Source: Candidatus Melainabacteria bacterium
Lineage (GTDB): Bacteria; Cyanobacteriota; Vampirovibrionia; 2-02-FULL-35-15
Length of the DNA stretch: 64,000 nucleotides
Reading direction: 5' to 3'
NCBI GenBank assembly: GCA_016201905.1
Contig: JACQBQ010000024.1
Location: 52,919-116,918 of the forward strand
The notes beneath the pieces are model-generated. The model saw only the letters and a list, made by a program, of their open reading frames with translations. It did no database searches and had not been told where the DNA came from. Numbering within the stretch: the first letter of the stretch is position 1; every line of letters starts with the position of its first letter. Of this stretch, positions 1-64,000 are shown in pieces. The position numbers and the translations under genes were made by a program.

Positions 1-197
1 GTTTTGCAGGATCGGATTTGCCGAATGAATCGGTCAAATCCTTTAAAAAAGAACAAGGTGCTAATTCCAGGTAGATGAGCGATAAAAACTTCAATTGAAT
101 TTGGATCAAATCTCTATAGAAGTAATTAAGCTCAAGGGGAAATATAAGTGAAGGATGTTCCGAAAGAGGAATATTCTGAGCATCGAAAAGGAGGAGG

Positions 198-224
198 AAA
201 AATCTCGTTTGACCCGAGATTTTT
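198..224 (+). promoter_or_regulatory. Terminator-like hairpin in the metK leader (AAATCTCG-loop-CGAGATTT followed by a T-run) between a GGAGGAGG stretch and the metK ATG; possible attenuator or riboswitch expression platform
   Basis: Inverted repeat aaatctcg/cgagattt with a 7-nt loop and TTTTT is read directly from the sequence. GGAGGAGG lies about 40 nt upstream of the ATG, too far to act as a normal SD. Confidence 0.35.
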
Positions 225-236
225 CCGGTATAAAAT

Positions 237-1496
237 ATGTCAAAACGATTATTTACATCAGAGTCAGTTACAGAAGGACATCCAGATAAACTTTGTGATC
301 AAATATCTGATGCAGTATTAGATGCTGCACTTGCTGGTGATACTAAAAGCCGTGTAGCCTGTGAAACATATGCTACAACAGGGTTAGTAGTTATAGGCGG
401 AGAAATTACTTCAAAAACACAGATTGATTATGATACCTTAGCCAGAAAAACTATAGAAGAAATCGGCTATGCAGGTCCTGATTCAGGTGGATTTGATGCA
501 CATACATGTGGGATTTTAGTTTGTGTAAAAGGACAATCACCAGATATTGCTCAGGGAGTTTCAACTGCTAAAGAACACAGAGATGAAGAATCAAGTGATG
601 CTGCAGATAAGTTAGGCGCCGGAGATCAAGGACTTATGTTTGGATTTGCATGTGATGAGACTCCAGAACTCATGCCACTTCCAATAAGCCTTGCTCAAAG
701 GCTTGCATTAAAGCTTTCTCAGGTTAGAAAAAGTGGTGTTCTTTCTTACCTAAGACCTGATGGTAAGACACAGGTTACTGTTGAATATGATGAACAAGGT
801 GCACCAAAAAGAATTGATACACTTGTAATTTCAACTCAGCATGCAGCAAAAATAAATGGAAAGACGGATAACTTTGATCTGCAAAAGTTTATTGAAGCTG
901 ATATGAAAGAGTTTGTAATTAAACCAGTAGTTGAGCAGCTCGGACACCTAATTGATAAAGATACAAAGTACTTTATTAATCCCTCAGGACGTTTTGTAAT
1001 CGGTGGACCACAAGGAGATGCTGGTTTAACCGGGAGAAAAATTATTGTAGACACTTATGGTGGCTATGCTCGTCACGGAGGTGGTGCATTTTCAGGTAAG
1101 GACCCTACAAAAGTAGACAGATCAGCATGTTATGCAGCCAGATACATTGCAAAAAATATTGTTAGTGCTGGTCTTGCAAAGCAATGTGAAGTTCAGGTTT
1201 CATATGCCATAGGTGTAGCAAAGCCAATATCTGTGAGCGTTTCAACATTTGGCACAGGAAAGATTAAAGACACAGCTCTTGGCGACATTATAAACCAGGT
1301 TTTTGATTTAAGACCGCTTGCAATAATCAAAAAACTAAATCTGCAAAACCTGCCTAAGTTAAACAATGGCATCTTTTACAGAAAGACAGCTGCTTATGGA
1401 CACTTTGGAAGACCTGACTTAAAGCTTCCATGGGAAGAGCTCGATAAGGTAAAAGAAATTCAAAAAGCAGCAAATGGATCTTTTGTTGTGGCATAA
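237..1496 (+). CDS. metK: S-adenosylmethionine synthetase
   Basis: 419 aa. N-terminal [25 protein letters not shown] matches MetK, as do the [16 protein letters not shown] motif and the protein length. Confidence 0.95.
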
Positions 1497-1528
1497 ATAT
1501 AGAGCGTTAAATGAGTTTATAAATATAA

Positions 1529-2152
1529 TTAAGACAAAGAAACAGGCACTAAACCCCTAATCGATTTTTTTTGTTTAATTAAATCCCTGATTTGACTACT
1601 TGAGATATTGATAGGTTTTGTGTGAACCAATGACCATTTGAGATTTTTAATCTTTGGAGCTTTTATATTTTTTGAAGGCCTTGGCAACACAAGAAATGTA
1701 ACCAGCTTAGCAAGCTGGATTGGTTTATTCCATGTATTTAATTTCTCAAATTCATCAGCGCCGATTAAGAAATATAGAATTATTTTGTCATTGCGAGCCA
1801 AAGGCGAAGCAAGCCTGATCATTTTGCGTGAATTCAATTGGGATTGCTTCGTCGTCCGCCCAATGTGGACTCCTTGCAATGACAGTATTGTATCAATCGT
1901 ATATGCTGGTTTTCTTTTTTTAATTTCAATGTCTAAAACCTTAAAATATTTTCTCCCTTTAATTGCTCTTTTTACAAGTTCGTATCTAAATTGTGCAGGA
2001 AATAATTTTTGCCTTGATTTATGTGGTGGAATACCACATGGAATAAAATAAACACAAGACAATTTATATTCTTTGCGCGCAGCTTCTGCCATTTTTAGAT
2101 GTCCAACGTGTATTGGATTAAATGTGCCACCGAAGATTCCGATTCGTTTCAT
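1529..2152 (-). CDS. nadD: Nicotinate-nucleotide adenylyltransferase carrying an in-frame insertion of a palindromic repeat element; start placed at MKRIGIFGGTFNPIHVGH
   Basis: GIFGGTFNPIHxGH nucleotidyltransferase motif and YTIDT...FLIGADEF match NadD. The track ORF runs to 2251 only because the repeat upstream reads through in frame. About 32 extra residues lie between YTIDT and LYFLIGAD compared with B. subtilis NadD. Confidence 0.85.
   Translation of the reverse strand: MKRIGIFGGTFNPIHVGHLKMAEAARKEYKLSCVYFIPCGIPPHKSRQKLFPAQFRYELVKRAIKGRKYFKVLDIEIKKRKPAYTIDTILSLQGVHIGRTTKQSQLNSRKMIRLASPLARNDKIILYFLIGADEFEKLNTWNKPIQLAKLVTFLVLPRPSKNIKAPKIKNLKWSLVHTKPINISSSQIRDLIKQKKSIRGLVPVSLS
1787..1883. 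mobile_element. Palindromic MITE-like repeat copy A (GTCATTGCGAG...CTTGCAATGAC), inserted in frame inside nadD
   Basis: Terminal inverted repeats and an internal inverted repeat (cgaagcaa.../...ttgcttcg) are shared with copies at 2156, 27795, 31037 and 58552. The nadD ORF stays open across it. Confidence 0.85.
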
Positions 2153-2155
2153 TAT

Positions 2156-2243
2156 GTCATTGCGAGCCAAAGGCGAAGCAATCCCGATCGTTTTGCGTGA
2201 ATTCACTCGGGATTGCTTCGTTGCTAACGCTCCTTGCAATGAC
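2156..2243. mobile_element. Palindromic MITE-like repeat copy B between the proA stop and the nadD start
   Basis: About 90% identical to copy A. It sits 4 bp upstream of the nadD ATG and produces a spurious in-frame N-terminal extension in the ORF track. Confidence 0.85.
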
Positions 2244-2247
2244 ATTA

Positions 2248-3513
2248 TCAATCCCTTATTTGCCCTTCACCAGTTACCAGATATTTATATGTCACTAATT
2301 GTTCTAGAGCAATAGGTCCGCGTGCATGTAATTTTTGTGTAGAGATTCCAATTTCAGAGCCAAAACCAAATTCTTCTCCATCAGTAAAGCGTGTGCTTGC
2401 ATTTACATAGACACATGCTGCATCAATTTCTTCCTGAAATTTCTTTGCATTACTTTTATCTTCTGTAATTATGGACTCTGAGTGTTTTGTTCCATATTTA
2501 TTTATATGTTCTATAGCTTCATCAAGCGAGTTTACCACTTTAACTGCGACCTTTAAATCTAAATATTCTTTATACCAATCATCTTCAGTAGCAGGTCTTG
2601 CACTTTTTATAAATTTTCTGGTTTTATCACAGCCAAAGATTTCTACATTTTTATTCATAAGAGCTAACTCAAGTCCAGGTAAAATATTTTGAGCAATGTT
2701 TTTATGAACTAAAATTGTTTCAATGGCATTGCAAACACCTGGTCTTTGTGTTTTTGCATTGATGGCTATATCCACTGCTATAATTTCTTTTGCACTTTCA
2801 TCTATGAATAAATGACAGGTGCCACCGCCTGCCCCAATTACCGGGATTTTTGAATGCTTTAAAACAAAATCTTTTAATTCTTCTCCGCCACGCGGAATTA
2901 CAAGATCTACATATTCTTTTGATTCAAGTATTTTTATAGTTTCATTCCGTTCTTTATTTGCAATGAACTGAACTATACTTAAGTCCAATGAGCTCTTTTC
3001 TAGAGCTTTGTAAATTACATCCACAATAGCCTGATTTGAATGCGTGGCATGCTGACTGCCGCGTAAAACTATTGCATTACCTGATTTAATGGCTAGAGAA
3101 GCTGCATCAGTAGTAACATTTGGTCTTGCCTCATAAATAACACATATTACGCCAAGAGGAACAGAAATCTTTTTTATATCCATTCCCTTTGAATGTTTCC
3201 AGGCAGCTAAAACTTTACCAATAGGATCTTTTTGAGCGATGACTTTTTGAATACTATCAGCCATGCTTTGCAATCTTTTTTCATTTAATAAAAGCCTGTC
3301 TAATAGAGCATTTGAGAGGTTGTTTTTCTTTCCTTCTTCAATATCTTTTTTATTTGCTGCTAAGATGATATCTTTTGATTTAATTAATTCACTGCTTATA
3401 AGTTCAAGTGCTTTATTTCTTTCATCGGATGCAGATTTTGCTAGTTTTCTTGAGGCAATCTTAGCAGCTTTGAGTTGGCTTATGGTATCTTTCAATGCAG
3501 TTTGAGAATTCAT
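2248..3513 (-). CDS. proA: Glutamate-5-semialdehyde dehydrogenase (gamma-glutamyl phosphate reductase)
   Basis: 421 aa. VIYEARPNVT, IPRGG, NAKTQRPGVCNAxETxLVHKNIA and YVNASTRFTDG align closely with E. coli ProA. The proA-nadD adjacency is common in bacteria. Confidence 0.93.
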   Translation of the reverse strand: MNSQTALKDTISQLKAAKIASRKLAKSASDERNKALELISSELIKSKDIILAANKKDIEEGKKNNLSNALLDRLLLNEKRLQSMADSIQKVIAQKDPIGKVLAAWKHSKGMDIKKISVPLGVICVIYEARPNVTTDAASLAIKSGNAIVLRGSQHATHSNQAIVDVIYKALEKSSLDLSIVQFIANKERNETIKILESKEYVDLVIPRGGEELKDFVLKHSKIPVIGAGGGTCHLFIDESAKEIIAVDIAINAKTQRPGVCNAIETILVHKNIAQNILPGLELALMNKNVEIFGCDKTRKFIKSARPATEDDWYKEYLDLKVAVKVVNSLDEAIEHINKYGTKHSESIITEDKSNAKKFQEEIDAACVYVNASTRFTDGEEFGFGSEIGISTQKLHARGPIALEQLVTYKYLVTGEGQIRD

Positions 3514-3558
3514 ATGAACATTATATCTGTAGAGGCAAGGTAACCTTGCTTTGTAGTT

Positions 3559-5202
3559 CTACAATTTATAAATATTGATGAGTGGTCCACCTCTTTCCCT
3601 CTGCCAAAGTGTTTGTAACGGAGAGTATAAATCTTCAACGATAGATGAGTCTACTTTTTTTTCTAATTCCAAGAGGTAAGGATTAAAAGTAATGAATGGT
3701 TTTAATTTAAGGAGCCTTTTATAGTATTTCTTTTCAAGTTTGTGTCCTGGTTCTCTTAAAATCATCTGTGCATCTAAGCTGTTAACAATAACATAGTCAA
3801 CTTTTTTCCTTAAAATCCTAAACCAATCTTTATTTTCTAAAAGTTTCAAGCTAACATAAAACCTTTGTTTATCAACTAGTGAATCCGGGTCCACACCAAT
3901 ATTTTTTAAACTATTCTTGTCATATGGAGCAAATCCTTTGGTTTGTATACTATTCTTATCCCAGACGATCTTTACATCTCCATGAGCATTTTCATTTACC
4001 CAGTCAGTTGCAATAACTCTTGTATCCGACAAACTAATTATTTTATTGTATTTAAATACATACTTAAGCGGAATATAAAATGCAAAAATAAGCAAAACTA
4101 TAAATAAAAACTTTTTATCCCTTTTAAAAGACAGCGAATTAAAAAACATGCCAGATGCAAGACACATATAAGGCAAAAGCAATACTGCATATCCAGAATA
4201 GCTTAGATGAAAAAGTCCTAAAACTGCAAAATAAAAAACGGGTAGTGAAAATAATATTGACAATAAGTTTAAATCATAGTCATTTTTTCTGTATAAGAAA
4301 AAATAAAAAGCACTAATCCAAACTACTGGACCAACTCCAGGGATTAGAAAATTAAATAAATAAAGAAGGTATGAGCTATAGCGATAATCATAATATCCAT
4401 TTATATAACTGGTCGTTAAATATCTAATAAACTCAAGAAAATTAATTATAAGTTGTGGATTAAAAAGCAAAAAAGAAAGTAAAAAACTTCCAAGAAGAAA
4501 CTTAAACTTAGAAAAATCTTTTTTAACTACTTGAACTAGTAAAACAGGGATAATACTTAAAGAGCCTATACAGTTAGTGAACGCACTAAATAGTGCACAT
4601 ACTGTGCTAGAAAAGAGATTTAGATTTTTATTTAAATAAGATTTAAGTATAAATAAAACTGAAAGTAAAGAAAAGAAAGTCATTACACTAAATGGCAAAA
4701 ATATTTGAGAAAATCTTACATGTAATAATGAAACTGCTAAAAATCCACTTGCAAGCAATCCTGTTAGTAGACTGAAAATTGATCCTATAAAATACAGAAC
4801 GATTACTGATCCAACTCCAAACAAAATACTTATAAGCCTAAGAGGAACATAAAATGCACCAGGGTTTACTTCAAGTGTATTTAAAAGGTTATTTATATCT
4901 ATCGTTCCTGAAGTAAAAAAAACCACCAAAGCATTTAAATAAAAATAAAGCGGAGAAGATTCAAAACTATTAAAGCTTATTAGGTGCTTAATTGTAGACA
5001 AGATCCCTAACAGGTTTCTTGATTCATCTGGATTTAATGCATATGGCAATCCATTATAAATACCTCGAGATCTTAAATAAAAAGAAACTATAATTATAAA
5101 GAAAAAAAGCAGATTTTTTTTGCTGGCAGCTTTTTCTAAGGCAGGTTGCTCCTTAACTTGATCTTGTTTTTTTATTTTTTGTAGTACTAAGTTTTCTGGC
5201 AT
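3559..5202 (-). CDS. Polytopic membrane glycosyltransferase of the PMT/ArnT-like (GT39/GT83) family
   Basis: 547 aa with many hydrophobic helices. The N-terminal loop has an YxLNPDESRN motif resembling the DE motif of ArnT/PMT-type transferases. Confidence 0.55.
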   Translation of the reverse strand: MPENLVLQKIKKQDQVKEQPALEKAASKKNLLFFFIIIVSFYLRSRGIYNGLPYALNPDESRNLLGILSTIKHLISFNSFESSPLYFYLNALVVFFTSGTIDINNLLNTLEVNPGAFYVPLRLISILFGVGSVIVLYFIGSIFSLLTGLLASGFLAVSLLHVRFSQIFLPFSVMTFFSLLSVLFILKSYLNKNLNLFSSTVCALFSAFTNCIGSLSIIPVLLVQVVKKDFSKFKFLLGSFLLSFLLFNPQLIINFLEFIRYLTTSYINGYYDYRYSSYLLYLFNFLIPGVGPVVWISAFYFFLYRKNDYDLNLLSILFSLPVFYFAVLGLFHLSYSGYAVLLLPYMCLASGMFFNSLSFKRDKKFLFIVLLIFAFYIPLKYVFKYNKIISLSDTRVIATDWVNENAHGDVKIVWDKNSIQTKGFAPYDKNSLKNIGVDPDSLVDKQRFYVSLKLLENKDWFRILRKKVDYVIVNSLDAQMILREPGHKLEKKYYKRLLKLKPFITFNPYLLELEKKVDSSIVEDLYSPLQTLWQRERGGPLINIYKL

Positions 5203-5792
5203 TCATCTTTTACAAATTGTTGTTCTTCTTGTGCATATTCTTTAACATTTTTTACTTTTTCTTTTATTTTGTCGTCTGGTATTTTATCCAAGGAGCTACT
5301 CAGAACGTCAATTGCATCCGAATAAAGCTTTAGTGCATATGGACAGTTTGGCTGCTCAGCACCATCTAGGTGGTTTCCACCTTCAGCATATTTTTGGAAA
5401 GCTTCAACTACTTTTTGGTATATAGGAACTTCAGGACAAGTACATGTTTTTGTAATGCCTTTTATTGTAAGCCCAGCATCGTTACAGGCTTTAATAGCTT
5501 TAACCCATTCATCTTCTTCTATGGAGCCATATGCTTTTTCTACAGCATCTCTAGCTGGTTTTGCACAAGCACATTCCGGGGCTTTTGGTACCTCTGGAGC
5601 TTTCATTACCTCTTGAGCTTTTGTTGCCCCTGGAGCTTTTGGTACTTTTTTCTCCTGGAGATTAGGTTCTTTTTCTACTGCTTTTACTGTGTCTTTTGGT
5701 TTTAGAGCATCTTGAGCTAATGAAACACTGCTATTTGTAATTACCGAGATTAAACCTATTATAAAAAGTATTTTTCTCATTATAGATGTCAT
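5187..5792 (-). CDS. Secreted Lys/Ala/Pro-rich Cys-containing hypothetical protein
   Basis: N-terminal signal-peptide-like segment (IIGLISVITNSSVSLAQD). Repeated KAPEVPKAPE motifs and several Cys pairs. No recognisable family. Confidence 0.5.
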   Translation of the reverse strand: MTSIMRKILFIIGLISVITNSSVSLAQDALKPKDTVKAVEKEPNLQEKKVPKAPGATKAQEVMKAPEVPKAPECACAKPARDAVEKAYGSIEEDEWVKAIKACNDAGLTIKGITKTCTCPEVPIYQKVVEAFQKYAEGGNHLDGAEQPNCPYALKLYSDAIDVLSSSLDKIPDDKIKEKVKNVKEYAQEEQQFVKDECQKT

Positions 5793-5888
5793 TCTTTTAC
5801 TCCTTGTGTATAAAATTCCTCTTTTAATAATTTATACCACAGTGGTAATTATTCCGCATGTGATATAAGTCAATGCAGTTAATTTTTT

Positions 5889-7001
5889 CTATGGTTTTAC
5901 AGCAACTTGAATTGCTTGACCAGACTTGTGCATTAAAAATGCTTTTTCTAGTTCTCTTAGCGGCACAGTATGGGTGATTATCTTTTCAGAGATCTTTTCT
6001 TGGAAATTAGTATTATTTAATAGATTTAAGGCGATTTTTACATGCTTTGGAGTATGGTGAAAGACACCTATTAACTTAAGCTCATCGTAATGAATACGAT
6101 ATGTATCAAGTTCAACCTTTGAACCTTTTTTACAGCCACCAAAGAAGTTAACTAAGCCTCCTTTGCTTACAAGTTTTGTTGCTAGTTCCCATGTCTCAGG
6201 CAGGCCAACTGCTTCAATAACTATTTCAGGCCCATTGCCATCGGTTAAATATTTTATTTTTTCAATCAACTCTTGCTCGCTTAGTTCTTCAATATTTAAG
6301 ATATGATCAGCACCAAGTTTTTCAGCAAGCTCTAGCTTGAAGGCATTCCTACCAAGCGAGATTACTTTTGCTCCATTTAATTTTGCAATAGCACAAAACA
6401 TAAGCCCAATTGAACCTGTACCAATTATGCAGACCGTTTTATCGCTTGTAACTTGGGATCTTTCTAAACCATGCACCACTACAGAAAGTCCTTCAAGTGA
6501 CGCTGCTGCTTCAAAGCTAATGTTATCCGGTATTTGATAAGTGTTGTATTGGACTATGTCTGCTGGAACAGCAATATATTCTGCATATGCACCATTTAAA
6601 AAAGACAGATTTTCACATAAGCTAAACTTTTCTTTTGCACAAAAGCCACACTTATAACAAGGAGTAGAATTTAAAGCTACAACTCTTTGACCTGTTGAAA
6701 AGTTTTTTACGTTTCTCCCAACTTTTTCTATGACGCCTGAAAACTGGTGCCCAAAAGTAGAAGGAGTAGACTTAATTAAAATAGGATGGCTTCTTTGAAA
6801 AGTTTTTAAGTCAGTACCACAAGTAAGAGCTACTTTAACTTTCACAAGGATTTCATTGTCTCTTATCTTTGGCGTTGGAACTTTTTCATACCTTATATCA
6901 TGTGGACCATAAAAAAGACATGCATTCATTAGCTCAGGAATTTGTTCAACTGACTCCTCATTAATGAAATTCTCTTTTTCTTTTACCAGGTGCAGTGCCA
7001 T
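5889..7001 (-). CDS. Zinc-dependent medium-chain alcohol/polyol dehydrogenase (sorbitol or threonine dehydrogenase-like)
   Basis: 370 aa. The catalytic-zinc region ALTCGTDLK, the structural-zinc Cys cluster CYKCGFCAKEKFSLC and the GxGxxG Rossmann motif IIGTGSIGL are all present. Confidence 0.85.
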   Translation of the reverse strand: MALHLVKEKENFINEESVEQIPELMNACLFYGPHDIRYEKVPTPKIRDNEILVKVKVALTCGTDLKTFQRSHPILIKSTPSTFGHQFSGVIEKVGRNVKNFSTGQRVVALNSTPCYKCGFCAKEKFSLCENLSFLNGAYAEYIAVPADIVQYNTYQIPDNISFEAAASLEGLSVVVHGLERSQVTSDKTVCIIGTGSIGLMFCAIAKLNGAKVISLGRNAFKLELAEKLGADHILNIEELSEQELIEKIKYLTDGNGPEIVIEAVGLPETWELATKLVSKGGLVNFFGGCKKGSKVELDTYRIHYDELKLIGVFHHTPKHVKIALNLLNNTNFQEKISEKIITHTVPLRELEKAFLMHKSGQAIQVAVKP

Positions 7002-7045
7002 AAGTATTAATATAGCATTCAGGGGTATTAACTAAAATGTGACAC

Positions 7046-7088
7046 GTCATTGCGAGGAGTCTTGAAGAGACGACGAAGCAATCTTCCA
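7046..7088. mobile_element. Truncated half-copy C of the palindromic MITE-like repeat (left TIR plus first internal arm only)
   Basis: acGTCATTGCGAGgagtcttgaagagacgacgaagcaatc matches the left half of the other copies. The right TIR is absent. Confidence 0.7.
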
Positions 7089-7230
7089 ATAGTTTTAAAA
7101 GTAATAGCTTGTTATATAGGTCTTTCCATTCTTTAATTCTTTTGACCAAATCATTAGTAACACCTGTGTAAAGAACAGTTTTAGCTTTACTTGTGAGAAT
7201 TACGACTTTTTTACTTCTTAAACAAACTTA
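7089..7230 (-). pseudogene. GIY-YIG nuclease family small protein remnant with no canonical start, whose C-terminal part is replaced by repeat copy C
   Basis: The minus-strand translation VVILTSKAKTVLYTGVTNDLVKRIKEWK matches the GIY-YIG motif (YxYxL...LYxGxTxxLxxRxxxH). No ATG, GTG or TTG lies between the upstream stop and the motif. The frame runs straight into the repeat. Confidence 0.5.
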
Positions 7231-7937
7231 GTGCTCTCACTAATCAGCGCACCTATATTTTCTAGATATTTTTTTAATTCCATTCCTCTTACTTCTTTTT
7301 GTGTTTCAGTATCAAATGCATAGGCTCCTCTCAAATCGGCTCCTTTCAAGTTGGCTCCTTCTAAGTTGGTTCCTACCAAGTAGGCTCCGCTCAAGTTGGC
7401 TTCGTATAAGTGGGCTTCTATCAAGTTGGCTCCTCTCAAGTTGGTTCTTTCCAGGTTGGCTCCCCTTAAAGGATATTGAGCTTGATTAGAACCTAATGAG
7501 CTACTGATAGCCACTAATAATCTATCTAGGTTTATAAAATTATTATTTATTTTAATGTTTAAAGAAGTAAAATCTATTCCGGATAAATTAAGTGGTTCAT
7601 TTCCTTTTTGTGTTCTAAATGCATTTTCTATTTTATCTAGTACCATTAGTATCTCTGCATTGTTTGCATATTTATTTTTTATTCCAAATGGATCTAGAAA
7701 CCCTGTTTGTACCAAGGTTTTTTCTGCTCTTATTCTTCCTATAGCTTCTTGTGGAAGAATTACTCTTTTTACTTCTTCTAATACTTTATTTGCGTCATCT
7801 GTATTATTTACTTTTGTTCTAACTATTGAATTGAAATAAGAAAAAAACTCCTGACCTAGGCCAGGAGATAAGGTTTCTAAAGCTTTAAATGCTTTTTGTA
7901 CTTTCTCTATACCTGCTACATTTTGTACTAATGCCAT
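7218..7937 (-). CDS. Pentapeptide-repeat protein
   Basis: The C-terminal 70 aa are tandem A(N/D)LxG pentapeptides (RGANLERTNLRGANLIEAHLYEANLSGAYLVGTNLEGANLKGADLRGAY). Visible in DNA as repeated ggctcc(t/g)ctcaagttgg units at 7320-7470. Confidence 0.85.
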   Translation of the reverse strand: MALVQNVAGIEKVQKAFKALETLSPGLGQEFFSYFNSIVRTKVNNTDDANKVLEEVKRVILPQEAIGRIRAEKTLVQTGFLDPFGIKNKYANNAEILMVLDKIENAFRTQKGNEPLNLSGIDFTSLNIKINNNFINLDRLLVAISSSLGSNQAQYPLRGANLERTNLRGANLIEAHLYEANLSGAYLVGTNLEGANLKGADLRGAYAFDTETQKEVRGMELKKYLENIGALISESTKFV

Positions 7938-8069
7938 ATATCTACTCCTTAATATAGTCCAACTAATGTTTAATCAGGATACACTCTCTATTAAAAAAGA
8001 ACAACTAAAAATCTGAAAAAAGAATTAAGATTTAGATTAAATTTTTTTAATCCTCATTTGGTTAAGGTA

Positions 8070-8393
8070 TTAAATCTTAAATTCTTTTAGCTTTTTTCTA
8101 AATTCTCTTGTATGTCCCCAGGGACGTTTATTTACATAAAGCCAGAAGTGAACCATTTCATGGTAAAGAACTTTTGCAATTTCTTTTGGTTCATTACAAA
8201 GTTTTTGTGAAAGCCTTATAAATGGTCGCTTTCCGGGCTGTGCCTGAAAATCGCCAAACTGTTTAAACCACTCTCCATGACCAAACCTATCGCTCCATAA
8301 AATTCTTATGTATGGCAATGAATTATTGAAATATTGCTTGTTTAATTTGTCATATATTTCATAAATTAGTTCGTCTTGAATTGATCTAGACAT
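8070..8393 (-). CDS. SprT-like zinc metallopeptidase domain protein
   Basis: 107 aa. YFNNSLP...W..RFG and a C-terminal HEMVH (HExxH) motif typical of the SprT-like family. Confidence 0.7.
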   Translation of the reverse strand: MSRSIQDELIYEIYDKLNKQYFNNSLPYIRILWSDRFGHGEWFKQFGDFQAQPGKRPFIRLSQKLCNEPKEIAKVLYHEMVHFWLYVNKRPWGHTREFRKKLKEFKI

Positions 8394-8433
8394 AAAAATA
8401 TTTTAACTTATAATCCTCACTCTGCATCATTAG

Positions 8434-8453
8434 GGCAGGATAAATCCTGCCCC
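8434..8453. promoter_or_regulatory. GC-rich near-perfect hairpin GGGCAGGAT-AA-ATCCTGCCC in a divergent promoter region
   Basis: A 9-bp stem read directly, lying between the divergently transcribed SprT-like and radical SAM genes. Confidence 0.3.
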
Positions 8454-8487
8454 TACAGTTTCTTTCCGTATGCATTAATATAATAGG

Positions 8488-10059
8488 ATGTCGTTTTTTA
8501 ATAAAGAAAAAATAATAACTTCAATTCCAGTAAAAATCAAGGATGCAACACGGCTTGTAATTGCATTTCCAAACACTTATACAGTTGGCATGGCTAGTCT
8601 TGGTTACCAAAATGCCTGGAAACTATTTAATCAGAGTGAGAACATAGAAGTAACTAGATGGTTTACAGATATTCAAGAACAACAAAATAATACGCGTAGG
8701 CGGGGACGCGCATCCTCGCCTACGGATTATGTGGGCTTTTCTTTTAGCTGGGAGTTAGACTATAAAAATATTTTTTCAATGCTGGAAAAGAACAATATTC
8801 CGCTTCATGCTAAGGATAGAAGTGAAGATGATCCAATTGTATTTTGTGGTGGGCAGGTTCCAAATGCAAATCCTGAGCCATTTTGTGAAAACTTTGACTT
8901 TTTTCTAATCGGTGACCTTGAGGTTTTAGCTGATCAATTGGCAAGAAAAATAATTGAGGTTGAAAGTCTAAAGCGAGATGAAAAAATTAATGAACTATCA
9001 AAATTAGAAGGCGTTTACGTACCACATCACAGAGGTACATTTAAAAAACCAATTACAAAAAATGATTTATCCTATTCATCTATTCTTACCCCAAATAGTG
9101 TTTGGCCTAATATATTTTTATTAGAGGTGGCTAGAAGCTGTCCTGAGCTTTGCAGGTTTTGCCTTGCAAGTTATGGTTCTCTTCCATTTCGTACACCAGA
9201 TGTAAAAAAAAGCTTAATACCAGCAATTGATCTGGGATTAAAACATACAAATAAAATTGGTTTGCTTGGGGCTTCAGTTACACAACATCCACAATTTGAG
9301 GAATTGATAGATTATTTATTAATCAGAAATAGCGAGGTAACCTCGCCACTACAGGTACAAATTGCATCTGTTCGTGCAGACACTATTTCAAAAAATATTG
9401 CAGAAGGATTGTACAAGCTTGGAAGTAAGTCACTGACCATGGCTGTTGAAACAGGTTCTGAGAGACTGCGTGACATAATAAACAAAAAAGTAAGCAATGA
9501 AACTATATTTAACTCAATTCAAACTATTTATAATGCTGGTTTTAATTCAATTAAACTTTATGGCATGGTGGGATTGCCATATGAGACGAAGGATGATTTA
9601 AATAAAACTGTTGAGTTCCTAAAACAAATCAAACTAAACAATAAAACTAAAAAGCTTGTGTGGGGATGCTCAGTTTTTGTACCAAAAGCACAGACACCGT
9701 TTCAGTGGTTTGGGGTCGATAAAAATGCACCCCATAAATTAAAGTCTCTAAGTAAAGAACTTCATCAAATAGGAATTGATTTTAGACCTGAAAGCTACCG
9801 TTGGACAACTATACAGGCACTTATATCAAGAGGAGATAAAAGTATAAATAAGATTCTGGAAGATGCATACAGATATGGAAATACACTTGGCAGTTTTAAC
9901 AAAGCAATAAAAGAAAATAAAGCCGAGATTGACTCAAACCACTTTATTTTTCAAAATTGGGATACAAAGATAAAACTTCCGTGGGAAAATGTACAAGGGT
10001 ATTTAAATAAAGAAACAGTAAAAGAGCACGCAAAGAAAGTTTCTATCGTAAATGTTTGA
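8488..10059 (+). CDS. Radical SAM domain protein
   Basis: 523 aa. The CPELCRFC motif (CxxxCxxC) sits in a TIM-barrel-like region. Subfamily not assigned. Confidence 0.75.
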   Translation: MSFFNKEKIITSIPVKIKDATRLVIAFPNTYTVGMASLGYQNAWKLFNQSENIEVTRWFTDIQEQQNNTRRRGRASSPTDYVGFSFSWELDYKNIFSMLEKNNIPLHAKDRSEDDPIVFCGGQVPNANPEPFCENFDFFLIGDLEVLADQLARKIIEVESLKRDEKINELSKLEGVYVPHHRGTFKKPITKNDLSYSSILTPNSVWPNIFLLEVARSCPELCRFCLASYGSLPFRTPDVKKSLIPAIDLGLKHTNKIGLLGASVTQHPQFEELIDYLLIRNSEVTSPLQVQIASVRADTISKNIAEGLYKLGSKSLTMAVETGSERLRDIINKKVSNETIFNSIQTIYNAGFNSIKLYGMVGLPYETKDDLNKTVEFLKQIKLNNKTKKLVWGCSVFVPKAQTPFQWFGVDKNAPHKLKSLSKELHQIGIDFRPESYRWTTIQALISRGDKSINKILEDAYRYGNTLGSFNKAIKENKAEIDSNHFIFQNWDTKIKLPWENVQGYLNKETVKEHAKKVSIVNV

Positions 10060-11539
10060 TCAATTAACAGAAAAATTCCAAGAAATCTTTAAGAGTCTTC
10101 GTGGCAAGTCTGTTATTAACGAAGAAAATATTGAAGCTAGTATCCTTGAGGTAAAAAGAGCGTTAATTGACGCTGATGTTAGTTTAAAAGCAATTAAAAC
10201 CTTTACAAACAAAGTACGTGAAAAAGCAATTGGTGAAGCAATTATAAAAGGTATAACACCAGCTCAGCAGTTTATAAAAATAATAAACGATGAACTCGTT
10301 GCTCTTCTTGGCGGTAAAGACGTTGCAGTGCAACGTCTCAACATTGAGGAAAAATCTAAACCAAGTATTATCCTAATGCTTGGTTTACAGGGAGCTGGAA
10401 AAACCACTACCTGTGCAAAACTTGCAAGCCTTTTAAAAAAGAAAGGCAGAAATCCACTGCTTGTAGCATTGGATTTAAAAAGGCCAGCTGCAATAGAACA
10501 ATTGAAGATACTGGGTGAACAAATTGGTGTGTTGGTATATGGCATCTCAGAAGATGTAAGGGCTTACCATGGTAAGCCCCGACAGATAGCGCAAGACGCC
10601 ATTAACTACGCAAAACAAAATAATCACGACGTTGTGATCTTAGACAGTGCCGGCAGATTGCAAATTGATACTGAACTTATGGCAGAGCTATTATTAATCG
10701 ACAGAACTATACAGCCAACTGAAAAGCTTCTTGTAGTTGACTCAATGATTGGACAGGAAGCAGCAAATGTAGGAGCAGCATTTAATACACAGATCGGGGT
10801 TACAGGTATTGTCTTAACTAAGTTAGATGGTGATGCTCGTGGCGGAGCTGCTCTTTCTATCGTAGAAGAAATTCAAAAACCAATAAAACTTATTGGCACT
10901 GGAGAAAAGATTGACGACTTTCAGGAATTTTACCCGGAGCGCATGGCAAGCAGAATACTTGGCATGGGTGATGTCTTAACATTGGTAGAAAAAGCACAGG
11001 AAAAAATCCAGGAAGATGTAGCTGCGTTTCATGAAACGCAGCTACGAGGCGACTTTAATTTCGAAACTTTTCTGCAAGCACAAAACATGATGGGAAAATT
11101 AGGTAGCTTCTCAGGAGTATTTAACATGATGGGAATGGGAGGCATGCTTAACCAGCTTGGAATAAACATGAATAAAGAAACCCAGGAAAAAATGCTTTCT
11201 GAGAATGAAGTTAAAACAAAAAAACAAAAAGCCATGATTCAAAGCATGACAGGGAAAGAAAGAAGAAATCCAAATATTTTAACCCCAGCAAGAAATAGGA
11301 GAATTGCACATGGGTCTGGTCATAAAGAAAAAGATGTAGAAAAGCTAATAAGTGAGTTTAAGCAGATGAAAAAATTAATGGACCAATTAAAACCTTTTAT
11401 GCAAATGTTTCAGGGTAAAAACATGTCTCAGGACATGTTGAAAAACATGATGCCAGGCTCAATTGGAAAAATGCAAAACCCTTTTATGAATCCGCAAAGC
11501 AACATGTTAAAAGGTTTTAAGCCAAAGAAGCAAAAGTAA
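10052..11539 (+). CDS. ffh: Signal recognition particle protein Ffh
   Basis: 495 aa. GLQGAGKTTTCAKLA P-loop, DSAGR, TKLDGDARGGAALS and a Met-rich M domain at the C terminus. Overlaps the upstream gene by 8 nt. Confidence 0.95.
   Translation: MFDQLTEKFQEIFKSLRGKSVINEENIEASILEVKRALIDADVSLKAIKTFTNKVREKAIGEAIIKGITPAQQFIKIINDELVALLGGKDVAVQRLNIEEKSKPSIILMLGLQGAGKTTTCAKLASLLKKKGRNPLLVALDLKRPAAIEQLKILGEQIGVLVYGISEDVRAYHGKPRQIAQDAINYAKQNNHDVVILDSAGRLQIDTELMAELLLIDRTIQPTEKLLVVDSMIGQEAANVGAAFNTQIGVTGIVLTKLDGDARGGAALSIVEEIQKPIKLIGTGEKIDDFQEFYPERMASRILGMGDVLTLVEKAQEKIQEDVAAFHETQLRGDFNFETFLQAQNMMGKLGSFSGVFNMMGMGGMLNQLGINMNKETQEKMLSENEVKTKKQKAMIQSMTGKERRNPNILTPARNRRIAHGSGHKEKDVEKLISEFKQMKKLMDQLKPFMQMFQGKNMSQDMLKNMMPGSIGKMQNPFMNPQSNMLKGFKPKKQK
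10556..10580. repeat. 25-nt palindrome-containing segment GTAAGGGCTTACCATGGTAAGCCCC inside ffh, encoding VRAYHGKP
   Basis: The identical 25-mer recurs at 14380-14404 in an unrelated gene in the same reading frame. Its core GGGCTTACCATGGTAAGCCC is a perfect 20-bp palindrome. Confidence 0.8.
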
Positions 11540-11669
11540 TCTTTAACCATTTATCATAATCTAGATTAAGAAAAATATTAAATCTTTCTAATGAAGGTGC
11601 TTTCATCTGGTTAATTTTGTTAGGATAAAAATATAACAACAAATTATTTTATTTAAGGACTTAAATATT

Positions 11670-12533
11670 ATGCAAATACTACCAGCAAATCTCCCACTTT
11701 CATACCATAGAGCTATAGAGCCTTACTTTGACAATAACTTATTAAATCTCTTAAAGCGTGCCTCAAGAGATGAAATAAACATCATGAAAAGAAGGCTTAA
11801 TTTTGGAGGAAAAAAGGCAGAAGTAGAATTTATATTTAAAGGAAAAAACTTAGACGATGTTCGTTCTCCTATACCAATTCCTCGCCTGGTACGCGACAAG
11901 TTAATTGGTTCAATTGTAGATAGTGGCTGGAGATCATTTTTAGATGGGACTTCTGGAAATGTGTCGCTATTTAGCAATCACGTAAGATTACACGGTAACA
12001 ACAATCTTGCAATAAACTCAACAAATATAAAAACCACAGGTGATAATTCAAAGTTTATTAACTCTCATGATATAGAAGCTCCTAAAAGTAGTAACTCGAT
12101 TTTTTGTGACTCAGGTGGTGAAGAAGTTAACGGCAGATTAGTTAAGACTTCTGTCATTGCTTGTCCTGCTTCACTAGTCTTTCAAACAAGAATTCTAAAA
12201 GCAGTAAACTCTCCACACTTAAGAGCAAGTGATTGTGAAAGTGTGCATTCAATTCGAGGTGGAAACAATGTTCTTGAACATGTACAAGGATCAGTATTAG
12301 AAGGATGCACCAACACTACCCTTGATCATTGTGAAAGTGTTAAAGCTACAAATTGTAAAAAGGTGGTTATAAAAAATACTAATGGTAATGCTCTATTGGA
12401 TACCTTTTCAGGATTGAAAAAGGTTACAGTAGAAAATGGAGAGACGCTAACAAGGTGGGTTAGATTCATGCGATTGTTTGGAAGTAAAACAACAAATTGT
12501 TCTAATCCAAAGCCTCCAGAACAAACTCCATAA
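11670..12533 (+). CDS. Hypothetical protein (Asn/Ser/Gly-rich)
   Basis: 287-aa ORF with no recognisable motif. Coding-like periodicity. Confidence 0.4.
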   Translation: MQILPANLPLSYHRAIEPYFDNNLLNLLKRASRDEINIMKRRLNFGGKKAEVEFIFKGKNLDDVRSPIPIPRLVRDKLIGSIVDSGWRSFLDGTSGNVSLFSNHVRLHGNNNLAINSTNIKTTGDNSKFINSHDIEAPKSSNSIFCDSGGEEVNGRLVKTSVIACPASLVFQTRILKAVNSPHLRASDCESVHSIRGGNNVLEHVQGSVLEGCTNTTLDHCESVKATNCKKVVIKNTNGNALLDTFSGLKKVTVENGETLTRWVRFMRLFGSKTTNCSNPKPPEQTP

Positions 12534-12558
12534 TTATTATTTTCTAATATAATCTAAA

Positions 12559-13104
12559 ATGCGCATAAGACAAAAAACAGAAGTTAGACCTGAAGAAACT
12601 TTATTTAAACTTTCTGACTTTACACCAAGCACAAGAACAAATAACAAAAAAATATTTAAGAGTGTAATTGAAAAAGCTTATGGAGGAGCCATAAGAACAC
12701 TATCAGGCAAAAAAAACTATAAGCCTCTTAGAGAATTTGTCAGCCATTTTGGAGTACTTGCTGAAAAAAATATTATTTTTGAAAGCCTTATTACAGAACC
12801 CATAAATGTTCAGCTAGAAGCACTAAAAAAAGTTTATGAATGTCTTGCAATGGGACATTTAAGACTAGCCTTAATAGAAAAAAATCTAAGTGAAACACTA
12901 GACTATCATGGTCAAAAATCCAGATATTATAATTCAATTTTTAGAACTTTAATTGAAATTTCAAAAGAAGGTATTAAAAAAGAATCTACAGAAGGACATT
13001 CAGTAGCACTTGCACTATGGAGAGCCAGAAAAGCTGCACTTGAAAAAAATCCTCTGCCAATGTCAAATAGTCAACCAACATTGTTCGATCAAATTCGAGA
13101 CTAA
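12559..13104 (+). CDS. Hypothetical protein
   Basis: 181-aa ORF with no recognisable motif. Confidence 0.4.
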   Translation: MRIRQKTEVRPEETLFKLSDFTPSTRTNNKKIFKSVIEKAYGGAIRTLSGKKNYKPLREFVSHFGVLAEKNIIFESLITEPINVQLEALKKVYECLAMGHLRLALIEKNLSETLDYHGQKSRYYNSIFRTLIEISKEGIKKESTEGHSVALALWRARKAALEKNPLPMSNSQPTLFDQIRD

Positions 13105-13110
13105 AGGTAA

Positions 13111-13803
13111 CTAGTCCGGTGCCATACTGGCAAACCTTTTAGTAATCACCTGCGGTCTTGTAATTGCAGTGCCTATTACCACAGCATATGCACCAATTTC
13201 AAAAGCCTTTTTAACATCCTGCGGTTCCCAGATCCTTCCTTCCATGATTACCGGAGCTAGCGATTCTTCTGTAAGTTCAGCCAATAAATTAAAATCAGGA
13301 CCTGTGTTTATTTTATATCTGGTATCTTTTGTATAACCACTAAGCGTTGTAGAAATAATATCTGCACCAAGCTTACAAGCATTTATTCCATCTTCAAAAG
13401 TCGCAATATCGCAAATGACGATCTTGCCTTCGTTTTTTACAAGGCTAATCTGGTCTTTAAGTGTTGAACTGTCTTCACGAGGCCTATCTGTACCGTCAAT
13501 AGCAATAAAATCAATTCCAATTTTAAGTAATTCTTTTAAATCTTTCATGGTCGCTGTTATATAAACCTTATCAAGCCAGTTAATAGGTGTGGGTTCAAGT
13601 TTTGTTAGACCTACTACCGGCACAGAAACATTTTTTTTAATATAATTTATATTTTTAACACCACAAAGCCTTAAACCGCCAGCGCCACCATTGATTACTG
13701 ACTGACTAATTGCAAGCAGATGCTCTGATGTATTTAGTGGCTCATTGCCTTCAGCTTGAACAGAAACAATGATTTTATTTTCTAATTTGTTTATCTCGCT
13801 CAT
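13111..13803 (-). CDS. nanE: Putative N-acylglucosamine/N-acetylmannosamine-6-phosphate 2-epimerase
   Basis: 230 aa. The TIM-barrel pattern, with IAIDGTDRPR and GADIISTTLSGYT, matches the NanE family. Confidence 0.75.
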   Translation of the reverse strand: MSEINKLENKIIVSVQAEGNEPLNTSEHLLAISQSVINGGAGGLRLCGVKNINYIKKNVSVPVVGLTKLEPTPINWLDKVYITATMKDLKELLKIGIDFIAIDGTDRPREDSSTLKDQISLVKNEGKIVICDIATFEDGINACKLGADIISTTLSGYTKDTRYKINTGPDFNLLAELTEESLAPVIMEGRIWEPQDVKKAFEIGAYAVVIGTAITRPQVITKRFASMAPD

Positions 13804-13875
13804 TTTATATGCAACAGAATAGCAGAATATGGTATAAAAAACATGTTCTAGTCTTATGTTTTTATAAATAAAAAT

Positions 13876-14607
13876 ATGGAAATTTTTACAGGAAAAAACA
13901 AGGAACTTAGCGATAAAAAAGCCTTTGAAATTATTAAAACCCAGGTTTTAAAAAAACCTGATTCACTAATCGGCATTGCAGTCGGTAAAACTACTGACGG
14001 ATTATATAAATTAATCTCCAAAGACGCAGTCAAATCCACAAAAAAGTGGAGAAAGATAAAGCTTTTTCAAATTGATGAAAATCTTGGAGCTCATCCAAGC
14101 TCACCGGTTAGCTTTAACTTTGAAATTAGAAAAGAATTAAAACAGTTATTAAATATTCTAAATTCAAAAAATATATTCTTAATGGATGGTACAGAGAAAC
14201 CCAAAAAAACAATTAAAGAAGCCTACAAATTTATAAAATCAAATGGTGGTATAGATTTAATCATTCTTGGAATTGGTCCAGAATATGATCCCCATGTTGC
14301 TTACAACACCACTGGTAAATCAGCACTAAATTCAAGGATGAGAGTAGTGGATCTTCATCCAAAAGTAATAGAAAAACTGGTAAGGGCTTACCATGGTAAG
14401 CCCCAACGGAAAATAAAAGGCATTACTCTTGGCATTAAAGATATCCTTGAAACAAAAAAAGCGCTACTAATTGCTTATGGAAAAGAAAAGGCAAAATCAT
14501 TTAAGCTTATTCTAAAGAAAAAAGTAAATATGAAAAAAGGATCAGTTACGGCACTTCTGTTACATAAGAATCTTGAAATTGTAGTTGATAAGGATGTAGT
14601 AAAATAG
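13876..14607 (+). CDS. Glucosamine-6-phosphate deaminase / 6-phosphogluconolactonase family protein (NagB-like)
   Basis: 243 aa. IGIAVGKTTDGLY...FQIDENLG...GIDLIILGIGPEYDPHVAYN pattern typical of the NagB/Pgl superfamily. Divergent from nanE. Confidence 0.7.
   Translation: MEIFTGKNKELSDKKAFEIIKTQVLKKPDSLIGIAVGKTTDGLYKLISKDAVKSTKKWRKIKLFQIDENLGAHPSSPVSFNFEIRKELKQLLNILNSKNIFLMDGTEKPKKTIKEAYKFIKSNGGIDLIILGIGPEYDPHVAYNTTGKSALNSRMRVVDLHPKVIEKLVRAYHGKPQRKIKGITLGIKDILETKKALLIAYGKEKAKSFKLILKKKVNMKKGSVTALLLHKNLEIVVDKDVVK
14380..14404. repeat. Second copy of the 25-nt segment GTAAGGGCTTACCATGGTAAGCCCC, inside the nagB-like gene, encoding VRAYHGKP
   Basis: Exact 25/25 identity with 10556-10580, in the same frame. 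Confidence 0.8.
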
Positions 14608-14642
14608 TCTTATATAAACTTAAAAACGGAGATTAATAAAAA

Positions 14643-17267
14643 ATGAGAGTTGCTTTATCACTTCCAATAATTTCTAAATCACCACAACCAGTTGTATATG
14701 ACCCACGAAAAAGTCTGGATGGTTATCCAAATACACCTGAGGATAAAAACTTTGTTTTAAAAGTAAAAAATGCCCGTCCAAAGCTTTTAAGTGAAACAAG
14801 TTATGCCAAAACTATAAATAAACCACTAACAGCAACAGAAAAAATCTGGTATAGTCACCTTGAAGCTGGAAACCCTGCTAAAAAAGGTTCAATTATTTAC
14901 TTGAAGCCTGATCTTTTGCTTATACAAGATGCCACTGGAAAGCTCTTACTACTACAAGCTGAGCTTTTGTTTACCTTGCTTGGAAAAGAACAAACAGAAA
15001 TTTTAACTACCTTATACTATGACCACAATATAAAAGTAGACTATGGAATAGAACAGGCAATTATTGAAGACAAAGAAGGAATAAAATTTTTAGGAACAAG
15101 TTCAAGTAAAAGAGGAATTATTTTCTCACTTCCTGGAAATGGGATTTGCCACAGAGTAAGCGATGAGTACTTTGATCTTCCTGGAGGTGTTTTATTTGGC
15201 TCTGATTCTCACACACCAACAGGCGGTGGAATGGGAATGTTTGCCATTGGCAAAGGTGGCTGGAGCATTGCCAAGTCTCTTGCAGCTGGACTACCCATGC
15301 CAATTGATAGAAATCCTATTATTGGTGTTCATCTAAAAGGCTCATTGCCAGATGGAACTGAGCCTAAGCAAATTGTTCAGCTTTTAAATAGAGACATAAT
15401 AAGACTTTTTGGAAATGAAGGAAATGGAAGTTATATAGAGTTTTTTGGTGAAGGTGTTAAGTCTGTATCAGTGGTAGGCAGAAGTTCTATTACAAACTCA
15501 CTTGTCGATGGTGGCATGGGAACAGGCTTATTCCCGCCAGATGAGCTTGTAGCAAAATATTTAGAGTCAAGAAACAGAGCAGATCTGGCAGGCTGGGTAA
15601 GAGCTAACTTAAAAGATTTAAATCCTGATCCTGAGGTATTAAAAGATCCTGAGAAATATTTTGATAAGTTACTCGTATATGATTTATCACAGGAATTACA
15701 TCCAGCACTTGCTATGCCAGGTAATCCAAAAAATGTTTTTTATTTGGATGAGATTCCAAATGTAATCAAATTTATAAACGAAGAAGTTCTTGCTCACTAT
15801 CAGGATTTTTTAACTAACGGCAAGGTAGATAAAGCAAAGATTAAATCGTTTGTAGAGGCGCACCATGGTGTGCTTCTACTACGGGCAACACCAATAGAAA
15901 CCTTGGTAAACCTGGCAGTACAAGAAATTGATGTTAAAAAAGTTTATGACAAAAGAAAACTAAGTTTAGAAGTCTCATCAGGAAGTATTGGCAGCTGCAC
16001 ACATTCAGGGAAAGATGATATAGAAGCAGCTCTCTGGGCAAATATTCAGCTTGCTAAAAGTAAAATAAATAGAGCCTCGTCAGTACCTGTAAGCGTAACC
16101 TATGGCTCGCGTGACGGCTGGCTTTCTGTTCAGTCAAATAAAACTATGCAGGATTTTATAAAAGAAGGACATCTGGTTTTACTTGATAGCGCTTGTGGAC
16201 CGTGTATCGGTATGGGATTTACTCCTCAGGTTGACACTGCAGCAGTTAGATCTTTTAATAGAAACTTTTTCGGACGAGCTGGCACAAAAGAAAAAATTGA
16301 CCAGGTTTACTTAGCAAGTCCAGCAGTTACTGTTTATCTTGCAGCATGCGGGAGACTTGACTCATATGACCCGAAAACCAGATCGTTTATTGCAAAAGAT
16401 GATTCTGATAAAGAAATAAGAATCCTTCTTGCAAATCCAAAAAGCGAGGCTGAACTAAAACCCATTGTCTCAAATGATTTTAATAATCCAGATGGAGAGA
16501 GGGCTGCATTTATTTTGCCAGCTCCAAAAGACAAAGCAAAAGAAATAAATGTTCTCTATGATGGAAATACTATTAGTTCACTTCCTTCTGACATGTACGA
16601 TATTCCAGGCGAGAAGTTTGAGAACTTTCCAGTCTTAATCGCACTTGGAGACAACGTTACCACAGATGATCTATCTGCAGCAGGATTAAAATATATTCCA
16701 AAGCGTGGAAACTTACTTGAACTTGAACTTGGATTTTTTGAAAGCAAGGCATCTCAGGAAAAAAGAGATCCTCAGTTTTACTACAACCTGGCTAAAGAAT
16801 ATAAAACAAATCCAAAATACAGCGGCTCAGTAATGATAGGAGGTAAGCTTTTTGGTTCAGGCAGTTCACGTGAAGCAGCAGCATTTATACCTAGACATCT
16901 TCGAACAAAAGTAGCAATAGCAGAAAGTTTTGCACCAATACACAGGGAAAATGCCATCGAACAAGGGCTTTTTTATCTTACCTTTAAAGACCCAACTGAC
17001 AGAACAAAACTAGATCGCGAAGACTTAATTTCAATTTATGGTTTAGATAAATTAGACCCGGATAAGAGAGACATTGAGGTAAAAGTTAAAAAGAAAGATG
17101 AGAAAGAATTTTCTATAGTCTGTGAACATGTTCTAGATACACCTTACAAGATAGAAATATTTAGAGCAGGATCAGAGCCAAATCTGTTTAAACAGATTTT
17201 AATTGATAAGTTTAAAGGTAATGTTTCAGAGTTTATGAAATGGTTTAGTGAAAAAAATAGGTTATAA
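14643..17267 (+). CDS. acn: Aconitate hydratase (aconitase A / mitochondrial-type domain order)
   Basis: 874 aa. IQDATG, GICHRVSDEY, GSDSHT, IGSCTHS, ACGPCIGMG and the C-terminal GSGSSRE swivel-domain motifs are all present. Confidence 0.88.
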   Translation: MRVALSLPIISKSPQPVVYDPRKSLDGYPNTPEDKNFVLKVKNARPKLLSETSYAKTINKPLTATEKIWYSHLEAGNPAKKGSIIYLKPDLLLIQDATGKLLLLQAELLFTLLGKEQTEILTTLYYDHNIKVDYGIEQAIIEDKEGIKFLGTSSSKRGIIFSLPGNGICHRVSDEYFDLPGGVLFGSDSHTPTGGGMGMFAIGKGGWSIAKSLAAGLPMPIDRNPIIGVHLKGSLPDGTEPKQIVQLLNRDIIRLFGNEGNGSYIEFFGEGVKSVSVVGRSSITNSLVDGGMGTGLFPPDELVAKYLESRNRADLAGWVRANLKDLNPDPEVLKDPEKYFDKLLVYDLSQELHPALAMPGNPKNVFYLDEIPNVIKFINEEVLAHYQDFLTNGKVDKAKIKSFVEAHHGVLLLRATPIETLVNLAVQEIDVKKVYDKRKLSLEVSSGSIGSCTHSGKDDIEAALWANIQLAKSKINRASSVPVSVTYGSRDGWLSVQSNKTMQDFIKEGHLVLLDSACGPCIGMGFTPQVDTAAVRSFNRNFFGRAGTKEKIDQVYLASPAVTVYLAACGRLDSYDPKTRSFIAKDDSDKEIRILLANPKSEAELKPIVSNDFNNPDGERAAFILPAPKDKAKEINVLYDGNTISSLPSDMYDIPGEKFENFPVLIALGDNVTTDDLSAAGLKYIPKRGNLLELELGFFESKASQEKRDPQFYYNLAKEYKTNPKYSGSVMIGGKLFGSGSSREAAAFIPRHLRTKVAIAESFAPIHRENAIEQGLFYLTFKDPTDRTKLDREDLISIYGLDKLDPDKRDIEVKVKKKDEKEFSIVCEHVLDTPYKIEIFRAGSEPNLFKQILIDKFKGNVSEFMKWFSEKNRL
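15852..15879. repeat. Imperfect 28-nt CCATGG-centred palindrome GTAGAGGCGCACCATGGTGTGCTTCTAC inside the aconitase gene, encoding EAHHGVLLL
   Basis: Outer arms gtaga/tctac and core caccatggtg are palindromic, with 2 mismatches. It has the same CCATGG-centred architecture and x-A-(Y/H)-H-G coding as the 25-mer. Confidence 0.4.
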
Positions 17268-17286
17268 ATAAGAAGGAGGAACAGAA

Positions 17287-17613
17287 ATGAAACTTTCAGG
17301 AGTAACACTAGCAACAGGTACAAGTGCATTAGCTATTGCGATTAATTATGACCACACGCTTCCAGTGCCAAAAGTTCGTTTAGATACATGTAAAGAAGAA
17401 TGCGATTTTGACAATATCATAATTCTCGGCACAAATCGACATAGACCAGATCGTAGCTTTCACACCATTGCTCAAATCCATGACGACCAAGTAAAACCAG
17501 TTAAGCAAGTTCCTGAAAATGCATTTTTTAAATTAAACCCCTGCTTTCTTAAAGAACAAAAGGGGCCACCATCTTTTTCAGCATACATTGAAGGAATGCC
17601 ACACGTAGATTAA
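17287..17613 (+). CDS. Hypothetical small protein
   Basis: 108-aa ORF preceded by a strong SD (AAGGAGGA, 7 nt upstream of the ATG), immediately downstream of acn. Confidence 0.5.
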   Translation: MKLSGVTLATGTSALAIAINYDHTLPVPKVRLDTCKEECDFDNIIILGTNRHRPDRSFHTIAQIHDDQVKPVKQVPENAFFKLNPCFLKEQKGPPSFSAYIEGMPHVD

Positions 17614-17637
17614 TTATTTTTTAATTTTTTATATCTA

Positions 17638-19041
17638 TTACTTCTTTTGTGGCGGTGGCATTAAAGCATAGCGATCTAACCTTGATAACTCATGAAGAAA
17701 TGGAAGCACTCCACCAGTTAAACCAGGTCCAGGTAATAACGGTACAAGCATATAGGGTCTATCCTTTAGGATATCTTGCTTCAATAAAATATTTCTATCT
17801 TCTTTATTAAACATATCAACTCCAAAACTACGTAGTGCCCTTTGTATGTCTAAGTAACTGATTAGAAAATTACCCCCAGTATTAACATCTCCCACTTCTA
17901 CTTTTAGAGGTACTTGCTTACCATCTGGCGTAGTTACACTTGTATCAGGTTCTTTTCTTTCTACGAGCATTCCTACAAGATATCCTTCATTATCTACTGC
18001 TACTCCTCCTGAGTCACCCCTTTTAATAAGTGCATCAGTTACAATATCCCTTCTTTTTGTCCAATCTCTCCAATGAGGAGCAGCACCAGTAATTGTTCCA
18101 CTTGCAACTGACCAACCAGATTTCACAAGATTTAAGCCAGAACCTGGGAAAAATGGGCTTTTTGCAGATTTTATATTTATGCCTTCAAGCTTTGATTTTT
18201 GCAGTGCAAGTTGAATATTTGGAGGGAGTCTTAGTACAGCAATATCTCTTCCAATATATGCACTAGACCAAGGGGTTACATCATTAGGAAATTTAGTAGG
18301 GTTTAAATTCTTTACAAAAAGTCCATTAAAAAAAGAAACCTCTACAATGCTTTCCAAAAACTTTTCTTCACTAGTCCACCCATGTCCTGCAGTAGCTATG
18401 TAATATTCATTTTTTTTATCCTTAACAACAAATCCCATAAGAGAGCCAACATATTTACCAGCTTTATTGTAGATAGTTAGACTAACTACATTCGGCAGAG
18501 TTTTTTCTAAAGCCTTTAATCTTTTTGCTTCATCTGTTTTTATGTTAGCCGTTTTTGTACTAACATCTTTTACTTCTGTCTCAAGCTTCCCGAGTTTTAG
18601 TCCAGTATCTTCTACTCTTTTTGTTACCATACCTTGATGTTCTTCTACTACTGTAATTCTGCCTGATAAATCCTTGCTAGTTCCTTTTAGACCAGCTAGT
18701 TCTTCTTCTAAAGCTTTTTTGTCAGCACTTAACTTACTAATCAGGCCTTGGTATTCCATAAACTTTTGCTCGGTTTCCATTTGATAAATTGTACGAGCTC
18801 CTTTTTCTACTAGTCTTTGAGAGCTTTCATTTGCAAGCATTTTAGTATATGAAGCTTTTTGATCTTCGAGGTGCTTTGTCATTGCTGTTTTGCCTTCGGT
18901 TGCTTCATTGCGCAACTGTTCTACCTGACTTTGATGGTGTAAATGTAGACCACCAAGGCCAGCAGCAGTTATAGCAACAGGGGCCACTGCTTTTCCAGCA
19001 AGCCACTTAAAGAAACCAACTTTACTAACTTCATTAGACAT
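17638..19041 (-). CDS. Membrane-anchored trypsin-like (S1 family) serine peptidase with an N-terminal coiled coil
   Basis: 467 aa. An N-terminal hydrophobic segment and a long coiled-coil region are followed by a chymotrypsin-fold domain with TAGHGW (His) and GDSGG (Ser). Confidence 0.75.
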   Translation of the reverse strand: MSNEVSKVGFFKWLAGKAVAPVAITAAGLGGLHLHHQSQVEQLRNEATEGKTAMTKHLEDQKASYTKMLANESSQRLVEKGARTIYQMETEQKFMEYQGLISKLSADKKALEEELAGLKGTSKDLSGRITVVEEHQGMVTKRVEDTGLKLGKLETEVKDVSTKTANIKTDEAKRLKALEKTLPNVVSLTIYNKAGKYVGSLMGFVVKDKKNEYYIATAGHGWTSEEKFLESIVEVSFFNGLFVKNLNPTKFPNDVTPWSSAYIGRDIAVLRLPPNIQLALQKSKLEGINIKSAKSPFFPGSGLNLVKSGWSVASGTITGAAPHWRDWTKRRDIVTDALIKRGDSGGVAVDNEGYLVGMLVERKEPDTSVTTPDGKQVPLKVEVGDVNTGGNFLISYLDIQRALRSFGVDMFNKEDRNILLKQDILKDRPYMLVPLLPGPGLTGGVLPFLHELSRLDRYALMPPPQKK

Positions 19042-19203
19042 AAATCCTCCAGAAATAATGGTTAATGACCTATGCGGGTATAACCTCTTTTTATTGTTTG
19101 CCTTTCAAAATTAACCTTAATTCTATAGTTGCGTATGAGTTTTGTCTAGCATCAGTAAGTAAAAGGTAAGGTTAAAATGGTTAAAAAGAGAAATATAGCT
19201 TAA

Positions 19204-20571
19204 ATGCTCAAAATAAAAAGAATATTTGCTTTGCTTTTAACCACATCGTTCTTAACTTTGTTCATTCCGGTTTCATCCTTTGCTCTTCAAAGCTCTGAAA
19301 ACTGTACTTTTTACAAATGGTTTAATCCAAATACAAGCGATAAAGAAGGGAAACTTCTCTTAAAAAACTGTTCCAGCTGTCACATGTCTTATTACAAGGA
19401 ATGGAAAGATGATAAACATTCAATGTCTCAAAACAATCCTTTCTTTTTAGAAACCTATAAACAATTTAGACAAGATCATCCAAATGAAAATGGAAATTGT
19501 GCTCTGTGTCATAACCCAGAGGCAGCATTAGATCATGAGCTAAGTGTTGATCTTAGAGAAACAAAAAATAAAAAGACAAATGGAGTATCCTGTGATTTTT
19601 GCCATAAGATAGAAAGCATTGATCAAAACCCGCTTAAGCAAGGTGTTTCAGGCTTAAATATAGTAAGACCTTGCAAGGGATTTAAAGATATTAGATTTGG
19701 ACAAATTAAAGATCCAATTCAGCCAAGCGATAAAGAAGAATTAAAATATAACTCACTTTATAAAACAAGCCTTGTATGTGCCAAGTGCCACGATGGATCA
19801 AATGGTAATGTGCAGGTTTATTCTACATTTACTGAATGGCTAAACAGTCCAGCAGCTAAACGTGGGGTTCAATGTCAAAGCTGTCACATGCAGCCACGTA
19901 ATGAAAATAAAATTGTTGACAATACAAACATAAAATACAAAACTAGACCATACTACGAAGTCCACAGCCACAGCTTTTTAACAGGCAATCCTCACGAGTT
20001 TAGAAAAAAATATGTTAATTTAAAAATAGAGACTCAGAGAAATAAAAACACTGATAAGAAGAATGTTATTCTTGTAAAAGTAAAAGTTGAAAACAATAAT
20101 TTTGGGCATAGTTTTCCAACAGGCTCTCCAATGAGAAATGCAGTTTTAGTGCTGGATGTAAAATGCAAAAATAAAACTGGCAAGACAACTTTACCATTAC
20201 AAATTAAAGGGCCAAGACTATCAAGCTATGCAGGTAACTTAAGTGGAAAACCTGGAAAATTATTTGCAAAGATTTTAGCTGAAACAAGTAGCGAATATGC
20301 ATCACAACACAGTCAAGCTGGGATTTTATTTAGAAAAATTGCAGGCAAACTAGGTATACCAGCACAGGACTGGTGGAATGTCTTTATAGCTAGTGACACT
20401 AGGATTAAAGCAAATGAAGAAGATATTTCTACATATGGATTTGAAACAGATAACAACTGTCGTATTACTGCAAAGCTTATCTGGAGAAATACATGGCCAG
20501 GGCTTGCAAAATTAAAAGGTTTTATGATTCAAGAAGACTTATTAGTAAAAAAGATAATTGAATTAAAATAG
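19204..20571 (+). CDS. Secreted pentaheme c-type cytochrome
   Basis: 455 aa with a signal peptide. Five CxxCH motifs (CSSCH, CALCH, CDFCH, CAKCH, CQSCH) lie in the N-terminal 230 aa. Confidence 0.85.
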   Translation: MLKIKRIFALLLTTSFLTLFIPVSSFALQSSENCTFYKWFNPNTSDKEGKLLLKNCSSCHMSYYKEWKDDKHSMSQNNPFFLETYKQFRQDHPNENGNCALCHNPEAALDHELSVDLRETKNKKTNGVSCDFCHKIESIDQNPLKQGVSGLNIVRPCKGFKDIRFGQIKDPIQPSDKEELKYNSLYKTSLVCAKCHDGSNGNVQVYSTFTEWLNSPAAKRGVQCQSCHMQPRNENKIVDNTNIKYKTRPYYEVHSHSFLTGNPHEFRKKYVNLKIETQRNKNTDKKNVILVKVKVENNNFGHSFPTGSPMRNAVLVLDVKCKNKTGKTTLPLQIKGPRLSSYAGNLSGKPGKLFAKILAETSSEYASQHSQAGILFRKIAGKLGIPAQDWWNVFIASDTRIKANEEDISTYGFETDNNCRITAKLIWRNTWPGLAKLKGFMIQEDLLVKKIIELK

Positions 20572-20605
20572 AAAACCATTACTTAATAATACTTAAAAAC
20601 TTAAC

Positions 20606-23353
20606 TTAGCGACTTAATGGAATCTCTATATCCTTTGAAAAGGACATTCCTTGAGTTATCTGTGTAACAGTTAAGCTTATTTTTTCCGGGAAACCATTAG
20701 GAAATAATTCTGCTATCTCTTTTATTTTTTCTAGTTTTTTTATAGGCAGTACAATTAAATGTACCTTTTTACTTGAATCCTTTGCTGTCAAAGGAAATTT
20801 ATTTGGTGCTATAACTAAAGCCTTTTTAGGTAAATCAGTAGTTATATTAATCAAACTATCTTCCAGACTAGTGTTAAAAAGATTTTGATCAAAACTAACA
20901 ATTAAAAAACTTTTGGCAGGTTTTTTCTGTAAAAGTGTTAATCCACTTAAAGCTGGCCCTTCTATAGCTAAAGAAAAACTTACAGGCTCTCCAGATGAAG
21001 TATTGCCACCTGTAGAACTACTTGTTGAAGAGGAACTTACAGTATTTTTATTATTTGAAGCATCAATGCCTGCATTGCTTGGAGGTTCAATTTGTTTTCT
21101 TGTAAGCGTCAGTGAATCACCGACTATAGGTAATCTAAAAATCCCTCCGCCATTTGTAGCTGCATAAACAGCTGATCCATCAGGTGTAACTGTAAGTCCT
21201 CTTACCTCACGAATTAAAAGTCCATTACTAAATGATTGCCATGTCTGGCCATCATCACCTGAAACATAAAAACCAGTAACATTTCCAGCTGCATAAACTT
21301 GATGTGTGCTAGATATCGGATTAAAAATAATTGAAACAATATTGTCATTGAGATGATTTTCATTACTTAATACAGGCTGCCAGGTACTACCTGCATCACT
21401 TGATCTAAAAATTCGCCCGTCAGAACTTCCTACAAGAATAACTTGAGTGTTTGCTGGACAAACTGAGACTGAATGAAAGGATTTTACATCACCCAGTCCA
21501 TTGTTTATTTGTGTCCATGTTTCTCCACCATCTGTACTTTTAATTATGCCTGAATCATTTGTAGCAGCATAGACAATTTTTTCATCTGTTGGACTAACAT
21601 CACAAGACCAAGTATTTTTAAATCCTGATATTCCTGTTTGCTTATTTATCCACGTCATGCCACCATCTGTAGACTTAAACACTCCCCATCCAATTGAATC
21701 TACAGCATCATGAAAAAGAGATTTTTTAACACATGTAGCAAATGCAGTACTTGGGTTTGATTTTGCCCATTTTATGTCTGTAAAAACAATCTCACCATCT
21801 AAGCCAGTACTTGACGGATGAAGTGCATAATCTTCAGGGAAAAGCATGAAAACAGTTCTCCAGCTCATGCCACCATCAGTGCTAAGAAAGATTGAACTCA
21901 TAGCATTTTGGCTATCACCAAGAAGAACTTTACTACTATCAGCAGGGTGTGGCACAATTGCTTGAAGCTCATCTAATGCTACATCTCCAAGACCAACAGG
22001 CAGCCAGTTTACTCCTTTGTCTTCACTTAAAAAGACACCTGATCTTGAAGTAGCAAAAACTTTATTACCATCTGGGCTTACAGCTACATCTCTTGTTTCA
22101 GAACCAGAATACCCGAAAGCATTTGTAACCCATGTTTTCCCGCCATCTGTAGTTTTAAAAACTCCGCCTATATAACTGTCTACATATACTGTATTTTCAT
22201 CATTTGGATCAACTGCAATATCAATTGGATGGCCAGGATTAGAACCAAGTGGTCCAAACCCAGTCTCTGTCCAAGTCATACCTCCATCCTTTGATTTAAA
22301 AAATATTCCAAATGCACCAGCATAAATTACATTTGGATTTGTAGGGCTTATGCCAAGTGCTGAGTATAGCTGTGGGGAGCCATTGCTACGCTGTCTCTTT
22401 ACCTCAATCCATGTCATTCCACTATCACGAGTTACAATAATTGCTCCATCCTGATTTTCTATATCAGTATCAAACTGTGGAATCATTCCTGTTGTTCCCC
22501 AAATAGTATTTGGATTCATTGGATCAAATTTTATATTTGTAACATAAAGATTTCTTATTCCATTATTTATCTGGGCCCAAGTGCTACCACTATCTGTACT
22601 TTTATACACACCTTCAAGTTTTTCTAGCTGCTGTCTATCAAAAAATCCGCTTGCTACATAAGTAGTATTTGGATTATTTGGATCAATAATTACATCCTTA
22701 AATAAATTCCCCCCACTTAAAACCTGTGCCCAGTTTTCCCCGCCATCAGTTGTTCTATAAAGGATTCCATGTGTTCTTTGAAAGGCCCCCATAAAAGGGC
22801 CAATTTCTTCTAAGTCGCCCGATGCAAAAACTGTATTAGAATCTCCTGGCTTTACTGCAAGCCCTCTAATTTCAACCTCTTCACCGCTTGGTAAGCCATT
22901 GTCTTTATGCTGCCATGTTGCCCCGCCATCAGTTGACAGAAAAACACCCATTGCATTTTTTACACCACACCATATTCGCTGTGGATTATTTGGATCAATA
23001 GTAGTAACAAAAACAGGGATTGCATCTCCTGATTCACCTGCACGCGAATCAATCCCTTGAGTGCTTTCATCCCACGTTAATCCGCGATCACCTGAAATAT
23101 GAATACCAGCAAACGAATCAGTAACAATAATTTTATTGGAATCATTAGGACTAAACCTTATTGTGTAACCTTGCCCACCAAATGGACCATTTAATTTCTG
23201 CCATGGCATTAAAAGGACTTGGTACTTATCAATCAATTCATCTGGTGTTGCAAAATCAGAATATTCTTTAGAGATAATTTTATTCTGTAGAAAGAAAAAT
23301 ATTAAGATCACAAACAAAAAGATAAGAGAAAATCTAAGCTTATAAGTTTTCAT
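20606..23353 (-). CDS. Secreted BNR/Asp-box repeat protein (multi-bladed beta-propeller; Ycf48/sortilin-like)
   Basis: 915 aa with a signal peptide. At least 12 SxDxGxTW Asp-box repeats (STDGGATW, TTDGGENW, STDSGSTW and others), then a Ser/Thr-rich linker and a C-terminal domain. Confidence 0.8.
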   Translation of the reverse strand: MKTYKLRFSLIFLFVILIFFFLQNKIISKEYSDFATPDELIDKYQVLLMPWQKLNGPFGGQGYTIRFSPNDSNKIIVTDSFAGIHISGDRGLTWDESTQGIDSRAGESGDAIPVFVTTIDPNNPQRIWCGVKNAMGVFLSTDGGATWQHKDNGLPSGEEVEIRGLAVKPGDSNTVFASGDLEEIGPFMGAFQRTHGILYRTTDGGENWAQVLSGGNLFKDVIIDPNNPNTTYVASGFFDRQQLEKLEGVYKSTDSGSTWAQINNGIRNLYVTNIKFDPMNPNTIWGTTGMIPQFDTDIENQDGAIIVTRDSGMTWIEVKRQRSNGSPQLYSALGISPTNPNVIYAGAFGIFFKSKDGGMTWTETGFGPLGSNPGHPIDIAVDPNDENTVYVDSYIGGVFKTTDGGKTWVTNAFGYSGSETRDVAVSPDGNKVFATSRSGVFLSEDKGVNWLPVGLGDVALDELQAIVPHPADSSKVLLGDSQNAMSSIFLSTDGGMSWRTVFMLFPEDYALHPSSTGLDGEIVFTDIKWAKSNPSTAFATCVKKSLFHDAVDSIGWGVFKSTDGGMTWINKQTGISGFKNTWSCDVSPTDEKIVYAATNDSGIIKSTDGGETWTQINNGLGDVKSFHSVSVCPANTQVILVGSSDGRIFRSSDAGSTWQPVLSNENHLNDNIVSIIFNPISSTHQVYAAGNVTGFYVSGDDGQTWQSFSNGLLIREVRGLTVTPDGSAVYAATNGGGIFRLPIVGDSLTLTRKQIEPPSNAGIDASNNKNTVSSSSTSSSTGGNTSSGEPVSFSLAIEGPALSGLTLLQKKPAKSFLIVSFDQNLFNTSLEDSLINITTDLPKKALVIAPNKFPLTAKDSSKKVHLIVLPIKKLEKIKEIAELFPNGFPEKISLTVTQITQGMSFSKDIEIPLSR

Positions 23354-23541
23354 ATTTACAAATAAATATACACAAGAATCATCATCAATATAATCGTTTG
23401 TTATATTTGTCTATTTACTTGAAATAGTATCTCCAGTGATAAGAGTCACGCTAAAAAACTCACTCTAGAATGGCTTTTTAACAATCTCTGCACAAATAAG
23501 TGATGAGTGTTACAGAAGTTTAGAACTACGTTATAGACAAT

Positions 23542-23841
23542 ATGGTTAGAGGGAAGGTGAGCGACATGAATCATAATTTACAACAAGTTAAAGATTTAGA
23601 GAACATCGCCGACTGGGTAAAAAGAATTGAGCCAGAACTTTTATCTAATTTTGTACGATACTGGTCAATAAGAAAATCCCTTCCATCCATTGCATCAGCC
23701 TTGATTAACGAAATAAAAACTGCGGGTTCATCAAATGACTGGCTAAGTCTCATTGAATCAAACCATAAGTTTAGAGAACTGTATGGAGAAGAAAAGGCGG
23801 ATGAGTTAGTAGATATTATTGAAAAGAATAGCTCAGCCTAG
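23542..23841 (+). CDS. Hypothetical protein
   Basis: 99-aa ORF; no motif. Confidence 0.35.
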   Translation: MVRGKVSDMNHNLQQVKDLENIADWVKRIEPELLSNFVRYWSIRKSLPSIASALINEIKTAGSSNDWLSLIESNHKFRELYGEEKADELVDIIEKNSSA

Positions 23842-24839
23842 ACAAACCTTGCTAAGACTGGTTTACTTTCCACATGCATTTTCTGCTCAGCTTCTTCTAG
23901 GATTTTTACTACCTGATAGCCGCTTGTACCATCTGAGCGTGGAGCTTCGCCCGACTCTATACAATGAACAAAATGCTCACACTCTAATCTTAAAGGCTCT
24001 TCTTCACTGTAACTTGTAGATTCTACTTTTACAGTGCCATCCTGTTCTATTGAATAAAGCTCCAGCTTATTTTGAATCCTGCTGTCGTTTAATACTGCTG
24101 TTTTCTTGCTCCCATTTACGGTTAATAAAACCTGCTTCTGCGGATCAATCCAGCTATTGTGAATATGTGCAGGAACATCACCCGGAAAGTTTAAGTCAAG
24201 GTGAGCAACATCAATTACACCATCGCTATTTGTAGACCATCCACAGGCATTTACAATGCCACTTGGTTCAAGTCCTAATATATAGCTCATCATAGAAATA
24301 TCATGGGGAGCCAGATCCCAAATGACATTATTATCTCTTCTTGCTTGCTGATTAAAATTTCTTCTATCACTGTTTAAAAATCTGACTTCGCCAAGTTCAC
24401 CTTTAAAAATTAATTCTCTAAGACAATTTACAGCAGGATGATAAACCAAAAGATGTCCCACCATTAAGATAAGGTTTTTTACACCAGCTAAATGGTTTAA
24501 TTCTTGAGCCTGCAAATAACCTCTTGCTAAAGGCTTTTCAACATATACATTCTTACCAGCTAAGAGCGCTAGTCTTGCAAGTGAATAGTGAGTATGTGTT
24601 GGTGTAGCTATTACAATACCTTTTATATCTGGATCTGAAATCAGGTCTGAATAGCTTATAGTAACTTTCACACTGTATGTTTTTCGTACTAAGTCCAAGA
24701 CTTTTGGATCAGCATCACAAACGGTGTTCAGAACTTTGATCTGGGATAAATTTCTTGCTAGGTTTTTACCCCAACTCCCACAGCCTGCAAGAGCAATATT
24801 GTTTTTCATAATATTTTTCCATAGAAGCATTGCATGCAA
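23838..24839 (-). CDS. Gfo/Idh/MocA family NAD(P)-dependent oxidoreductase
   Basis: 333 aa. N-terminal Rossmann motif IALAGCGSWGKNLARNL and the EKPLA motif typical of the family. Confidence 0.85.
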   Translation of the reverse strand: MHAMLLWKNIMKNNIALAGCGSWGKNLARNLSQIKVLNTVCDADPKVLDLVRKTYSVKVTISYSDLISDPDIKGIVIATPTHTHYSLARLALLAGKNVYVEKPLARGYLQAQELNHLAGVKNLILMVGHLLVYHPAVNCLRELIFKGELGEVRFLNSDRRNFNQQARRDNNVIWDLAPHDISMMSYILGLEPSGIVNACGWSTNSDGVIDVAHLDLNFPGDVPAHIHNSWIDPQKQVLLTVNGSKKTAVLNDSRIQNKLELYSIEQDGTVKVESTSYSEEEPLRLECEHFVHCIESGEAPRSDGTSGYQVVKILEEAEQKMHVESKPVLARFV

Positions 24840-24864
24840 TGCTTCTATGTTTACAAAAATACTT

Positions 24865-25143
24865 TTATTTTTTATTTACTGCTGTTTTAAATTGTTTGCC
24901 AGCAGTAAATGCAGGAACCTTCTTTGCTGGGATACTAATCTCAGCACCAGTTCTTGGATCGCGACCTTTTCTGGCACGACGGTCTCTTCTTTGGAAAGTG
25001 CCAAAACCAACTAAGGTCACTTTTTCTCCTCTTGCTACTGACTTGGTAATAGCATTAATAACCAAATCAAGACATTCTTCTGATTGTCTTTTGCTTGTAT
25101 TTGTTTTGTTTGCAATTAACTCAATTAACTCTGCTTTATTCAT
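24865..25143 (-). CDS. hup: DNA-binding protein HU
   Basis: 92 aa. MNKAELIE...GFGTFQRRDRRARKGRDPRTGAEIxIPAKKVPxFxAGK is canonical HU. Confidence 0.93.
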   Translation of the reverse strand: MNKAELIELIANKTNTSKRQSEECLDLVINAITKSVARGEKVTLVGFGTFQRRDRRARKGRDPRTGAEISIPAKKVPAFTAGKQFKTAVNKK

Positions 25144-25318
25144 TTTCTTACTTTTCCTTTCTCTTATCCCTATAGAATAGCTATTCTAACTGATTTTCGT
25201 TTACTTATTACCTGCAAAGTACCGAAAATACTGAATAATACTTTAACACTAAAGGTGAAAATCAAGCCAGTCCTTCTTGCTTTTAACTTTTTAATTTGTG
25301 ATAACATAAATTATAAAC

Positions 25319-26452
25319 TTGCTTGGATTTAAAAAAATGGCAATAATTTCAACTTCAGATTCCAATAACTCTTCATCAAAGCCAGAAAAAGGTGCAAATA
25401 AAAACAGGCAAAAAGCAACCCCGGTAGTTTCATTAAAATCAGAACCAACACAATTAGATGAACAATTTGAACCAAGTTTAAGACCTCAAAATTTTAATCA
25501 ATATGTAGGCCAATCAAGGCTAAAAGAGTTATTACGAGTTTGTACAGGCGCAGCAAAAAAAAGAGGTGACCTAACAAGTACCGGACATTTCTTGCTTTAT
25601 GGCTCACCAGGGCTTGGAAAAACAAGCTGTGCAATTATTCTAGCTCGTGAAATTGGAACAGAAGCAAAAGTCTTTAGCGCACCAGCTCTAGCACAACCAA
25701 AAGACATAATTGGGGTTTTACTTTCACTAAATAGTGGTGATGTTTTATTTATCGATGAAATACATCGCTTAAATAAAATAACTGAAGAGCTGCTTTACTC
25801 TGCAATGGAAGATTATGTACTTGATCTAACAGTAGGAAAATCACACACAGCTAGAGTAACCAGACTACCCATAAACAGATTTATTTTAGTCGGGGCTACA
25901 ACAAGGCTTGGCAGCTTATCAAGTCCGCTTAGAGACCGTTTTACACACATATACAAGATGGAGTTTTACACTACTGATGAGCTAATTCAAATCATTGAAA
26001 ACACAAGCAAAGTTTTAAAATTTGAAATTACAAAAGATGCAGCTCTTGAAATTGCAAAGAGAGCCCGCGGCACACCAAGAATTGTAAATAGACTTACAAG
26101 ACTTGTCAGGGATTACTCACAGCATGAAAATATTTCTCCTACAAAAAAAGAAGATGCTATAGCAGCTCTAGAACTTTTCAAAGTAGATCCAAATGGCCTT
26201 GAAGAAAGTGACAAACAACTACTTAGAATAATCATTGAAAGCTATGACGGTGGGCCTGTCGGCATTGAAGCACTAGCAGCTACATTAGGTGAAGAAAGAC
26301 AAACAATTGAAGACTGCTATGAGCCTTATCTACTCCAAGCAGGGTTTTTAGCCAGAACAACGAGAGGAAGAGTAGTTACTGAAGCTGCTTACAAGTATTT
26401 AAATATTGAAAGAAAAGAAAAAGACACAAGTCAGTTAAAAATAAATATTTAG
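25319..26452 (+). CDS. ruvB: Holliday junction branch migration ATPase RuvB (with an N-terminal extension; the start may be internal)
   Basis: LRPQNFNQYVGQ, Walker A GSPGLGKTS and the sensor/arginine-finger regions match RuvB. Confidence 0.93.
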   Translation: MLGFKKMAIISTSDSNNSSSKPEKGANKNRQKATPVVSLKSEPTQLDEQFEPSLRPQNFNQYVGQSRLKELLRVCTGAAKKRGDLTSTGHFLLYGSPGLGKTSCAIILAREIGTEAKVFSAPALAQPKDIIGVLLSLNSGDVLFIDEIHRLNKITEELLYSAMEDYVLDLTVGKSHTARVTRLPINRFILVGATTRLGSLSSPLRDRFTHIYKMEFYTTDELIQIIENTSKVLKFEITKDAALEIAKRARGTPRIVNRLTRLVRDYSQHENISPTKKEDAIAALELFKVDPNGLEESDKQLLRIIIESYDGGPVGIEALAATLGEERQTIEDCYEPYLLQAGFLARTTRGRVVTEAAYKYLNIERKEKDTSQLKINI

Positions 26453-26490
26453 CTTTCTTTTTTAAGGCCAGTAAGATATGATTTCTAACT

Positions 26491-27783
26491 GTGAGCAACT
26501 CTAAAAAAAAGACAAAAATAGGGCTTCTGGGGGCAGGTGTTGTCGGTTCTGGAATTGTTAAGGCACTGCAGAATCATCCCTATGTTGAAATAAAAAAAAT
26601 TGGTGTAAAGGATTTAAGTAAAAGCCGGGATCTTAACGGGGGCGGGAATAATTATTCTAATCTGCTGACTGCAAACTTAAATGAGATCGTCAGCGATCCA
26701 GAGATTGAAATTGTTGTTGAAGTTTTAGGTGGGTTAAAGACAGCAAAAGATCTAGTTACAAGTGCCATAAAGAACAATAAACATATTGTTACTGCAAACA
26801 AAGATTTAATCGCAACTTATGGTGCTGAGCTTTTTGATCTAGCTCGTGATAAGAATGTTCAGATCCAGTTTGAAGCAAGTGTATGTGGTGGCATTCCAAT
26901 AATTAACACGCTAAAGCAAACACTAAGTGCAAACAAGTTTTCAAAGATAGTTGGTATATTAAACGGAACTACAAACTATATTTTGACTGAGATGCTAAAC
27001 AAAAATTTAAGTTTTGATGCATGTCTGAAAGAAGCACAAAAATTAGGTTATGCTGAAGCAAATTCAGCAAATGACATTTCAGGGAAAGATGCAGCTTATA
27101 AACTTGCAATACTTGCAAGCATTGCATTTCACGAAAGAATAAAAATTGAAGAAGTATACACTGAGGGCATTGAAAAAATTACTCCGCTGGATATTACTCT
27201 GGCTGAAGAGCTTGGTTATAGAATTAAACTTATAGGACTTGCTAAAAAAGAGCCTGATGAAAAGATTGATATAAGAGTTCATCCGGCTTTTATTAAAAAA
27301 ACAAATACTCTTGCTTCTGTATTTGGTGTAAACAATGGCGTACTTATAGAAGGGGATCTTGTAGGAGAGCTGACACTTATCGGGCGAGGTGCAGGTCAAA
27401 TGCCTACAGCAAGTTCTGTAGTAGGTGATATAAACCTGCTTGTGGCACAGCTATCGTATTCTCATGAAGCTCACCCACAGTTTGTATGTCAGCACACAAA
27501 CTATGCAAAAATTATGCCAATAGCAAATACTACCAACTCCTACTTTTTAAGAGTACAAACAGAAGATAAGCCAGGTGTTGTTGGTCAGATTGGAACAATA
27601 TTTGGCAAACATGAGGTAAGCATAAACGCTCTTACCCAAAGAAGTGTAAACCGCGATGGCAGTGCTTCAATAACCATGCTTACACACCTGGTTAAAGAAG
27701 AAAAAATACAAGGTGCTTTGAGTGAAATAAAAAAAACAAATGCTGTGAAACAAGTAGAAAATGTGATTAGGGTATTAGAATGA
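26491..27783 (+). CDS. hom: Homoserine dehydrogenase
   Basis: 430 aa. N-terminal NAD-binding GLLGAGVVGSG, a catalytic domain and a C-terminal ACT domain. Confidence 0.9.
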   Translation: MSNSKKKTKIGLLGAGVVGSGIVKALQNHPYVEIKKIGVKDLSKSRDLNGGGNNYSNLLTANLNEIVSDPEIEIVVEVLGGLKTAKDLVTSAIKNNKHIVTANKDLIATYGAELFDLARDKNVQIQFEASVCGGIPIINTLKQTLSANKFSKIVGILNGTTNYILTEMLNKNLSFDACLKEAQKLGYAEANSANDISGKDAAYKLAILASIAFHERIKIEEVYTEGIEKITPLDITLAEELGYRIKLIGLAKKEPDEKIDIRVHPAFIKKTNTLASVFGVNNGVLIEGDLVGELTLIGRGAGQMPTASSVVGDINLLVAQLSYSHEAHPQFVCQHTNYAKIMPIANTTNSYFLRVQTEDKPGVVGQIGTIFGKHEVSINALTQRSVNRDGSASITMLTHLVKEEKIQGALSEIKKTNAVKQVENVIRVLE

Positions 27784-27794
27784 TAACTTTACAC

Positions 27795-27884
27795 GTCATT
27801 GCGAGAAGCGTTAGCGACGAAGCAATCTCAACAACGTGAGTGAGATTGCCACGTCGTCCGCCTAGGCGGACTTCTCGCAATGAC
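27795..27884. mobile_element. Palindromic MITE-like repeat copy D (hom-aspS intergenic)
   Basis: ACGTCATTGCGAG...CTCGCAATGACGT termini with an internal inverted repeat gacgaagcaatctca/tgagattgccacgtcgtc. Confidence 0.85.
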
Positions 27885-27913
27885 GTTATACGGTAAAATA
27901 AATAATAAATCTA

Positions 27914-29713
27914 ATGAACACAGAAACCATAACTAAAACCAGACTAAAACGCACTAATTGTTGTGGCGAATTAAAAGAATCTGACATAGGCAAAACTGTT
28001 ACAGTAGCTGGCTGGGTTGACACAGCGCGCGACCTTGGTGGAATCATTTTTATTGAGCTTAGAGATCATACTGGGCGTTTCCAAATCGTAGCTGACCCGG
28101 CAAAAAACAAAGATGTTCATAAAGTATTTGAAATGCTTCGAAATGAGTTTGTGGTAATTGCAAAAGGATCTGTGACTAAAAGACCATCTGGCACTGAAAA
28201 CTCAAATCTTCCTACTGGCACAGTAGAAATGTATCCAACTGAAATAGAACTTTTAAACAAATCAAAGCCCCTGCCATTTATGCTCGATCAGGCAGAAGAT
28301 GTAGATGAAAATGTCAGGTTAAAATACCGCTTTTTAGATCTCAGGCGTGAAAAGATGCAGAAGATATTTGTTACAAGACATAAAATCACTCAGGCAATTA
28401 GAAGAAAACTAGATGAGCTTGGATTTTTTGAACTTGAAACCCCGATTCTTACTAAAGCAACCCCTGAAGGAGCGCGGGATTACCTCGTTCCAAGCAGGGT
28501 TCAGCCAGGTAAGTTTTTTGCACTACCGCAATCTCCTCAAATATTTAAACAACTTTTTATGATGAGTGGATTCCCAAAATACTACCAGATAGCAAGATGC
28601 TTTAGGGATGAAGACTTAAGAGCAGACAGGCAGCCAGAGTTTACACAGGTAGATATTGAAATGTCTTTTAATGAGGTAGATGATGTACTTAATGCAGTTG
28701 AAGAAGTTTTAGTAAGTGCTTTTAGTGCAGCAGGTATAAAAGTTTCAAGACCATTTCCCAGAATGGACTTCGATAAAGCAATGGCACTGTATGGTTCAGA
28801 CAAACCAGATCTAAGATTTGGACTCGAGTTTATTGACCTGACCGACATAATGGCAAAAAGCGAGTTTAAAGCATTTAGTGAAATTGCCAAGTCTGGTGGA
28901 GGGGTTAAATGTCTATGTGTTTCTGGAATCTCCGAATACTCCAGAAAAGAAATGGATGATTTAAAAGCTCTGACCATGTCAAAAGACTTCGGTGCTAAAG
29001 GACTTGCATGGATTACTTTTAAAGCTGATGGTGGAGTAAGCTCACCAATTGTAAAATTTTTCAAAGACGAAGAAATAAATGAAATTAAAAAAAGAGCAAA
29101 TGTAAAACCCGGTGATACTTTACTTTTTATTGCAGACAAACCAGCTATAGTAGCTCAGGCACTTGGAAAGCTTAGATTACATCTGGGAGAAAAACTGAAC
29201 TTAATAGATACTAAAAAACATGCTCTTACATGGCTTGTAAACTTTCCACTTTTTGAATATGATCCTGTTGAAAAAAGACTAAACTCAGTAAATCATCCTT
29301 TCACTTCACCAAGAACTGAAGACATTCATTTACTTGATAGTGATCCGCTAAAAGCAAAAGCAGCAGCCTATGACATAATCTACAATGGCATTGAAATTGG
29401 CGGGGGCAGTCTTAGGATTTATAATACCGAACTTCAGAGCAAGGTCTTTAAAATACTTGGAATGGATGAAAAAACTACTAGGGATAAGTTTGGATTTTTA
29501 CTTGATGCGCTCAGCATGGGAGCACCGCCGCATGGGGGACTGGCTCTTGGACTAGATAGGCTTGTAATGCTTCTTACAGGAAATAAATCCATTCGTGATG
29601 TAATTGCATTTCCAAAAACTCAAACCGCAACATGCCCACTTACTGATGCACCAAGCGAAGTCTTTGAAAAACAATTAAAAGAACTTCATGTCAGGATTGT
29701 AGAACCAAAATGA
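27914..29713 (+). CDS. aspS: Aspartyl-tRNA synthetase
   Basis: 599 aa. Class II motifs [23 protein letters not shown] and GGGSLRIYN, plus an OB-fold N terminus. Confidence 0.95.
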
Positions 29714-29724
29714 AATCTTTCTTA

Positions 29725-30105
29725 CTAATTTTCCATACCTGGTTCTTTGAGCTCCTCTGTCCGAGAATATATATCCTGTAATCTAAGTGCATTAGTTATA
29801 CCTTGCACAATTTCTGCTCTGTGAGGAGCTCTTGGATCATAGACAATTTCATAAATCCTTTTCATCATGTCTTCAGTTATTCCCCAGGCTTTTCTATAGG
29901 GAATTACATTGAAAAAAGCCAATGCACTTTGTAGTGCATCTGCATCAACCACAACATCATTTCCAGTATGTTTTAAATTGTATATGATTTCTCTTACTGC
30001 AAAGTCTACTTGTTGCTCTGGCTGTATGGGCAATGAGAGTATGTTTTTGTCTTTTTCTTTATCAAAAGCAAATTGTCCGATCTCAGAGCAGCTAAGAAGT
30101 GCCAT
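29725..30105 (-). CDS. Hypothetical protein (start uncertain; the ORF is open up to 30261)
   Basis: ORF with no recognisable motif. Start placed at MALLSCSE to avoid overlapping the downstream gene. Confidence 0.35.
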   Translation of the reverse strand: MALLSCSEIGQFAFDKEKDKNILSLPIQPEQQVDFAVREIIYNLKHTGNDVVVDADALQSALAFFNVIPYRKAWGITEDMMKRIYEIVYDPRAPHRAEIVQGITNALRLQDIYSRTEELKEPGMEN

Positions 30106-30204
30106 TTTAAAAGGATTTAACGATTTATAAGTTGTAATATAAACAACAGGAGTTACATTCATAAGTAAGGGTATTAAAACAATGATACAACTTGATTTAA
30201 TTGA

Positions 30205-30633
30205 TTGTGTCAAAGGCACGTTAGGAAATTGAAAAAAAACAAATACAAAAAATATAAACATTGCCTCATCTTAATTGCGCATGGAAGTAAAGAGCTCCAA
30301 TGGCGCAGGCCTTTTGAAAGACTCATCGGTAAATTAAAAAGAGAGCTGCCAGGAGATTACATTTCCATTGCTTACATAGAGTCACTAAAGCCATCGCTTA
30401 GTGAGGTAATGAAGAACTTATCTAATAAAAAAAGTGCAAACTACATAAAATTATTACCTCTTTTTATGGCAGCTGGCTCTCATATAAATCGTGATATAAA
30501 GGAACTTGTTTCTAGAGCTAGAAAGAAATCACCAAAATTAAAAATTGAAGTTCTGCCACCAATTGGCGAACATCCTAAAATAAGCTCAGTAATTTGTGAA
30601 ATAATAAAAGGGTATTTAAATCATGTTAGCTAA
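30205..30633 (+). CDS. CbiX/SirB-like small sirohydrochlorin chelatase domain protein
   Basis: 142 aa. [10 protein letters not shown]...[14 protein letters not shown] resembles the short CbiX(S) chelatase fold, which has a His near the N terminus. Confidence 0.5.
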
Positions 30634-31504
30634 AAGAATTATTCCTTGTTTAGACGTAAAAGATAGGCGTGTCGTCAAAGGCACAAAGTTTCTAGATTTA
30701 AAAGATGCTGGTGATCCTGTAGAGCTTGCAAAGTTCTATAACAAAGAAGGAGCTGATGAGCTTTGTTTTTTAGATATTACAGCAAGTCACGAAGAAAGAA
30801 AAACACTTATTGAAATGGTAGAAGCTGTTGCTCGTGAGGTTTTTATACCATTTACTGTCGGTGGCGGTATTAGCACTACTGAACAAATGAAGAGTATCTT
30901 ACGCGCTGGGGCAGATAAAATCACTATTAATACTGCTGCTATAAAAAATCCAAGACTGATTACAGAAGGAGCCAAAATATTTGGCTCACAGTGTATTGTC
31001 CTAGCTATCGATGCAAAACAGGAGTCCTACGTTAGCACGTCATTGCGAGGAGAGGAGCGACCCGCTTCGCCCGCAAAGCGAGGCGAGCGAAGCAATCTCG
31101 AAAACGCTTATGATATTGCCACGCCTTCTTTGAAGGCTCGCAATGACGTAAAGCGATGGACTGTTTATATAAAAGGTGGGAGAGAAAATACTAATATAGA
31201 TGCTATTGAATGGGCTAAAAAAGCTGTTACCTTAGGCGCTGGTGAAATATTACTTACCAGCATGGACGCAGATGGTACAAAAGCAGGTTATGATATTGAG
31301 CTTACAAAAAAAATCGTTGAAGCTGTAAATGTTCCAGTAATAGCTTCTGGTGGTGCTGGAAAAATTGATGATGTAGTTAATGTATTTAAAAAAACAAACT
31401 GTGATGCTGCACTGTTAGCTTCAATACTCCACTTTAAAGATATTTCAATAAAAGAAATAAAAAATAAATTAAAAGAAGAGTTGGTTTCTGTAAGACTAAA
31501 CTAA
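30623..31504 (+). CDS. hisF: Imidazole glycerol phosphate synthase cyclase subunit HisF, carrying an in-frame insertion of a palindromic repeat element
   Basis: [41 protein letters not shown] and IASGGAG match HisF. About 40 extra residues ([44 protein letters not shown]) lie between AIDAK and the W-containing strand. Confidence 0.92.
31037..31149. mobile_element. Palindromic MITE-like repeat copy F inserted in frame inside hisF
   Basis: ACGTCATTGCGAGG...GCTCGCAATGACGT termini and a GC-rich internal palindrome. The hisF ORF stays open across it. Confidence 0.85.
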
Positions 31505-31558
31505 TGTAACAAGCTATTTTTAATTAATGACTAATGGCTTATGCTAGGGCTTCTTTTT

Positions 31559-32551
31559 TTATTTATTATCCTGTTTTTGCTTCTCAATATCCATAATTCC
31601 TGAAACAACTAATGCACCCATTCCTCTATCAAATGCAAGGGACAAATTAGTAAGATTGTCAATTCTATCTGAAACAAATCCTATTCTTTTTATAAAATCA
31701 ACTGCTGAGCCTAAGATTCCTAAGATTCCTCCCAATGCAATGGATGATTTTAATGTTACTTTCCCATGCTCTTCAACTGAAGATTTTTTATTACTATCAT
31801 TGTGAAGCAAAAAAGCTGTTTGTGTTGCAATTGTTCCGCTTGACCTGATAAATGAACCAAGTTTTTCAAGTCCTAAATAGCCTACTATAGGACCAAACAT
31901 TTCAAATACAGAAGAGGAAAATAATGCATGTGACATTTTTTTTATTCTCTGAGGGTTTTGTATTAATTCTTTTACAATCTTTATAGACTCAGCAAATGTT
32001 ATTTTAAGCCCCTCTGTCCAACCCCTGTTGCTGAAATCACCATTTACTAATTGAACATTTCCGTCTTTATCAGGTATTGGTTCACCATTTTTATCTACAA
32101 CTTCTCTTTGATCCGTGATAATGACGAAATTGCCTAGTCCATAAGGTATACCGTAAGCCAGAAATAAATTATAACTTGAGCTCAAAAGCGTAAGCGGTAT
32201 GCCACTTGCAAAGCCTAGAAATGAAAGAGGGTTTTTCTTCCCCCACAAATCAACAGTGCCTGCAAGACTACCAATAACATATGTAGCTTTCGTTACTAGT
32301 CCTGATAACTTTTCCAATCCATCCTGAAGTGGAGCAAAAAAACGAAAATTAGCATTTGCAAAAGTAAGAAGATTTAATCCTGCTGAACTCCAATTTGACC
32401 AGTTGTTAGCAGCTTGTCTTACTCTTTTATTCTGTATGATTTCAGTAAATTTATTTTGGATTTTAGCTGAAGATAATTTAATTACTGGTTCTAAAACAGT
32501 TGGTTTATGTTGTACTACACCTGAGATAGGCTTAGTCATTACACCATCCAA
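31559..32551 (-). CDS. Hypothetical protein
   Basis: 330-aa ORF with Gly-rich hydrophobic stretches. No recognisable motif. Confidence 0.4.
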   Translation of the reverse strand: MDGVMTKPISGVVQHKPTVLEPVIKLSSAKIQNKFTEIIQNKRVRQAANNWSNWSSAGLNLLTFANANFRFFAPLQDGLEKLSGLVTKATYVIGSLAGTVDLWGKKNPLSFLGFASGIPLTLLSSSYNLFLAYGIPYGLGNFVIITDQREVVDKNGEPIPDKDGNVQLVNGDFSNRGWTEGLKITFAESIKIVKELIQNPQRIKKMSHALFSSSVFEMFGPIVGYLGLEKLGSFIRSSGTIATQTAFLLHNDSNKKSSVEEHGKVTLKSSIALGGILGILGSAVDFIKRIGFVSDRIDNLTNLSLAFDRGMGALVVSGIMDIEKQKQDNK

Positions 32552-32704
32552 TATCTATAATCTTTTTACTCTTACAGCCTATTGTATGATTTAAAGACTT
32601 CTATTTGTGTATCAATTAAGTAAATTAATTGTATGTTAACACTAACAACTTTATTACATTTGCTTTTGTTCACTATAATATGTTATAAATTCACCTGAAT
32701 AATA

Positions 32705-33874
32705 ATGATAACTAGAAGAATAGAAATTGCTACTGCTCAACCCAGTCACTTATGGTTAAAAGGTCTTGCAGCCAGACCTATGAGTCCTATTGCCCGTGAG
32801 CTAAGAAAAATAGTAGCTGAAGAAATTTTATTAGACAAAAACGATTCCAACTTTCCAACCAAGCTCATAGATGCTTGGCAAAAATATGGCTTTGCTGTGG
32901 TAAGAGATTCTAGTATCGATAGAGCTGTTTTTTCAAATGCTTATGGCGTAAACCGAAGGTTTTTTAGTAACCAAATTGAGTATAAAGAACAGCTTGGTCA
33001 TCCAAGTGCTACAAACTGTTCTGGCTATATCCCGCCGGGAGAAGAGATTTCTGTTTCAGGGCGTGGAGATGGGAAAGTACAAAAAAATATTTTTGAAATG
33101 GTACACAGCTCTTCAAACCCTAAAGATAATACTATTATTAATGACAATCTCGGGAGAGAATTTAATTCAAGTTCAAATAGACTAGTTGATTTGCTTTACG
33201 AAAGAGGGTTAGAACTAGCGCATGACATTGCTATTGGTTTACACGAGAAAGGGTTTTTAACCCCTAGTGGTGGAAGATTGCCTGATGATTATTTCACAAA
33301 GCTTATAGAATGTACAAATAGAAATCGCAGTGATTTAAATTTGCTTAGACAGACTCATTGCAATGCACAAGCTACAGACTCAACTAACTTTGACGGTTGT
33401 TCTCAAGCCCATACTGACTTAAACTTTTTTACAGTTTTGCCAGCAGCTACTAAAGAAGGTCTACAAATTTGGTATGAGAATGAAGAGCGCCCTGAAGACT
33501 CTGGATGGGTACAGCTAGATGCTCCACCTGGAGCCTATGTTGTGAACCTAGCAGATATGGCTGAGATACTTACTGGTGGATACTTAAGGTCTACTCCTCA
33601 TAGAGTAGTTTCTCCTATAGGCGAGGATAGATATTCTATAGTTTTCTTTGTAGGTCTTCAAAGAGATGCAAATCTACAAGAAAACAAGCTTAAACATCCA
33701 AGTATGCAAGCTACATCCAGCTTTGAGACAGAGGCTCTTGCTAGAATGCCAGGACTAGAATTAACTGCTGACACATTTACCAATCTTAGATGCATGGATA
33801 TTGGAATAATACCTGAGAAGATCGGTAAAGAAAAGCTGGGATTTATTCCTCTATCTGAGATGAAGCTAGGCTGA
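32705..33874 (+). CDS. 2-oxoglutarate/Fe(II)-dependent oxygenase superfamily protein (isopenicillin-N-synthase-like)
   Basis: 389 aa. HTDLNFFT (HxD) ... STPHRVVSP (distal His) facial triad, with RYSIVFF immediately after the distal His. Confidence 0.7.
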   Translation: MITRRIEIATAQPSHLWLKGLAARPMSPIARELRKIVAEEILLDKNDSNFPTKLIDAWQKYGFAVVRDSSIDRAVFSNAYGVNRRFFSNQIEYKEQLGHPSATNCSGYIPPGEEISVSGRGDGKVQKNIFEMVHSSSNPKDNTIINDNLGREFNSSSNRLVDLLYERGLELAHDIAIGLHEKGFLTPSGGRLPDDYFTKLIECTNRNRSDLNLLRQTHCNAQATDSTNFDGCSQAHTDLNFFTVLPAATKEGLQIWYENEERPEDSGWVQLDAPPGAYVVNLADMAEILTGGYLRSTPHRVVSPIGEDRYSIVFFVGLQRDANLQENKLKHPSMQATSSFETEALARMPGLELTADTFTNLRCMDIGIIPEKIGKEKLGFIPLSEMKLG

Positions 33875-33898
33875 AGTTAAATAATTATATTCATAGCA

Positions 33899-36202
33899 TC
33901 AATACAATGAGACAGAAGAGTCCCATAAAATATGATCAACTATATCCCACAGTCTTTTCTGAATAGCGCTTTGTGGCATTCTTTCAAACTGTTGACCTGT
34001 AGGAACAAAAATCTTACCAAACCCATTTTTATTTGGATCAAAGCTTCTATCAGTTGTAAATCCTTTTCTCTCAAGATTACTATCTGAATATGCCCCTTTA
34101 CACTGATAGTTATAAAGGAACTCTGGAGTTAAAAACTCTATCTCAGCAGGTCTATTTCCTCCTAAATGAACAATAGAAGTTCCCAGGACAGGATTATATC
34201 CTCTCCACCACTCATAACCTGAAAGCCCAGCTAAAGAACCATTGATAAGCCCTATTTTGTTGTTGGTCATCATGTATGAGGGTTGGTGATAGTGCCCGGC
34301 ACCCATTAAGTTAAGTTCTTTCATAAGAGGCCCAGTAGAAGAACTAACCATGTCAAAAAATTGGTTTATTGGTAATCCTCCGCTTCCTTTGCCGCCCCTT
34401 TCCATCATGATGTGTTGAGCTAAAATTTTATGTGCAGCTAACTCTGCAACGGCTGTATAAGACTTACAGTGATTTGTCCCAGCCATCATGGTGTCATAAG
34501 AATGAAGAATGGTTTTAAAAGTCTTATTAGAAGCTTCATTAAACGCTACTTTTAAGAACATAGAATGTGTTGACCCGTGGCGTTCATGTCCGGAGTTCCA
34601 TTCATGGTTCCCCGGAGTAATGTGTACTCCTTGCAGGTTATTTTTAGCTTTGTCAGGCATCTTTTCTAAAATCTCTTTAAGCATGGTGTATACAAACTCT
34701 TGTTGGTTGTCTATTGTAATTAACCCCATATTTGGATTTTCATTTGGCATCTCAGGATAGTTTCTTCCTTGAATGATGTCACCATTCATAAATAACATTC
34801 CCTTTTGCTTCATTAAAACTGAATGCAGGACATAGTCCATAGCTTTAGCAGCAAGGTCTGGTCTGGCTGTTACTGATCCTGTTTGCCAGTCAGAAAAGAA
34901 TATTGCAGCATGTGGTTCTTCAGTTTTTGCTGCAAGGTTCATTAAGGTGTCATTCATAAGATGAACTGATATCCGTCCATCATCATGAAATTCTACTTCT
35001 TGTATACCAGCAAAGTTTAACTCTTCTCTGCACTTAGCAATGCGCTCTGCTTTATCGCTCTGGACCCTGGCAAAAGAACTGGAGTCAGGGTTGTAGGTGG
35101 TCATACCAGGTGTGGATGTAATAAGTGTATTTCCGTGCATCACTCCAACACTTTGCTGTGCGTTTTCAATAAATAAAGCGTCTTTGCTTCCTTTCCCTGA
35201 TGCCTCCATTTGAGATATTATTGCCCTTGCAGATTTAGTAGGATCTTTCACCATACTAGTTGGCGTTTGCCTAAACTCATGTCTTCCGCTTATATTGGTT
35301 TTCTTTCCTTTGGTTTTAAGTTCTACATTATAGTCATCAGTCACGATTAGTTTATCTTCTGGTCTTCCTTTATAAGGGATATTCTCAACTTCAAGAACTT
35401 CTCTTTGTAGAGGAGTTAACTCTTCCCTTCTTTCAAGCTTTTTGTGCGCATCTAGTAGTAGTAGATATTCCTCAGCCACCTCATTTTCAGGCAATTCTGT
35501 ATCTCTTTGAACTTCTTCTTTCGTAGAAAGTCTACGACCACAACGTAGCATATATTCAAATACTACATCCCATTCAAATTCATAAGCTCCTTCCCAAAGA
35601 TGGGACCGCTTTGCTTGATCAAAGGCTGCCCAGCTTGTAGGCCAATCTTGTCCATTTTTTCTGGCTTCACCTTCTAAAATCTTTACTGCATCATAGGTAT
35701 AGTCCTCAATAATTTTTTGATCATCGTCAGACTTGTTATAAATAACAGTCATTCCAATTTTTTGTAATCTTTCAATAAACTCTTTAGCTTTGCCAAATTG
35801 TTTATTAACACTCATGGTTTTTACTCTACGGTTATTCTTTTCTCTGTTTTGATAGTTTCCAAATATGAGACCTGAAACTACTACCACATCGGGTCTTTCT
35901 TTTGGAGGAAGTGATTCTAAGTGGGAAAGAGCTCTTTCTGCAAATTTTAAATCTGCATCCTTATGCCCATAGCGCAGCTCTGTTAGATGCATTACTTTTG
36001 CACTTTCCCCTTTTATATCTACATGCAAGTTGTCAACTGTACGTTTTTTATTAAATGCTTCATGTGAATCATCTACTTCTCTTGATAACTTTCCGATATA
36101 TTTTCTTGTAATTGTGGAGCGAAGTGTTGGTTGTTCTTTTTCCTCTTTTTTCTCTGGTGCTGCTGTTTTAGTAGCTACATTGCTCGATGGTTGCACCTTC
36201 AT
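33899..36202 (-). CDS. Large hypothetical protein with a C-terminal calcineurin-like metallophosphoesterase domain
   Basis: 767 aa. NGDIIQGRN (GDxxDR-like), GNHEW and GAGHYHQP motifs appear in the order characteristic of metallophosphatases. The N-terminal ~400 aa are unassigned. Confidence 0.6.
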   Translation of the reverse strand: MKVQPSSNVATKTAAPEKKEEKEQPTLRSTITRKYIGKLSREVDDSHEAFNKKRTVDNLHVDIKGESAKVMHLTELRYGHKDADLKFAERALSHLESLPPKERPDVVVVSGLIFGNYQNREKNNRRVKTMSVNKQFGKAKEFIERLQKIGMTVIYNKSDDDQKIIEDYTYDAVKILEGEARKNGQDWPTSWAAFDQAKRSHLWEGAYEFEWDVVFEYMLRCGRRLSTKEEVQRDTELPENEVAEEYLLLLDAHKKLERREELTPLQREVLEVENIPYKGRPEDKLIVTDDYNVELKTKGKKTNISGRHEFRQTPTSMVKDPTKSARAIISQMEASGKGSKDALFIENAQQSVGVMHGNTLITSTPGMTTYNPDSSSFARVQSDKAERIAKCREELNFAGIQEVEFHDDGRISVHLMNDTLMNLAAKTEEPHAAIFFSDWQTGSVTARPDLAAKAMDYVLHSVLMKQKGMLFMNGDIIQGRNYPEMPNENPNMGLITIDNQQEFVYTMLKEILEKMPDKAKNNLQGVHITPGNHEWNSGHERHGSTHSMFLKVAFNEASNKTFKTILHSYDTMMAGTNHCKSYTAVAELAAHKILAQHIMMERGGKGSGGLPINQFFDMVSSSTGPLMKELNLMGAGHYHQPSYMMTNNKIGLINGSLAGLSGYEWWRGYNPVLGTSIVHLGGNRPAEIEFLTPEFLYNYQCKGAYSDSNLERKGFTTDRSFDPNKNGFGKIFVPTGQQFERMPQSAIQKRLWDIVDHILWDSSVSLY

Positions 36203-36459
36203 ATTTTTTTCTCCTTTATATTGATTGTAAGAACATAGTTATTGACATACCGTCACTTTGTTAGTTGGCAGGCAATCGATTTTTAAAATTAACACTTGAG
36301 GAACATGGTATAACACCTGTTTCTTGTAATCCAGATAATAAAAACTAATTTGAGTATGAAATAGGTAATTTATTCCTTACTTAAATTTTAAATTCCACAA
36401 TTTAATGAAAATTTGTTTAAAATAAAATAAATAAATGTAAGATATTTCTTACAAAGAAC

Positions 36460-37755
36460 CTACTTGCTCATAAGTAATTCTTTTGTATATCTTTTAGCTA
36501 ATTCCACACCTGGTTGATCAAATGGATTAACCCCAAGCAAATTTCCACAAACTGCTGTTGCAACTTCAAATATGTACATGAGTTGTGAGAGGTAATATTC
36601 GTCAAGTTCAGGAAGTGTAAGGGTAAAATTTGGTCTTTGATTTTCTGTAAGCGCTCTTCTTGTGGCATCAAGCTCTATATTTAATATCTGACCAACCTTA
36701 TGATCTGCATAAGAGCTAAAGCTTGGATTTTCACTAGAATAATCCGGTATAGTTAAATCTCTTTTATGTTTTTGTACTTTTACAAAACAGACAAGCTTAT
36801 CGTTTGGTCCTTCATTAAACATCTGAAGTTGAGAGTGCTGGTCTGTCGCACCAATTGCTACTGTAGGAGTCGAGCCCTTTTTTGATTTTCCAAGAGATTC
36901 TGCCCAGAGTTGTACAAACCAATCCACAAAACGTCTTAAGCACGTAGAGTATGGCATTAAAACAAAAATGTTTTTACCGGCACCATAAGAAAAATATGCA
37001 CACAGTGCAATAGTAGCTGCAATATTTGCTTTAAGGTCATTCATCTGACATAAGCGCTCTGCTTCAAGTATGCCTGCTTTGACTTCACTTAAATCTATGC
37101 CACATAAACCAGCTGGGACTAAACCCACTGAAGAAAACACAGAATATCTACCACCAACATTTTCAGGGATCTGGAAAACTGGCACAGAGTGTTTTTGAGC
37201 TAATTCAAACAAAACTCCCTTATTACTTGTAATAAAGATACATTGTTTATAAAAGTTTTCTCCAGCCCACTCCCTGGCAATTAACATTGGCACAATGGTT
37301 TCTACAGTAGTGCCTGTCTTTGAAATGACCACAAATAAAGTCTGATCTAATTTTAGTCTGCTTAAAATTGTTCTTATAATTACCGGGTCAAGATTATCAA
37401 TAAAATCAACTGTTAGAGAGCCTTTCCTTTTTCCTTTTGAAAGCCTGTTCCAGATAGGAGAATTTAAACCTTCAATTAAAGCCTGTGCTCCAAGACTTGA
37501 ACCCCCAATACCAAGGACCAAAAGATGTTCATATTTATCCTCTGACTGAATCTTTTGTACAAGATTATTTACTTCTGTATACATTCCTTGGGCATGTGGT
37601 AAATCAAGCCAGCCTGTCATCTTAGATATGTCCTGCCTAGAATTATAAAGACCAGAAATTATGCTAAATACTCTATCCTGATAAACTCTAAAATTTGCAT
37701 TTACTTCTATACCAAGATAATTTGAAAGATCAATTTTTATTCTTTGTTTATCCAT
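36460..37755 (-). CDS. pgi: Glucose-6-phosphate isomerase
   Basis: 431 aa. LVLGIGGSSLG and GGRYSVFSSVG sugar-isomerase motifs. Confidence 0.88.
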   Translation of the reverse strand: MDKQRIKIDLSNYLGIEVNANFRVYQDRVFSIISGLYNSRQDISKMTGWLDLPHAQGMYTEVNNLVQKIQSEDKYEHLLVLGIGGSSLGAQALIEGLNSPIWNRLSKGKRKGSLTVDFIDNLDPVIIRTILSRLKLDQTLFVVISKTGTTVETIVPMLIAREWAGENFYKQCIFITSNKGVLFELAQKHSVPVFQIPENVGGRYSVFSSVGLVPAGLCGIDLSEVKAGILEAERLCQMNDLKANIAATIALCAYFSYGAGKNIFVLMPYSTCLRRFVDWFVQLWAESLGKSKKGSTPTVAIGATDQHSQLQMFNEGPNDKLVCFVKVQKHKRDLTIPDYSSENPSFSSYADHKVGQILNIELDATRRALTENQRPNFTLTLPELDEYYLSQLMYIFEVATAVCGNLLGVNPFDQPGVELAKRYTKELLMSK

Positions 37756-37777
37756 TTTCTACCTTTTCACTTTTTTA

Positions 37778-39130
37778 CTACTTAGTTAAAATCTCCACAA
37801 GTTTGTCTAATTTAGCAACATGAGAGCCCTTTATAAGCACAACAGCTTTATCAAGCATTAACTTACTTAAGATATCACAACACTCACTAGTATTTTTAAC
37901 ATTGGTACAAGAAGTTATCTGCTTTAACTTCTCTCCTATTGTAATTACAGCAGCTAAAGGTTTCTCTTTTAGCCAGCTATTAAGCTCTCCTATAAGCTTG
38001 TTTTCATGTTCTCCAAGTTCAGCAAGCTCACCTAAAATGAGGATCTTTTTATAATCATTACCCCATGAGCTGATAAGATTTGTAACTGCAGCTTTTACAG
38101 AATCAGGGTTTGCATTATAAGACTCATCAATTAAAAAAACATTATCCTTCTTCATTTTAATAACATTGCCACGACCACTAGGTACTTTAAAATTTAAAAG
38201 TCCTTTTTGTATTTCAGTCGTGGCAAGAGAAAAATATTTTGCAATTTTAATTGCAAGAATTGAATTTAAGATGTGAATTAATCCTTGAGCATTGACAGAA
38301 TAGTTGTCACCTTCAAAAGTAAAAAAAGATTTTCCATCACTGAAGCTTATGTCACTTGCTTCCTTTATATCAAAAGCTAAAGTCTTTCCATCCCATAAAG
38401 TCTTTGAATACTGAAGCAGGTTTTGATCATTATGAAAGAACGCAACCCCATTCTTTTTTAGGTGTTCAAGCATTTCAGTTTTTGACTTTATTATTTCCTG
38501 AATACTCCCAAGTCTGCCTATATGTGCAGCTCCAATATTTGTAATTACTGCAACATCAGGTTCTACTGTCTTAGACAAATATTTAATTTCACCGCGTGCT
38601 CTCATAGCAAGCTCAAGAACAAGCATCTCAGTATCTTCTGGCATCTCTAAGATAGTTTTTGGCACACCAAACTCATTGTTAAAGTTTGCTTCTGTTTTAT
38701 GGGTTTTATACTTTTTGCTAAGAACTGATGAGATTAGATCTTTTGTAGTGGTCTTGCCAGAACTTCCAGTAATAGCAATTACCTTCGGATTTATTTTCTT
38801 TCTGTAGTAATTTGCTATCCTGTGATATGCATCTAGAGTATTTTTTACAACTACCAACTTTTCCTTATATTTTTCTTTTACTTTTAATAATTTATCCTTT
38901 TCACAAAAAGAATATTTAACTCCACTATCTAAAACCTGATTTATAAAATTATGTCCATCGAACTTCTCACCTGTTAAAGGAAGAAAAATTTGCTCTGGTT
39001 TTATAGAGCGTGAATCTGTGCAAAGGGAAAAAGATAACTCAGTTTTTTCCCTTTGCAACTTTAAATCAAACAAAGTTGCTAATTCTTTAAGTTGAAAGCA
39101 AGCATTAAACTTAGTTTTTTGTAATAGCAT
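37778..39130 (-). CDS. murF: UDP-N-acetylmuramoyl-tripeptide--D-alanyl-D-alanine ligase
   Basis: 450 aa. Mur ligase P-loop ITGSSGKTTTKD and the domain order of MurF. Confidence 0.88.
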   Translation of the reverse strand: MLLQKTKFNACFQLKELATLFDLKLQREKTELSFSLCTDSRSIKPEQIFLPLTGEKFDGHNFINQVLDSGVKYSFCEKDKLLKVKEKYKEKLVVVKNTLDAYHRIANYYRKKINPKVIAITGSSGKTTTKDLISSVLSKKYKTHKTEANFNNEFGVPKTILEMPEDTEMLVLELAMRARGEIKYLSKTVEPDVAVITNIGAAHIGRLGSIQEIIKSKTEMLEHLKKNGVAFFHNDQNLLQYSKTLWDGKTLAFDIKEASDISFSDGKSFFTFEGDNYSVNAQGLIHILNSILAIKIAKYFSLATTEIQKGLLNFKVPSGRGNVIKMKKDNVFLIDESYNANPDSVKAAVTNLISSWGNDYKKILILGELAELGEHENKLIGELNSWLKEKPLAAVITIGEKLKQITSCTNVKNTSECCDILSKLMLDKAVVLIKGSHVAKLDKLVEILTK

Positions 39131-39132
39131 TA

Positions 39133-40257
39133 TTACCTAAGCTGAACTGGCATGATTAGATAAGTGTAGCTGTAATCAGCATCTCCTATCTTTAAAAGTA
39201 TTGGTGATAATGATGTATCAAGCTCAAGTAAAACCTTTTCAAGCTGAAGATTTCTAAGTACTTCTGAAAGATATTTATAATTAAAAGCTACTTCAAGGTC
39301 ATTACCTTTATACTCAACGTCAACTTCGTCAGTTGCATTTCCGTGGTCAGGGGAGTTTGCATTGAGCTGAACTGTCTTTGAGCCTTTTGTAAATGACAAT
39401 TTAATTACATTTGTTCTTTCATTAGCTAATATTGCAACTCTTTCAAGTGCACTCAATAACTGTGTTCTGGAAAAAACAGCCTTGTGTGGTTGTTCTTTTG
39501 GGATCAATTTGTCATATGTAGGAAATGTTCCTGTGATAAGCCTTGTGCTAAGTGAAAAGTCATTGTTTTGGAAAATTATCTGCCCGGGCATAAAATAAAA
39601 TTGGACAATATCATTTCCATCTTTAAAACTTACTAATAATCTTTCAAGCTCTGCTAAAGCACGACCTGGAATAACCACTGACTGTTTTGTCTTTGTACTT
39701 CCATCCATGCTCCCTACGTATCTAGCTAACCTGCTTCCATCAGTAGCACCAATTTCAAATTTATTTCCACTTATCTCAAAATTTGCACCGGATAGAATAC
39801 TAGTAGTTTCAAACTTAGAAGTTGCAAACGAAGTCAGCAAAATTGCTCTGAGTAGTTCATCTTGTTTAATGCTGTATACTTTTTCCTCTTCCCCTCTTTT
39901 TATGATCTCTGGAAACTCTTCAGAGGAAGTGCCGCTAATCTGGAACTTTGATCTATCACTTAAGATCTTTGCGTTTTGATTTTTGTCTATTGAAATACTT
40001 ACTTCTTCGCCAGGTGCTTTACTAACTATTTCATCTAATTTTTTTGCAGGAAGCGTGACCTTTCCAGGTTTTGATATATTTGCGGGAAGTTTACATTCAA
40101 TCGCAAGATCAAGATCTGTAGCTGAAACCACCATTGAGCCATTTGCGCATGACAGTAATATATTATTTAAAATTGGTTGAATTGCTTTACTTGATGTTGC
40201 TCGTGTAGTACAAGAGACAACTTTCTTAAATAATTCTTTTTTTACTGCAATATCCAT
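39133..40257 (-). CDS. dnaN: DNA polymerase III beta sliding clamp
   Basis: 374-aa three-domain clamp. The N terminus, MDIAVKKELFKKVV...ILNNILL, matches DnaN. Confidence 0.88.
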   Translation of the reverse strand: MDIAVKKELFKKVVSCTTRATSSKAIQPILNNILLSCANGSMVVSATDLDLAIECKLPANISKPGKVTLPAKKLDEIVSKAPGEEVSISIDKNQNAKILSDRSKFQISGTSSEEFPEIIKRGEEEKVYSIKQDELLRAILLTSFATSKFETTSILSGANFEISGNKFEIGATDGSRLARYVGSMDGSTKTKQSVVIPGRALAELERLLVSFKDGNDIVQFYFMPGQIIFQNNDFSLSTRLITGTFPTYDKLIPKEQPHKAVFSRTQLLSALERVAILANERTNVIKLSFTKGSKTVQLNANSPDHGNATDEVDVEYKGNDLEVAFNYKYLSEVLRNLQLEKVLLELDTSLSPILLKIGDADYSYTYLIMPVQLR

Positions 40258-40645
40258 AATTTCCTCTTTTTTTCTGGTTGTTCACCATCAATAATTTATT
40301 GCTTTATATTTTATAACGTTGCACCGCAAATAGATAGTACACTCCATTATTTTTATTTCTATTGTTCTTAGAATTTAAATTTATAATGGTAATAGTGTGC
40401 CTTATATCCTGAAAGTAACCTTGAAGAGCAAGGAAAATCAATTGCTTGATATGTTTAAAATCTGTTGAATAATTGTTAACTTACTTACATGTATTTCTTT
40501 TTACTACTGGTGTCCTCCCTTTTCTAACAGTTAAGAAATAAGTTTTTGACATCTTATATTTGAACTTTGTTAACCTTTACTTGTCTGTCATAATATTAAG
40601 GTTGTTCTTTTCTTGGTTAATGTTTTTACTTGTTGAAATAGGATT

Positions 40646-42031
40646 ATGAAGAAGGTAGCAATTATAGGATGTGGTCCTGGTGGGTATTACGCAGCAGTGC
40701 GTCTTGCTTCTGCTGGTTTAGATGTGACATTAATAGATAAACAATATGCAGGTGGCACTTGTTTAAATGTGGGCTGTATTCCAACCAAAGTGCTTTTAGA
40801 TCATCTAAGCCTCTATGAGCATTTTATTGAATCAAGCACGAAGAAAAAAATATTCTCAGTTTCTGATGCCAAGTTAAATCTAGAAAACTTAAGAACATTT
40901 CAGTCTGATGTAATTAAACAACTTCAAGATGGACTAAATAAATTATTTAAGAAAAAGAAAATAAATTTTATCCATGGCGAAGCAAAATTACTCTCCGAGA
41001 AAAAAGTTCAGATAAACTCTAAAGAAATAATAGAAGCAGATGAAATAATAATAGCTACAGGATCTAAGCCAAGAACAATACCAGGATTTCAATTTGATAA
41101 GAAAGTTATTGTATCCAGTGATGATATCTGGAATGTACCTTCTCTGCCACAAAAGCTCTTGGTTATTGGCTCCGGGCCAATTGGTATTGAGTTTGCACGA
41201 ATATTTAATGTATTAGGTTCAAATGTAACAGTTGTTGAGATCCAGGAAAAAATCTGTCCAATTCTAGATCTTGAAATATCTGAAAATTTAATTAGAAGTC
41301 TAAAGCGAAGAAATATTACAGTAAAGCCAAACTTTGCTTCAAAACTTCTTGAAAAGAAAGAAAAAACTGCTCTTATTGAGTTTATAAGTACAAGTGAATC
41401 AAAAAAAGAAAATGGGGAATATGATCAAGTCTTAATAGCAGTGGGTAGAAAGCCAAATGCTGATAATTTAGGGCTTGAAAATGTGGGTGTGGAGTTAGAG
41501 CCACAAGGGTTTGTAAAGGTAAATCAATATCTGCAAACAAATATTAAAAATATCTGGGCAATCGGTGATGTTACAAATTATCCCCAACTTGCTCATACTG
41601 CAAGCTTTCAGGGAAGAGTAGTAGCTGAAAATATTTTAGGGAAAAAGAAAGCATTTCAAGGTGATTTTATCCCATCCTGTATTTTTGGATATCCTGAAAT
41701 TGCTTTTGTAGGTGCTACAGAGGAATCTCTAAAATTAAAAAATATCGAGTACAAAGTTGGGAAGTTTTTGTTTTTAGCCAGTGGCAAAGCTAAAGCCAGT
41801 GGATTAACCGAGGGTCTTGTCAAAATCCTTATGGATAAAGTGTCAAAAAAGGTTTTAGGGGCACATATAATTGGACCTGAAGCATCAAATCTTATTCATG
41901 AATTGGTAGTTGCAATGCAGAACAATTTAACAGTAGACCAGATCACATCGTCTATTCATGCACACCCCACATATTCTGAAGTAGTGCTTGAAGCATTGGA
42001 AGACTGTCTGGGAGAAGCAGTTCATGTGTAA
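40646..42031 (+). CDS. lpdA: Dihydrolipoyl dehydrogenase
   Basis: 461 aa. FAD motif GCGPGGY, redox-active disulfide GGTCLNVGCIPTK and a C-terminal HAHPT dimerisation motif. Confidence 0.93.
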   Translation: MKKVAIIGCGPGGYYAAVRLASAGLDVTLIDKQYAGGTCLNVGCIPTKVLLDHLSLYEHFIESSTKKKIFSVSDAKLNLENLRTFQSDVIKQLQDGLNKLFKKKKINFIHGEAKLLSEKKVQINSKEIIEADEIIIATGSKPRTIPGFQFDKKVIVSSDDIWNVPSLPQKLLVIGSGPIGIEFARIFNVLGSNVTVVEIQEKICPILDLEISENLIRSLKRRNITVKPNFASKLLEKKEKTALIEFISTSESKKENGEYDQVLIAVGRKPNADNLGLENVGVELEPQGFVKVNQYLQTNIKNIWAIGDVTNYPQLAHTASFQGRVVAENILGKKKAFQGDFIPSCIFGYPEIAFVGATEESLKLKNIEYKVGKFLFLASGKAKASGLTEGLVKILMDKVSKKVLGAHIIGPEASNLIHELVVAMQNNLTVDQITSSIHAHPTYSEVVLEALEDCLGEAVHV

Positions 42032-43125
42032 TGATTAACAGAAAAGAAATCAAAAAAATCATAATCTTTCGCTACCGTTTTATAGGTGATACAGTCTTGA
42101 CCATTCCTTTTATTAAAAATGTAAAAGAGTATTTCCCAGATGCACAAATTGATGTACTAGTTTCGCCAAATAGTGGAGAGCTAATTGAAGGGAACCCAGA
42201 TGTAAATAAAATCATTTATTTTGACAATTCAAAGTTTCATAAATATGAAAATATTCAAGAGGCTGGATCGCACGATCCAGCCTCCTTGTATTGCAATTCC
42301 TTTTTAGGTTGTGTAAAAGTTCTTAAAAGAGAAAATTATGAGCTTGCTTTTGTCTTAAAACGTTCATTTTCAAGTGCTTTCTTAGCTTTTTTAAGTAGGG
42401 CAAAATATAGAGTTGGTTTTAATACAGAGTTTAGATCTTTTTTATTAACACATAAAATTAAATATGATAAGAGTATTCATGAGATAGATAATTTTTTAAA
42501 TTGTTTGAAACCGTTATTAGATATAACTCCACAAAGACACATGCCTAAAATTTATACAACACAAAAAGAGGAAATAAAAGCCAATGGTTTTTTAGTCAGA
42601 CTTGATCGCTTTAAACCAAAAGTTTTAATTCATGCTAGTAGTGCGCACCCTTATAAAATGTGGCCAAAGAGATACTTTGCAAAGCTTATGGATTATTTAT
42701 ATGATGAGTTTGGAGCACAATTCGTTTTTACTGGAGCAAAAATTGATAAAGAAGCTTATGAAAAAATACTTGGGTGGTGTGAAAATAAAAATAAATTTAA
42801 AATACTTGACCTCTTGGGGCTGACTTCTATTAGAGAGTGCTATTCGATTTATAAAGGACTTGATCTAGCAGTATGTGTTGATTCTGGTAATGCTCATATT
42901 TCAGCAGCAAGTGGTATTCCAACATATGTTTTATATGGACCTACAAGACCAGAGCGCTGGCTGCCGCTTGGTAAAAGCGTTTTTCCACTCCGATTAAATC
43001 AGTTATTACCGTGTCAGCCTTGTGATGTAAAAGTTGAGTGTTCTCATCTAAGCTGCATGAAACTGTTAAGTCCAGAATTTATATTTAGTAACTTAAAAAA
43101 CGGCAAAATTAAAGTAACTACTTAG
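42031..43125 (+). CDS. Glycosyltransferase family 9 (LPS heptosyltransferase-like)
   Basis: 364 aa. The N-terminal RYRFIGDTVLTIPFIKNVKEYFPDAQIDVLV is typical of RfaC/RfaF-type GT9 enzymes. Confidence 0.8.
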   Translation: MINRKEIKKIIIFRYRFIGDTVLTIPFIKNVKEYFPDAQIDVLVSPNSGELIEGNPDVNKIIYFDNSKFHKYENIQEAGSHDPASLYCNSFLGCVKVLKRENYELAFVLKRSFSSAFLAFLSRAKYRVGFNTEFRSFLLTHKIKYDKSIHEIDNFLNCLKPLLDITPQRHMPKIYTTQKEEIKANGFLVRLDRFKPKVLIHASSAHPYKMWPKRYFAKLMDYLYDEFGAQFVFTGAKIDKEAYEKILGWCENKNKFKILDLLGLTSIRECYSIYKGLDLAVCVDSGNAHISAASGIPTYVLYGPTRPERWLPLGKSVFPLRLNQLLPCQPCDVKVECSHLSCMKLLSPEFIFSNLKNGKIKVTT

Positions 43126-43186
43126 CTAATATCCTAATACTTTGCCTGATTGTTTACTGTTCTTTGCTGTGCTATAAACTTAGCTT

Positions 43187-44392
43187 ATGCATAAAGACCA
43201 TAAAAAAGTTCTTCTTGCAACCTGGCTTGGATGGGTTTTTGATGGTATGGACTCTTCTTTGTATCCATTTGTTGCAAATCAGGCACTTGGTGAGCTCATT
43301 GGAAAAACCAATCCTGAGTTTGGCTGGATAGCTGCTAAAGTCTTAGCAATATTTTTACTTGGCTGGTCAGCTGGTGGCTTTTTATTTGGTTATCTTGGTG
43401 ACAAAATTGGAAGAGCTAAAGCTCTTTCAATTTCTGTACTTGCTTATGCAGTGTTTACAGGGCTCTCTGGGCTTGCACATAGCTGGCAAGAGCTTTCAAT
43501 CTTTCGTTTTTTAAGTGGGCTTGGTATTGGCGGGGAATGGGCCCTAGGAGTTGCACTTTTAGCTGAATCGATTAAACCAGAAAAAAGAATTATGTCTACA
43601 GCATTTTTGGCTACTGGATTTTCTGTAGGATGTTGTCTGGCAGTACTTGCAAACTTTTTAATCAGCCCATATGGATGGAGAATAGTTTTTTTATTTGGGA
43701 TTCTACCTGCACTTTTGGTTTTTTATATAAGAAAAAATATTAAGGAGCCAACAGCCTGGCTTTCAATTACTAAAAGAATTAATAATCCGTTTGGAATTTT
43801 TTCTAAGAAATATTCATATAATAAACTTTGGATTGCATTTTTACTAGGAGTAACTTTTAGTATAGGTTCATGGACCTGTATACTTTTTTGGTTTCCAATC
43901 TGGGTTGAACGTACATTAGGTGGAAATCTTTATGAAAAAACTCTGGTCATGCTAGTTTCACTCTTAGCTCATATAGCTGGTTCTTATCTTTCTGGTCCAT
44001 TGCTTATGACTTATAAAAGAAAAACCGTTTTGTTCTCTAGCTATCTTTTGACTTTTATAACCTCTTTATTTATGTATTCTTTTTTTCACGCATATGGACC
44101 TGGAGTTTTAATTTTTGCATCTTTGCTTGGTTTTTTCTTTGGTATCATTCCTGGCTCTTTTGCAATTTATTTCCCAGAACTTTTCCCGACAAAAATTAGA
44201 TCTACAGCAAAAGGGTTTTGTTATAGTACAGCAAGAGTTTTTACAGCTTTTGGTGCTTTGTATAGTGGTTATTTGGTACAGGTATTTAATGGAAATATTG
44301 GAGCTGCTGGAACTTTGATGTCATTTATTTTTTTAATTGGTGCAATGATTAGTTTATTTGCCCCAGAGACTGATAAAATTCTTCCTACTTAA
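43187..44392 (+). CDS. MFS transporter
   Basis: 401 aa, about 12 TM helices. GDKIGRAK sits in the loop 2-3 position, resembling the MFS signature. Confidence 0.8.
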   Translation: MHKDHKKVLLATWLGWVFDGMDSSLYPFVANQALGELIGKTNPEFGWIAAKVLAIFLLGWSAGGFLFGYLGDKIGRAKALSISVLAYAVFTGLSGLAHSWQELSIFRFLSGLGIGGEWALGVALLAESIKPEKRIMSTAFLATGFSVGCCLAVLANFLISPYGWRIVFLFGILPALLVFYIRKNIKEPTAWLSITKRINNPFGIFSKKYSYNKLWIAFLLGVTFSIGSWTCILFWFPIWVERTLGGNLYEKTLVMLVSLLAHIAGSYLSGPLLMTYKRKTVLFSSYLLTFITSLFMYSFFHAYGPGVLIFASLLGFFFGIIPGSFAIYFPELFPTKIRSTAKGFCYSTARVFTAFGALYSGYLVQVFNGNIGAAGTLMSFIFLIGAMISLFAPETDKILPT

Positions 44393-44454
44393 TAACGTAC
44401 TAATGTAAATATTGATTTTGTTTATATAAAAGATGCTATAAATTGAATGTCTTC

Positions 44455-44527
<73 letters not shown>

Positions 44528-44666
44528 AATTCTTCCACAAGAATGTGAGTGATTAATGGTGTGCTAATAAAGCGAACCTTGTTCCAATTTATTTGGACAA
44601 GGTGAGCGGTATTTGCAAGGCTGGTTCGAGGAGCAACGTCACCGCAGAACCAGCTGTTAGAGATAC

Positions 44667-44718
44667 AGCAGAGGACTGAAAATCCTTGTGTCGGCAGTTC
44701 AATTCTGCCTCGCGGCAA
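44667..44718 (+). repeat. 52-bp direct repeat of the tRNA-Phe 3' end (anticodon stem to acceptor end), preceded by a degenerate copy of the 5' half
   Basis: AGCAGAGGACTGAAAATCCTTGTGTCGGCAGTTCAATTCTGCCTCGCGGCAA is identical to 44477-44528. The upstream 25 nt resemble the tRNA 5' half at about 70%. Confidence 0.85.
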
Positions 44719-44748
44719 GTTTTATGTTAATAAAAAGTTTTGATAGTT

Positions 44749-45735
44749 CTAAAGTGTGCTTGTTAGAGCGTGATTGATTCCATCTTTTAACTCAATATAG
44801 CCATGGCTTCTTCTATGATCTAAAACATGCAGGAGTTCTTTTCCTACTTTCATTGTTATTTCTCTGTTATTGTCATTTTTTTCTACTTGTGCCTCAATAT
44901 CTTTACCTGAAACAATTTGTATTTTTATTTCTCCTGATTCAGCAATGTGTTTATAGATAGGCAAGTGCACTATTATCCTTCTAATCCTTGCTTCTAATTC
45001 TTCATTAACTTCTTTTAATTTTTTCTTTGTGTGAATAATATAATGTTCATCATAATATTTTTCTAGTTCGCCACTGTATAGTTGCTTGTGGATTTGTCCT
45101 CTTGCTGCAAGCAGCCTGGCAATCGATGCATTTCTTGTAAGCGATGATTGAGGTGGTTCATATATGTCGACATAGTCGACATTCGGAGTTATGCTTATAA
45201 CTTTTCCATTGCGTTTTACTTCAAGTCTCTCAGCACAACAAACTGAATCCGGATAAAAGCGATTTTTAATTAACTCACCAGGCTTTACTTTTTCATCATC
45301 CCGCAAGCCTTTAAATCCTTGGTACTCTTTAGATGTACAAGCAGCTGTGTCAATAATAAAAAATCCTATGCCTTCATTAAGCTTGCCTTTTAATAAATCT
45401 GGTAAATCTTTATAGCTTGAAATCCAAAGTTTATCTCCTATTTGTATAGGTTTTTTGTATTTAATTGATACTTCATTGTTTATCTCAATTGGAACACAAC
45501 GTTTAGAGACAGTTGTAAATAATGACTCAATTGTTTGTTTTAATTTTAGGTTGATATTCTTGCCTTGTGAAAGTGCCAAGGCTTCATGTGCATTAATTTG
45601 GGCTTGCATTAGTTTATTAACTTCTAGCTCTGATTTTATTTTTTCTACTAGTTCTTTTGGATCTAATCTAAAAGGAGTTATTTGGCCTAATTTGCCGAGT
45701 AAAAATTTTAGTAAAAGCTTTTCAATGTCTGGCAT
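44749..45735 (-). CDS. Hypothetical protein (N terminus MPDIEK...)
   Basis: 328-aa ORF; no motif. Lies immediately beyond the duplicated tRNA 3' end. Confidence 0.45.
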   Translation of the reverse strand: MPDIEKLLLKFLLGKLGQITPFRLDPKELVEKIKSELEVNKLMQAQINAHEALALSQGKNINLKLKQTIESLFTTVSKRCVPIEINNEVSIKYKKPIQIGDKLWISSYKDLPDLLKGKLNEGIGFFIIDTAACTSKEYQGFKGLRDDEKVKPGELIKNRFYPDSVCCAERLEVKRNGKVISITPNVDYVDIYEPPQSSLTRNASIARLLAARGQIHKQLYSGELEKYYDEHYIIHTKKKLKEVNEELEARIRRIIVHLPIYKHIAESGEIKIQIVSGKDIEAQVEKNDNNREITMKVGKELLHVLDHRRSHGYIELKDGINHALTSTL

Positions 45736-45908
45736 ACTATGTCCTTTTTTGGTGTTTTCAAAATCTACAAAGATAAAAATAGACCAATTTTTATGAGCCT
45801 AAAATTAAATAATTTTAATACTATCTTTTAATAGTCTTGTATTAATCAAGGCTTAACGAGAAATCAAATGGAAGAATGAAAGATAGTACAAATGTTTTAT
45901 GTTTTAAG

Positions 45909-46967
45909 TTATCCCGGTCCTCTGCTATCTGTTCCTTTGCTGTGTCTTTCCCCGTGAGATATTCCTATGCCTGCTGCTATTCTTAATAACTCAATATTAG
46001 AAGAAGCGATTATTTCACGTGCAATTCGCTTAAGAATTCTTTCTCTATAATTTTCTGAGATTGATTTCATCGCTTTATTTAGTTCGTTTGTTTCATAAGT
46101 TTTTGGTTTGTATTTGCAGCTCTCAGATTGAATTAAAAATTCTTGTACCACTTTTAAACTTGTAACCATATCCTTATGATATGAAGTGCTTTGCTCATCA
46201 ATTGCTACCTTGAATTTTCTATCAGCAAATGGATTATCTCCGCCACAAGCTAGTATTTCTATTGCATGCGATGCAATTTCTTGCCCTGTATCAACTTTAA
46301 CTTCTAACTCACCACGTATCTGGTGAGTCATCTCATGTGCAAATGCCCCTTTAAAGTAATTTTTTAAATCACTTGTTGTAGTTTCATCATTGTCTTCAAT
46401 AGAACTTAAAACAGAATTAATGTTAGAGTGTGTAATCTCAATAGAGTTAGCACCTGTTACACACATCCCGTAACCCTTTTCACCTATTATATTTATTACA
46501 AATACGAATCTGGAATCATCACAGTTTTTACCAGTAAATTCTTTTGCAGCTAAAAAAGAATCACAAAGTATTTTTTCTCCTTTTTCTAGTACATTGTTTT
46601 TAACACCGCTGCTTGACAGGTGTTTATATAGTAAAGAATTATTTGGAATTGGTTTATAAGGTTTGCCAAGCTCGCGTGCTTCTCCATCTTTAGTCCAGAT
46701 TAAAAACCAAACGTCATAGGAGTCGTTAATTACAGGAAAAACTTTTAAGTATGCATTAAAAAATGGGGATAGATTTTTCCATCCATCATCAAGATGCTTT
46801 AGTCTTTGAATTATGTCTTGAATCTTTGGGTAGGTTGATTTAAAAGGAATAACATTATTTTCTTCTGTCCTTGTTTTTTGTACATCTATTGCCCTTTGTA
46901 TGGGTATGATGTAAGATATGCTTCTTGTGCCTGAGTATGGAATAGTAACTTTTTCTATTTTTGGCAT
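45909..46967 (-). CDS. Hypothetical protein with an HExxH motif (putative zinc metallopeptidase; N terminus MPKIEK...)
   Basis: 352 aa. AFAHEMTHQIRGE contains HEMTH. No other family assignment is possible from sequence. Confidence 0.45.
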   Translation of the reverse strand: MPKIEKVTIPYSGTRSISYIIPIQRAIDVQKTRTEENNVIPFKSTYPKIQDIIQRLKHLDDGWKNLSPFFNAYLKVFPVINDSYDVWFLIWTKDGEARELGKPYKPIPNNSLLYKHLSSSGVKNNVLEKGEKILCDSFLAAKEFTGKNCDDSRFVFVINIIGEKGYGMCVTGANSIEITHSNINSVLSSIEDNDETTTSDLKNYFKGAFAHEMTHQIRGELEVKVDTGQEIASHAIEILACGGDNPFADRKFKVAIDEQSTSYHKDMVTSLKVVQEFLIQSESCKYKPKTYETNELNKAMKSISENYRERILKRIAREIIASSNIELLRIAAGIGISHGERHSKGTDSRGPG

Positions 46968-47100
46968 TAGTAAATAAAAAAGCTCTTTGCCCAGTTCAAG
47001 GCAAAAAGAGTTGCTTACAAATTTCTTTCTTTGTTGTTATTTTAACAGCCAGTTTTATTAGTGAAATACTGGTGTTTGTAATTTTGTTGTAAGAGTCTTC

Positions 47101-47982
47101 TTACGAGATTGTTTTTCTCAAAGTGTCTTCTAATTCAGTGTGTCTAAACTTATACCCAAGTTGTATAACTCTTTCAGGCATTGCTTTTTGACCACCCAGC
47201 AACACATCTGACATTTCCCCCAAAAGTAATTTTAATGCAAAAGCTGGTACTGGTGCAAATGAAGGTCTATTTAAAACCTTTCCTAAAATATTTGAAAACT
47301 CTTTATTTGTTACTGGATTTGGAGAAGCTACATTTAAAATACCCGTCACATTATTATTTTCAATAGAATATTTAATTATGCCGACTACATCATGAAGTGA
47401 TATCCATGACATCCATTGACTGCCTGAACCTAGTGGACCTCCAATAAACATCTTAAAAGGTGGAAGCATCTTCTGAAGTGCACCACCGCCAATTCCAAGT
47501 ACAATGCCGATTCTTAGAATTACAACGTTGGTCTTGGCATTTTTAGCTTCACTTTCCCAGTCTTTGCACAGCTTTACTAAAAAATCGCTGCCATTACTTG
47601 ATTCTTCAGTTAGCTTTTCACTATCTCTATTTCCATATATGCCAATAGCAGAAGCGTTGATTAATTTTTTTGGCTTTTTGTTTGAGCTATTTATGGCATT
47701 TACCAGTAGTTTTGTAGTTTCAATTCTGCTTTTATACAATAAGTCTTTTTGTTCACTTGTCCATCTTTTGGCTGCTATCGGTTCACCAGCTAGGTTAATA
47801 ACAATTTCTGCATTGTTTACTGCATTCATTAAGTCTTTTGAATCCCATTCTATGTAGTTTATGCTTTTTACATTCTCTCTTTTTGTACGGCTTATAATAA
47901 AAAGTTCATGACCAGATTGAATTAATTCTTCTGTAAGTGCTTTACCTACAAAACCAGTGCCACCAGCTAATAATATTTTCAT
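47101..47982 (-). CDS. NAD-dependent epimerase/dehydratase family protein of the YfcH type (TIGR01777-like)
   Basis: 293 aa. N-terminal GGTGFVGKAL Rossmann motif and C-terminal DUF1731-like region. Confidence 0.7.
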   Translation of the reverse strand: MKILLAGGTGFVGKALTEELIQSGHELFIISRTKRENVKSINYIEWDSKDLMNAVNNAEIVINLAGEPIAAKRWTSEQKDLLYKSRIETTKLLVNAINSSNKKPKKLINASAIGIYGNRDSEKLTEESSNGSDFLVKLCKDWESEAKNAKTNVVILRIGIVLGIGGGALQKMLPPFKMFIGGPLGSGSQWMSWISLHDVVGIIKYSIENNNVTGILNVASPNPVTNKEFSNILGKVLNRPSFAPVPAFALKLLLGEMSDVLLGGQKAMPERVIQLGYKFRHTELEDTLRKTIS

Positions 47983-47989
47983 ATTTTAT

Positions 47990-48763
47990 TTAAACCTCAA
48001 TCTCAATTCCAAGCGGACAATGATCAGAACCCATAACTTCTGACATAATAAATGCTTTTTTTAGATTTTTTAAAAGATTTGGTGAGATAAAAAAATAGTC
48101 AATTCTCCAGCCTACATTTCTTTCACGGGCTCTTGTAATTGGATCCCAGTATGTGTAGTGAGCACCCTCTTTAACAAAATGTCTGAAAGTATCTATATAA
48201 CCATGGTTTACAAACTTATCCATCCACTCTCTTTCAATCGGTAAAAAACCACTTGTATTTGTATTTTCTTTTGGTCTGGCTAGATCTATTTCTTTGTGGG
48301 CAGTGTTTACATCTCCGCAAATAATTATTTTTTTGCCTTTTTCTTTTAACTTTTCTGCATATTTTAAAAACTCATTATAAAATCCAAGCTTGTATTTTAA
48401 TCTTTCAATATCTCTTTGACCGTTTGGGAAATAAATATTAAAAAGAATAAAATCATTGTAATCTGAGATTAAAATTCTTCCTTCAGAATCATATTTTTTT
48501 ATACCAAAACCAGTTTCAGTGTTTTTAGGCTCAAGTTTTGTAAATGTAGCAACACCGCTATAGCCTTTTTTCTCTCCACTTGACCAGAATGTTTTATAAC
48601 CATTTGGATTTATTAGATCTTTTGTTAATTGTTCAATATGTGCTTTTGTTTCCTGAACACATAAAATATCAGGGCTTTCTTTTTCTAACCATTCAAGAAA
48701 TCCTTTTTTTTGAGCAGCTCGAATACCATTTACGTTCCAGGAAAGTAATTTTAGTTTTTTCAT
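47990..48763 (-). CDS. xth: Exodeoxyribonuclease III
   Basis: 257 aa. [20 protein letters not shown] and a C-terminal SDHCP motif typical of the ExoIII/APE family. Confidence 0.9.
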
Positions 48764-48806
48764 TCGAAACTATTTTACTATGCTGTTTTTAATTGCTCTA
48801 AAAATG

Positions 48807-48834
48807 AAAAAGGAGGCCTCTTTGGCCTCCTTTT
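48807..48834. terminator. Bidirectional rho-independent terminator: AAAA-GGAGGCC-tcttt-GGCCTCC-TTTT
   Basis: A perfect 7-bp GC-rich stem flanked by an A-run and a T-run. Positioned downstream of the pnt operon and the 86-aa ORF on the minus strand. Confidence 0.7.
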
Positions 48835-48860
48835 AAAATTAAAACCAAAACTTTACTAGC

Positions 48861-49121
48861 TTACGTATCTTTATCATTAGTATTGTATTTTTCTTCTTCT
48901 CTTAATACCTGCATAGCTATAAATGGAGCCTGTGAAGCCATAGAAATTGCTAGGATTTGTTCTCTAAAATTAGTTGGCATTCTGTCCGTTGAACTAATAG
49001 CTGGACTTGTAGGAGGTAGTTGACTTAACTGAGTAGTAATCTCTGGCCTTTGTGGACCATTAACAGGACGAGATAACCTTGGGCTAAATCCTGTTGGTAA
49101 TATTGAATTAACTGAAGCCAT
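48861..49121 (-). CDS. Hypothetical small protein, last gene of the pnt transcription unit
   Basis: 86-aa Pro/Ser-rich ORF; no motif. Confidence 0.3.
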   Translation of the reverse strand: MASVNSILPTGFSPRLSRPVNGPQRPEITTQLSQLPPTSPAISSTDRMPTNFREQILAISMASQAPFIAMQVLREEEKYNTNDKDT

Positions 49122-49223
49122 ACTTTTCCCCTAATAGGAAAGATTGTCCTATAAGGTATAGATATTGTCAATAGCATGTGACATAACCATTTAACTTTGT
49201 AGAAACAATTATCAATTGCTGTC

Positions 49224-50594
49224 TTATTTTAGAAGATTTACCAGCTTAACGACTGTGTCTTTAGCGTCCCCGAATAGCATCATAGTCTTTGGCATAAGGA
49301 AAAGCTCGTTTTCAATTCCTGCAAAACCTGGTGCCATTGAACGTTTTAAAAATATAACGGTCTTAGCCTTTTCTACTTCTAATATAGGCATGCCATAAAT
49401 CGGACTTTTTGGATTATTTTTTGCAGCTGGGTTTGTAACATCATTTGCACCAATTACAAGTGCTGCATCTGCTCTTTCGAACTCAGGATTTATGTTATCC
49501 ATTTCATACAGTTTTTCATAAGGTACATTTGCTTCAGCAAGCAAAATATTCATGTGACCAGGCATCCTTCCTGCAACGGGGTGAATTGCATATTTTACAG
49601 TAGCACCTTTTTTTTCTAAAATATCAGCAAGCTCTCTTACATTGTGTTGAGCCTGTGATACTGCCATGCCATAGCCAGGTACGATAATAACCAGGCTTGC
49701 ATTTTCTAAAATTACAAGGGCATCATCAGGTGTATATCCCTGTACAGTTACTGCTTTTGTTTTATCAATGCTTGAACTGTCTACTTTTCCAAATGCTCCG
49801 AACATGACATTTGTCATAGAACGATTCATGGCTTTGCACATAATTTGTGTAAGTATTATGCCTGAAGCTCCGACCAGAGCCCCTGTAATTATCAAACAAT
49901 AATTTGACAAAATAAAACCAGCAGCACAACCTGCCATTCCAGAATAAGAGTTTAATAAACAAATTACAACTGGCATGTCAGCTCCACCAATTGGTAAAAC
50001 AAGAAGACATCCAAGAATAAATGAGATTACACCAACCACGATAAACCAGATGAAGCTCTGTGGGTGAATGCACAAAAATATGCTGCCCCCTACTATTACA
50101 AAAAACTGAAGTAGGTTCAATGTCTTTTGAAATGGATATGTAATTGGCTGCCCGCTTACAAGTCCTTCTAGTTTGGCATATGCCATTACGCTGCCAGTAA
50201 AAGTTATTGCTCCAATGATTAGAGTTATAGTTGTTGTTGTAATACCGTATAGGGTTTGGTTGTGATAATGGCTCATGTATTCAGAAACTGCAACAAGTGC
50301 TGATGCCAATCCACCGTATCCATTTAAAAGCCCCACCATCTGTGGCATTTGAGTCATCTTTACAGTAATAGCTAAAAATGCCCCAATTATTGAACCAATA
50401 ATTAATCCAATTATTATGAAGTGAAAACTAACGATGTGTTTATCAAGCAGTGTTGCACAAATTGCAATTAACATTCCAAATGATGAATAAAAATTCCCTG
50501 GTCTTGCAGTTTTTGGTGAGCTCAGCATTTTTAAACCAATGATGAACAAAATTGCTGAGATAAGGTATGAAAGATTTATTATATTTTCACGCAT
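49224..50594 (-). CDS. pntB: NAD(P) transhydrogenase subunit beta
   Basis: 456 aa. An N-terminal multi-helix membrane domain and a C-terminal NADP(H)-binding domain with GYGMAVSQAQH. Confidence 0.92.
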   Translation of the reverse strand: MRENIINLSYLISAILFIIGLKMLSSPKTARPGNFYSSFGMLIAICATLLDKHIVSFHFIIIGLIIGSIIGAFLAITVKMTQMPQMVGLLNGYGGLASALVAVSEYMSHYHNQTLYGITTTTITLIIGAITFTGSVMAYAKLEGLVSGQPITYPFQKTLNLLQFFVIVGGSIFLCIHPQSFIWFIVVGVISFILGCLLVLPIGGADMPVVICLLNSYSGMAGCAAGFILSNYCLIITGALVGASGIILTQIMCKAMNRSMTNVMFGAFGKVDSSSIDKTKAVTVQGYTPDDALVILENASLVIIVPGYGMAVSQAQHNVRELADILEKKGATVKYAIHPVAGRMPGHMNILLAEANVPYEKLYEMDNINPEFERADAALVIGANDVTNPAAKNNPKSPIYGMPILEVEKAKTVIFLKRSMAPGFAGIENELFLMPKTMMLFGDAKDTVVKLVNLLK

Positions 50595-50603
50595 TTTTTA
50601 TAT

Positions 50604-50885
50604 TTATTTTTTCTTGAACATCTTAAGCATCCTGTCAGTAACAGCGTAACCGCCCACTACGTTTATCATTGCAAAAATAACTGCAGCACAGCCAATTAAT
50701 GTAGTCGAGGTATTGCTATCTCCTGTTGCAATTAATGCCCCAACAATTGTTATTCCTGAGATTGCATTTGATCCTGACATAAGTGGTGTATGTAGGGTCG
50801 GCGGCACTTTTGAAATCACCTCAAATCCTACAAATACCGCTAAAATAAAAATATAGAATGTAATTAAAAGTTCACCAAATGACAT
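50604..50885 (-). CDS. pntA: NAD(P) transhydrogenase subunit alpha part 2 (membrane)
   Basis: 93 aa with three hydrophobic helices, sitting between pntA1 and pntB. Confidence 0.8.
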   Translation of the reverse strand: MSFGELLITFYIFILAVFVGFEVISKVPPTLHTPLMSGSNAISGITIVGALIATGDSNTSTTLIGCAAVIFAMINVVGGYAVTDRMLKMFKKK

Positions 50886-50911
50886 TTCTCCCTCTCTTCC
50901 CCTTTTTTAAC

Positions 50912-52051
50912 TTAATGTACTCCTACCATTAAATGTTTTATATTTTCCTGTAGTATTGCACCTTGATGTGTAATTAAAGCACCTTTATTTATTTCATCAT
51001 TTATGTCAAAGTTTATCTGGTTTTCTTTAACTATGTGAGCAATGATACTCTCTATATTTTTTGAAAACATCTGGCTTGCATGGTTTGGCATAGTACCAGG
51101 AAGATTTAAATATCCGCAAATAGTAACATTATTTACTACAATCTTTTTCCCTGGCTCTGTTAGCTCACAATTTCCACCCTGATCTGCTGCAAGATCTACG
51201 ATTACAGATCCAGGCTGCATTTCTTTTACCATTTGTTCTGTAATTAAAATTGGGGCTTTTTTACCTGGAACCTGAGCAGTAGTTATAACTACATCTGTCT
51301 TTTTTACGTGCCTGCTGATTAACTCAAGTTCTCTTTCGTGTAACTCTTTTGAAACTTGTTTTGCATAACCGCCTTCACCTTCAGTTTCTTCTTTACCCAG
51401 ATCAAGTGCTACAAACCTTGCCCCTAAACTTTCAATTTGTTCTTTTACTGCTCTTCTTGTGTCAAATGCTTCAACTACTCCTCCAAGCCTTCTTGCTGTT
51501 GCAATTGCCTGGAGACCAGCAACACCTGCACCGATTACAAAAATCTTTGCAGGTGGAATAGTTCCTGCTGCAGTCATAAGCATGGGGAAAAATTTTGGAA
51601 GTGAATCACTAGCGATTAAAACAGCTTTATAGCCACTTACTGTACTCATTGAACTTAAGACATCCATGCTTTGAGCTCTTGTAATTCTTGGAATTGAATC
51701 AAGAGAAAATGCTGATATTTTTCTTTGTGCAAGTTTTTTTATTGTGTCCAGGTTTATTGAGGATTGTAAAAATGATATTAATGCTAAACCTTCTTTCATT
51801 AAATCAACCTCACTAAATTCTGGCTTATGTATTTTGACGATTAAATCACTTGAAGAATATATAGTCTTGGCATCTCTAATAATTTTGGCACCAGCATCTG
51901 TGTAATCTTTATCTGAAAAAAGAGCAGCAATACCTGCGCCACCTTCTACTAAAACTTCAATACCTTTTTGAGTTAGTTTTTTTACACTTTGAGGAATAAG
52001 TGCAACTCTTGTTTCATTCTCTTGAATTTCTTTTGGAATGCCAATCTTCAT
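50912..52051 (-). CDS. pntA: NAD(P) transhydrogenase subunit alpha part 1 (NAD(H)-binding dI)
   Basis: 379 aa. MKIGIPKEIxxxExRVALxP and the Rossmann motif VIGAGVAGLQA. Alanine-dehydrogenase-like fold. Confidence 0.9.
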   Translation of the reverse strand: MKIGIPKEIQENETRVALIPQSVKKLTQKGIEVLVEGGAGIAALFSDKDYTDAGAKIIRDAKTIYSSSDLIVKIHKPEFSEVDLMKEGLALISFLQSSINLDTIKKLAQRKISAFSLDSIPRITRAQSMDVLSSMSTVSGYKAVLIASDSLPKFFPMLMTAAGTIPPAKIFVIGAGVAGLQAIATARRLGGVVEAFDTRRAVKEQIESLGARFVALDLGKEETEGEGGYAKQVSKELHERELELISRHVKKTDVVITTAQVPGKKAPILITEQMVKEMQPGSVIVDLAADQGGNCELTEPGKKIVVNNVTICGYLNLPGTMPNHASQMFSKNIESIIAHIVKENQINFDINDEINKGALITHQGAILQENIKHLMVGVH

Positions 52052-52115
52052 ATGTTTAATTATAAAGGTGGATGTAACTTTTAGGCAGATTGTATAATAA
52101 GAAATACAAACACGA

Positions 52116-52805
52116 ATGAAGATTTTACCTTATATACTTTTTATATCAATGCTTTTTTTAAGGCCACTTGAAGTAAAAGCACTAAATGAACTCCCAATAA
52201 AAATTGATACACCTCTTAAAGCAGCGCTGTTTTATTTTCCGTCACCCTCTGTCATGAGATGCTTAAATCACAGTAATATACCAAGAGTTTTAAGGAAGGC
52301 AATAATTTATAGGCACATTAAATTTCCACATGAGCCAGCTATAGAAGAGACTATAACAATTGGTACTAAGAACTCTAAATTTATTTTTGCAGGAAACATA
52401 AATAAAAATAGAGAAATCATACCTTTTAAAATTGAAGGTGGGACTTTTTTTGATTTGGGCAAGGGTGCTTCTGTTAAACCTTCATTTCTTTTTGGATTAG
52501 AAGATCTTATAGGTATACAGAGAAAGATTCATATAAAAGATAAGTTAGGGAATCAAAATTTAGACTATGAAATATTTTTAAAAACTACAAAAGGCATGAT
52601 TGGTGATTTAAATTATGGGCTTGAGTTATTTGGTCAGGACAGAGCTATAAATGGAGCTGTTAAATACTTCCTATCTGGTAAAGGTCAAATTGGTGAAAAT
52701 AAAATATCGGTTAGTGGAAGAGAATTAGAACAAGATGTTTACAAATTAAATGAAGAGTATGGACAACAAGTAGAAGTTATTACAGATATAAAAGTTTATG
52801 ACTAA
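52116..52805 (+). CDS. Hypothetical secreted protein
   Basis: 229-aa ORF with an N-terminal signal-like hydrophobic segment; no motif. Confidence 0.45.
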   Translation: MKILPYILFISMLFLRPLEVKALNELPIKIDTPLKAALFYFPSPSVMRCLNHSNIPRVLRKAIIYRHIKFPHEPAIEETITIGTKNSKFIFAGNINKNREIIPFKIEGGTFFDLGKGASVKPSFLFGLEDLIGIQRKIHIKDKLGNQNLDYEIFLKTTKGMIGDLNYGLELFGQDRAINGAVKYFLSGKGQIGENKISVSGRELEQDVYKLNEEYGQQVEVITDIKVYD

Positions 52806-52887
52806 AACGACCGGCAAGACCACAAGATTGTTATAATAAAAAATACTTTCAAACAAATATTTATAATATTGAGCTAGAGGAGGCTAT

Positions 52888-53223
52888 ATGAAAAATATCT
52901 TGATAAAAAAAATAGGTTTTTTGTGTTTAGTTTTAGGGTTTTGCTTGTTAATAAACACACCTAAAGCAAGTGCAGCAGCATGTAATGGTACACAGCCGCA
53001 GTGTGATGGAAGTTGCGTTAATCCTAGTGAGGTTTGTGCCCCAGATTCTTATGATAGTATGGGAGTTCCTATGACTTGCCACTGCATACTTAAACAATGT
53101 TTTGAGACGGTTCCACGATGTGATGGAGATTGTCCGCCTAATTCTGACTGTTCTGCACAGACTTTTGACAACATGGGAGTCCCATCTTCCTGCTTCTGCA
53201 GACCTCGAAACCAAAACAATTAA
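52888..53223 (+). CDS. Small secreted Cys-rich protein with two tandem 6-Cys modules
   Basis: 111 aa. A signal peptide is followed by C-x5-C-x3-C-x6-C-x12-C-x-C and C-x6-C-x3-C-x5-C-x12-C-x-C, with a conserved CDG(S/D)C...DxMGVP...C(H/F)C core. Confidence 0.6.
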   Translation: MKNILIKKIGFLCLVLGFCLLINTPKASAAACNGTQPQCDGSCVNPSEVCAPDSYDSMGVPMTCHCILKQCFETVPRCDGDCPPNSDCSAQTFDNMGVPSSCFCRPRNQNN

Positions 53224-53276
53224 TCCATAATATAAAATAACCCATGTTAAAAATCCTAGTGGACACCAGGAACATT

Positions 53277-53290
53277 TGTACGTTTGTACA
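53277..53290. promoter_or_regulatory. Candidate LexA operator TGTACGTTTGTACA (GTAC-N4-GTAC palindrome), about 50 bp upstream of lexA
   Basis: A perfect inverted repeat in the lexA promoter region. It has the same half-site/spacer architecture as cyanobacterial (RGTAC-N4-GTWCB) and Gram-positive (GAAC-N4-GTTC) SOS boxes. Confidence 0.45.
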
Positions 53291-53337
53291 AGTCTAACAA
53301 TTACATGCCACTGTAAGCAAAGCAGTGACACCTTATT

Positions 53338-53919
53338 ATGGCAGTAGAACTTACAGAAAATCAGAACGATTTTCTCCTTATGCTAAAAAAGCATTATAGG
53401 AAAAACCCTTTGCCATCAATTAGACAAATGGCAACTGATTTAAAGTTTAAATATCATAACTCAGTTCAACATTATTTGGAGACACTTATGTTTAGCGGAT
53501 TAGTAAAAAAGATAGATGACTTTTTGTATCTGGATAAGAAACTTTTTGGTTTAAAAATCTATGACTCAAGAATACCAGCTGGAATGCCAGCAACAGCAGA
53601 AGACAGCTATGAAGTCTTTGATTTTGAAAATTATCTGAGAGCTAATGATGAAAGAACCTTCATGCTCCGCGTTTCAGGTGATTCTATGATTGATGCTGGT
53701 ATTTATGATGGAGATTTAATTGTAGTTGACACAAAAATCCAACCTACTCATGGTGTAATAGTTGTAGCAATTGTAGATGGCGGATATACAGTTAAATATC
53801 TACGCAAAAAAGGCAGTAGAAATTATCTAAGAGCTGCAAACCCAAAGTACAAAGATATTTACCCTGAAACTGAATTTAAGATCGTCGGAGTTGTGACTGG
53901 TTCAGTAAGAAAGTTTTGA
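53338..53919 (+). CDS. lexA: LexA repressor
   Basis: 193 aa. An N-terminal winged HTH, then an S24 peptidase domain with the Ser (RVSGDSM) and Lys (VKYLRKKG) dyad. Confidence 0.9.
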   Translation: MAVELTENQNDFLLMLKKHYRKNPLPSIRQMATDLKFKYHNSVQHYLETLMFSGLVKKIDDFLYLDKKLFGLKIYDSRIPAGMPATAEDSYEVFDFENYLRANDERTFMLRVSGDSMIDAGIYDGDLIVVDTKIQPTHGVIVVAIVDGGYTVKYLRKKGSRNYLRAANPKYKDIYPETEFKIVGVVTGSVRKF

Positions 53920-54111
53920 TCTTATATCCACTGTAAAATCTAACGTAAAACCTGCTATTTTATTCCTTCGGATTTTCTTCTGGTTAATTCTATATTGATT
54001 CATCACTTCTAGCATTAACCCTTAACCTTTCATAATATGCTCTTAACATAAATATAGTAAAAACTTTAAAAGAGTTCGAGTTGAGCTCAATGCTTTTTAA
54101 ATAAGGATTCT

Positions 54112-54924
54112 ATGAAGATTAGTAATATAAAAAATATTCTAGTAAAAGCTTTAATTTTAGTCTGTTGTTTATTTTTTCATCCTTTAAATTCACAAGCAAT
54201 GGATCCTGGCTATGATGGAGATAAGCCATTGTTTGTAACCATTACAACTGACTGGTGTTTCGCATGTAAATATCTGGAACCAACTGTTGAAGAATTAAAA
54301 CGTGAGTATGGTGGACAAATTACATTTGTAAAACTTGATGCAAGTTCAGAGCAGTCAATTTCTCAAGCACAGCTTATAGCTCAAAGCTATGGTATAGCTG
54401 AATTTTTTAACAATAATAGAAATGCTTTTCCACGAGTAGCAATTTACTGTCCTGGAGGCCTAAGCCCGACTAAAAATTTACTAGGTGCAAACAAGATAGA
54501 AAACTACAGAGGAATATTAGATGACTTACTTTTAAATCAAAATAAAATATGCAATATAGATGGAAGACCACCTTCTTCCGCAGATAGTGGTCAGGATAGA
54601 CCAAATGAACCAAAGCAAACAGAAGTAATCGTGGGTAGACCTGATGAGCCAAGTCTTCTTTTAGATAGACCCAAAGAAGCTTTAGCCTCAGGACGTCCAC
54701 CAGAACTTACTTTTTGGACTATTGGTCAGCCCATACCATATTATGCATACTACCAATATCTCTCTTTGCCAAAATGTTCAGGTACAAATCAAATAATATG
54801 TAGCAATCAAACAGATACATATGCTGGTAGTAATCAACCAGTACAAGGACCTGTTTTTAAACCATGGGATCCAAATGCCACAAGAAATGAAAAAGGTTTT
54901 AATGCAGTAGTAAAGAAAGGATAA
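54112..54924 (+). CDS. Secreted thioredoxin-fold protein (CxxC = WCFAC) with a Pro-rich C-terminal extension
   Basis: 270 aa. Signal peptide; thioredoxin-like PLFVTITTDWCFACKYLEP...ITFVKLD. Paralogous to the downstream gene. Confidence 0.65.
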   Translation: MKISNIKNILVKALILVCCLFFHPLNSQAMDPGYDGDKPLFVTITTDWCFACKYLEPTVEELKREYGGQITFVKLDASSEQSISQAQLIAQSYGIAEFFNNNRNAFPRVAIYCPGGLSPTKNLLGANKIENYRGILDDLLLNQNKICNIDGRPPSSADSGQDRPNEPKQTEVIVGRPDEPSLLLDRPKEALASGRPPELTFWTIGQPIPYYAYYQYLSLPKCSGTNQIICSNQTDTYAGSNQPVQGPVFKPWDPNATRNEKGFNAVVKKG

Positions 54925-54936
54925 TTAGCAGTTCAT

Positions 54937-55365
54937 ATGGAAATAAAGTTTAAAATGATAGTTGCTCTAGGAATTATTCTTGTTCTTGGTTTTGGATTTG
55001 TTCAAGGTTCTTTTGCAGACACTAATCCTTTATTTGTAACTATTACTGCTAGAGAGTCATGTTCTACATGTAAAAAGTTTGAGCCAACACTTCAAGAGTT
55101 ACAGAATGAATATGATGGAAGAATAACCTTTGTAACTCTGGATTTATCATCTAAAGATTCAATTGAAGAAGCTAAGCAGACCGCAGAAGAAGCCGGGATC
55201 ACCAAGTTTTTCGAAGAAAATAAGGGAGTAGTTCCAAAAGTAGGTATTTTATGTCCTGGTGGAACAAAAACAGAAAATACTTTTATCGGTGAGACAAGAA
55301 AAGAAATTTTTGAAGAAGCACTAGATAAAGCTTTATTAGATACATCTACTGTTTGTAGCTTATAA
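54937..55365 (+). CDS. Secreted thioredoxin-fold protein (variant motif SCSTCK), paralog of the upstream gene
   Basis: 142 aa. PLFVTITARESCSTCKKFEP...ITFVTLD aligns with the upstream paralog. The first Cys of the CxxC is replaced by Ser. Confidence 0.6.
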   Translation: MEIKFKMIVALGIILVLGFGFVQGSFADTNPLFVTITARESCSTCKKFEPTLQELQNEYDGRITFVTLDLSSKDSIEEAKQTAEEAGITKFFEENKGVVPKVGILCPGGTKTENTFIGETRKEIFEEALDKALLDTSTVCSL

Positions 55366-55375
55366 AAACACAAAA

Positions 55376-55401
55376 GGCGAGAATGATCATTCTCGCCTTT
55401 T
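55376..55401. terminator. Bidirectional rho-independent terminator GGCGAGAATGATCATTCTCGCC-TTTT between convergent genes
   Basis: A perfect 9-bp stem with AAAA on the left and TTTT on the right, lying between the Trx-like gene (+) and the SWIB gene (-). Confidence 0.75.
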
Positions 55402-55423
55402 GAAAGTTTCTTTTTATCGGGTT

Positions 55424-55699
55424 TTATTTAACGTGTTGAGCAACTAACTTAGTCATCTCAAACATGCTGACCTGTTTCTTGCCATTAAAAATTGGTTTTA
55501 AAACTTCATCAGCATCAATGTTTCTTCTGTTCTTTGCATTTTGAAGTTTATTTTTTTTGATGTAAGCCCAGAGTCTCTTTGTAATCTCAGTTCTTGGAAG
55601 AGGTTTTTCTCCAACAACTTGAGCTAATGCATCATCCGGCTGAAGTGGTTTCATGAATGCTGCATTTGGTTTTCTTGAACTTTTTTTCTTAGTAGCCAT
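55424..55699 (-). CDS. SWIB/MDM2 domain protein
   Basis: 91 aa. A basic N terminus is followed by LSPELAxxxG-like ...TEITKRLWAYIKKNKLQNAKNRRNIDADEVLKPIFNGKKQVSMFEMTKLVAQHV, matching the SWIB/MDM2 fold signature. Confidence 0.75.
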   Translation of the reverse strand: MATKKKSSRKPNAAFMKPLQPDDALAQVVGEKPLPRTEITKRLWAYIKKNKLQNAKNRRNIDADEVLKPIFNGKKQVSMFEMTKLVAQHVK

Positions 55700-55814
55700 A
55701 TTTATATTTCTCCTTCTATGATCCGCTATTCCTGCTATGAGATTATATCCTAATACGGGGGCTTGAGAGTAGTCGTAAAAGTCTCAGTCCTGTATTACTT
55801 AATCAATAATAGTA

Positions 55815-55852
55815 CATAGGGAGGCTGGGTTGTGCAACCCAGCCTCCCTATG
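55815..55852. promoter_or_regulatory. 38-nt perfect GC-rich palindrome CATAGGGAGGCTGGGTTG-tg-CAACCCAGCCTCCCTATG in a 650-bp noncoding region
   Basis: Read directly. Followed at 55865-55897 by a second nested inverted repeat, CACATAGTTATTTTGATAACTGTGAACTATGTG. Confidence 0.4.
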
Positions 55853-56346
55853 AAATAACCATTCACATAGTTATTTTGATAACTGTGAACTATGTGCCTT
55901 TATATAGCTATTTACAGTGTTACAGGACTTGGCTTTATCTGTATGTAGCCATGTATGAGCCATAAATGCAATCGTAAATAAAACAAAAATTAGCCTGGGC
56001 AACATTGTGATTATGGTGTGGATATACCCAGATCTAAAAGAAATTAAAACAAAAGTAATAAAAAACTTTGAAGAGAGCCAGGTGGCTTTTTAGTACATAA
56101 AGAAAAAGAAAATATTTTTTCATCCTCTGTAGTTACTATGCTTGCTTAGCCAAATCTTTTGTAATAGCGCTATTAAAGTTAACAAACTCTTAAAATATAG
56201 CTTTAAATGCTAAATTGAAAGCTATAACTTTAATTTTATTTAATGAAATAGCCTTGGTAATTTAAACTTTTCATAACCATTCATATGTAATCTGTCCATA
56301 GCTTAGTTAAGGTGAAAGATTATTTACAAATTATTCAGAGGTTGAA

Positions 56347-56832
56347 ATGTCAAATCCGCTATATGGTATTAAGAAAAAAGCACTTTTAAGTCAGCAACAA
56401 GAAGTTAGAGCTTATCAGGATGTCATTTCATCACAAAAGCTCGATCTGGCTTTTCTCCGACAATTTTTTAAGACTTTTCGTGGCCCTGACGATGCTGATG
56501 GACATTATAGTTCTGCAGATTATCAAAAAGCACTAGGTGTATATTCCAAAGTACACCCTGATGATCCTAACACTCCGGTAAATGAGCATGAACAAGCATT
56601 AATAAAAATCGCAGAGGACTTTTTCAAAACCAGCTGGAGTAATCTTACAGGGGGTACAGTTGATGACCAATTGTTAAACACCAAATCAGCTGAGATACAA
56701 AACAAAATCAGCGAGTTAGAAGGGAAACGAATGACGTTTGACACCGAAGCTGATGATATTGATCGTGAGATAAAGGATATTGATATTCTTATACAAACAG
56801 AAAGTAATAATGAAAGCAACGGCACTGTATAA
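56347..56832 (+). CDS. Hypothetical protein
   Basis: 161-aa acidic ORF; no motif. Confidence 0.4.
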   Translation: MSNPLYGIKKKALLSQQQEVRAYQDVISSQKLDLAFLRQFFKTFRGPDDADGHYSSADYQKALGVYSKVHPDDPNTPVNEHEQALIKIAEDFFKTSWSNLTGGTVDDQLLNTKSAEIQNKISELEGKRMTFDTEADDIDREIKDIDILIQTESNNESNGTV

Positions 56833-56995
56833 TTTTTTATATTGAGCGAAGCGTAAAACCCCGAGGCTTGCCTCAAGGGATATAAGCGAGCCAATTCAAA
56901 CTGACTTCCTAATTCTGACGACTGGTGACGAAGTCAAAAATTGGTGTAATACCCTGTTGCTTGCGGTAGGGATAGCCAATTTTAAGGAAGTCAGT

Positions 56996-58543
56996 TTATT
57001 TTAAAAAGTTTATCATTGTATGAAAAGCGGCTTTTGTTTTTTCTTTTATACTGGACTTAAAAACTATTCCTATCAAATCCGAATATGACCTTGCTTTGCC
57101 TTTATATGGATACCACCAGAAACTTTTTGGGTGTAGCTTTGGAATAAAGCCAAGATCAATGCTTATGTGTTTGGTTCTTACAAAATCATAAATTGCAGAA
57201 CCACCATAACCACTGTCCTTATAACCCTGCCATGGACAGGCTGGATGTGCCTGTAAAAACAAAGAATCATTAACCCAGACTGTGCCGCAGTTTAATTTAT
57301 TTGCAATATTTTTTACATTTCCTGTTTCACCTGTCCAGATGCTACTTGCAAGACCATATCTTGTGTCATTAGCTAGTCTTATTGCTTCTTCAATGCTCTC
57401 AAACTTCATAATAGGAATAACAGGTCCAAAAGTTTCTTCTGTCATTATTTTCATTGAATGATTTACATTGCTTAAAACTGTAGGCTCAAAGAAAAAGCCT
57501 GAGCCTGGAATTCTTTTGCCGCCCGTATGGAGTCTGGCACCTTTATTTAAGGCATCTTTTATATGCTCTTCTATTTTTTCTACTTGCTCCTTGTCTATGA
57601 GTGGCCCTACATCAATTTCGTCATCTATTCCATTGCCTATTTTTAACTCTTTTACAAGACTTGTAATTTTATCTATAAAATCATTATAGATTTCTGATTC
57701 CACATAAACCCTTTCAATAGATGCACAGGCTTGGCCACAATTTGATATTGCTCCCCATAAAACTCCTTCACATGCATAGTCTAAGTTTGTGTTTTTGAAA
57801 ACTATTGCAGGATCTTTTCCGCCAAGCTCAAGGCTTACAGGCAGTAGTTTTTTTGCGCAAGATTCAGCAATTTTCTTGCCGATTTCTACAGACCCTGTAA
57901 AAATAACTTTGTCAATTCCTGAGCTGATTAATACCTCTGCAGCTTCACTACCACCATATACAATGTTTGCAACACCTTGTGGCAGGGCTGCTTCAAGCAA
58001 GATCTCATAAATTAATTTTCCAACTAGCGATACTTTGCTTGACGGTTTAAAAATAAAAGTATTGCCAGCCAGCAATGTTTTTGTAATTGCTGACATAGGT
58101 AAATAAAAAGGATAGTTCCATGGCTCTATAATAGCCATTACACCGTACGGCTCATAAGAAAGAAAACTTTTCTTAGTAGGATAAAGTTTGCCAAGAGAAA
58201 TACTTTTTTCATTCAATAACTCATGGCCTTTTTTAATAAAATATTCCATGATCTGTAAACATGAAGCAATTTCAGTCAGATATGACTCAGAGAGTGGCTT
58301 ACCAGTGTTTTTTGTAATTATTTCGGCTATCTTATCTTTGTCTTTAATTATAAGTTCATATATTTTTTTTAAGTAATCAATCCTTTTATCTACGGTCATA
58401 CTACTCCATAGTAAAAAAGACTCTTTTGCTCTTTGAATTATTTCTTTAATCTCAGTTTCGCTTGTAGCTTTAGCAGTAAAGATTTCCTCACCTGTTGCAG
58501 GGTTAGTAACTTTAATTAAGTTTTCTTTTATTGTAGCTGGCAT
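56996..58543 (-). CDS. Aldehyde dehydrogenase family protein (start placed at MPATIKE; the ORF reads into the repeat up to 58558)
   Basis: ELGGKDPAIVF, the catalytic Cys in NCGQAC and the EETFGPV motif. The five N-terminal residues in the track (MTCKA) are encoded by repeat copy E. Confidence 0.88.
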   Translation of the reverse strand: MPATIKENLIKVTNPATGEEIFTAKATSETEIKEIIQRAKESFLLWSSMTVDKRIDYLKKIYELIIKDKDKIAEIITKNTGKPLSESYLTEIASCLQIMEYFIKKGHELLNEKSISLGKLYPTKKSFLSYEPYGVMAIIEPWNYPFYLPMSAITKTLLAGNTFIFKPSSKVSLVGKLIYEILLEAALPQGVANIVYGGSEAAEVLISSGIDKVIFTGSVEIGKKIAESCAKKLLPVSLELGGKDPAIVFKNTNLDYACEGVLWGAISNCGQACASIERVYVESEIYNDFIDKITSLVKELKIGNGIDDEIDVGPLIDKEQVEKIEEHIKDALNKGARLHTGGKRIPGSGFFFEPTVLSNVNHSMKIMTEETFGPVIPIMKFESIEEAIRLANDTRYGLASSIWTGETGNVKNIANKLNCGTVWVNDSLFLQAHPACPWQGYKDSGYGGSAIYDFVRTKHISIDLGFIPKLHPKSFWWYPYKGKARSYSDLIGIVFKSSIKEKTKAAFHTMINFLK

Positions 58544-58551
58544 GGCTTTAC

Positions 58552-58640
58552 ACGTCATTGCGAGGAGGTACGATGTACCGACGTGGCAATCTCTAAAACG
58601 TTATTGAGATTGCTTCGTCGCTAACGCTCCTCGCAATGAC
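58552..58640. mobile_element. Palindromic MITE-like repeat copy E abutting the 5' end of the aldehyde dehydrogenase gene
   Basis: ACGTCATTGCGAGG...CCTCGCAATGAC termini. Internal palindrome GTACGATGTACCGACGTGGCAATCTC.../...GAGATTGCTTCGTCG. Confidence 0.85.
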
Positions 58641-58716
58641 ATACTACACTATTGTAGAATATAAGCTTGTGCATTGGTAGTAAGTCATAATTTAATAATG
58701 AAAGCAGCTAATCAAC

Positions 58717-60072
58717 TTGATAGATAGATATACACGGCCAGAACTAGCTAAAATCTGGTCAGAAGAAAATAAATATGATGTTTGGCTTAAAGTAGAGCTT
58801 GCATGTACTGAGGCATTAGCTGAGCTAAATCAAGTACCAAAGGAAGCTCTAAGTAAGATAAAAGAAAAAGCAAAGTTTGATATAAAAAGGATTTATGAAA
58901 TAGATAAAGAAGTTCATCATGATGTAATAGCTTTTCTTACAGCACTCACTGAATCAATAGGACCTGAAGGAAGATTCTTACATCTGGGGATGACAAGTTC
59001 AGATCTTATTGATACATCAACAGCAATTCTTTTAAGACAGGCAGGTGAAAAAATTAATGAAGGACTTGAAAAATTTCTTCTCACATTGAAAAAGAAAGCC
59101 CTTGAACATAAAAACACAATTTGTATTGGAAGAACACATGGCGTTCATGCAGAACCAACGACATTTGGGCTAAAGGTGCTTGGTTTTTGGGATGAATTAA
59201 ATAGAGCAAAAACAAGATTTGAAGATGCAATAAATGAAATCAGTATAGGTATGTTTTCAGGTGCTGTCGGTACTTACTCAAATATTGATCCAAAAGCAGA
59301 AGAAATAGCAGCAAAGAAACTTGGCTTAAAACCAGCCCCTATTACTACACAGGTAATCAGCCGCGATAGACATGCGTGTTACTTAACTGAGCTTGCTTTA
59401 ATAGCCACTATAGTTGAAAAAATTGCTACTGAAATCAGGCACTTGCAAAGAACAGAAGTCCTTGAAGTGGAAGAACCATTTTATATAAATCAAAAAGGCA
59501 GCTCAGCAATGCCGCATAAAAGAAATCCGTGGCGATCTGAAAACCTCTGTGGCCTTTCAAGACTGGTTAGATCATATTCACTTAGTGCTATGGAAAACAT
59601 TCCACTCTGGCATGAAAGAGATATAAGTCACAGTTCTGTTGAAAGGGTCATTCTGCCTGACTCGACCACTATTGTAGACTTTATGCTAGATAGAATAAAT
59701 GAAATCATTTCTAACTTAAATGTTTATCCTGAGAATATGAAAGAAAATGTGTTTAAGTTTGGTGGTGTTGTTTTTTCACAAAATATTTTACTAAAGCTTG
59801 TTGATGCCAGGCTTGAAAGAGAAGCTGCATATAAAATTGTTCAAAGAATTTCCCATAGCGTGTGGAATAAAAAAGATGGTGACTTTAGGAAAAATCTTTT
59901 AAGCGATAAAGAAGTTTTAAAATACCTGTCTAGTAAAGAAATTGATGACTGCTTTAATCCAAGCAACTACCTTAAACATGTAGACACGGTATTTAAGAGG
60001 GTTTTAGGAAAAGAGAATGAGATAGAAAAACAAGAAGCAAGAAAAAAAGAAAAAACAGCCTTAACTTTTTAA
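58717..60072 (+). CDS. purB: Adenylosuccinate lyase
   Basis: 451 aa. The N terminus, MIDRYTRPELAKIWSEENKYDxWLKVE, and the fumarase/ASL signature SSAMPHKRNP. Confidence 0.93.
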   Translation: MIDRYTRPELAKIWSEENKYDVWLKVELACTEALAELNQVPKEALSKIKEKAKFDIKRIYEIDKEVHHDVIAFLTALTESIGPEGRFLHLGMTSSDLIDTSTAILLRQAGEKINEGLEKFLLTLKKKALEHKNTICIGRTHGVHAEPTTFGLKVLGFWDELNRAKTRFEDAINEISIGMFSGAVGTYSNIDPKAEEIAAKKLGLKPAPITTQVISRDRHACYLTELALIATIVEKIATEIRHLQRTEVLEVEEPFYINQKGSSAMPHKRNPWRSENLCGLSRLVRSYSLSAMENIPLWHERDISHSSVERVILPDSTTIVDFMLDRINEIISNLNVYPENMKENVFKFGGVVFSQNILLKLVDARLEREAAYKIVQRISHSVWNKKDGDFRKNLLSDKEVLKYLSSKEIDDCFNPSNYLKHVDTVFKRVLGKENEIEKQEARKKEKTALTF

Positions 60073-60128
60073 TTTGTATTTTATGGTATTCTCTTTTTAA
60101 GAGCTAATTAATAAATAAGGAAAAATGC

Positions 60129-60422
60129 ATGAGAGTTCAGCAGAATCTACGCTTAACTTCACAGATGCCACTTACTAAAGCTTTGACAAGGGAAGGCATA
60201 ATTAATGAAATTGCACAAATGCTCTCTGACTACTATGAAGATTGCAATCCAAAAGAGATACATGAGTATACAAGATTTTCACATGATTTAGGTGCAGATT
60301 CACTTGATGTAAATGATTTATCTCTTGTACTTGGAAATGAATATGGACTTGAAATTTCAGTTGATGAGATAGACGATAAAACAGTACGCCACTTAGTAAG
60401 CCATATTAGTGCAAATACTTAA
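60129..60422 (+). CDS. Acyl-carrier-protein-like (phosphopantetheine-binding) small protein
   Basis: 97 aa. LGADSLDVNDLSLVLGNEYGLEISVDEIDD matches the ACP helix II DSL motif with the attachment Ser. Confidence 0.6.
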   Translation: MRVQQNLRLTSQMPLTKALTREGIINEIAQMLSDYYEDCNPKEIHEYTRFSHDLGADSLDVNDLSLVLGNEYGLEISVDEIDDKTVRHLVSHISANT

Positions 60423-60451
60423 AAAGCAGCAATTTGCTATCATAATTACTT

Positions 60452-61978
60452 ATGCCAAATCAATCCCCTAAAGTTTTAGTTGTTAGTTTTGATGGTGGTG
60501 TCTGGTCAAATCTCATACCTCTTGCAAAAGCTGGCATTATGCCAAACCTAAAGATGCTTTTGGATGAAGGAGCGCATGCAAATCTTGAATCCACTATTCC
60601 ACCTGTAACTCCGCCAGCCTGGACAGCTTTTATGACAGGCTGTAATCCTGGGAAAAGCGGAGTATTTGATTTTTATCAGTACCAGGAAGGCTCTTATAAG
60701 CCACTTCTTACTACTAGTGAATCTATTCAGGTCCCTACTTTATGGAAAATCCTTTCAGATGGCGGAGTAAGAGTTGGTGTTATAGATGTTCCGATTAATT
60801 ATCCACCACCAGATGTAAATGGCTTTATTATTTCCGGATGGGAGCGCCCAAGCAATAAAAAAGTTTTTACTTATCCACCTGAGCTGGGTAATAAATTAAT
60901 AGAAAAACTTGGAGATTACCCAATATGCCTTAGAACTTTTGACAGACAAGGCACAAAGGACATTGATTTTCTAAATAACTTAATAGACATAACTACAAAA
61001 GTTGGTGATGCTGCTCTCTGGCTTTTAGAAACTGAAAAAACAGATTTTTTTATGGTTCACTTTCAGACTACAGACATTATTCAGCATAGTTTTTGGTCTC
61101 AGATTGCAACATTTGATTTTAAATCTTCTGATCCAACCATGGTTAAAATCTGGGAGTTTTACAGGCACTTAGATAAATATCTTGGAGAAATTAAAGATAG
61201 ATTAGGAAGTGAAGGTACATTTTTTCTTGTAAGTGATCATGGGTTTGGACCAGTTAAAAGACGCATGGCAGTTAATGTCTGGCTGAAGGACAATGGTTAC
61301 CTAAAATTGAAACAGGACATAGGTACACAGATTAGAACTACAGTAAAAAGCACTGCAATAAAAGTAGTTAATAAGGTTGATGCGCTAGCCAGATTAAAAA
61401 ATAGAATTAAAAGAAAAAGTGAAGAAGATTTAGATCAAAGAATAATAGTGCCTAGAGCTGCTCATGATCCGATTGACTATAAAGAAAGCAGAGCATTTAG
61501 TGGCATAGGTACAGTATATGGAACTATTCAGTTAAACCTTATTGGGCGTGAGGCTTCTGGCATTGTACCGGAGCGTGAAGCAGAAATGTTAAAAGCAGAA
61601 ATCATTCAAAAACTGAGCAATGTAAAAGATCCAATGTCCGGAGAACCATTTATCAAAGCTGTTTATAAAAAAGAAGAACTTTTTTCTGGATCTTCTGTAA
61701 GCAGGATTCCAGATTTAATCGTTATTCCACATACTAACTTTTATCTCTTTAGCGGTACGCAGGAAAAAGAATTGTTCCATGAAGCACATCCTCTTTCCTG
61801 TGGAAATCATGTCCCTGAAGGGATAGTTGCTATAAGCGGGAAATGGGCTAGTAAGTTTGACCTATCTTCCCCAATGATTACTGATATGGTTCCTTCAATT
61901 ATGGATATTTTTGGGTTAAATGTACCAGACTATATGGATGGGAAGAGCCTTTTATTAAGAGAAAAACTGTTAGCTTAA
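60452..61978 (+). CDS. Alkaline-phosphatase-superfamily protein (type I phosphodiesterase/nucleotide pyrophosphatase-like)
   Basis: 508 aa. N-terminal VLVVSFDGGVW...TIPPVTPPAWTAFMTGCNPGKSG(V)FDF and the later DHGFGP motif fit the PF01663-type metalloenzyme pattern. Confidence 0.7.
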   Translation: MPNQSPKVLVVSFDGGVWSNLIPLAKAGIMPNLKMLLDEGAHANLESTIPPVTPPAWTAFMTGCNPGKSGVFDFYQYQEGSYKPLLTTSESIQVPTLWKILSDGGVRVGVIDVPINYPPPDVNGFIISGWERPSNKKVFTYPPELGNKLIEKLGDYPICLRTFDRQGTKDIDFLNNLIDITTKVGDAALWLLETEKTDFFMVHFQTTDIIQHSFWSQIATFDFKSSDPTMVKIWEFYRHLDKYLGEIKDRLGSEGTFFLVSDHGFGPVKRRMAVNVWLKDNGYLKLKQDIGTQIRTTVKSTAIKVVNKVDALARLKNRIKRKSEEDLDQRIIVPRAAHDPIDYKESRAFSGIGTVYGTIQLNLIGREASGIVPEREAEMLKAEIIQKLSNVKDPMSGEPFIKAVYKKEELFSGSSVSRIPDLIVIPHTNFYLFSGTQEKELFHEAHPLSCGNHVPEGIVAISGKWASKFDLSSPMITDMVPSIMDIFGLNVPDYMDGKSLLLREKLLA

Positions 61979-62048
61979 AAAGATTTTATCAAACTTTTAT
62001 TTTAAATTAAGATTAAGCATTGACAAAGAAATGGTTAAGAGAATATAG

Positions 62049-62429
62049 TTGAATTATAAAGCGTCATGCAATGTTAAGAAATCCTCGAAGTTAAGGAATA
62101 AACAGATGAACCCATTTTTAAACCAGATAGCTTCTCCAGACACCATAGAACTCTTAGCAAAGTTTTTTGATGCTGCAAGCAAATCAGTAAAAAGAGTAAA
62201 TTATAATTCTGAAACTTTAGAAGCATTTGATTTAATCCAAGCAATTTCATGTTATAGATACTTTCCTTCTGTTGATGAGTGCATTGAAGCATTTCCAAGT
62301 TTAGATTCTGATCGAAATAAAGTTAAATATATCTGGGAACAGTTTGATAAATTAACACCAAAACAGCTAAGTGATATTTATATTTCCTCATTAAACAAAC
62401 TTACTTTTAATGAAGATCTTGTAGCTTAA
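62049..62429 (+). CDS. Hypothetical protein (start possibly at the internal Met, MNPFLNQ, near 62106)
   Basis: ORF with no motif. Confidence 0.35.
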   Translation: MNYKASCNVKKSSKLRNKQMNPFLNQIASPDTIELLAKFFDAASKSVKRVNYNSETLEAFDLIQAISCYRYFPSVDECIEAFPSLDSDRNKVKYIWEQFDKLTPKQLSDIYISSLNKLTFNEDLVA

Positions 62430-62557
62430 GATCAATTTTTTTATTTTGAGTTTTAGTTATTCTAGTTAATAGTTTTAACTTTGCGTTTTAGGCTTTAATA
62501 CGGTGTTATGCAGTAGTATGAAACACTTGTGAAATTAAGAACGTCTTATCTTTAATT

Positions 62558-63154
62558 ATGTCGAGCTTAAAGTATTCAAACCTGACACCAGAAAGAAAAA
62601 AGAAAATCGAACAATATCTAGTCAATATTTTTAAAGACGTTTATTATAACAATCCAAACATTTTAAAAGCTAAAAGTGAATCTGATTTAATCTCAGATAA
62701 AATTAGAAACTTTATTCTTAGCTTTGCAGAAAGTGGTCAAGTTGTCAATGAAGTAGATCTGCTTTTAAAAGCTAAAGAAAAAGGACAAGAACTTGTTGAG
62801 AGCCATGAGCTTGTTTTTTTTGATGAGCAAATAGATAAAACACTGAAGATGAGAGCGTTTTTAATTCCTGGCATGAAGGTTGAATTTACAGAAGAAAATG
62901 CTGCTGAAAAGGTTACAGAAGATGATTTGCAAACCATAGATCATGAACTGTGTATAAGCTTTAAAGTTGGGGACATAAATGAATTTACTAAACTTGGCAA
63001 TTTGCTTGATATAAGAGCAACCCTTGCTAAAGCCTTAAGCAGTAAAGCTAAAGAGCAAAAAGAAGTCATAGGTCTGATTAAAGAAAATAATACTTTTAAG
63101 ACTGCACTTGACTATGTTCTTGATTCTGCAAATAGGGTGTTAGATAAGGAATAG
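62558..63154 (+). CDS. Hypothetical protein
   Basis: 198-aa acidic ORF; no motif. Confidence 0.4.
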   Translation: MSSLKYSNLTPERKKKIEQYLVNIFKDVYYNNPNILKAKSESDLISDKIRNFILSFAESGQVVNEVDLLLKAKEKGQELVESHELVFFDEQIDKTLKMRAFLIPGMKVEFTEENAAEKVTEDDLQTIDHELCISFKVGDINEFTKLGNLLDIRATLAKALSSKAKEQKEVIGLIKENNTFKTALDYVLDSANRVLDKE

Positions 63155-63160
63155 CTAGAT

Positions 63161-63379
63161 CTATCGTCTTACTGGACATACTCCAGGAAGAGGTTCTTCA
63201 TTTGGTCCTGGTTCTATGACAGGCTCTTCTATAGGTTCAGGCTCAGGCTGCCTGACTGGACTTGGTGCAGGACTAGGAGTTTCAGGTTCAACTTCAGGCT
63301 CTGTTGTAGGCTCTGGTGGTGCAACAGGAGAGCTATGAATTGAGTATCTATTTAATGCCAATATATTTCTTATAATCAT
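63161..63379 (-). CDS. Pro/Glu-rich small ORF (PEPEP repeats); possibly the C-terminal tail of the upstream gene after a frameshift
   Basis: 72 aa. It starts 1 nt from the stop of the gene above it and has low complexity. Confidence 0.25.
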   Translation of the reverse strand: MIIRNILALNRYSIHSSPVAPPEPTTEPEVEPETPSPAPSPVRQPEPEPIEEPVIEPGPNEEPLPGVCPVRR

Positions 63380-63380
63380 T

Positions 63381-64000
63381 TTAATTTCCTAAATCTTCTC
63401 TGTTATAAAATCTAATATCTTTGCTTGAACTTGTAATGTGTGGCATTACATTATTAAACCACACCTTTGTTTCAAAGCTACCTGTTCCATCTGAATCTAA
63501 GGGTAACTGAATTACATTACCATCAATATTTAGCTTCATATCAAAAGTATCAAGAGTAATTTTTGAAGTAGGCTTTACTGAATATTTAAGTGCATCACAA
63601 ACAGTCCAAACAGGGAAAAATTTTGGGTCAGTTGCTCCTTTGTCTTTTGCCCTGTGCCATTTATAAGCTTCAATTAGCATTTTAATTGATCTAGTGTTTT
63701 GTCTTAAACTAGTTTCATCTTCTTGTCTTATAAGTTCCAATTCCTGTGGTTGTTCCTCATCTTCTTCCATATTGTTATTGCCGTTGTTGATTGCTTCTCC
63801 AATTGTAAAACCCTTATGCCATAAAGAAAGAGAAAGCCTAAATAGATCTAAAAGATTTTGATATCTGTGTGAAACGTTATAAACACCATCATGAGCTTGT
63901 CTAAGTGGGACAAATGCTTTTTCAAGTTCAGGCGTCATTTCAGTCATATATCTCCCAAGAATATGAGATTTGTGAATGTGTCCGTAAATGTCTTGAGTAT
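63381..64000 (-). CDS. Hypothetical protein, N terminus beyond the window end (the frame stays open to 64000 and contains DIYGHIHKSH)
   Basis: The track ORF of 188 aa plus the in-frame upstream extension ...TQDIYGHIHKSHILGRY. The GHxH-like segment is suggestive of a metallophosphatase but is not diagnostic. Confidence 0.4.
   Translation of the reverse strand, partial: TQDIYGHIHKSHILGRYMTEMTPELEKAFVPLRQAHDGVYNVSHRYQNLLDLFRLSLSLWHKGFTIGEAINNGNNNMEEDEEQPQELELIRQEDETSLRQNTRSIKMLIEAYKWHRAKDKGATDPKFFPVWTVCDALKYSVKPTSKITLDTFDMKLNIDGNVIQLPLDSDGTGSFETKVWFNNVMPHITSSSKDIRFYNREDLGN

Follow-up and report, generated by a model that had tools for sequence, protein, structure and literature searches.

A dispersed palindromic repeat element lies in frame within the hisF gene of a Candidatus Melainabacteria genome

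HisF is a model (beta/alpha)8 barrel for studies of folding, allostery and enzyme design, and palindromic repeats lying in frame within essential genes, such as the RPE of Rickettsia, have been described mainly in that genus and were once called unique to it. The hisF gene of a Candidatus Melainabacteria bacterium, located in a 64-kb stretch of DNA that was analysed as a whole (hereafter the window), brings these two subjects together and raises the question of how a dispersed repeat can lie inside such a gene without closing its reading frame, and of what this means for the protein. The reading that accounts best for the evidence, to which we give a probability of roughly 0.78, is that the insert is a selfish palindromic repeat carried as a tolerated passenger, the frame being kept open by the whole-codon length of the inserted segment and by a reading phase without stops.

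The gene itself is readily identified. A single uninterrupted frame runs from an ATG start to a TAA end, and its product is 100% identical to MBI3590853.1, a GenBank HisF from a metagenome-assembled genome (MAG) named 'Candidatus Melainabacteria bacterium' and encoded there on a contig of 166,939 bp. Membership of the HisF family is indicated by similarity to PF00977 (His_biosynth), which is present in the precomputed annotation of the identical protein, by a (beta/alpha)8 barrel fold, by HMMER matches of HisF chains in the PDB to both halves of the window protein (E-values of 4e-97 to 1e-77), and by Asp11 and Asp130, the catalytic residues of T. maritima HisF, which occupy invariant alignment columns, the window HisF included. 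An earlier note, made from the sequence by itself, had described an in-frame palindromic element in hisF and a frame that stays open across a 113-bp copy. Both descriptions hold, as the termini of the element are perfect over 13 nt at the coordinates given in Table 1, and the 293-aa frame contains neither stop nor frameshift. The peptide quoted in that note for the insert is correct, its figure of about 40 added residues agrees with a net gain of about 38-40 aa relative to the loops of relatives, and its core reading, that an in-frame copy of a dispersed element lengthens a loop of the HisF barrel and is missing in relatives, is supported by the comparisons reported below.

Table 1. Features of the hisF and nadD genes and of the palindromic repeat copies, in window coordinates.
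Feature	Position	Strand	Remarks
hisF (imidazole glycerol phosphate synthase cyclase subunit)	30623..31504	+	293 aa, open through the element; ORF list, database identity
Palindromic repeat element in hisF	31037..31149	+	113 nt as delimited by terminal inverted repeats; residues 139-176
Left terminal inverted repeat ACGTCATTGCGAG	31037..31049	+	Read T-S-L-R-G
Extra GC-rich hairpin in left arm of hisF copy	31064..31093	+	Arms 31064-31074 and 31083-31093; inverted-repeat search
Inner box CGAAGCAATC, conserved across phyla	31088..31097	+	Repeat family search, alignment of copies
Inverted partner of inner box, GATATTGCCACG (GATTGC(C/T)(A/T)CG variant)	31112..31123	+	Repeat family search, alignment
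Right terminal inverted repeat CTCGCAATGACGT	31137..31149	+	Read A-R-N-D-V
nadD (nicotinate-nucleotide adenylyltransferase)	1529..2152	-	207 aa from ATG at 2152
Full copy inside nadD	1785..1885	-	In frame, read LSLQGVHIGRTTKQSQLNSRKMIRLASPLARND, phase as in hisF
Full copy upstream of nadD ATG	2154..2245	-	In frame with nadD; starts with ATG on the minus strand
Half copy, left arm only, intergenic	7044..7085	+	Terminal-repeat and family search
Full copy, intergenic, directly upstream of aspS	27793..27886	+	DNA fold -36.5 kcal/mol, z = -9.0
Full copy, intergenic, between divergent ORFs	58552..58642	+	Terminal-repeat search, folding

At the level of DNA, the hisF element is a nested palindrome with a GC content of 56%, against 33-38% (about 35%) in the window. 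Its terminal arms are complementary at 13 of 13 positions in the inverted-repeat search, and the extra hairpin within the left arm makes it about 20 nt longer than the intergenic copies with which it was aligned. Delimited by these arms, the element begins at the first base of codon 139 and is flanked in hisF by ...TACGTTAGC on the left and AAAGCGATGG... on the right; delimited by the ends of the cross-phylum consensus, Y-GTCATTGCGAG...CTCGCAATGAC-R, the copy spans 31038-31148, that is 111 nt or exactly 37 codons. The 37 encoded residues are hydrophilic, comprising 13 charged residues, 5 serines and 3 prolines, and the corresponding mRNA is predicted to fold strongly (-53 kcal/mol, z = -4.1). 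Six-frame translation of the element yields only short repeat-derived peptides and no transposase gene.

Comparison with other HisF proteins shows how unusual this loop is. In HMMER alignments against PDB chains, the window protein is split into residues 1-133 and 179-292, which correspond to chain residues 1-133 and 138-251. The loop from the AIDAK motif to the conserved Trp measures 45 aa, while in the relatives inspected it measures 5-15 aa in nearly all and 21, 23 and 37 aa in three. The best 119 database relatives are 250-285 aa long, except for a few of 479-491 aa that are apparently fusions, and in two relatives of 285 aa the extra length comes from N-terminal extensions. With the loop set aside, identity to the nearest relatives is 84-86%, and one 208-aa fragment reaches 90%. 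The insert segment was absent from all of the other database proteins whose loop was extracted (111/111), and no relative inspected carries the 40-aa segment without repeat termini. An empty-site allele of the same species was sought in the 90%-identity protein cluster of the window HisF, which has a single member, and in exact-flank scans of JGI metagenomes, which returned none. Parsimony across these sequences favours an insertion in this lineage over a loss elsewhere.

Equally informative are the few relatives in which the same loop is long. The HisF of P0085 (267 aa) has a 21-aa loop that represents the right half of the window's element family, in the same loop and phase, and its locus (L121) has a syntenic aspS...hisF arrangement that was assembled independently in two runs (L121 and L122). 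The HisF of P0116 (284 aa, locus L123) has a 37-aa loop that is a full copy of the GTCATCCTGAG sister family. Because P0001 and P0085, which are 79% identical outside the loop, each have closer relatives with short loops, independent events provide the more parsimonious explanation of the beta5-turn insertions in these lineages. The beta5 turn is the most length-variable spot of the HisF family, with loop lengths of 13-15 aa in several relatives in addition to the 21- and 37-aa cases, and this range, palindromic inserts included, demonstrates that the site is permissive.

Permissive does not mean remote from the active site. The insert had been expected to occupy a surface loop; it does occupy a loop of the barrel, but the location is not a neutral one, since the insert begins three residues after Asp130, in the turn from beta5 to beta5' on the catalytic (C-terminal) face. 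An AlphaFold2 model, computed from a 57-sequence alignment without homologues of the insert, has a pTM of 0.81 and a confident barrel of eight beta-alpha units, in which beta5 (residues 125-133) is followed by a beta-hairpin of strands 179-183 (beta5') and 188-193 and then by helix 5, and Foldseek comparison of this model with solved HisF structures gives TM scores of 0.89-0.95 normalised to the target. The ordered hairpin envisaged in the earlier note did not appear in the model, in which residues 137-174 have a pLDDT below 50 and no secondary structure. As low confidence is to be expected when the alignment holds no homologues of the insert, the model lends weak support to disorder as such; most likely, however, the insert hangs out as a disordered loop, with the barrel and active site predicted to be intact.

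The hisF copy is one of several in its genomic neighbourhood. A search of the window for the terminal 13-mer, allowing up to 2 mismatches, gives 10 matches, compared with 0.35 expected from shuffles, and the window contains five full copies and one half copy, the hisF copy included. Every full copy is predicted to form a long hairpin with side hairpins (DNA z of -4.2 to -9.0). Two of the full copies are intragenic, in hisF and nadD, and both are in frame and stop-free, while the other three lie between genes, a pattern that is expected if selection acts as a filter. Within the window, no palindromes were found in the other GC-rich islands and no additional hidden or decayed copies in the ORFs, and searches with Rfam families at gathering thresholds returned two tRNAs only and nothing matching the element.

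The nadD copy extends the case to a second enzyme. NadD chains in the PDB align to residues 2-92 and 125-204 of the window NadD, and among NadD relatives of 57-77% identity the full element is found at the same site in P0122, P0126, P0127, P0143 and P0156. Decayed remnants are seen in the relatives P0123, P0124, P0133, P0135 and P0136, and the element is lacking in P0129, P0130, P0137 and P0164. The nadD DNA of L124 carries a full internal copy together with a second copy at the called start codon, and that of L125 retains a terminus-to-terminus remnant of 22 nt only. The nadD insert is common to many Melainabacteria in varied states of decay, and its retention at one site in relatives as distant as these shows long-term compatibility with an essential enzyme. 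The further copy at 2154-2245 follows the upstream gene, whose stop is at 2248, and precedes nadD, and gene callers extend NadD into it both in the window and in relatives; the GenBank NadD MBI3590827.1, of 225 aa, has its start placed inside this copy. Outside the Melainabacteria, a UvrA ORF in a gammaproteobacterial MAG (L025) contains a 29-aa in-frame copy, PDB UvrA chains aligning to its residues 304-492 and 525-878. What had been described in hisF as a natural loop-insertion experiment is not a one-off, since the nadD insert and the other HisF inserts exist.

The wider distribution of the family was surveyed with an exact pattern, GTCATTGCGAG and CTCGCAATGAC separated by 62-92 nt, in one genome per species, which yielded at least 120 loci. 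Those listed include Alphaproteobacteria (many Bradyrhizobium, Rickettsiales and Candidatus Tisiphia), Gammaproteobacteria (Legionellales), Bacteroidota, Patescibacteria, Chloroflexota, Planctomycetota, Desulfobacterota, Margulisiibacteriota and Caenarcanales. Family termini read YGTCATTGCGAG and CTCGCAATGACR and the inner boxes CGAAGCAATC and GATTGCTTCG; in an alignment of 15 copies, the boxes GTCATTGCGAG, CGAAGCAATC, GATTGCTTCG and CTCGCAATGAC are conserved and are separated by GC-rich hairpins that vary from copy to copy. Either half of the element forms a hairpin itself, and each element has four ATTGC/GCAAT boxes. When 258 arms from 129 copies in other genomes were stacked, conservation stopped at Y-GTCATTGCGAG. 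The GTCAT...ATGAC ends recur in sister families, in which outer and inner boxes change together, to ATCCT/AGGAT from the ATTGC/GCAAT of the window's family; both the window's family and these sister families are present in Rickettsiales genomes.

The same collection indicates how often an insertion might leave a gene open. Lengths modulo 3 are distributed as 57/49/37 among 143 copies, without bias towards multiples of three. When the length is right, about two thirds of copies have no stop in the 'SLR...RND' and 'HCE...LAMT' phases, and the right terminus always supplies a TGA in the 'VIA' phase. On this basis about 15% of random intragenic insertions would leave the frame open, a share large enough for surviving copies to be observed.

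How the element moves was addressed through its flanks and through candidate partner genes. The flanks of the 143 copies showed no excess of direct repeats over shuffled pairs at offsets 0-4 and lengths 1-6 (lengths 1-9 were run and 1-6 tabulated), and the lack of a target-site duplication argues against a classical cut-and-paste MITE of the DDE type, which is not supported. A possible association of such palindromes with genes for GIY-YIG (COG2827-type) nucleases yielded one candidate only in a motif scan of the window and 120 loci, and was not adopted. A literature search on the element motifs returned only primer coincidences and no paper mentioning them, and the corresponding search on Melainabacteria repeats returned nothing relevant.

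Taken in sequence, the preferred account of a tolerated passenger would run as follows. A dispersed, non-autonomous, GC-rich nested palindrome would have inserted into hisF at codons 139-176; the inserted 111 nt amount to whole codons, read in the phase S-L-R-G ... A-R-N-D, which is one of the two without a stop in a terminus; and the beta5-beta5' turn of the resulting HisF would be longer by about 38-40 hydrophilic residues. The element would be selfish DNA whose gene-breaking copies are purged by selection, so that only in-frame, stop-free copies in permissive loops would be seen. We infer that the event was an insertion through some mobilising activity, and that the long HisF would be made and active. 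It weighs against this account that neither the GIY-YIG motif scan nor the flank comparison revealed a transposase or other mobilisation signature, and that an insert so close to Asp130 could impair activity. In addition, the source being a MAG, the interior of this repeat copy could be chimeric between copies.

The possible effect on activity leads to the most serious of the alternatives, which we nevertheless consider unlikely: that the insertion killed the enzyme and that hisF is a recent pseudogene, open by chance. Of the 144 columns in which at least 85% of 57 HisF sequences agree, the window HisF departs from the consensus at 2 (R15 and I192). This is the median for relatives, so that conserved positions show no surplus of substitutions and there is no sign of decay. 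The perfect termini of the barely decayed element suggest a recent event, however, and a recent event would have left little time for decay to show. Proximity to a catalytic residue, at three residues' distance, speaks for inactivation, and where about 15% of random insertions stay open, an open frame by itself says little about function; yet two stop-free intragenic copies in one window, at about 15% each, would be expected by chance in about 2% of cases. Inactivation also sits poorly with the palindromic inserts of 21 and 37 aa that this loop tolerates in other HisF lineages, and with the persistence of the nadD insert across divergent relatives.

Considerably less probable is exaptation, either of the added peptide or of the hairpin in mRNA or DNA. 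The peptide might then act, for instance, as a regulatory lid on the active site or as a loop that binds a partner, and the -53 kcal/mol hairpin might control the expression of hisF. In favour of this, the fold suggests that the beta5-beta5' turn corresponds by pseudo-twofold symmetry to loop 1 of HisF, which is mobile and lies at the active site, and the strand is predicted to be strongly structured. These points are offset by the occurrence of the hisF insert in one genome only among the database proteins retrieved, by an insert sequence that is simply that of the repeat family, and by the differing sequences of the other two HisF-loop inserts. The terminal motifs of the nadD insert are kept across relatives, which could be taken as a sign of function, but their retention is also explained by internal deletions of the palindrome, as in the 22-nt remnant of L125.

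An assembly artefact, in which a metagenome assembler spliced the repeat into hisF, has a very slight probability. The sequence does come from a MAG, and repeats of about 100 nt with identical ends can confuse de Bruijn assemblers; even so, hisF continues collinearly and in one frame on either side of the repeat, the inserted length preserves that frame, and independent assemblies from other samples carry palindromic inserts in the same HisF loop (L121 and L122 from separate runs, and L123) and in nadD (L124 and L125). Removal of the segment before the protein matures, in the manner of an intein or intron, is scarcely credible, having nothing in its favour beyond the discreteness of the insert, because inteins carry a Hint domain longer than about 130 aa and characteristic residues at their splice junctions, whereas this segment of 38 aa is far too short and its junctions, S-T-S-L ... 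R-N-D-V, lack the C/S/T ... HN-C/S/T signature, and because a permissive Rfam search (E up to 10) around two element copies gave nothing meaningful, neither an intron nor another RNA family.

Beyond the tolerated passenger in hisF, a broader and more tentative proposition can be formulated, which we regard as possible but doubtful: an as yet undescribed pan-bacterial 'GTCAT...ATGAC' superfamily, of which the hisF insert would be one example, with a conserved structure or mobilising machinery, might repeatedly enter permissive loops of housekeeping enzymes and persist there. The co-variation of outer and inner boxes between sister families would, on such a reading, reflect either conserved structure or recognition by a conserved mobilising machinery, and support comes from the beta5 turn of HisF, with three or more events that appear to be independent, and from the old NadD insert shared among Melainabacteria. 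If it were true, protein remodelling of the RPE type would occur in bacteria generally, at preferred landing sites, and would not be peculiar to Rickettsia.

The significance of the locus is best seen against known systems, of which the enzyme itself provides the first. T. maritima HisF (1THF, 1GPW) shares 46-47% identity and the same fold with the window protein (TM 0.89-0.93 normalised to the target), and differs in having a short turn after beta5 where the latter has 45 residues, with an insert that originates from a repeat element. A natural insertion of 38-40 residues, together with the two further inserts, marks this turn of HisF as tolerant of large insertions, and these proteins constitute ready-made constructs for testing the response of the barrel.

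Among bacterial repeats, REP and BIME sequences, which are mobilised by RAYT, are 20-40 nt long, typically have a GTAG head, are extragenic by definition and are lineage-specific. The element resembles them as a structured palindromic repeat without target-site duplications, but it is 78-121 nt long with a GTCAT head, lies inside genes and occurs across phyla, so that it does not qualify as a REP. Closer in size are the MITEs, with which it shares small size (113 nt in hisF), lack of autonomy and of a transposase gene, terminal inverted repeats (13 nt here), high copy number and an occasional intragenic, translated location; intragenic ERIC, Coxiella QMITE1 and the MITEb and MITEe of Anabaena are bacterial MITEs that make in-frame fusions (PMC10969869). 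The window's family differs from MITEs in having no detectable target-site duplication and in that each half is itself a hairpin.

The palindromic elements of Wolbachia form a further comparable system, and the closest likeness is to the RPE. Like these, the window's family consists of dispersed palindromes of about 100-150 nt that occur in frame in unrelated housekeeping genes and contribute an added peptide, with several sequence families and copies in different states of decay; it is a dispersed hairpin repeat, and its in-frame copies in hisF, nadD and the UvrA gene of L025 are in unrelated genes. Unlike these, its host is not Rickettsia but a Melainabacteria MAG, from a sister lineage of Cyanobacteria, and the family spans many phyla. 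The element may therefore be called RPE-like by behaviour but not RPE by host. For annotation, the case carries a warning: when peptides of the forms SLRG...ARND, HCE...LAMT and VIAS... turn up within a predicted protein or at one of its ends, they derive from the repeat, and the GenBank start of NadD within an element copy is an example. According to PMC10969869, RPE-1 to RPE-10 (Ogata et al. 2000 Science 290:347; 2002 Genome Res 12:808) are found in frame in unrelated genes, and RPE-like cases are explicitly expected elsewhere. Given the in-frame nadD copy and the other palindromic insertions in the HisF loop, the hisF case can be regarded as one instance of a general RPE-like process, seen here in Melainabacteria in two housekeeping enzymes within 64 kb and through a cross-phylum repeat family.

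The turn that follows AIDAK in HisF, between beta5 and beta5', is occupied by palindromic elements in other lineages as well. In the 267-aa relative P0085 it carries a half copy of the element family of the window, and in the 284-aa relative P0116 the sister GTCATCCTGAG family is represented there by a full copy; at the protein level, a long HisF loop is also present in P0051 (273 aa). The comparison suggests that such elements repeatedly land, or survive, in this turn.

Locations of element copies and of the reading frames that contain them
Feature	Location	Strand	Remark
Half copy, element family of the window	L121 (P0085) 3373-3495		HisF turn after AIDAK
Full copy, sister GTCATCCTGAG family	L123 (P0116) 2176-2358		HisF turn after AIDAK
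Element copy inside nadD	window 1785-1885, within 1529-2152	-	in frame; same reading phase as the hisF copy
Second nadD-associated element copy	window 2154-2245	-	directly precedes the nadD ATG (2152); in frame with nadD
UvrA ORF with in-frame copy	L025 3511-6240 (reverse-strand locus coordinates)	-	alignment to UvrA structures
Predicted multi-pass membrane protein ORF with 113-nt copy	L117 1270-2826	+	open frame

Open frames also run through element copies elsewhere. The UvrA protein encoded in a gammaproteobacterial MAG contains an in-frame copy of 29 aa (VIASKAKQSHSTGSANNGIATSPLAPRND), which separates two halves that align to solved UvrA structures, and in another genome a 113-nt copy (VIASTPRGINSAKQSHGTVERTEGLPRRPAIAGLLAMT) lies within an open ORF of 519 aa for a predicted multi-pass membrane protein. 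Within the window, the internal copy of nadD, the nicotinate-nucleotide adenylyltransferase gene, has counterparts at the same site in many Melainabacteria relatives, where the element is complete, has decayed, or survives as a terminus-to-terminus remnant of 22 nt; given this shared position, the insertion looks old and vertically inherited. The second copy is flanked by nadD on one side and by the stop codon of the preceding gene, at 2248, on the other, and has an ATG at its beginning (ATGTCATTGCAAG). The GenBank start of NadD falls within this copy, giving a product of 225 aa, and the NadD proteins of relatives are annotated, from predicted starts, with N-terminal MSLRG...RND extensions.

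Across at least 120 genomic loci, the 11-nt termini and 10-nt inner boxes of the element are identical in very different phyla and at very different GC contents. The GTCAT...ATGAC ends are common to the sister families, whose outer and inner boxes co-vary. No name for the element family was found in Rfam or in a literature search. At one locus (L083, around position 1916, minus strand), a small GIY-YIG nuclease ORF has the C-terminal end ...NVIASRND, which, judged from its sequence, looks like a fused terminus-to-terminus element remnant; this is the sole case of a GIY-YIG nuclease near elements among the 120 loci listed.

Other repeats were observed in the window. Two tRNA matches on the plus strand (44455-44527 and 44653-44717), 190 nt apart, have a 97% identical stretch of 58 nt in common. 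The first match has a score of 70 bits and the second one of just 31, so that the latter may be a decayed or incomplete duplicate. At 7318-7469, within the minus-strand ORF 7218-7937, seven overlapping 62-nt copies form a 15-nt periodic repeat, a periodicity typical of pentapeptide-repeat protein genes. Within a 915-aa ORF (20606-23353, minus strand), motifs of 25-46 nt recur at 135-270 nt spacing between 21497 and 22940, which suggests a repeat-domain protein; the reverse complement of one motif, ACAGATGGTGG, would give a T-D-G-G reading like that of Asp-box or BNR repeats.
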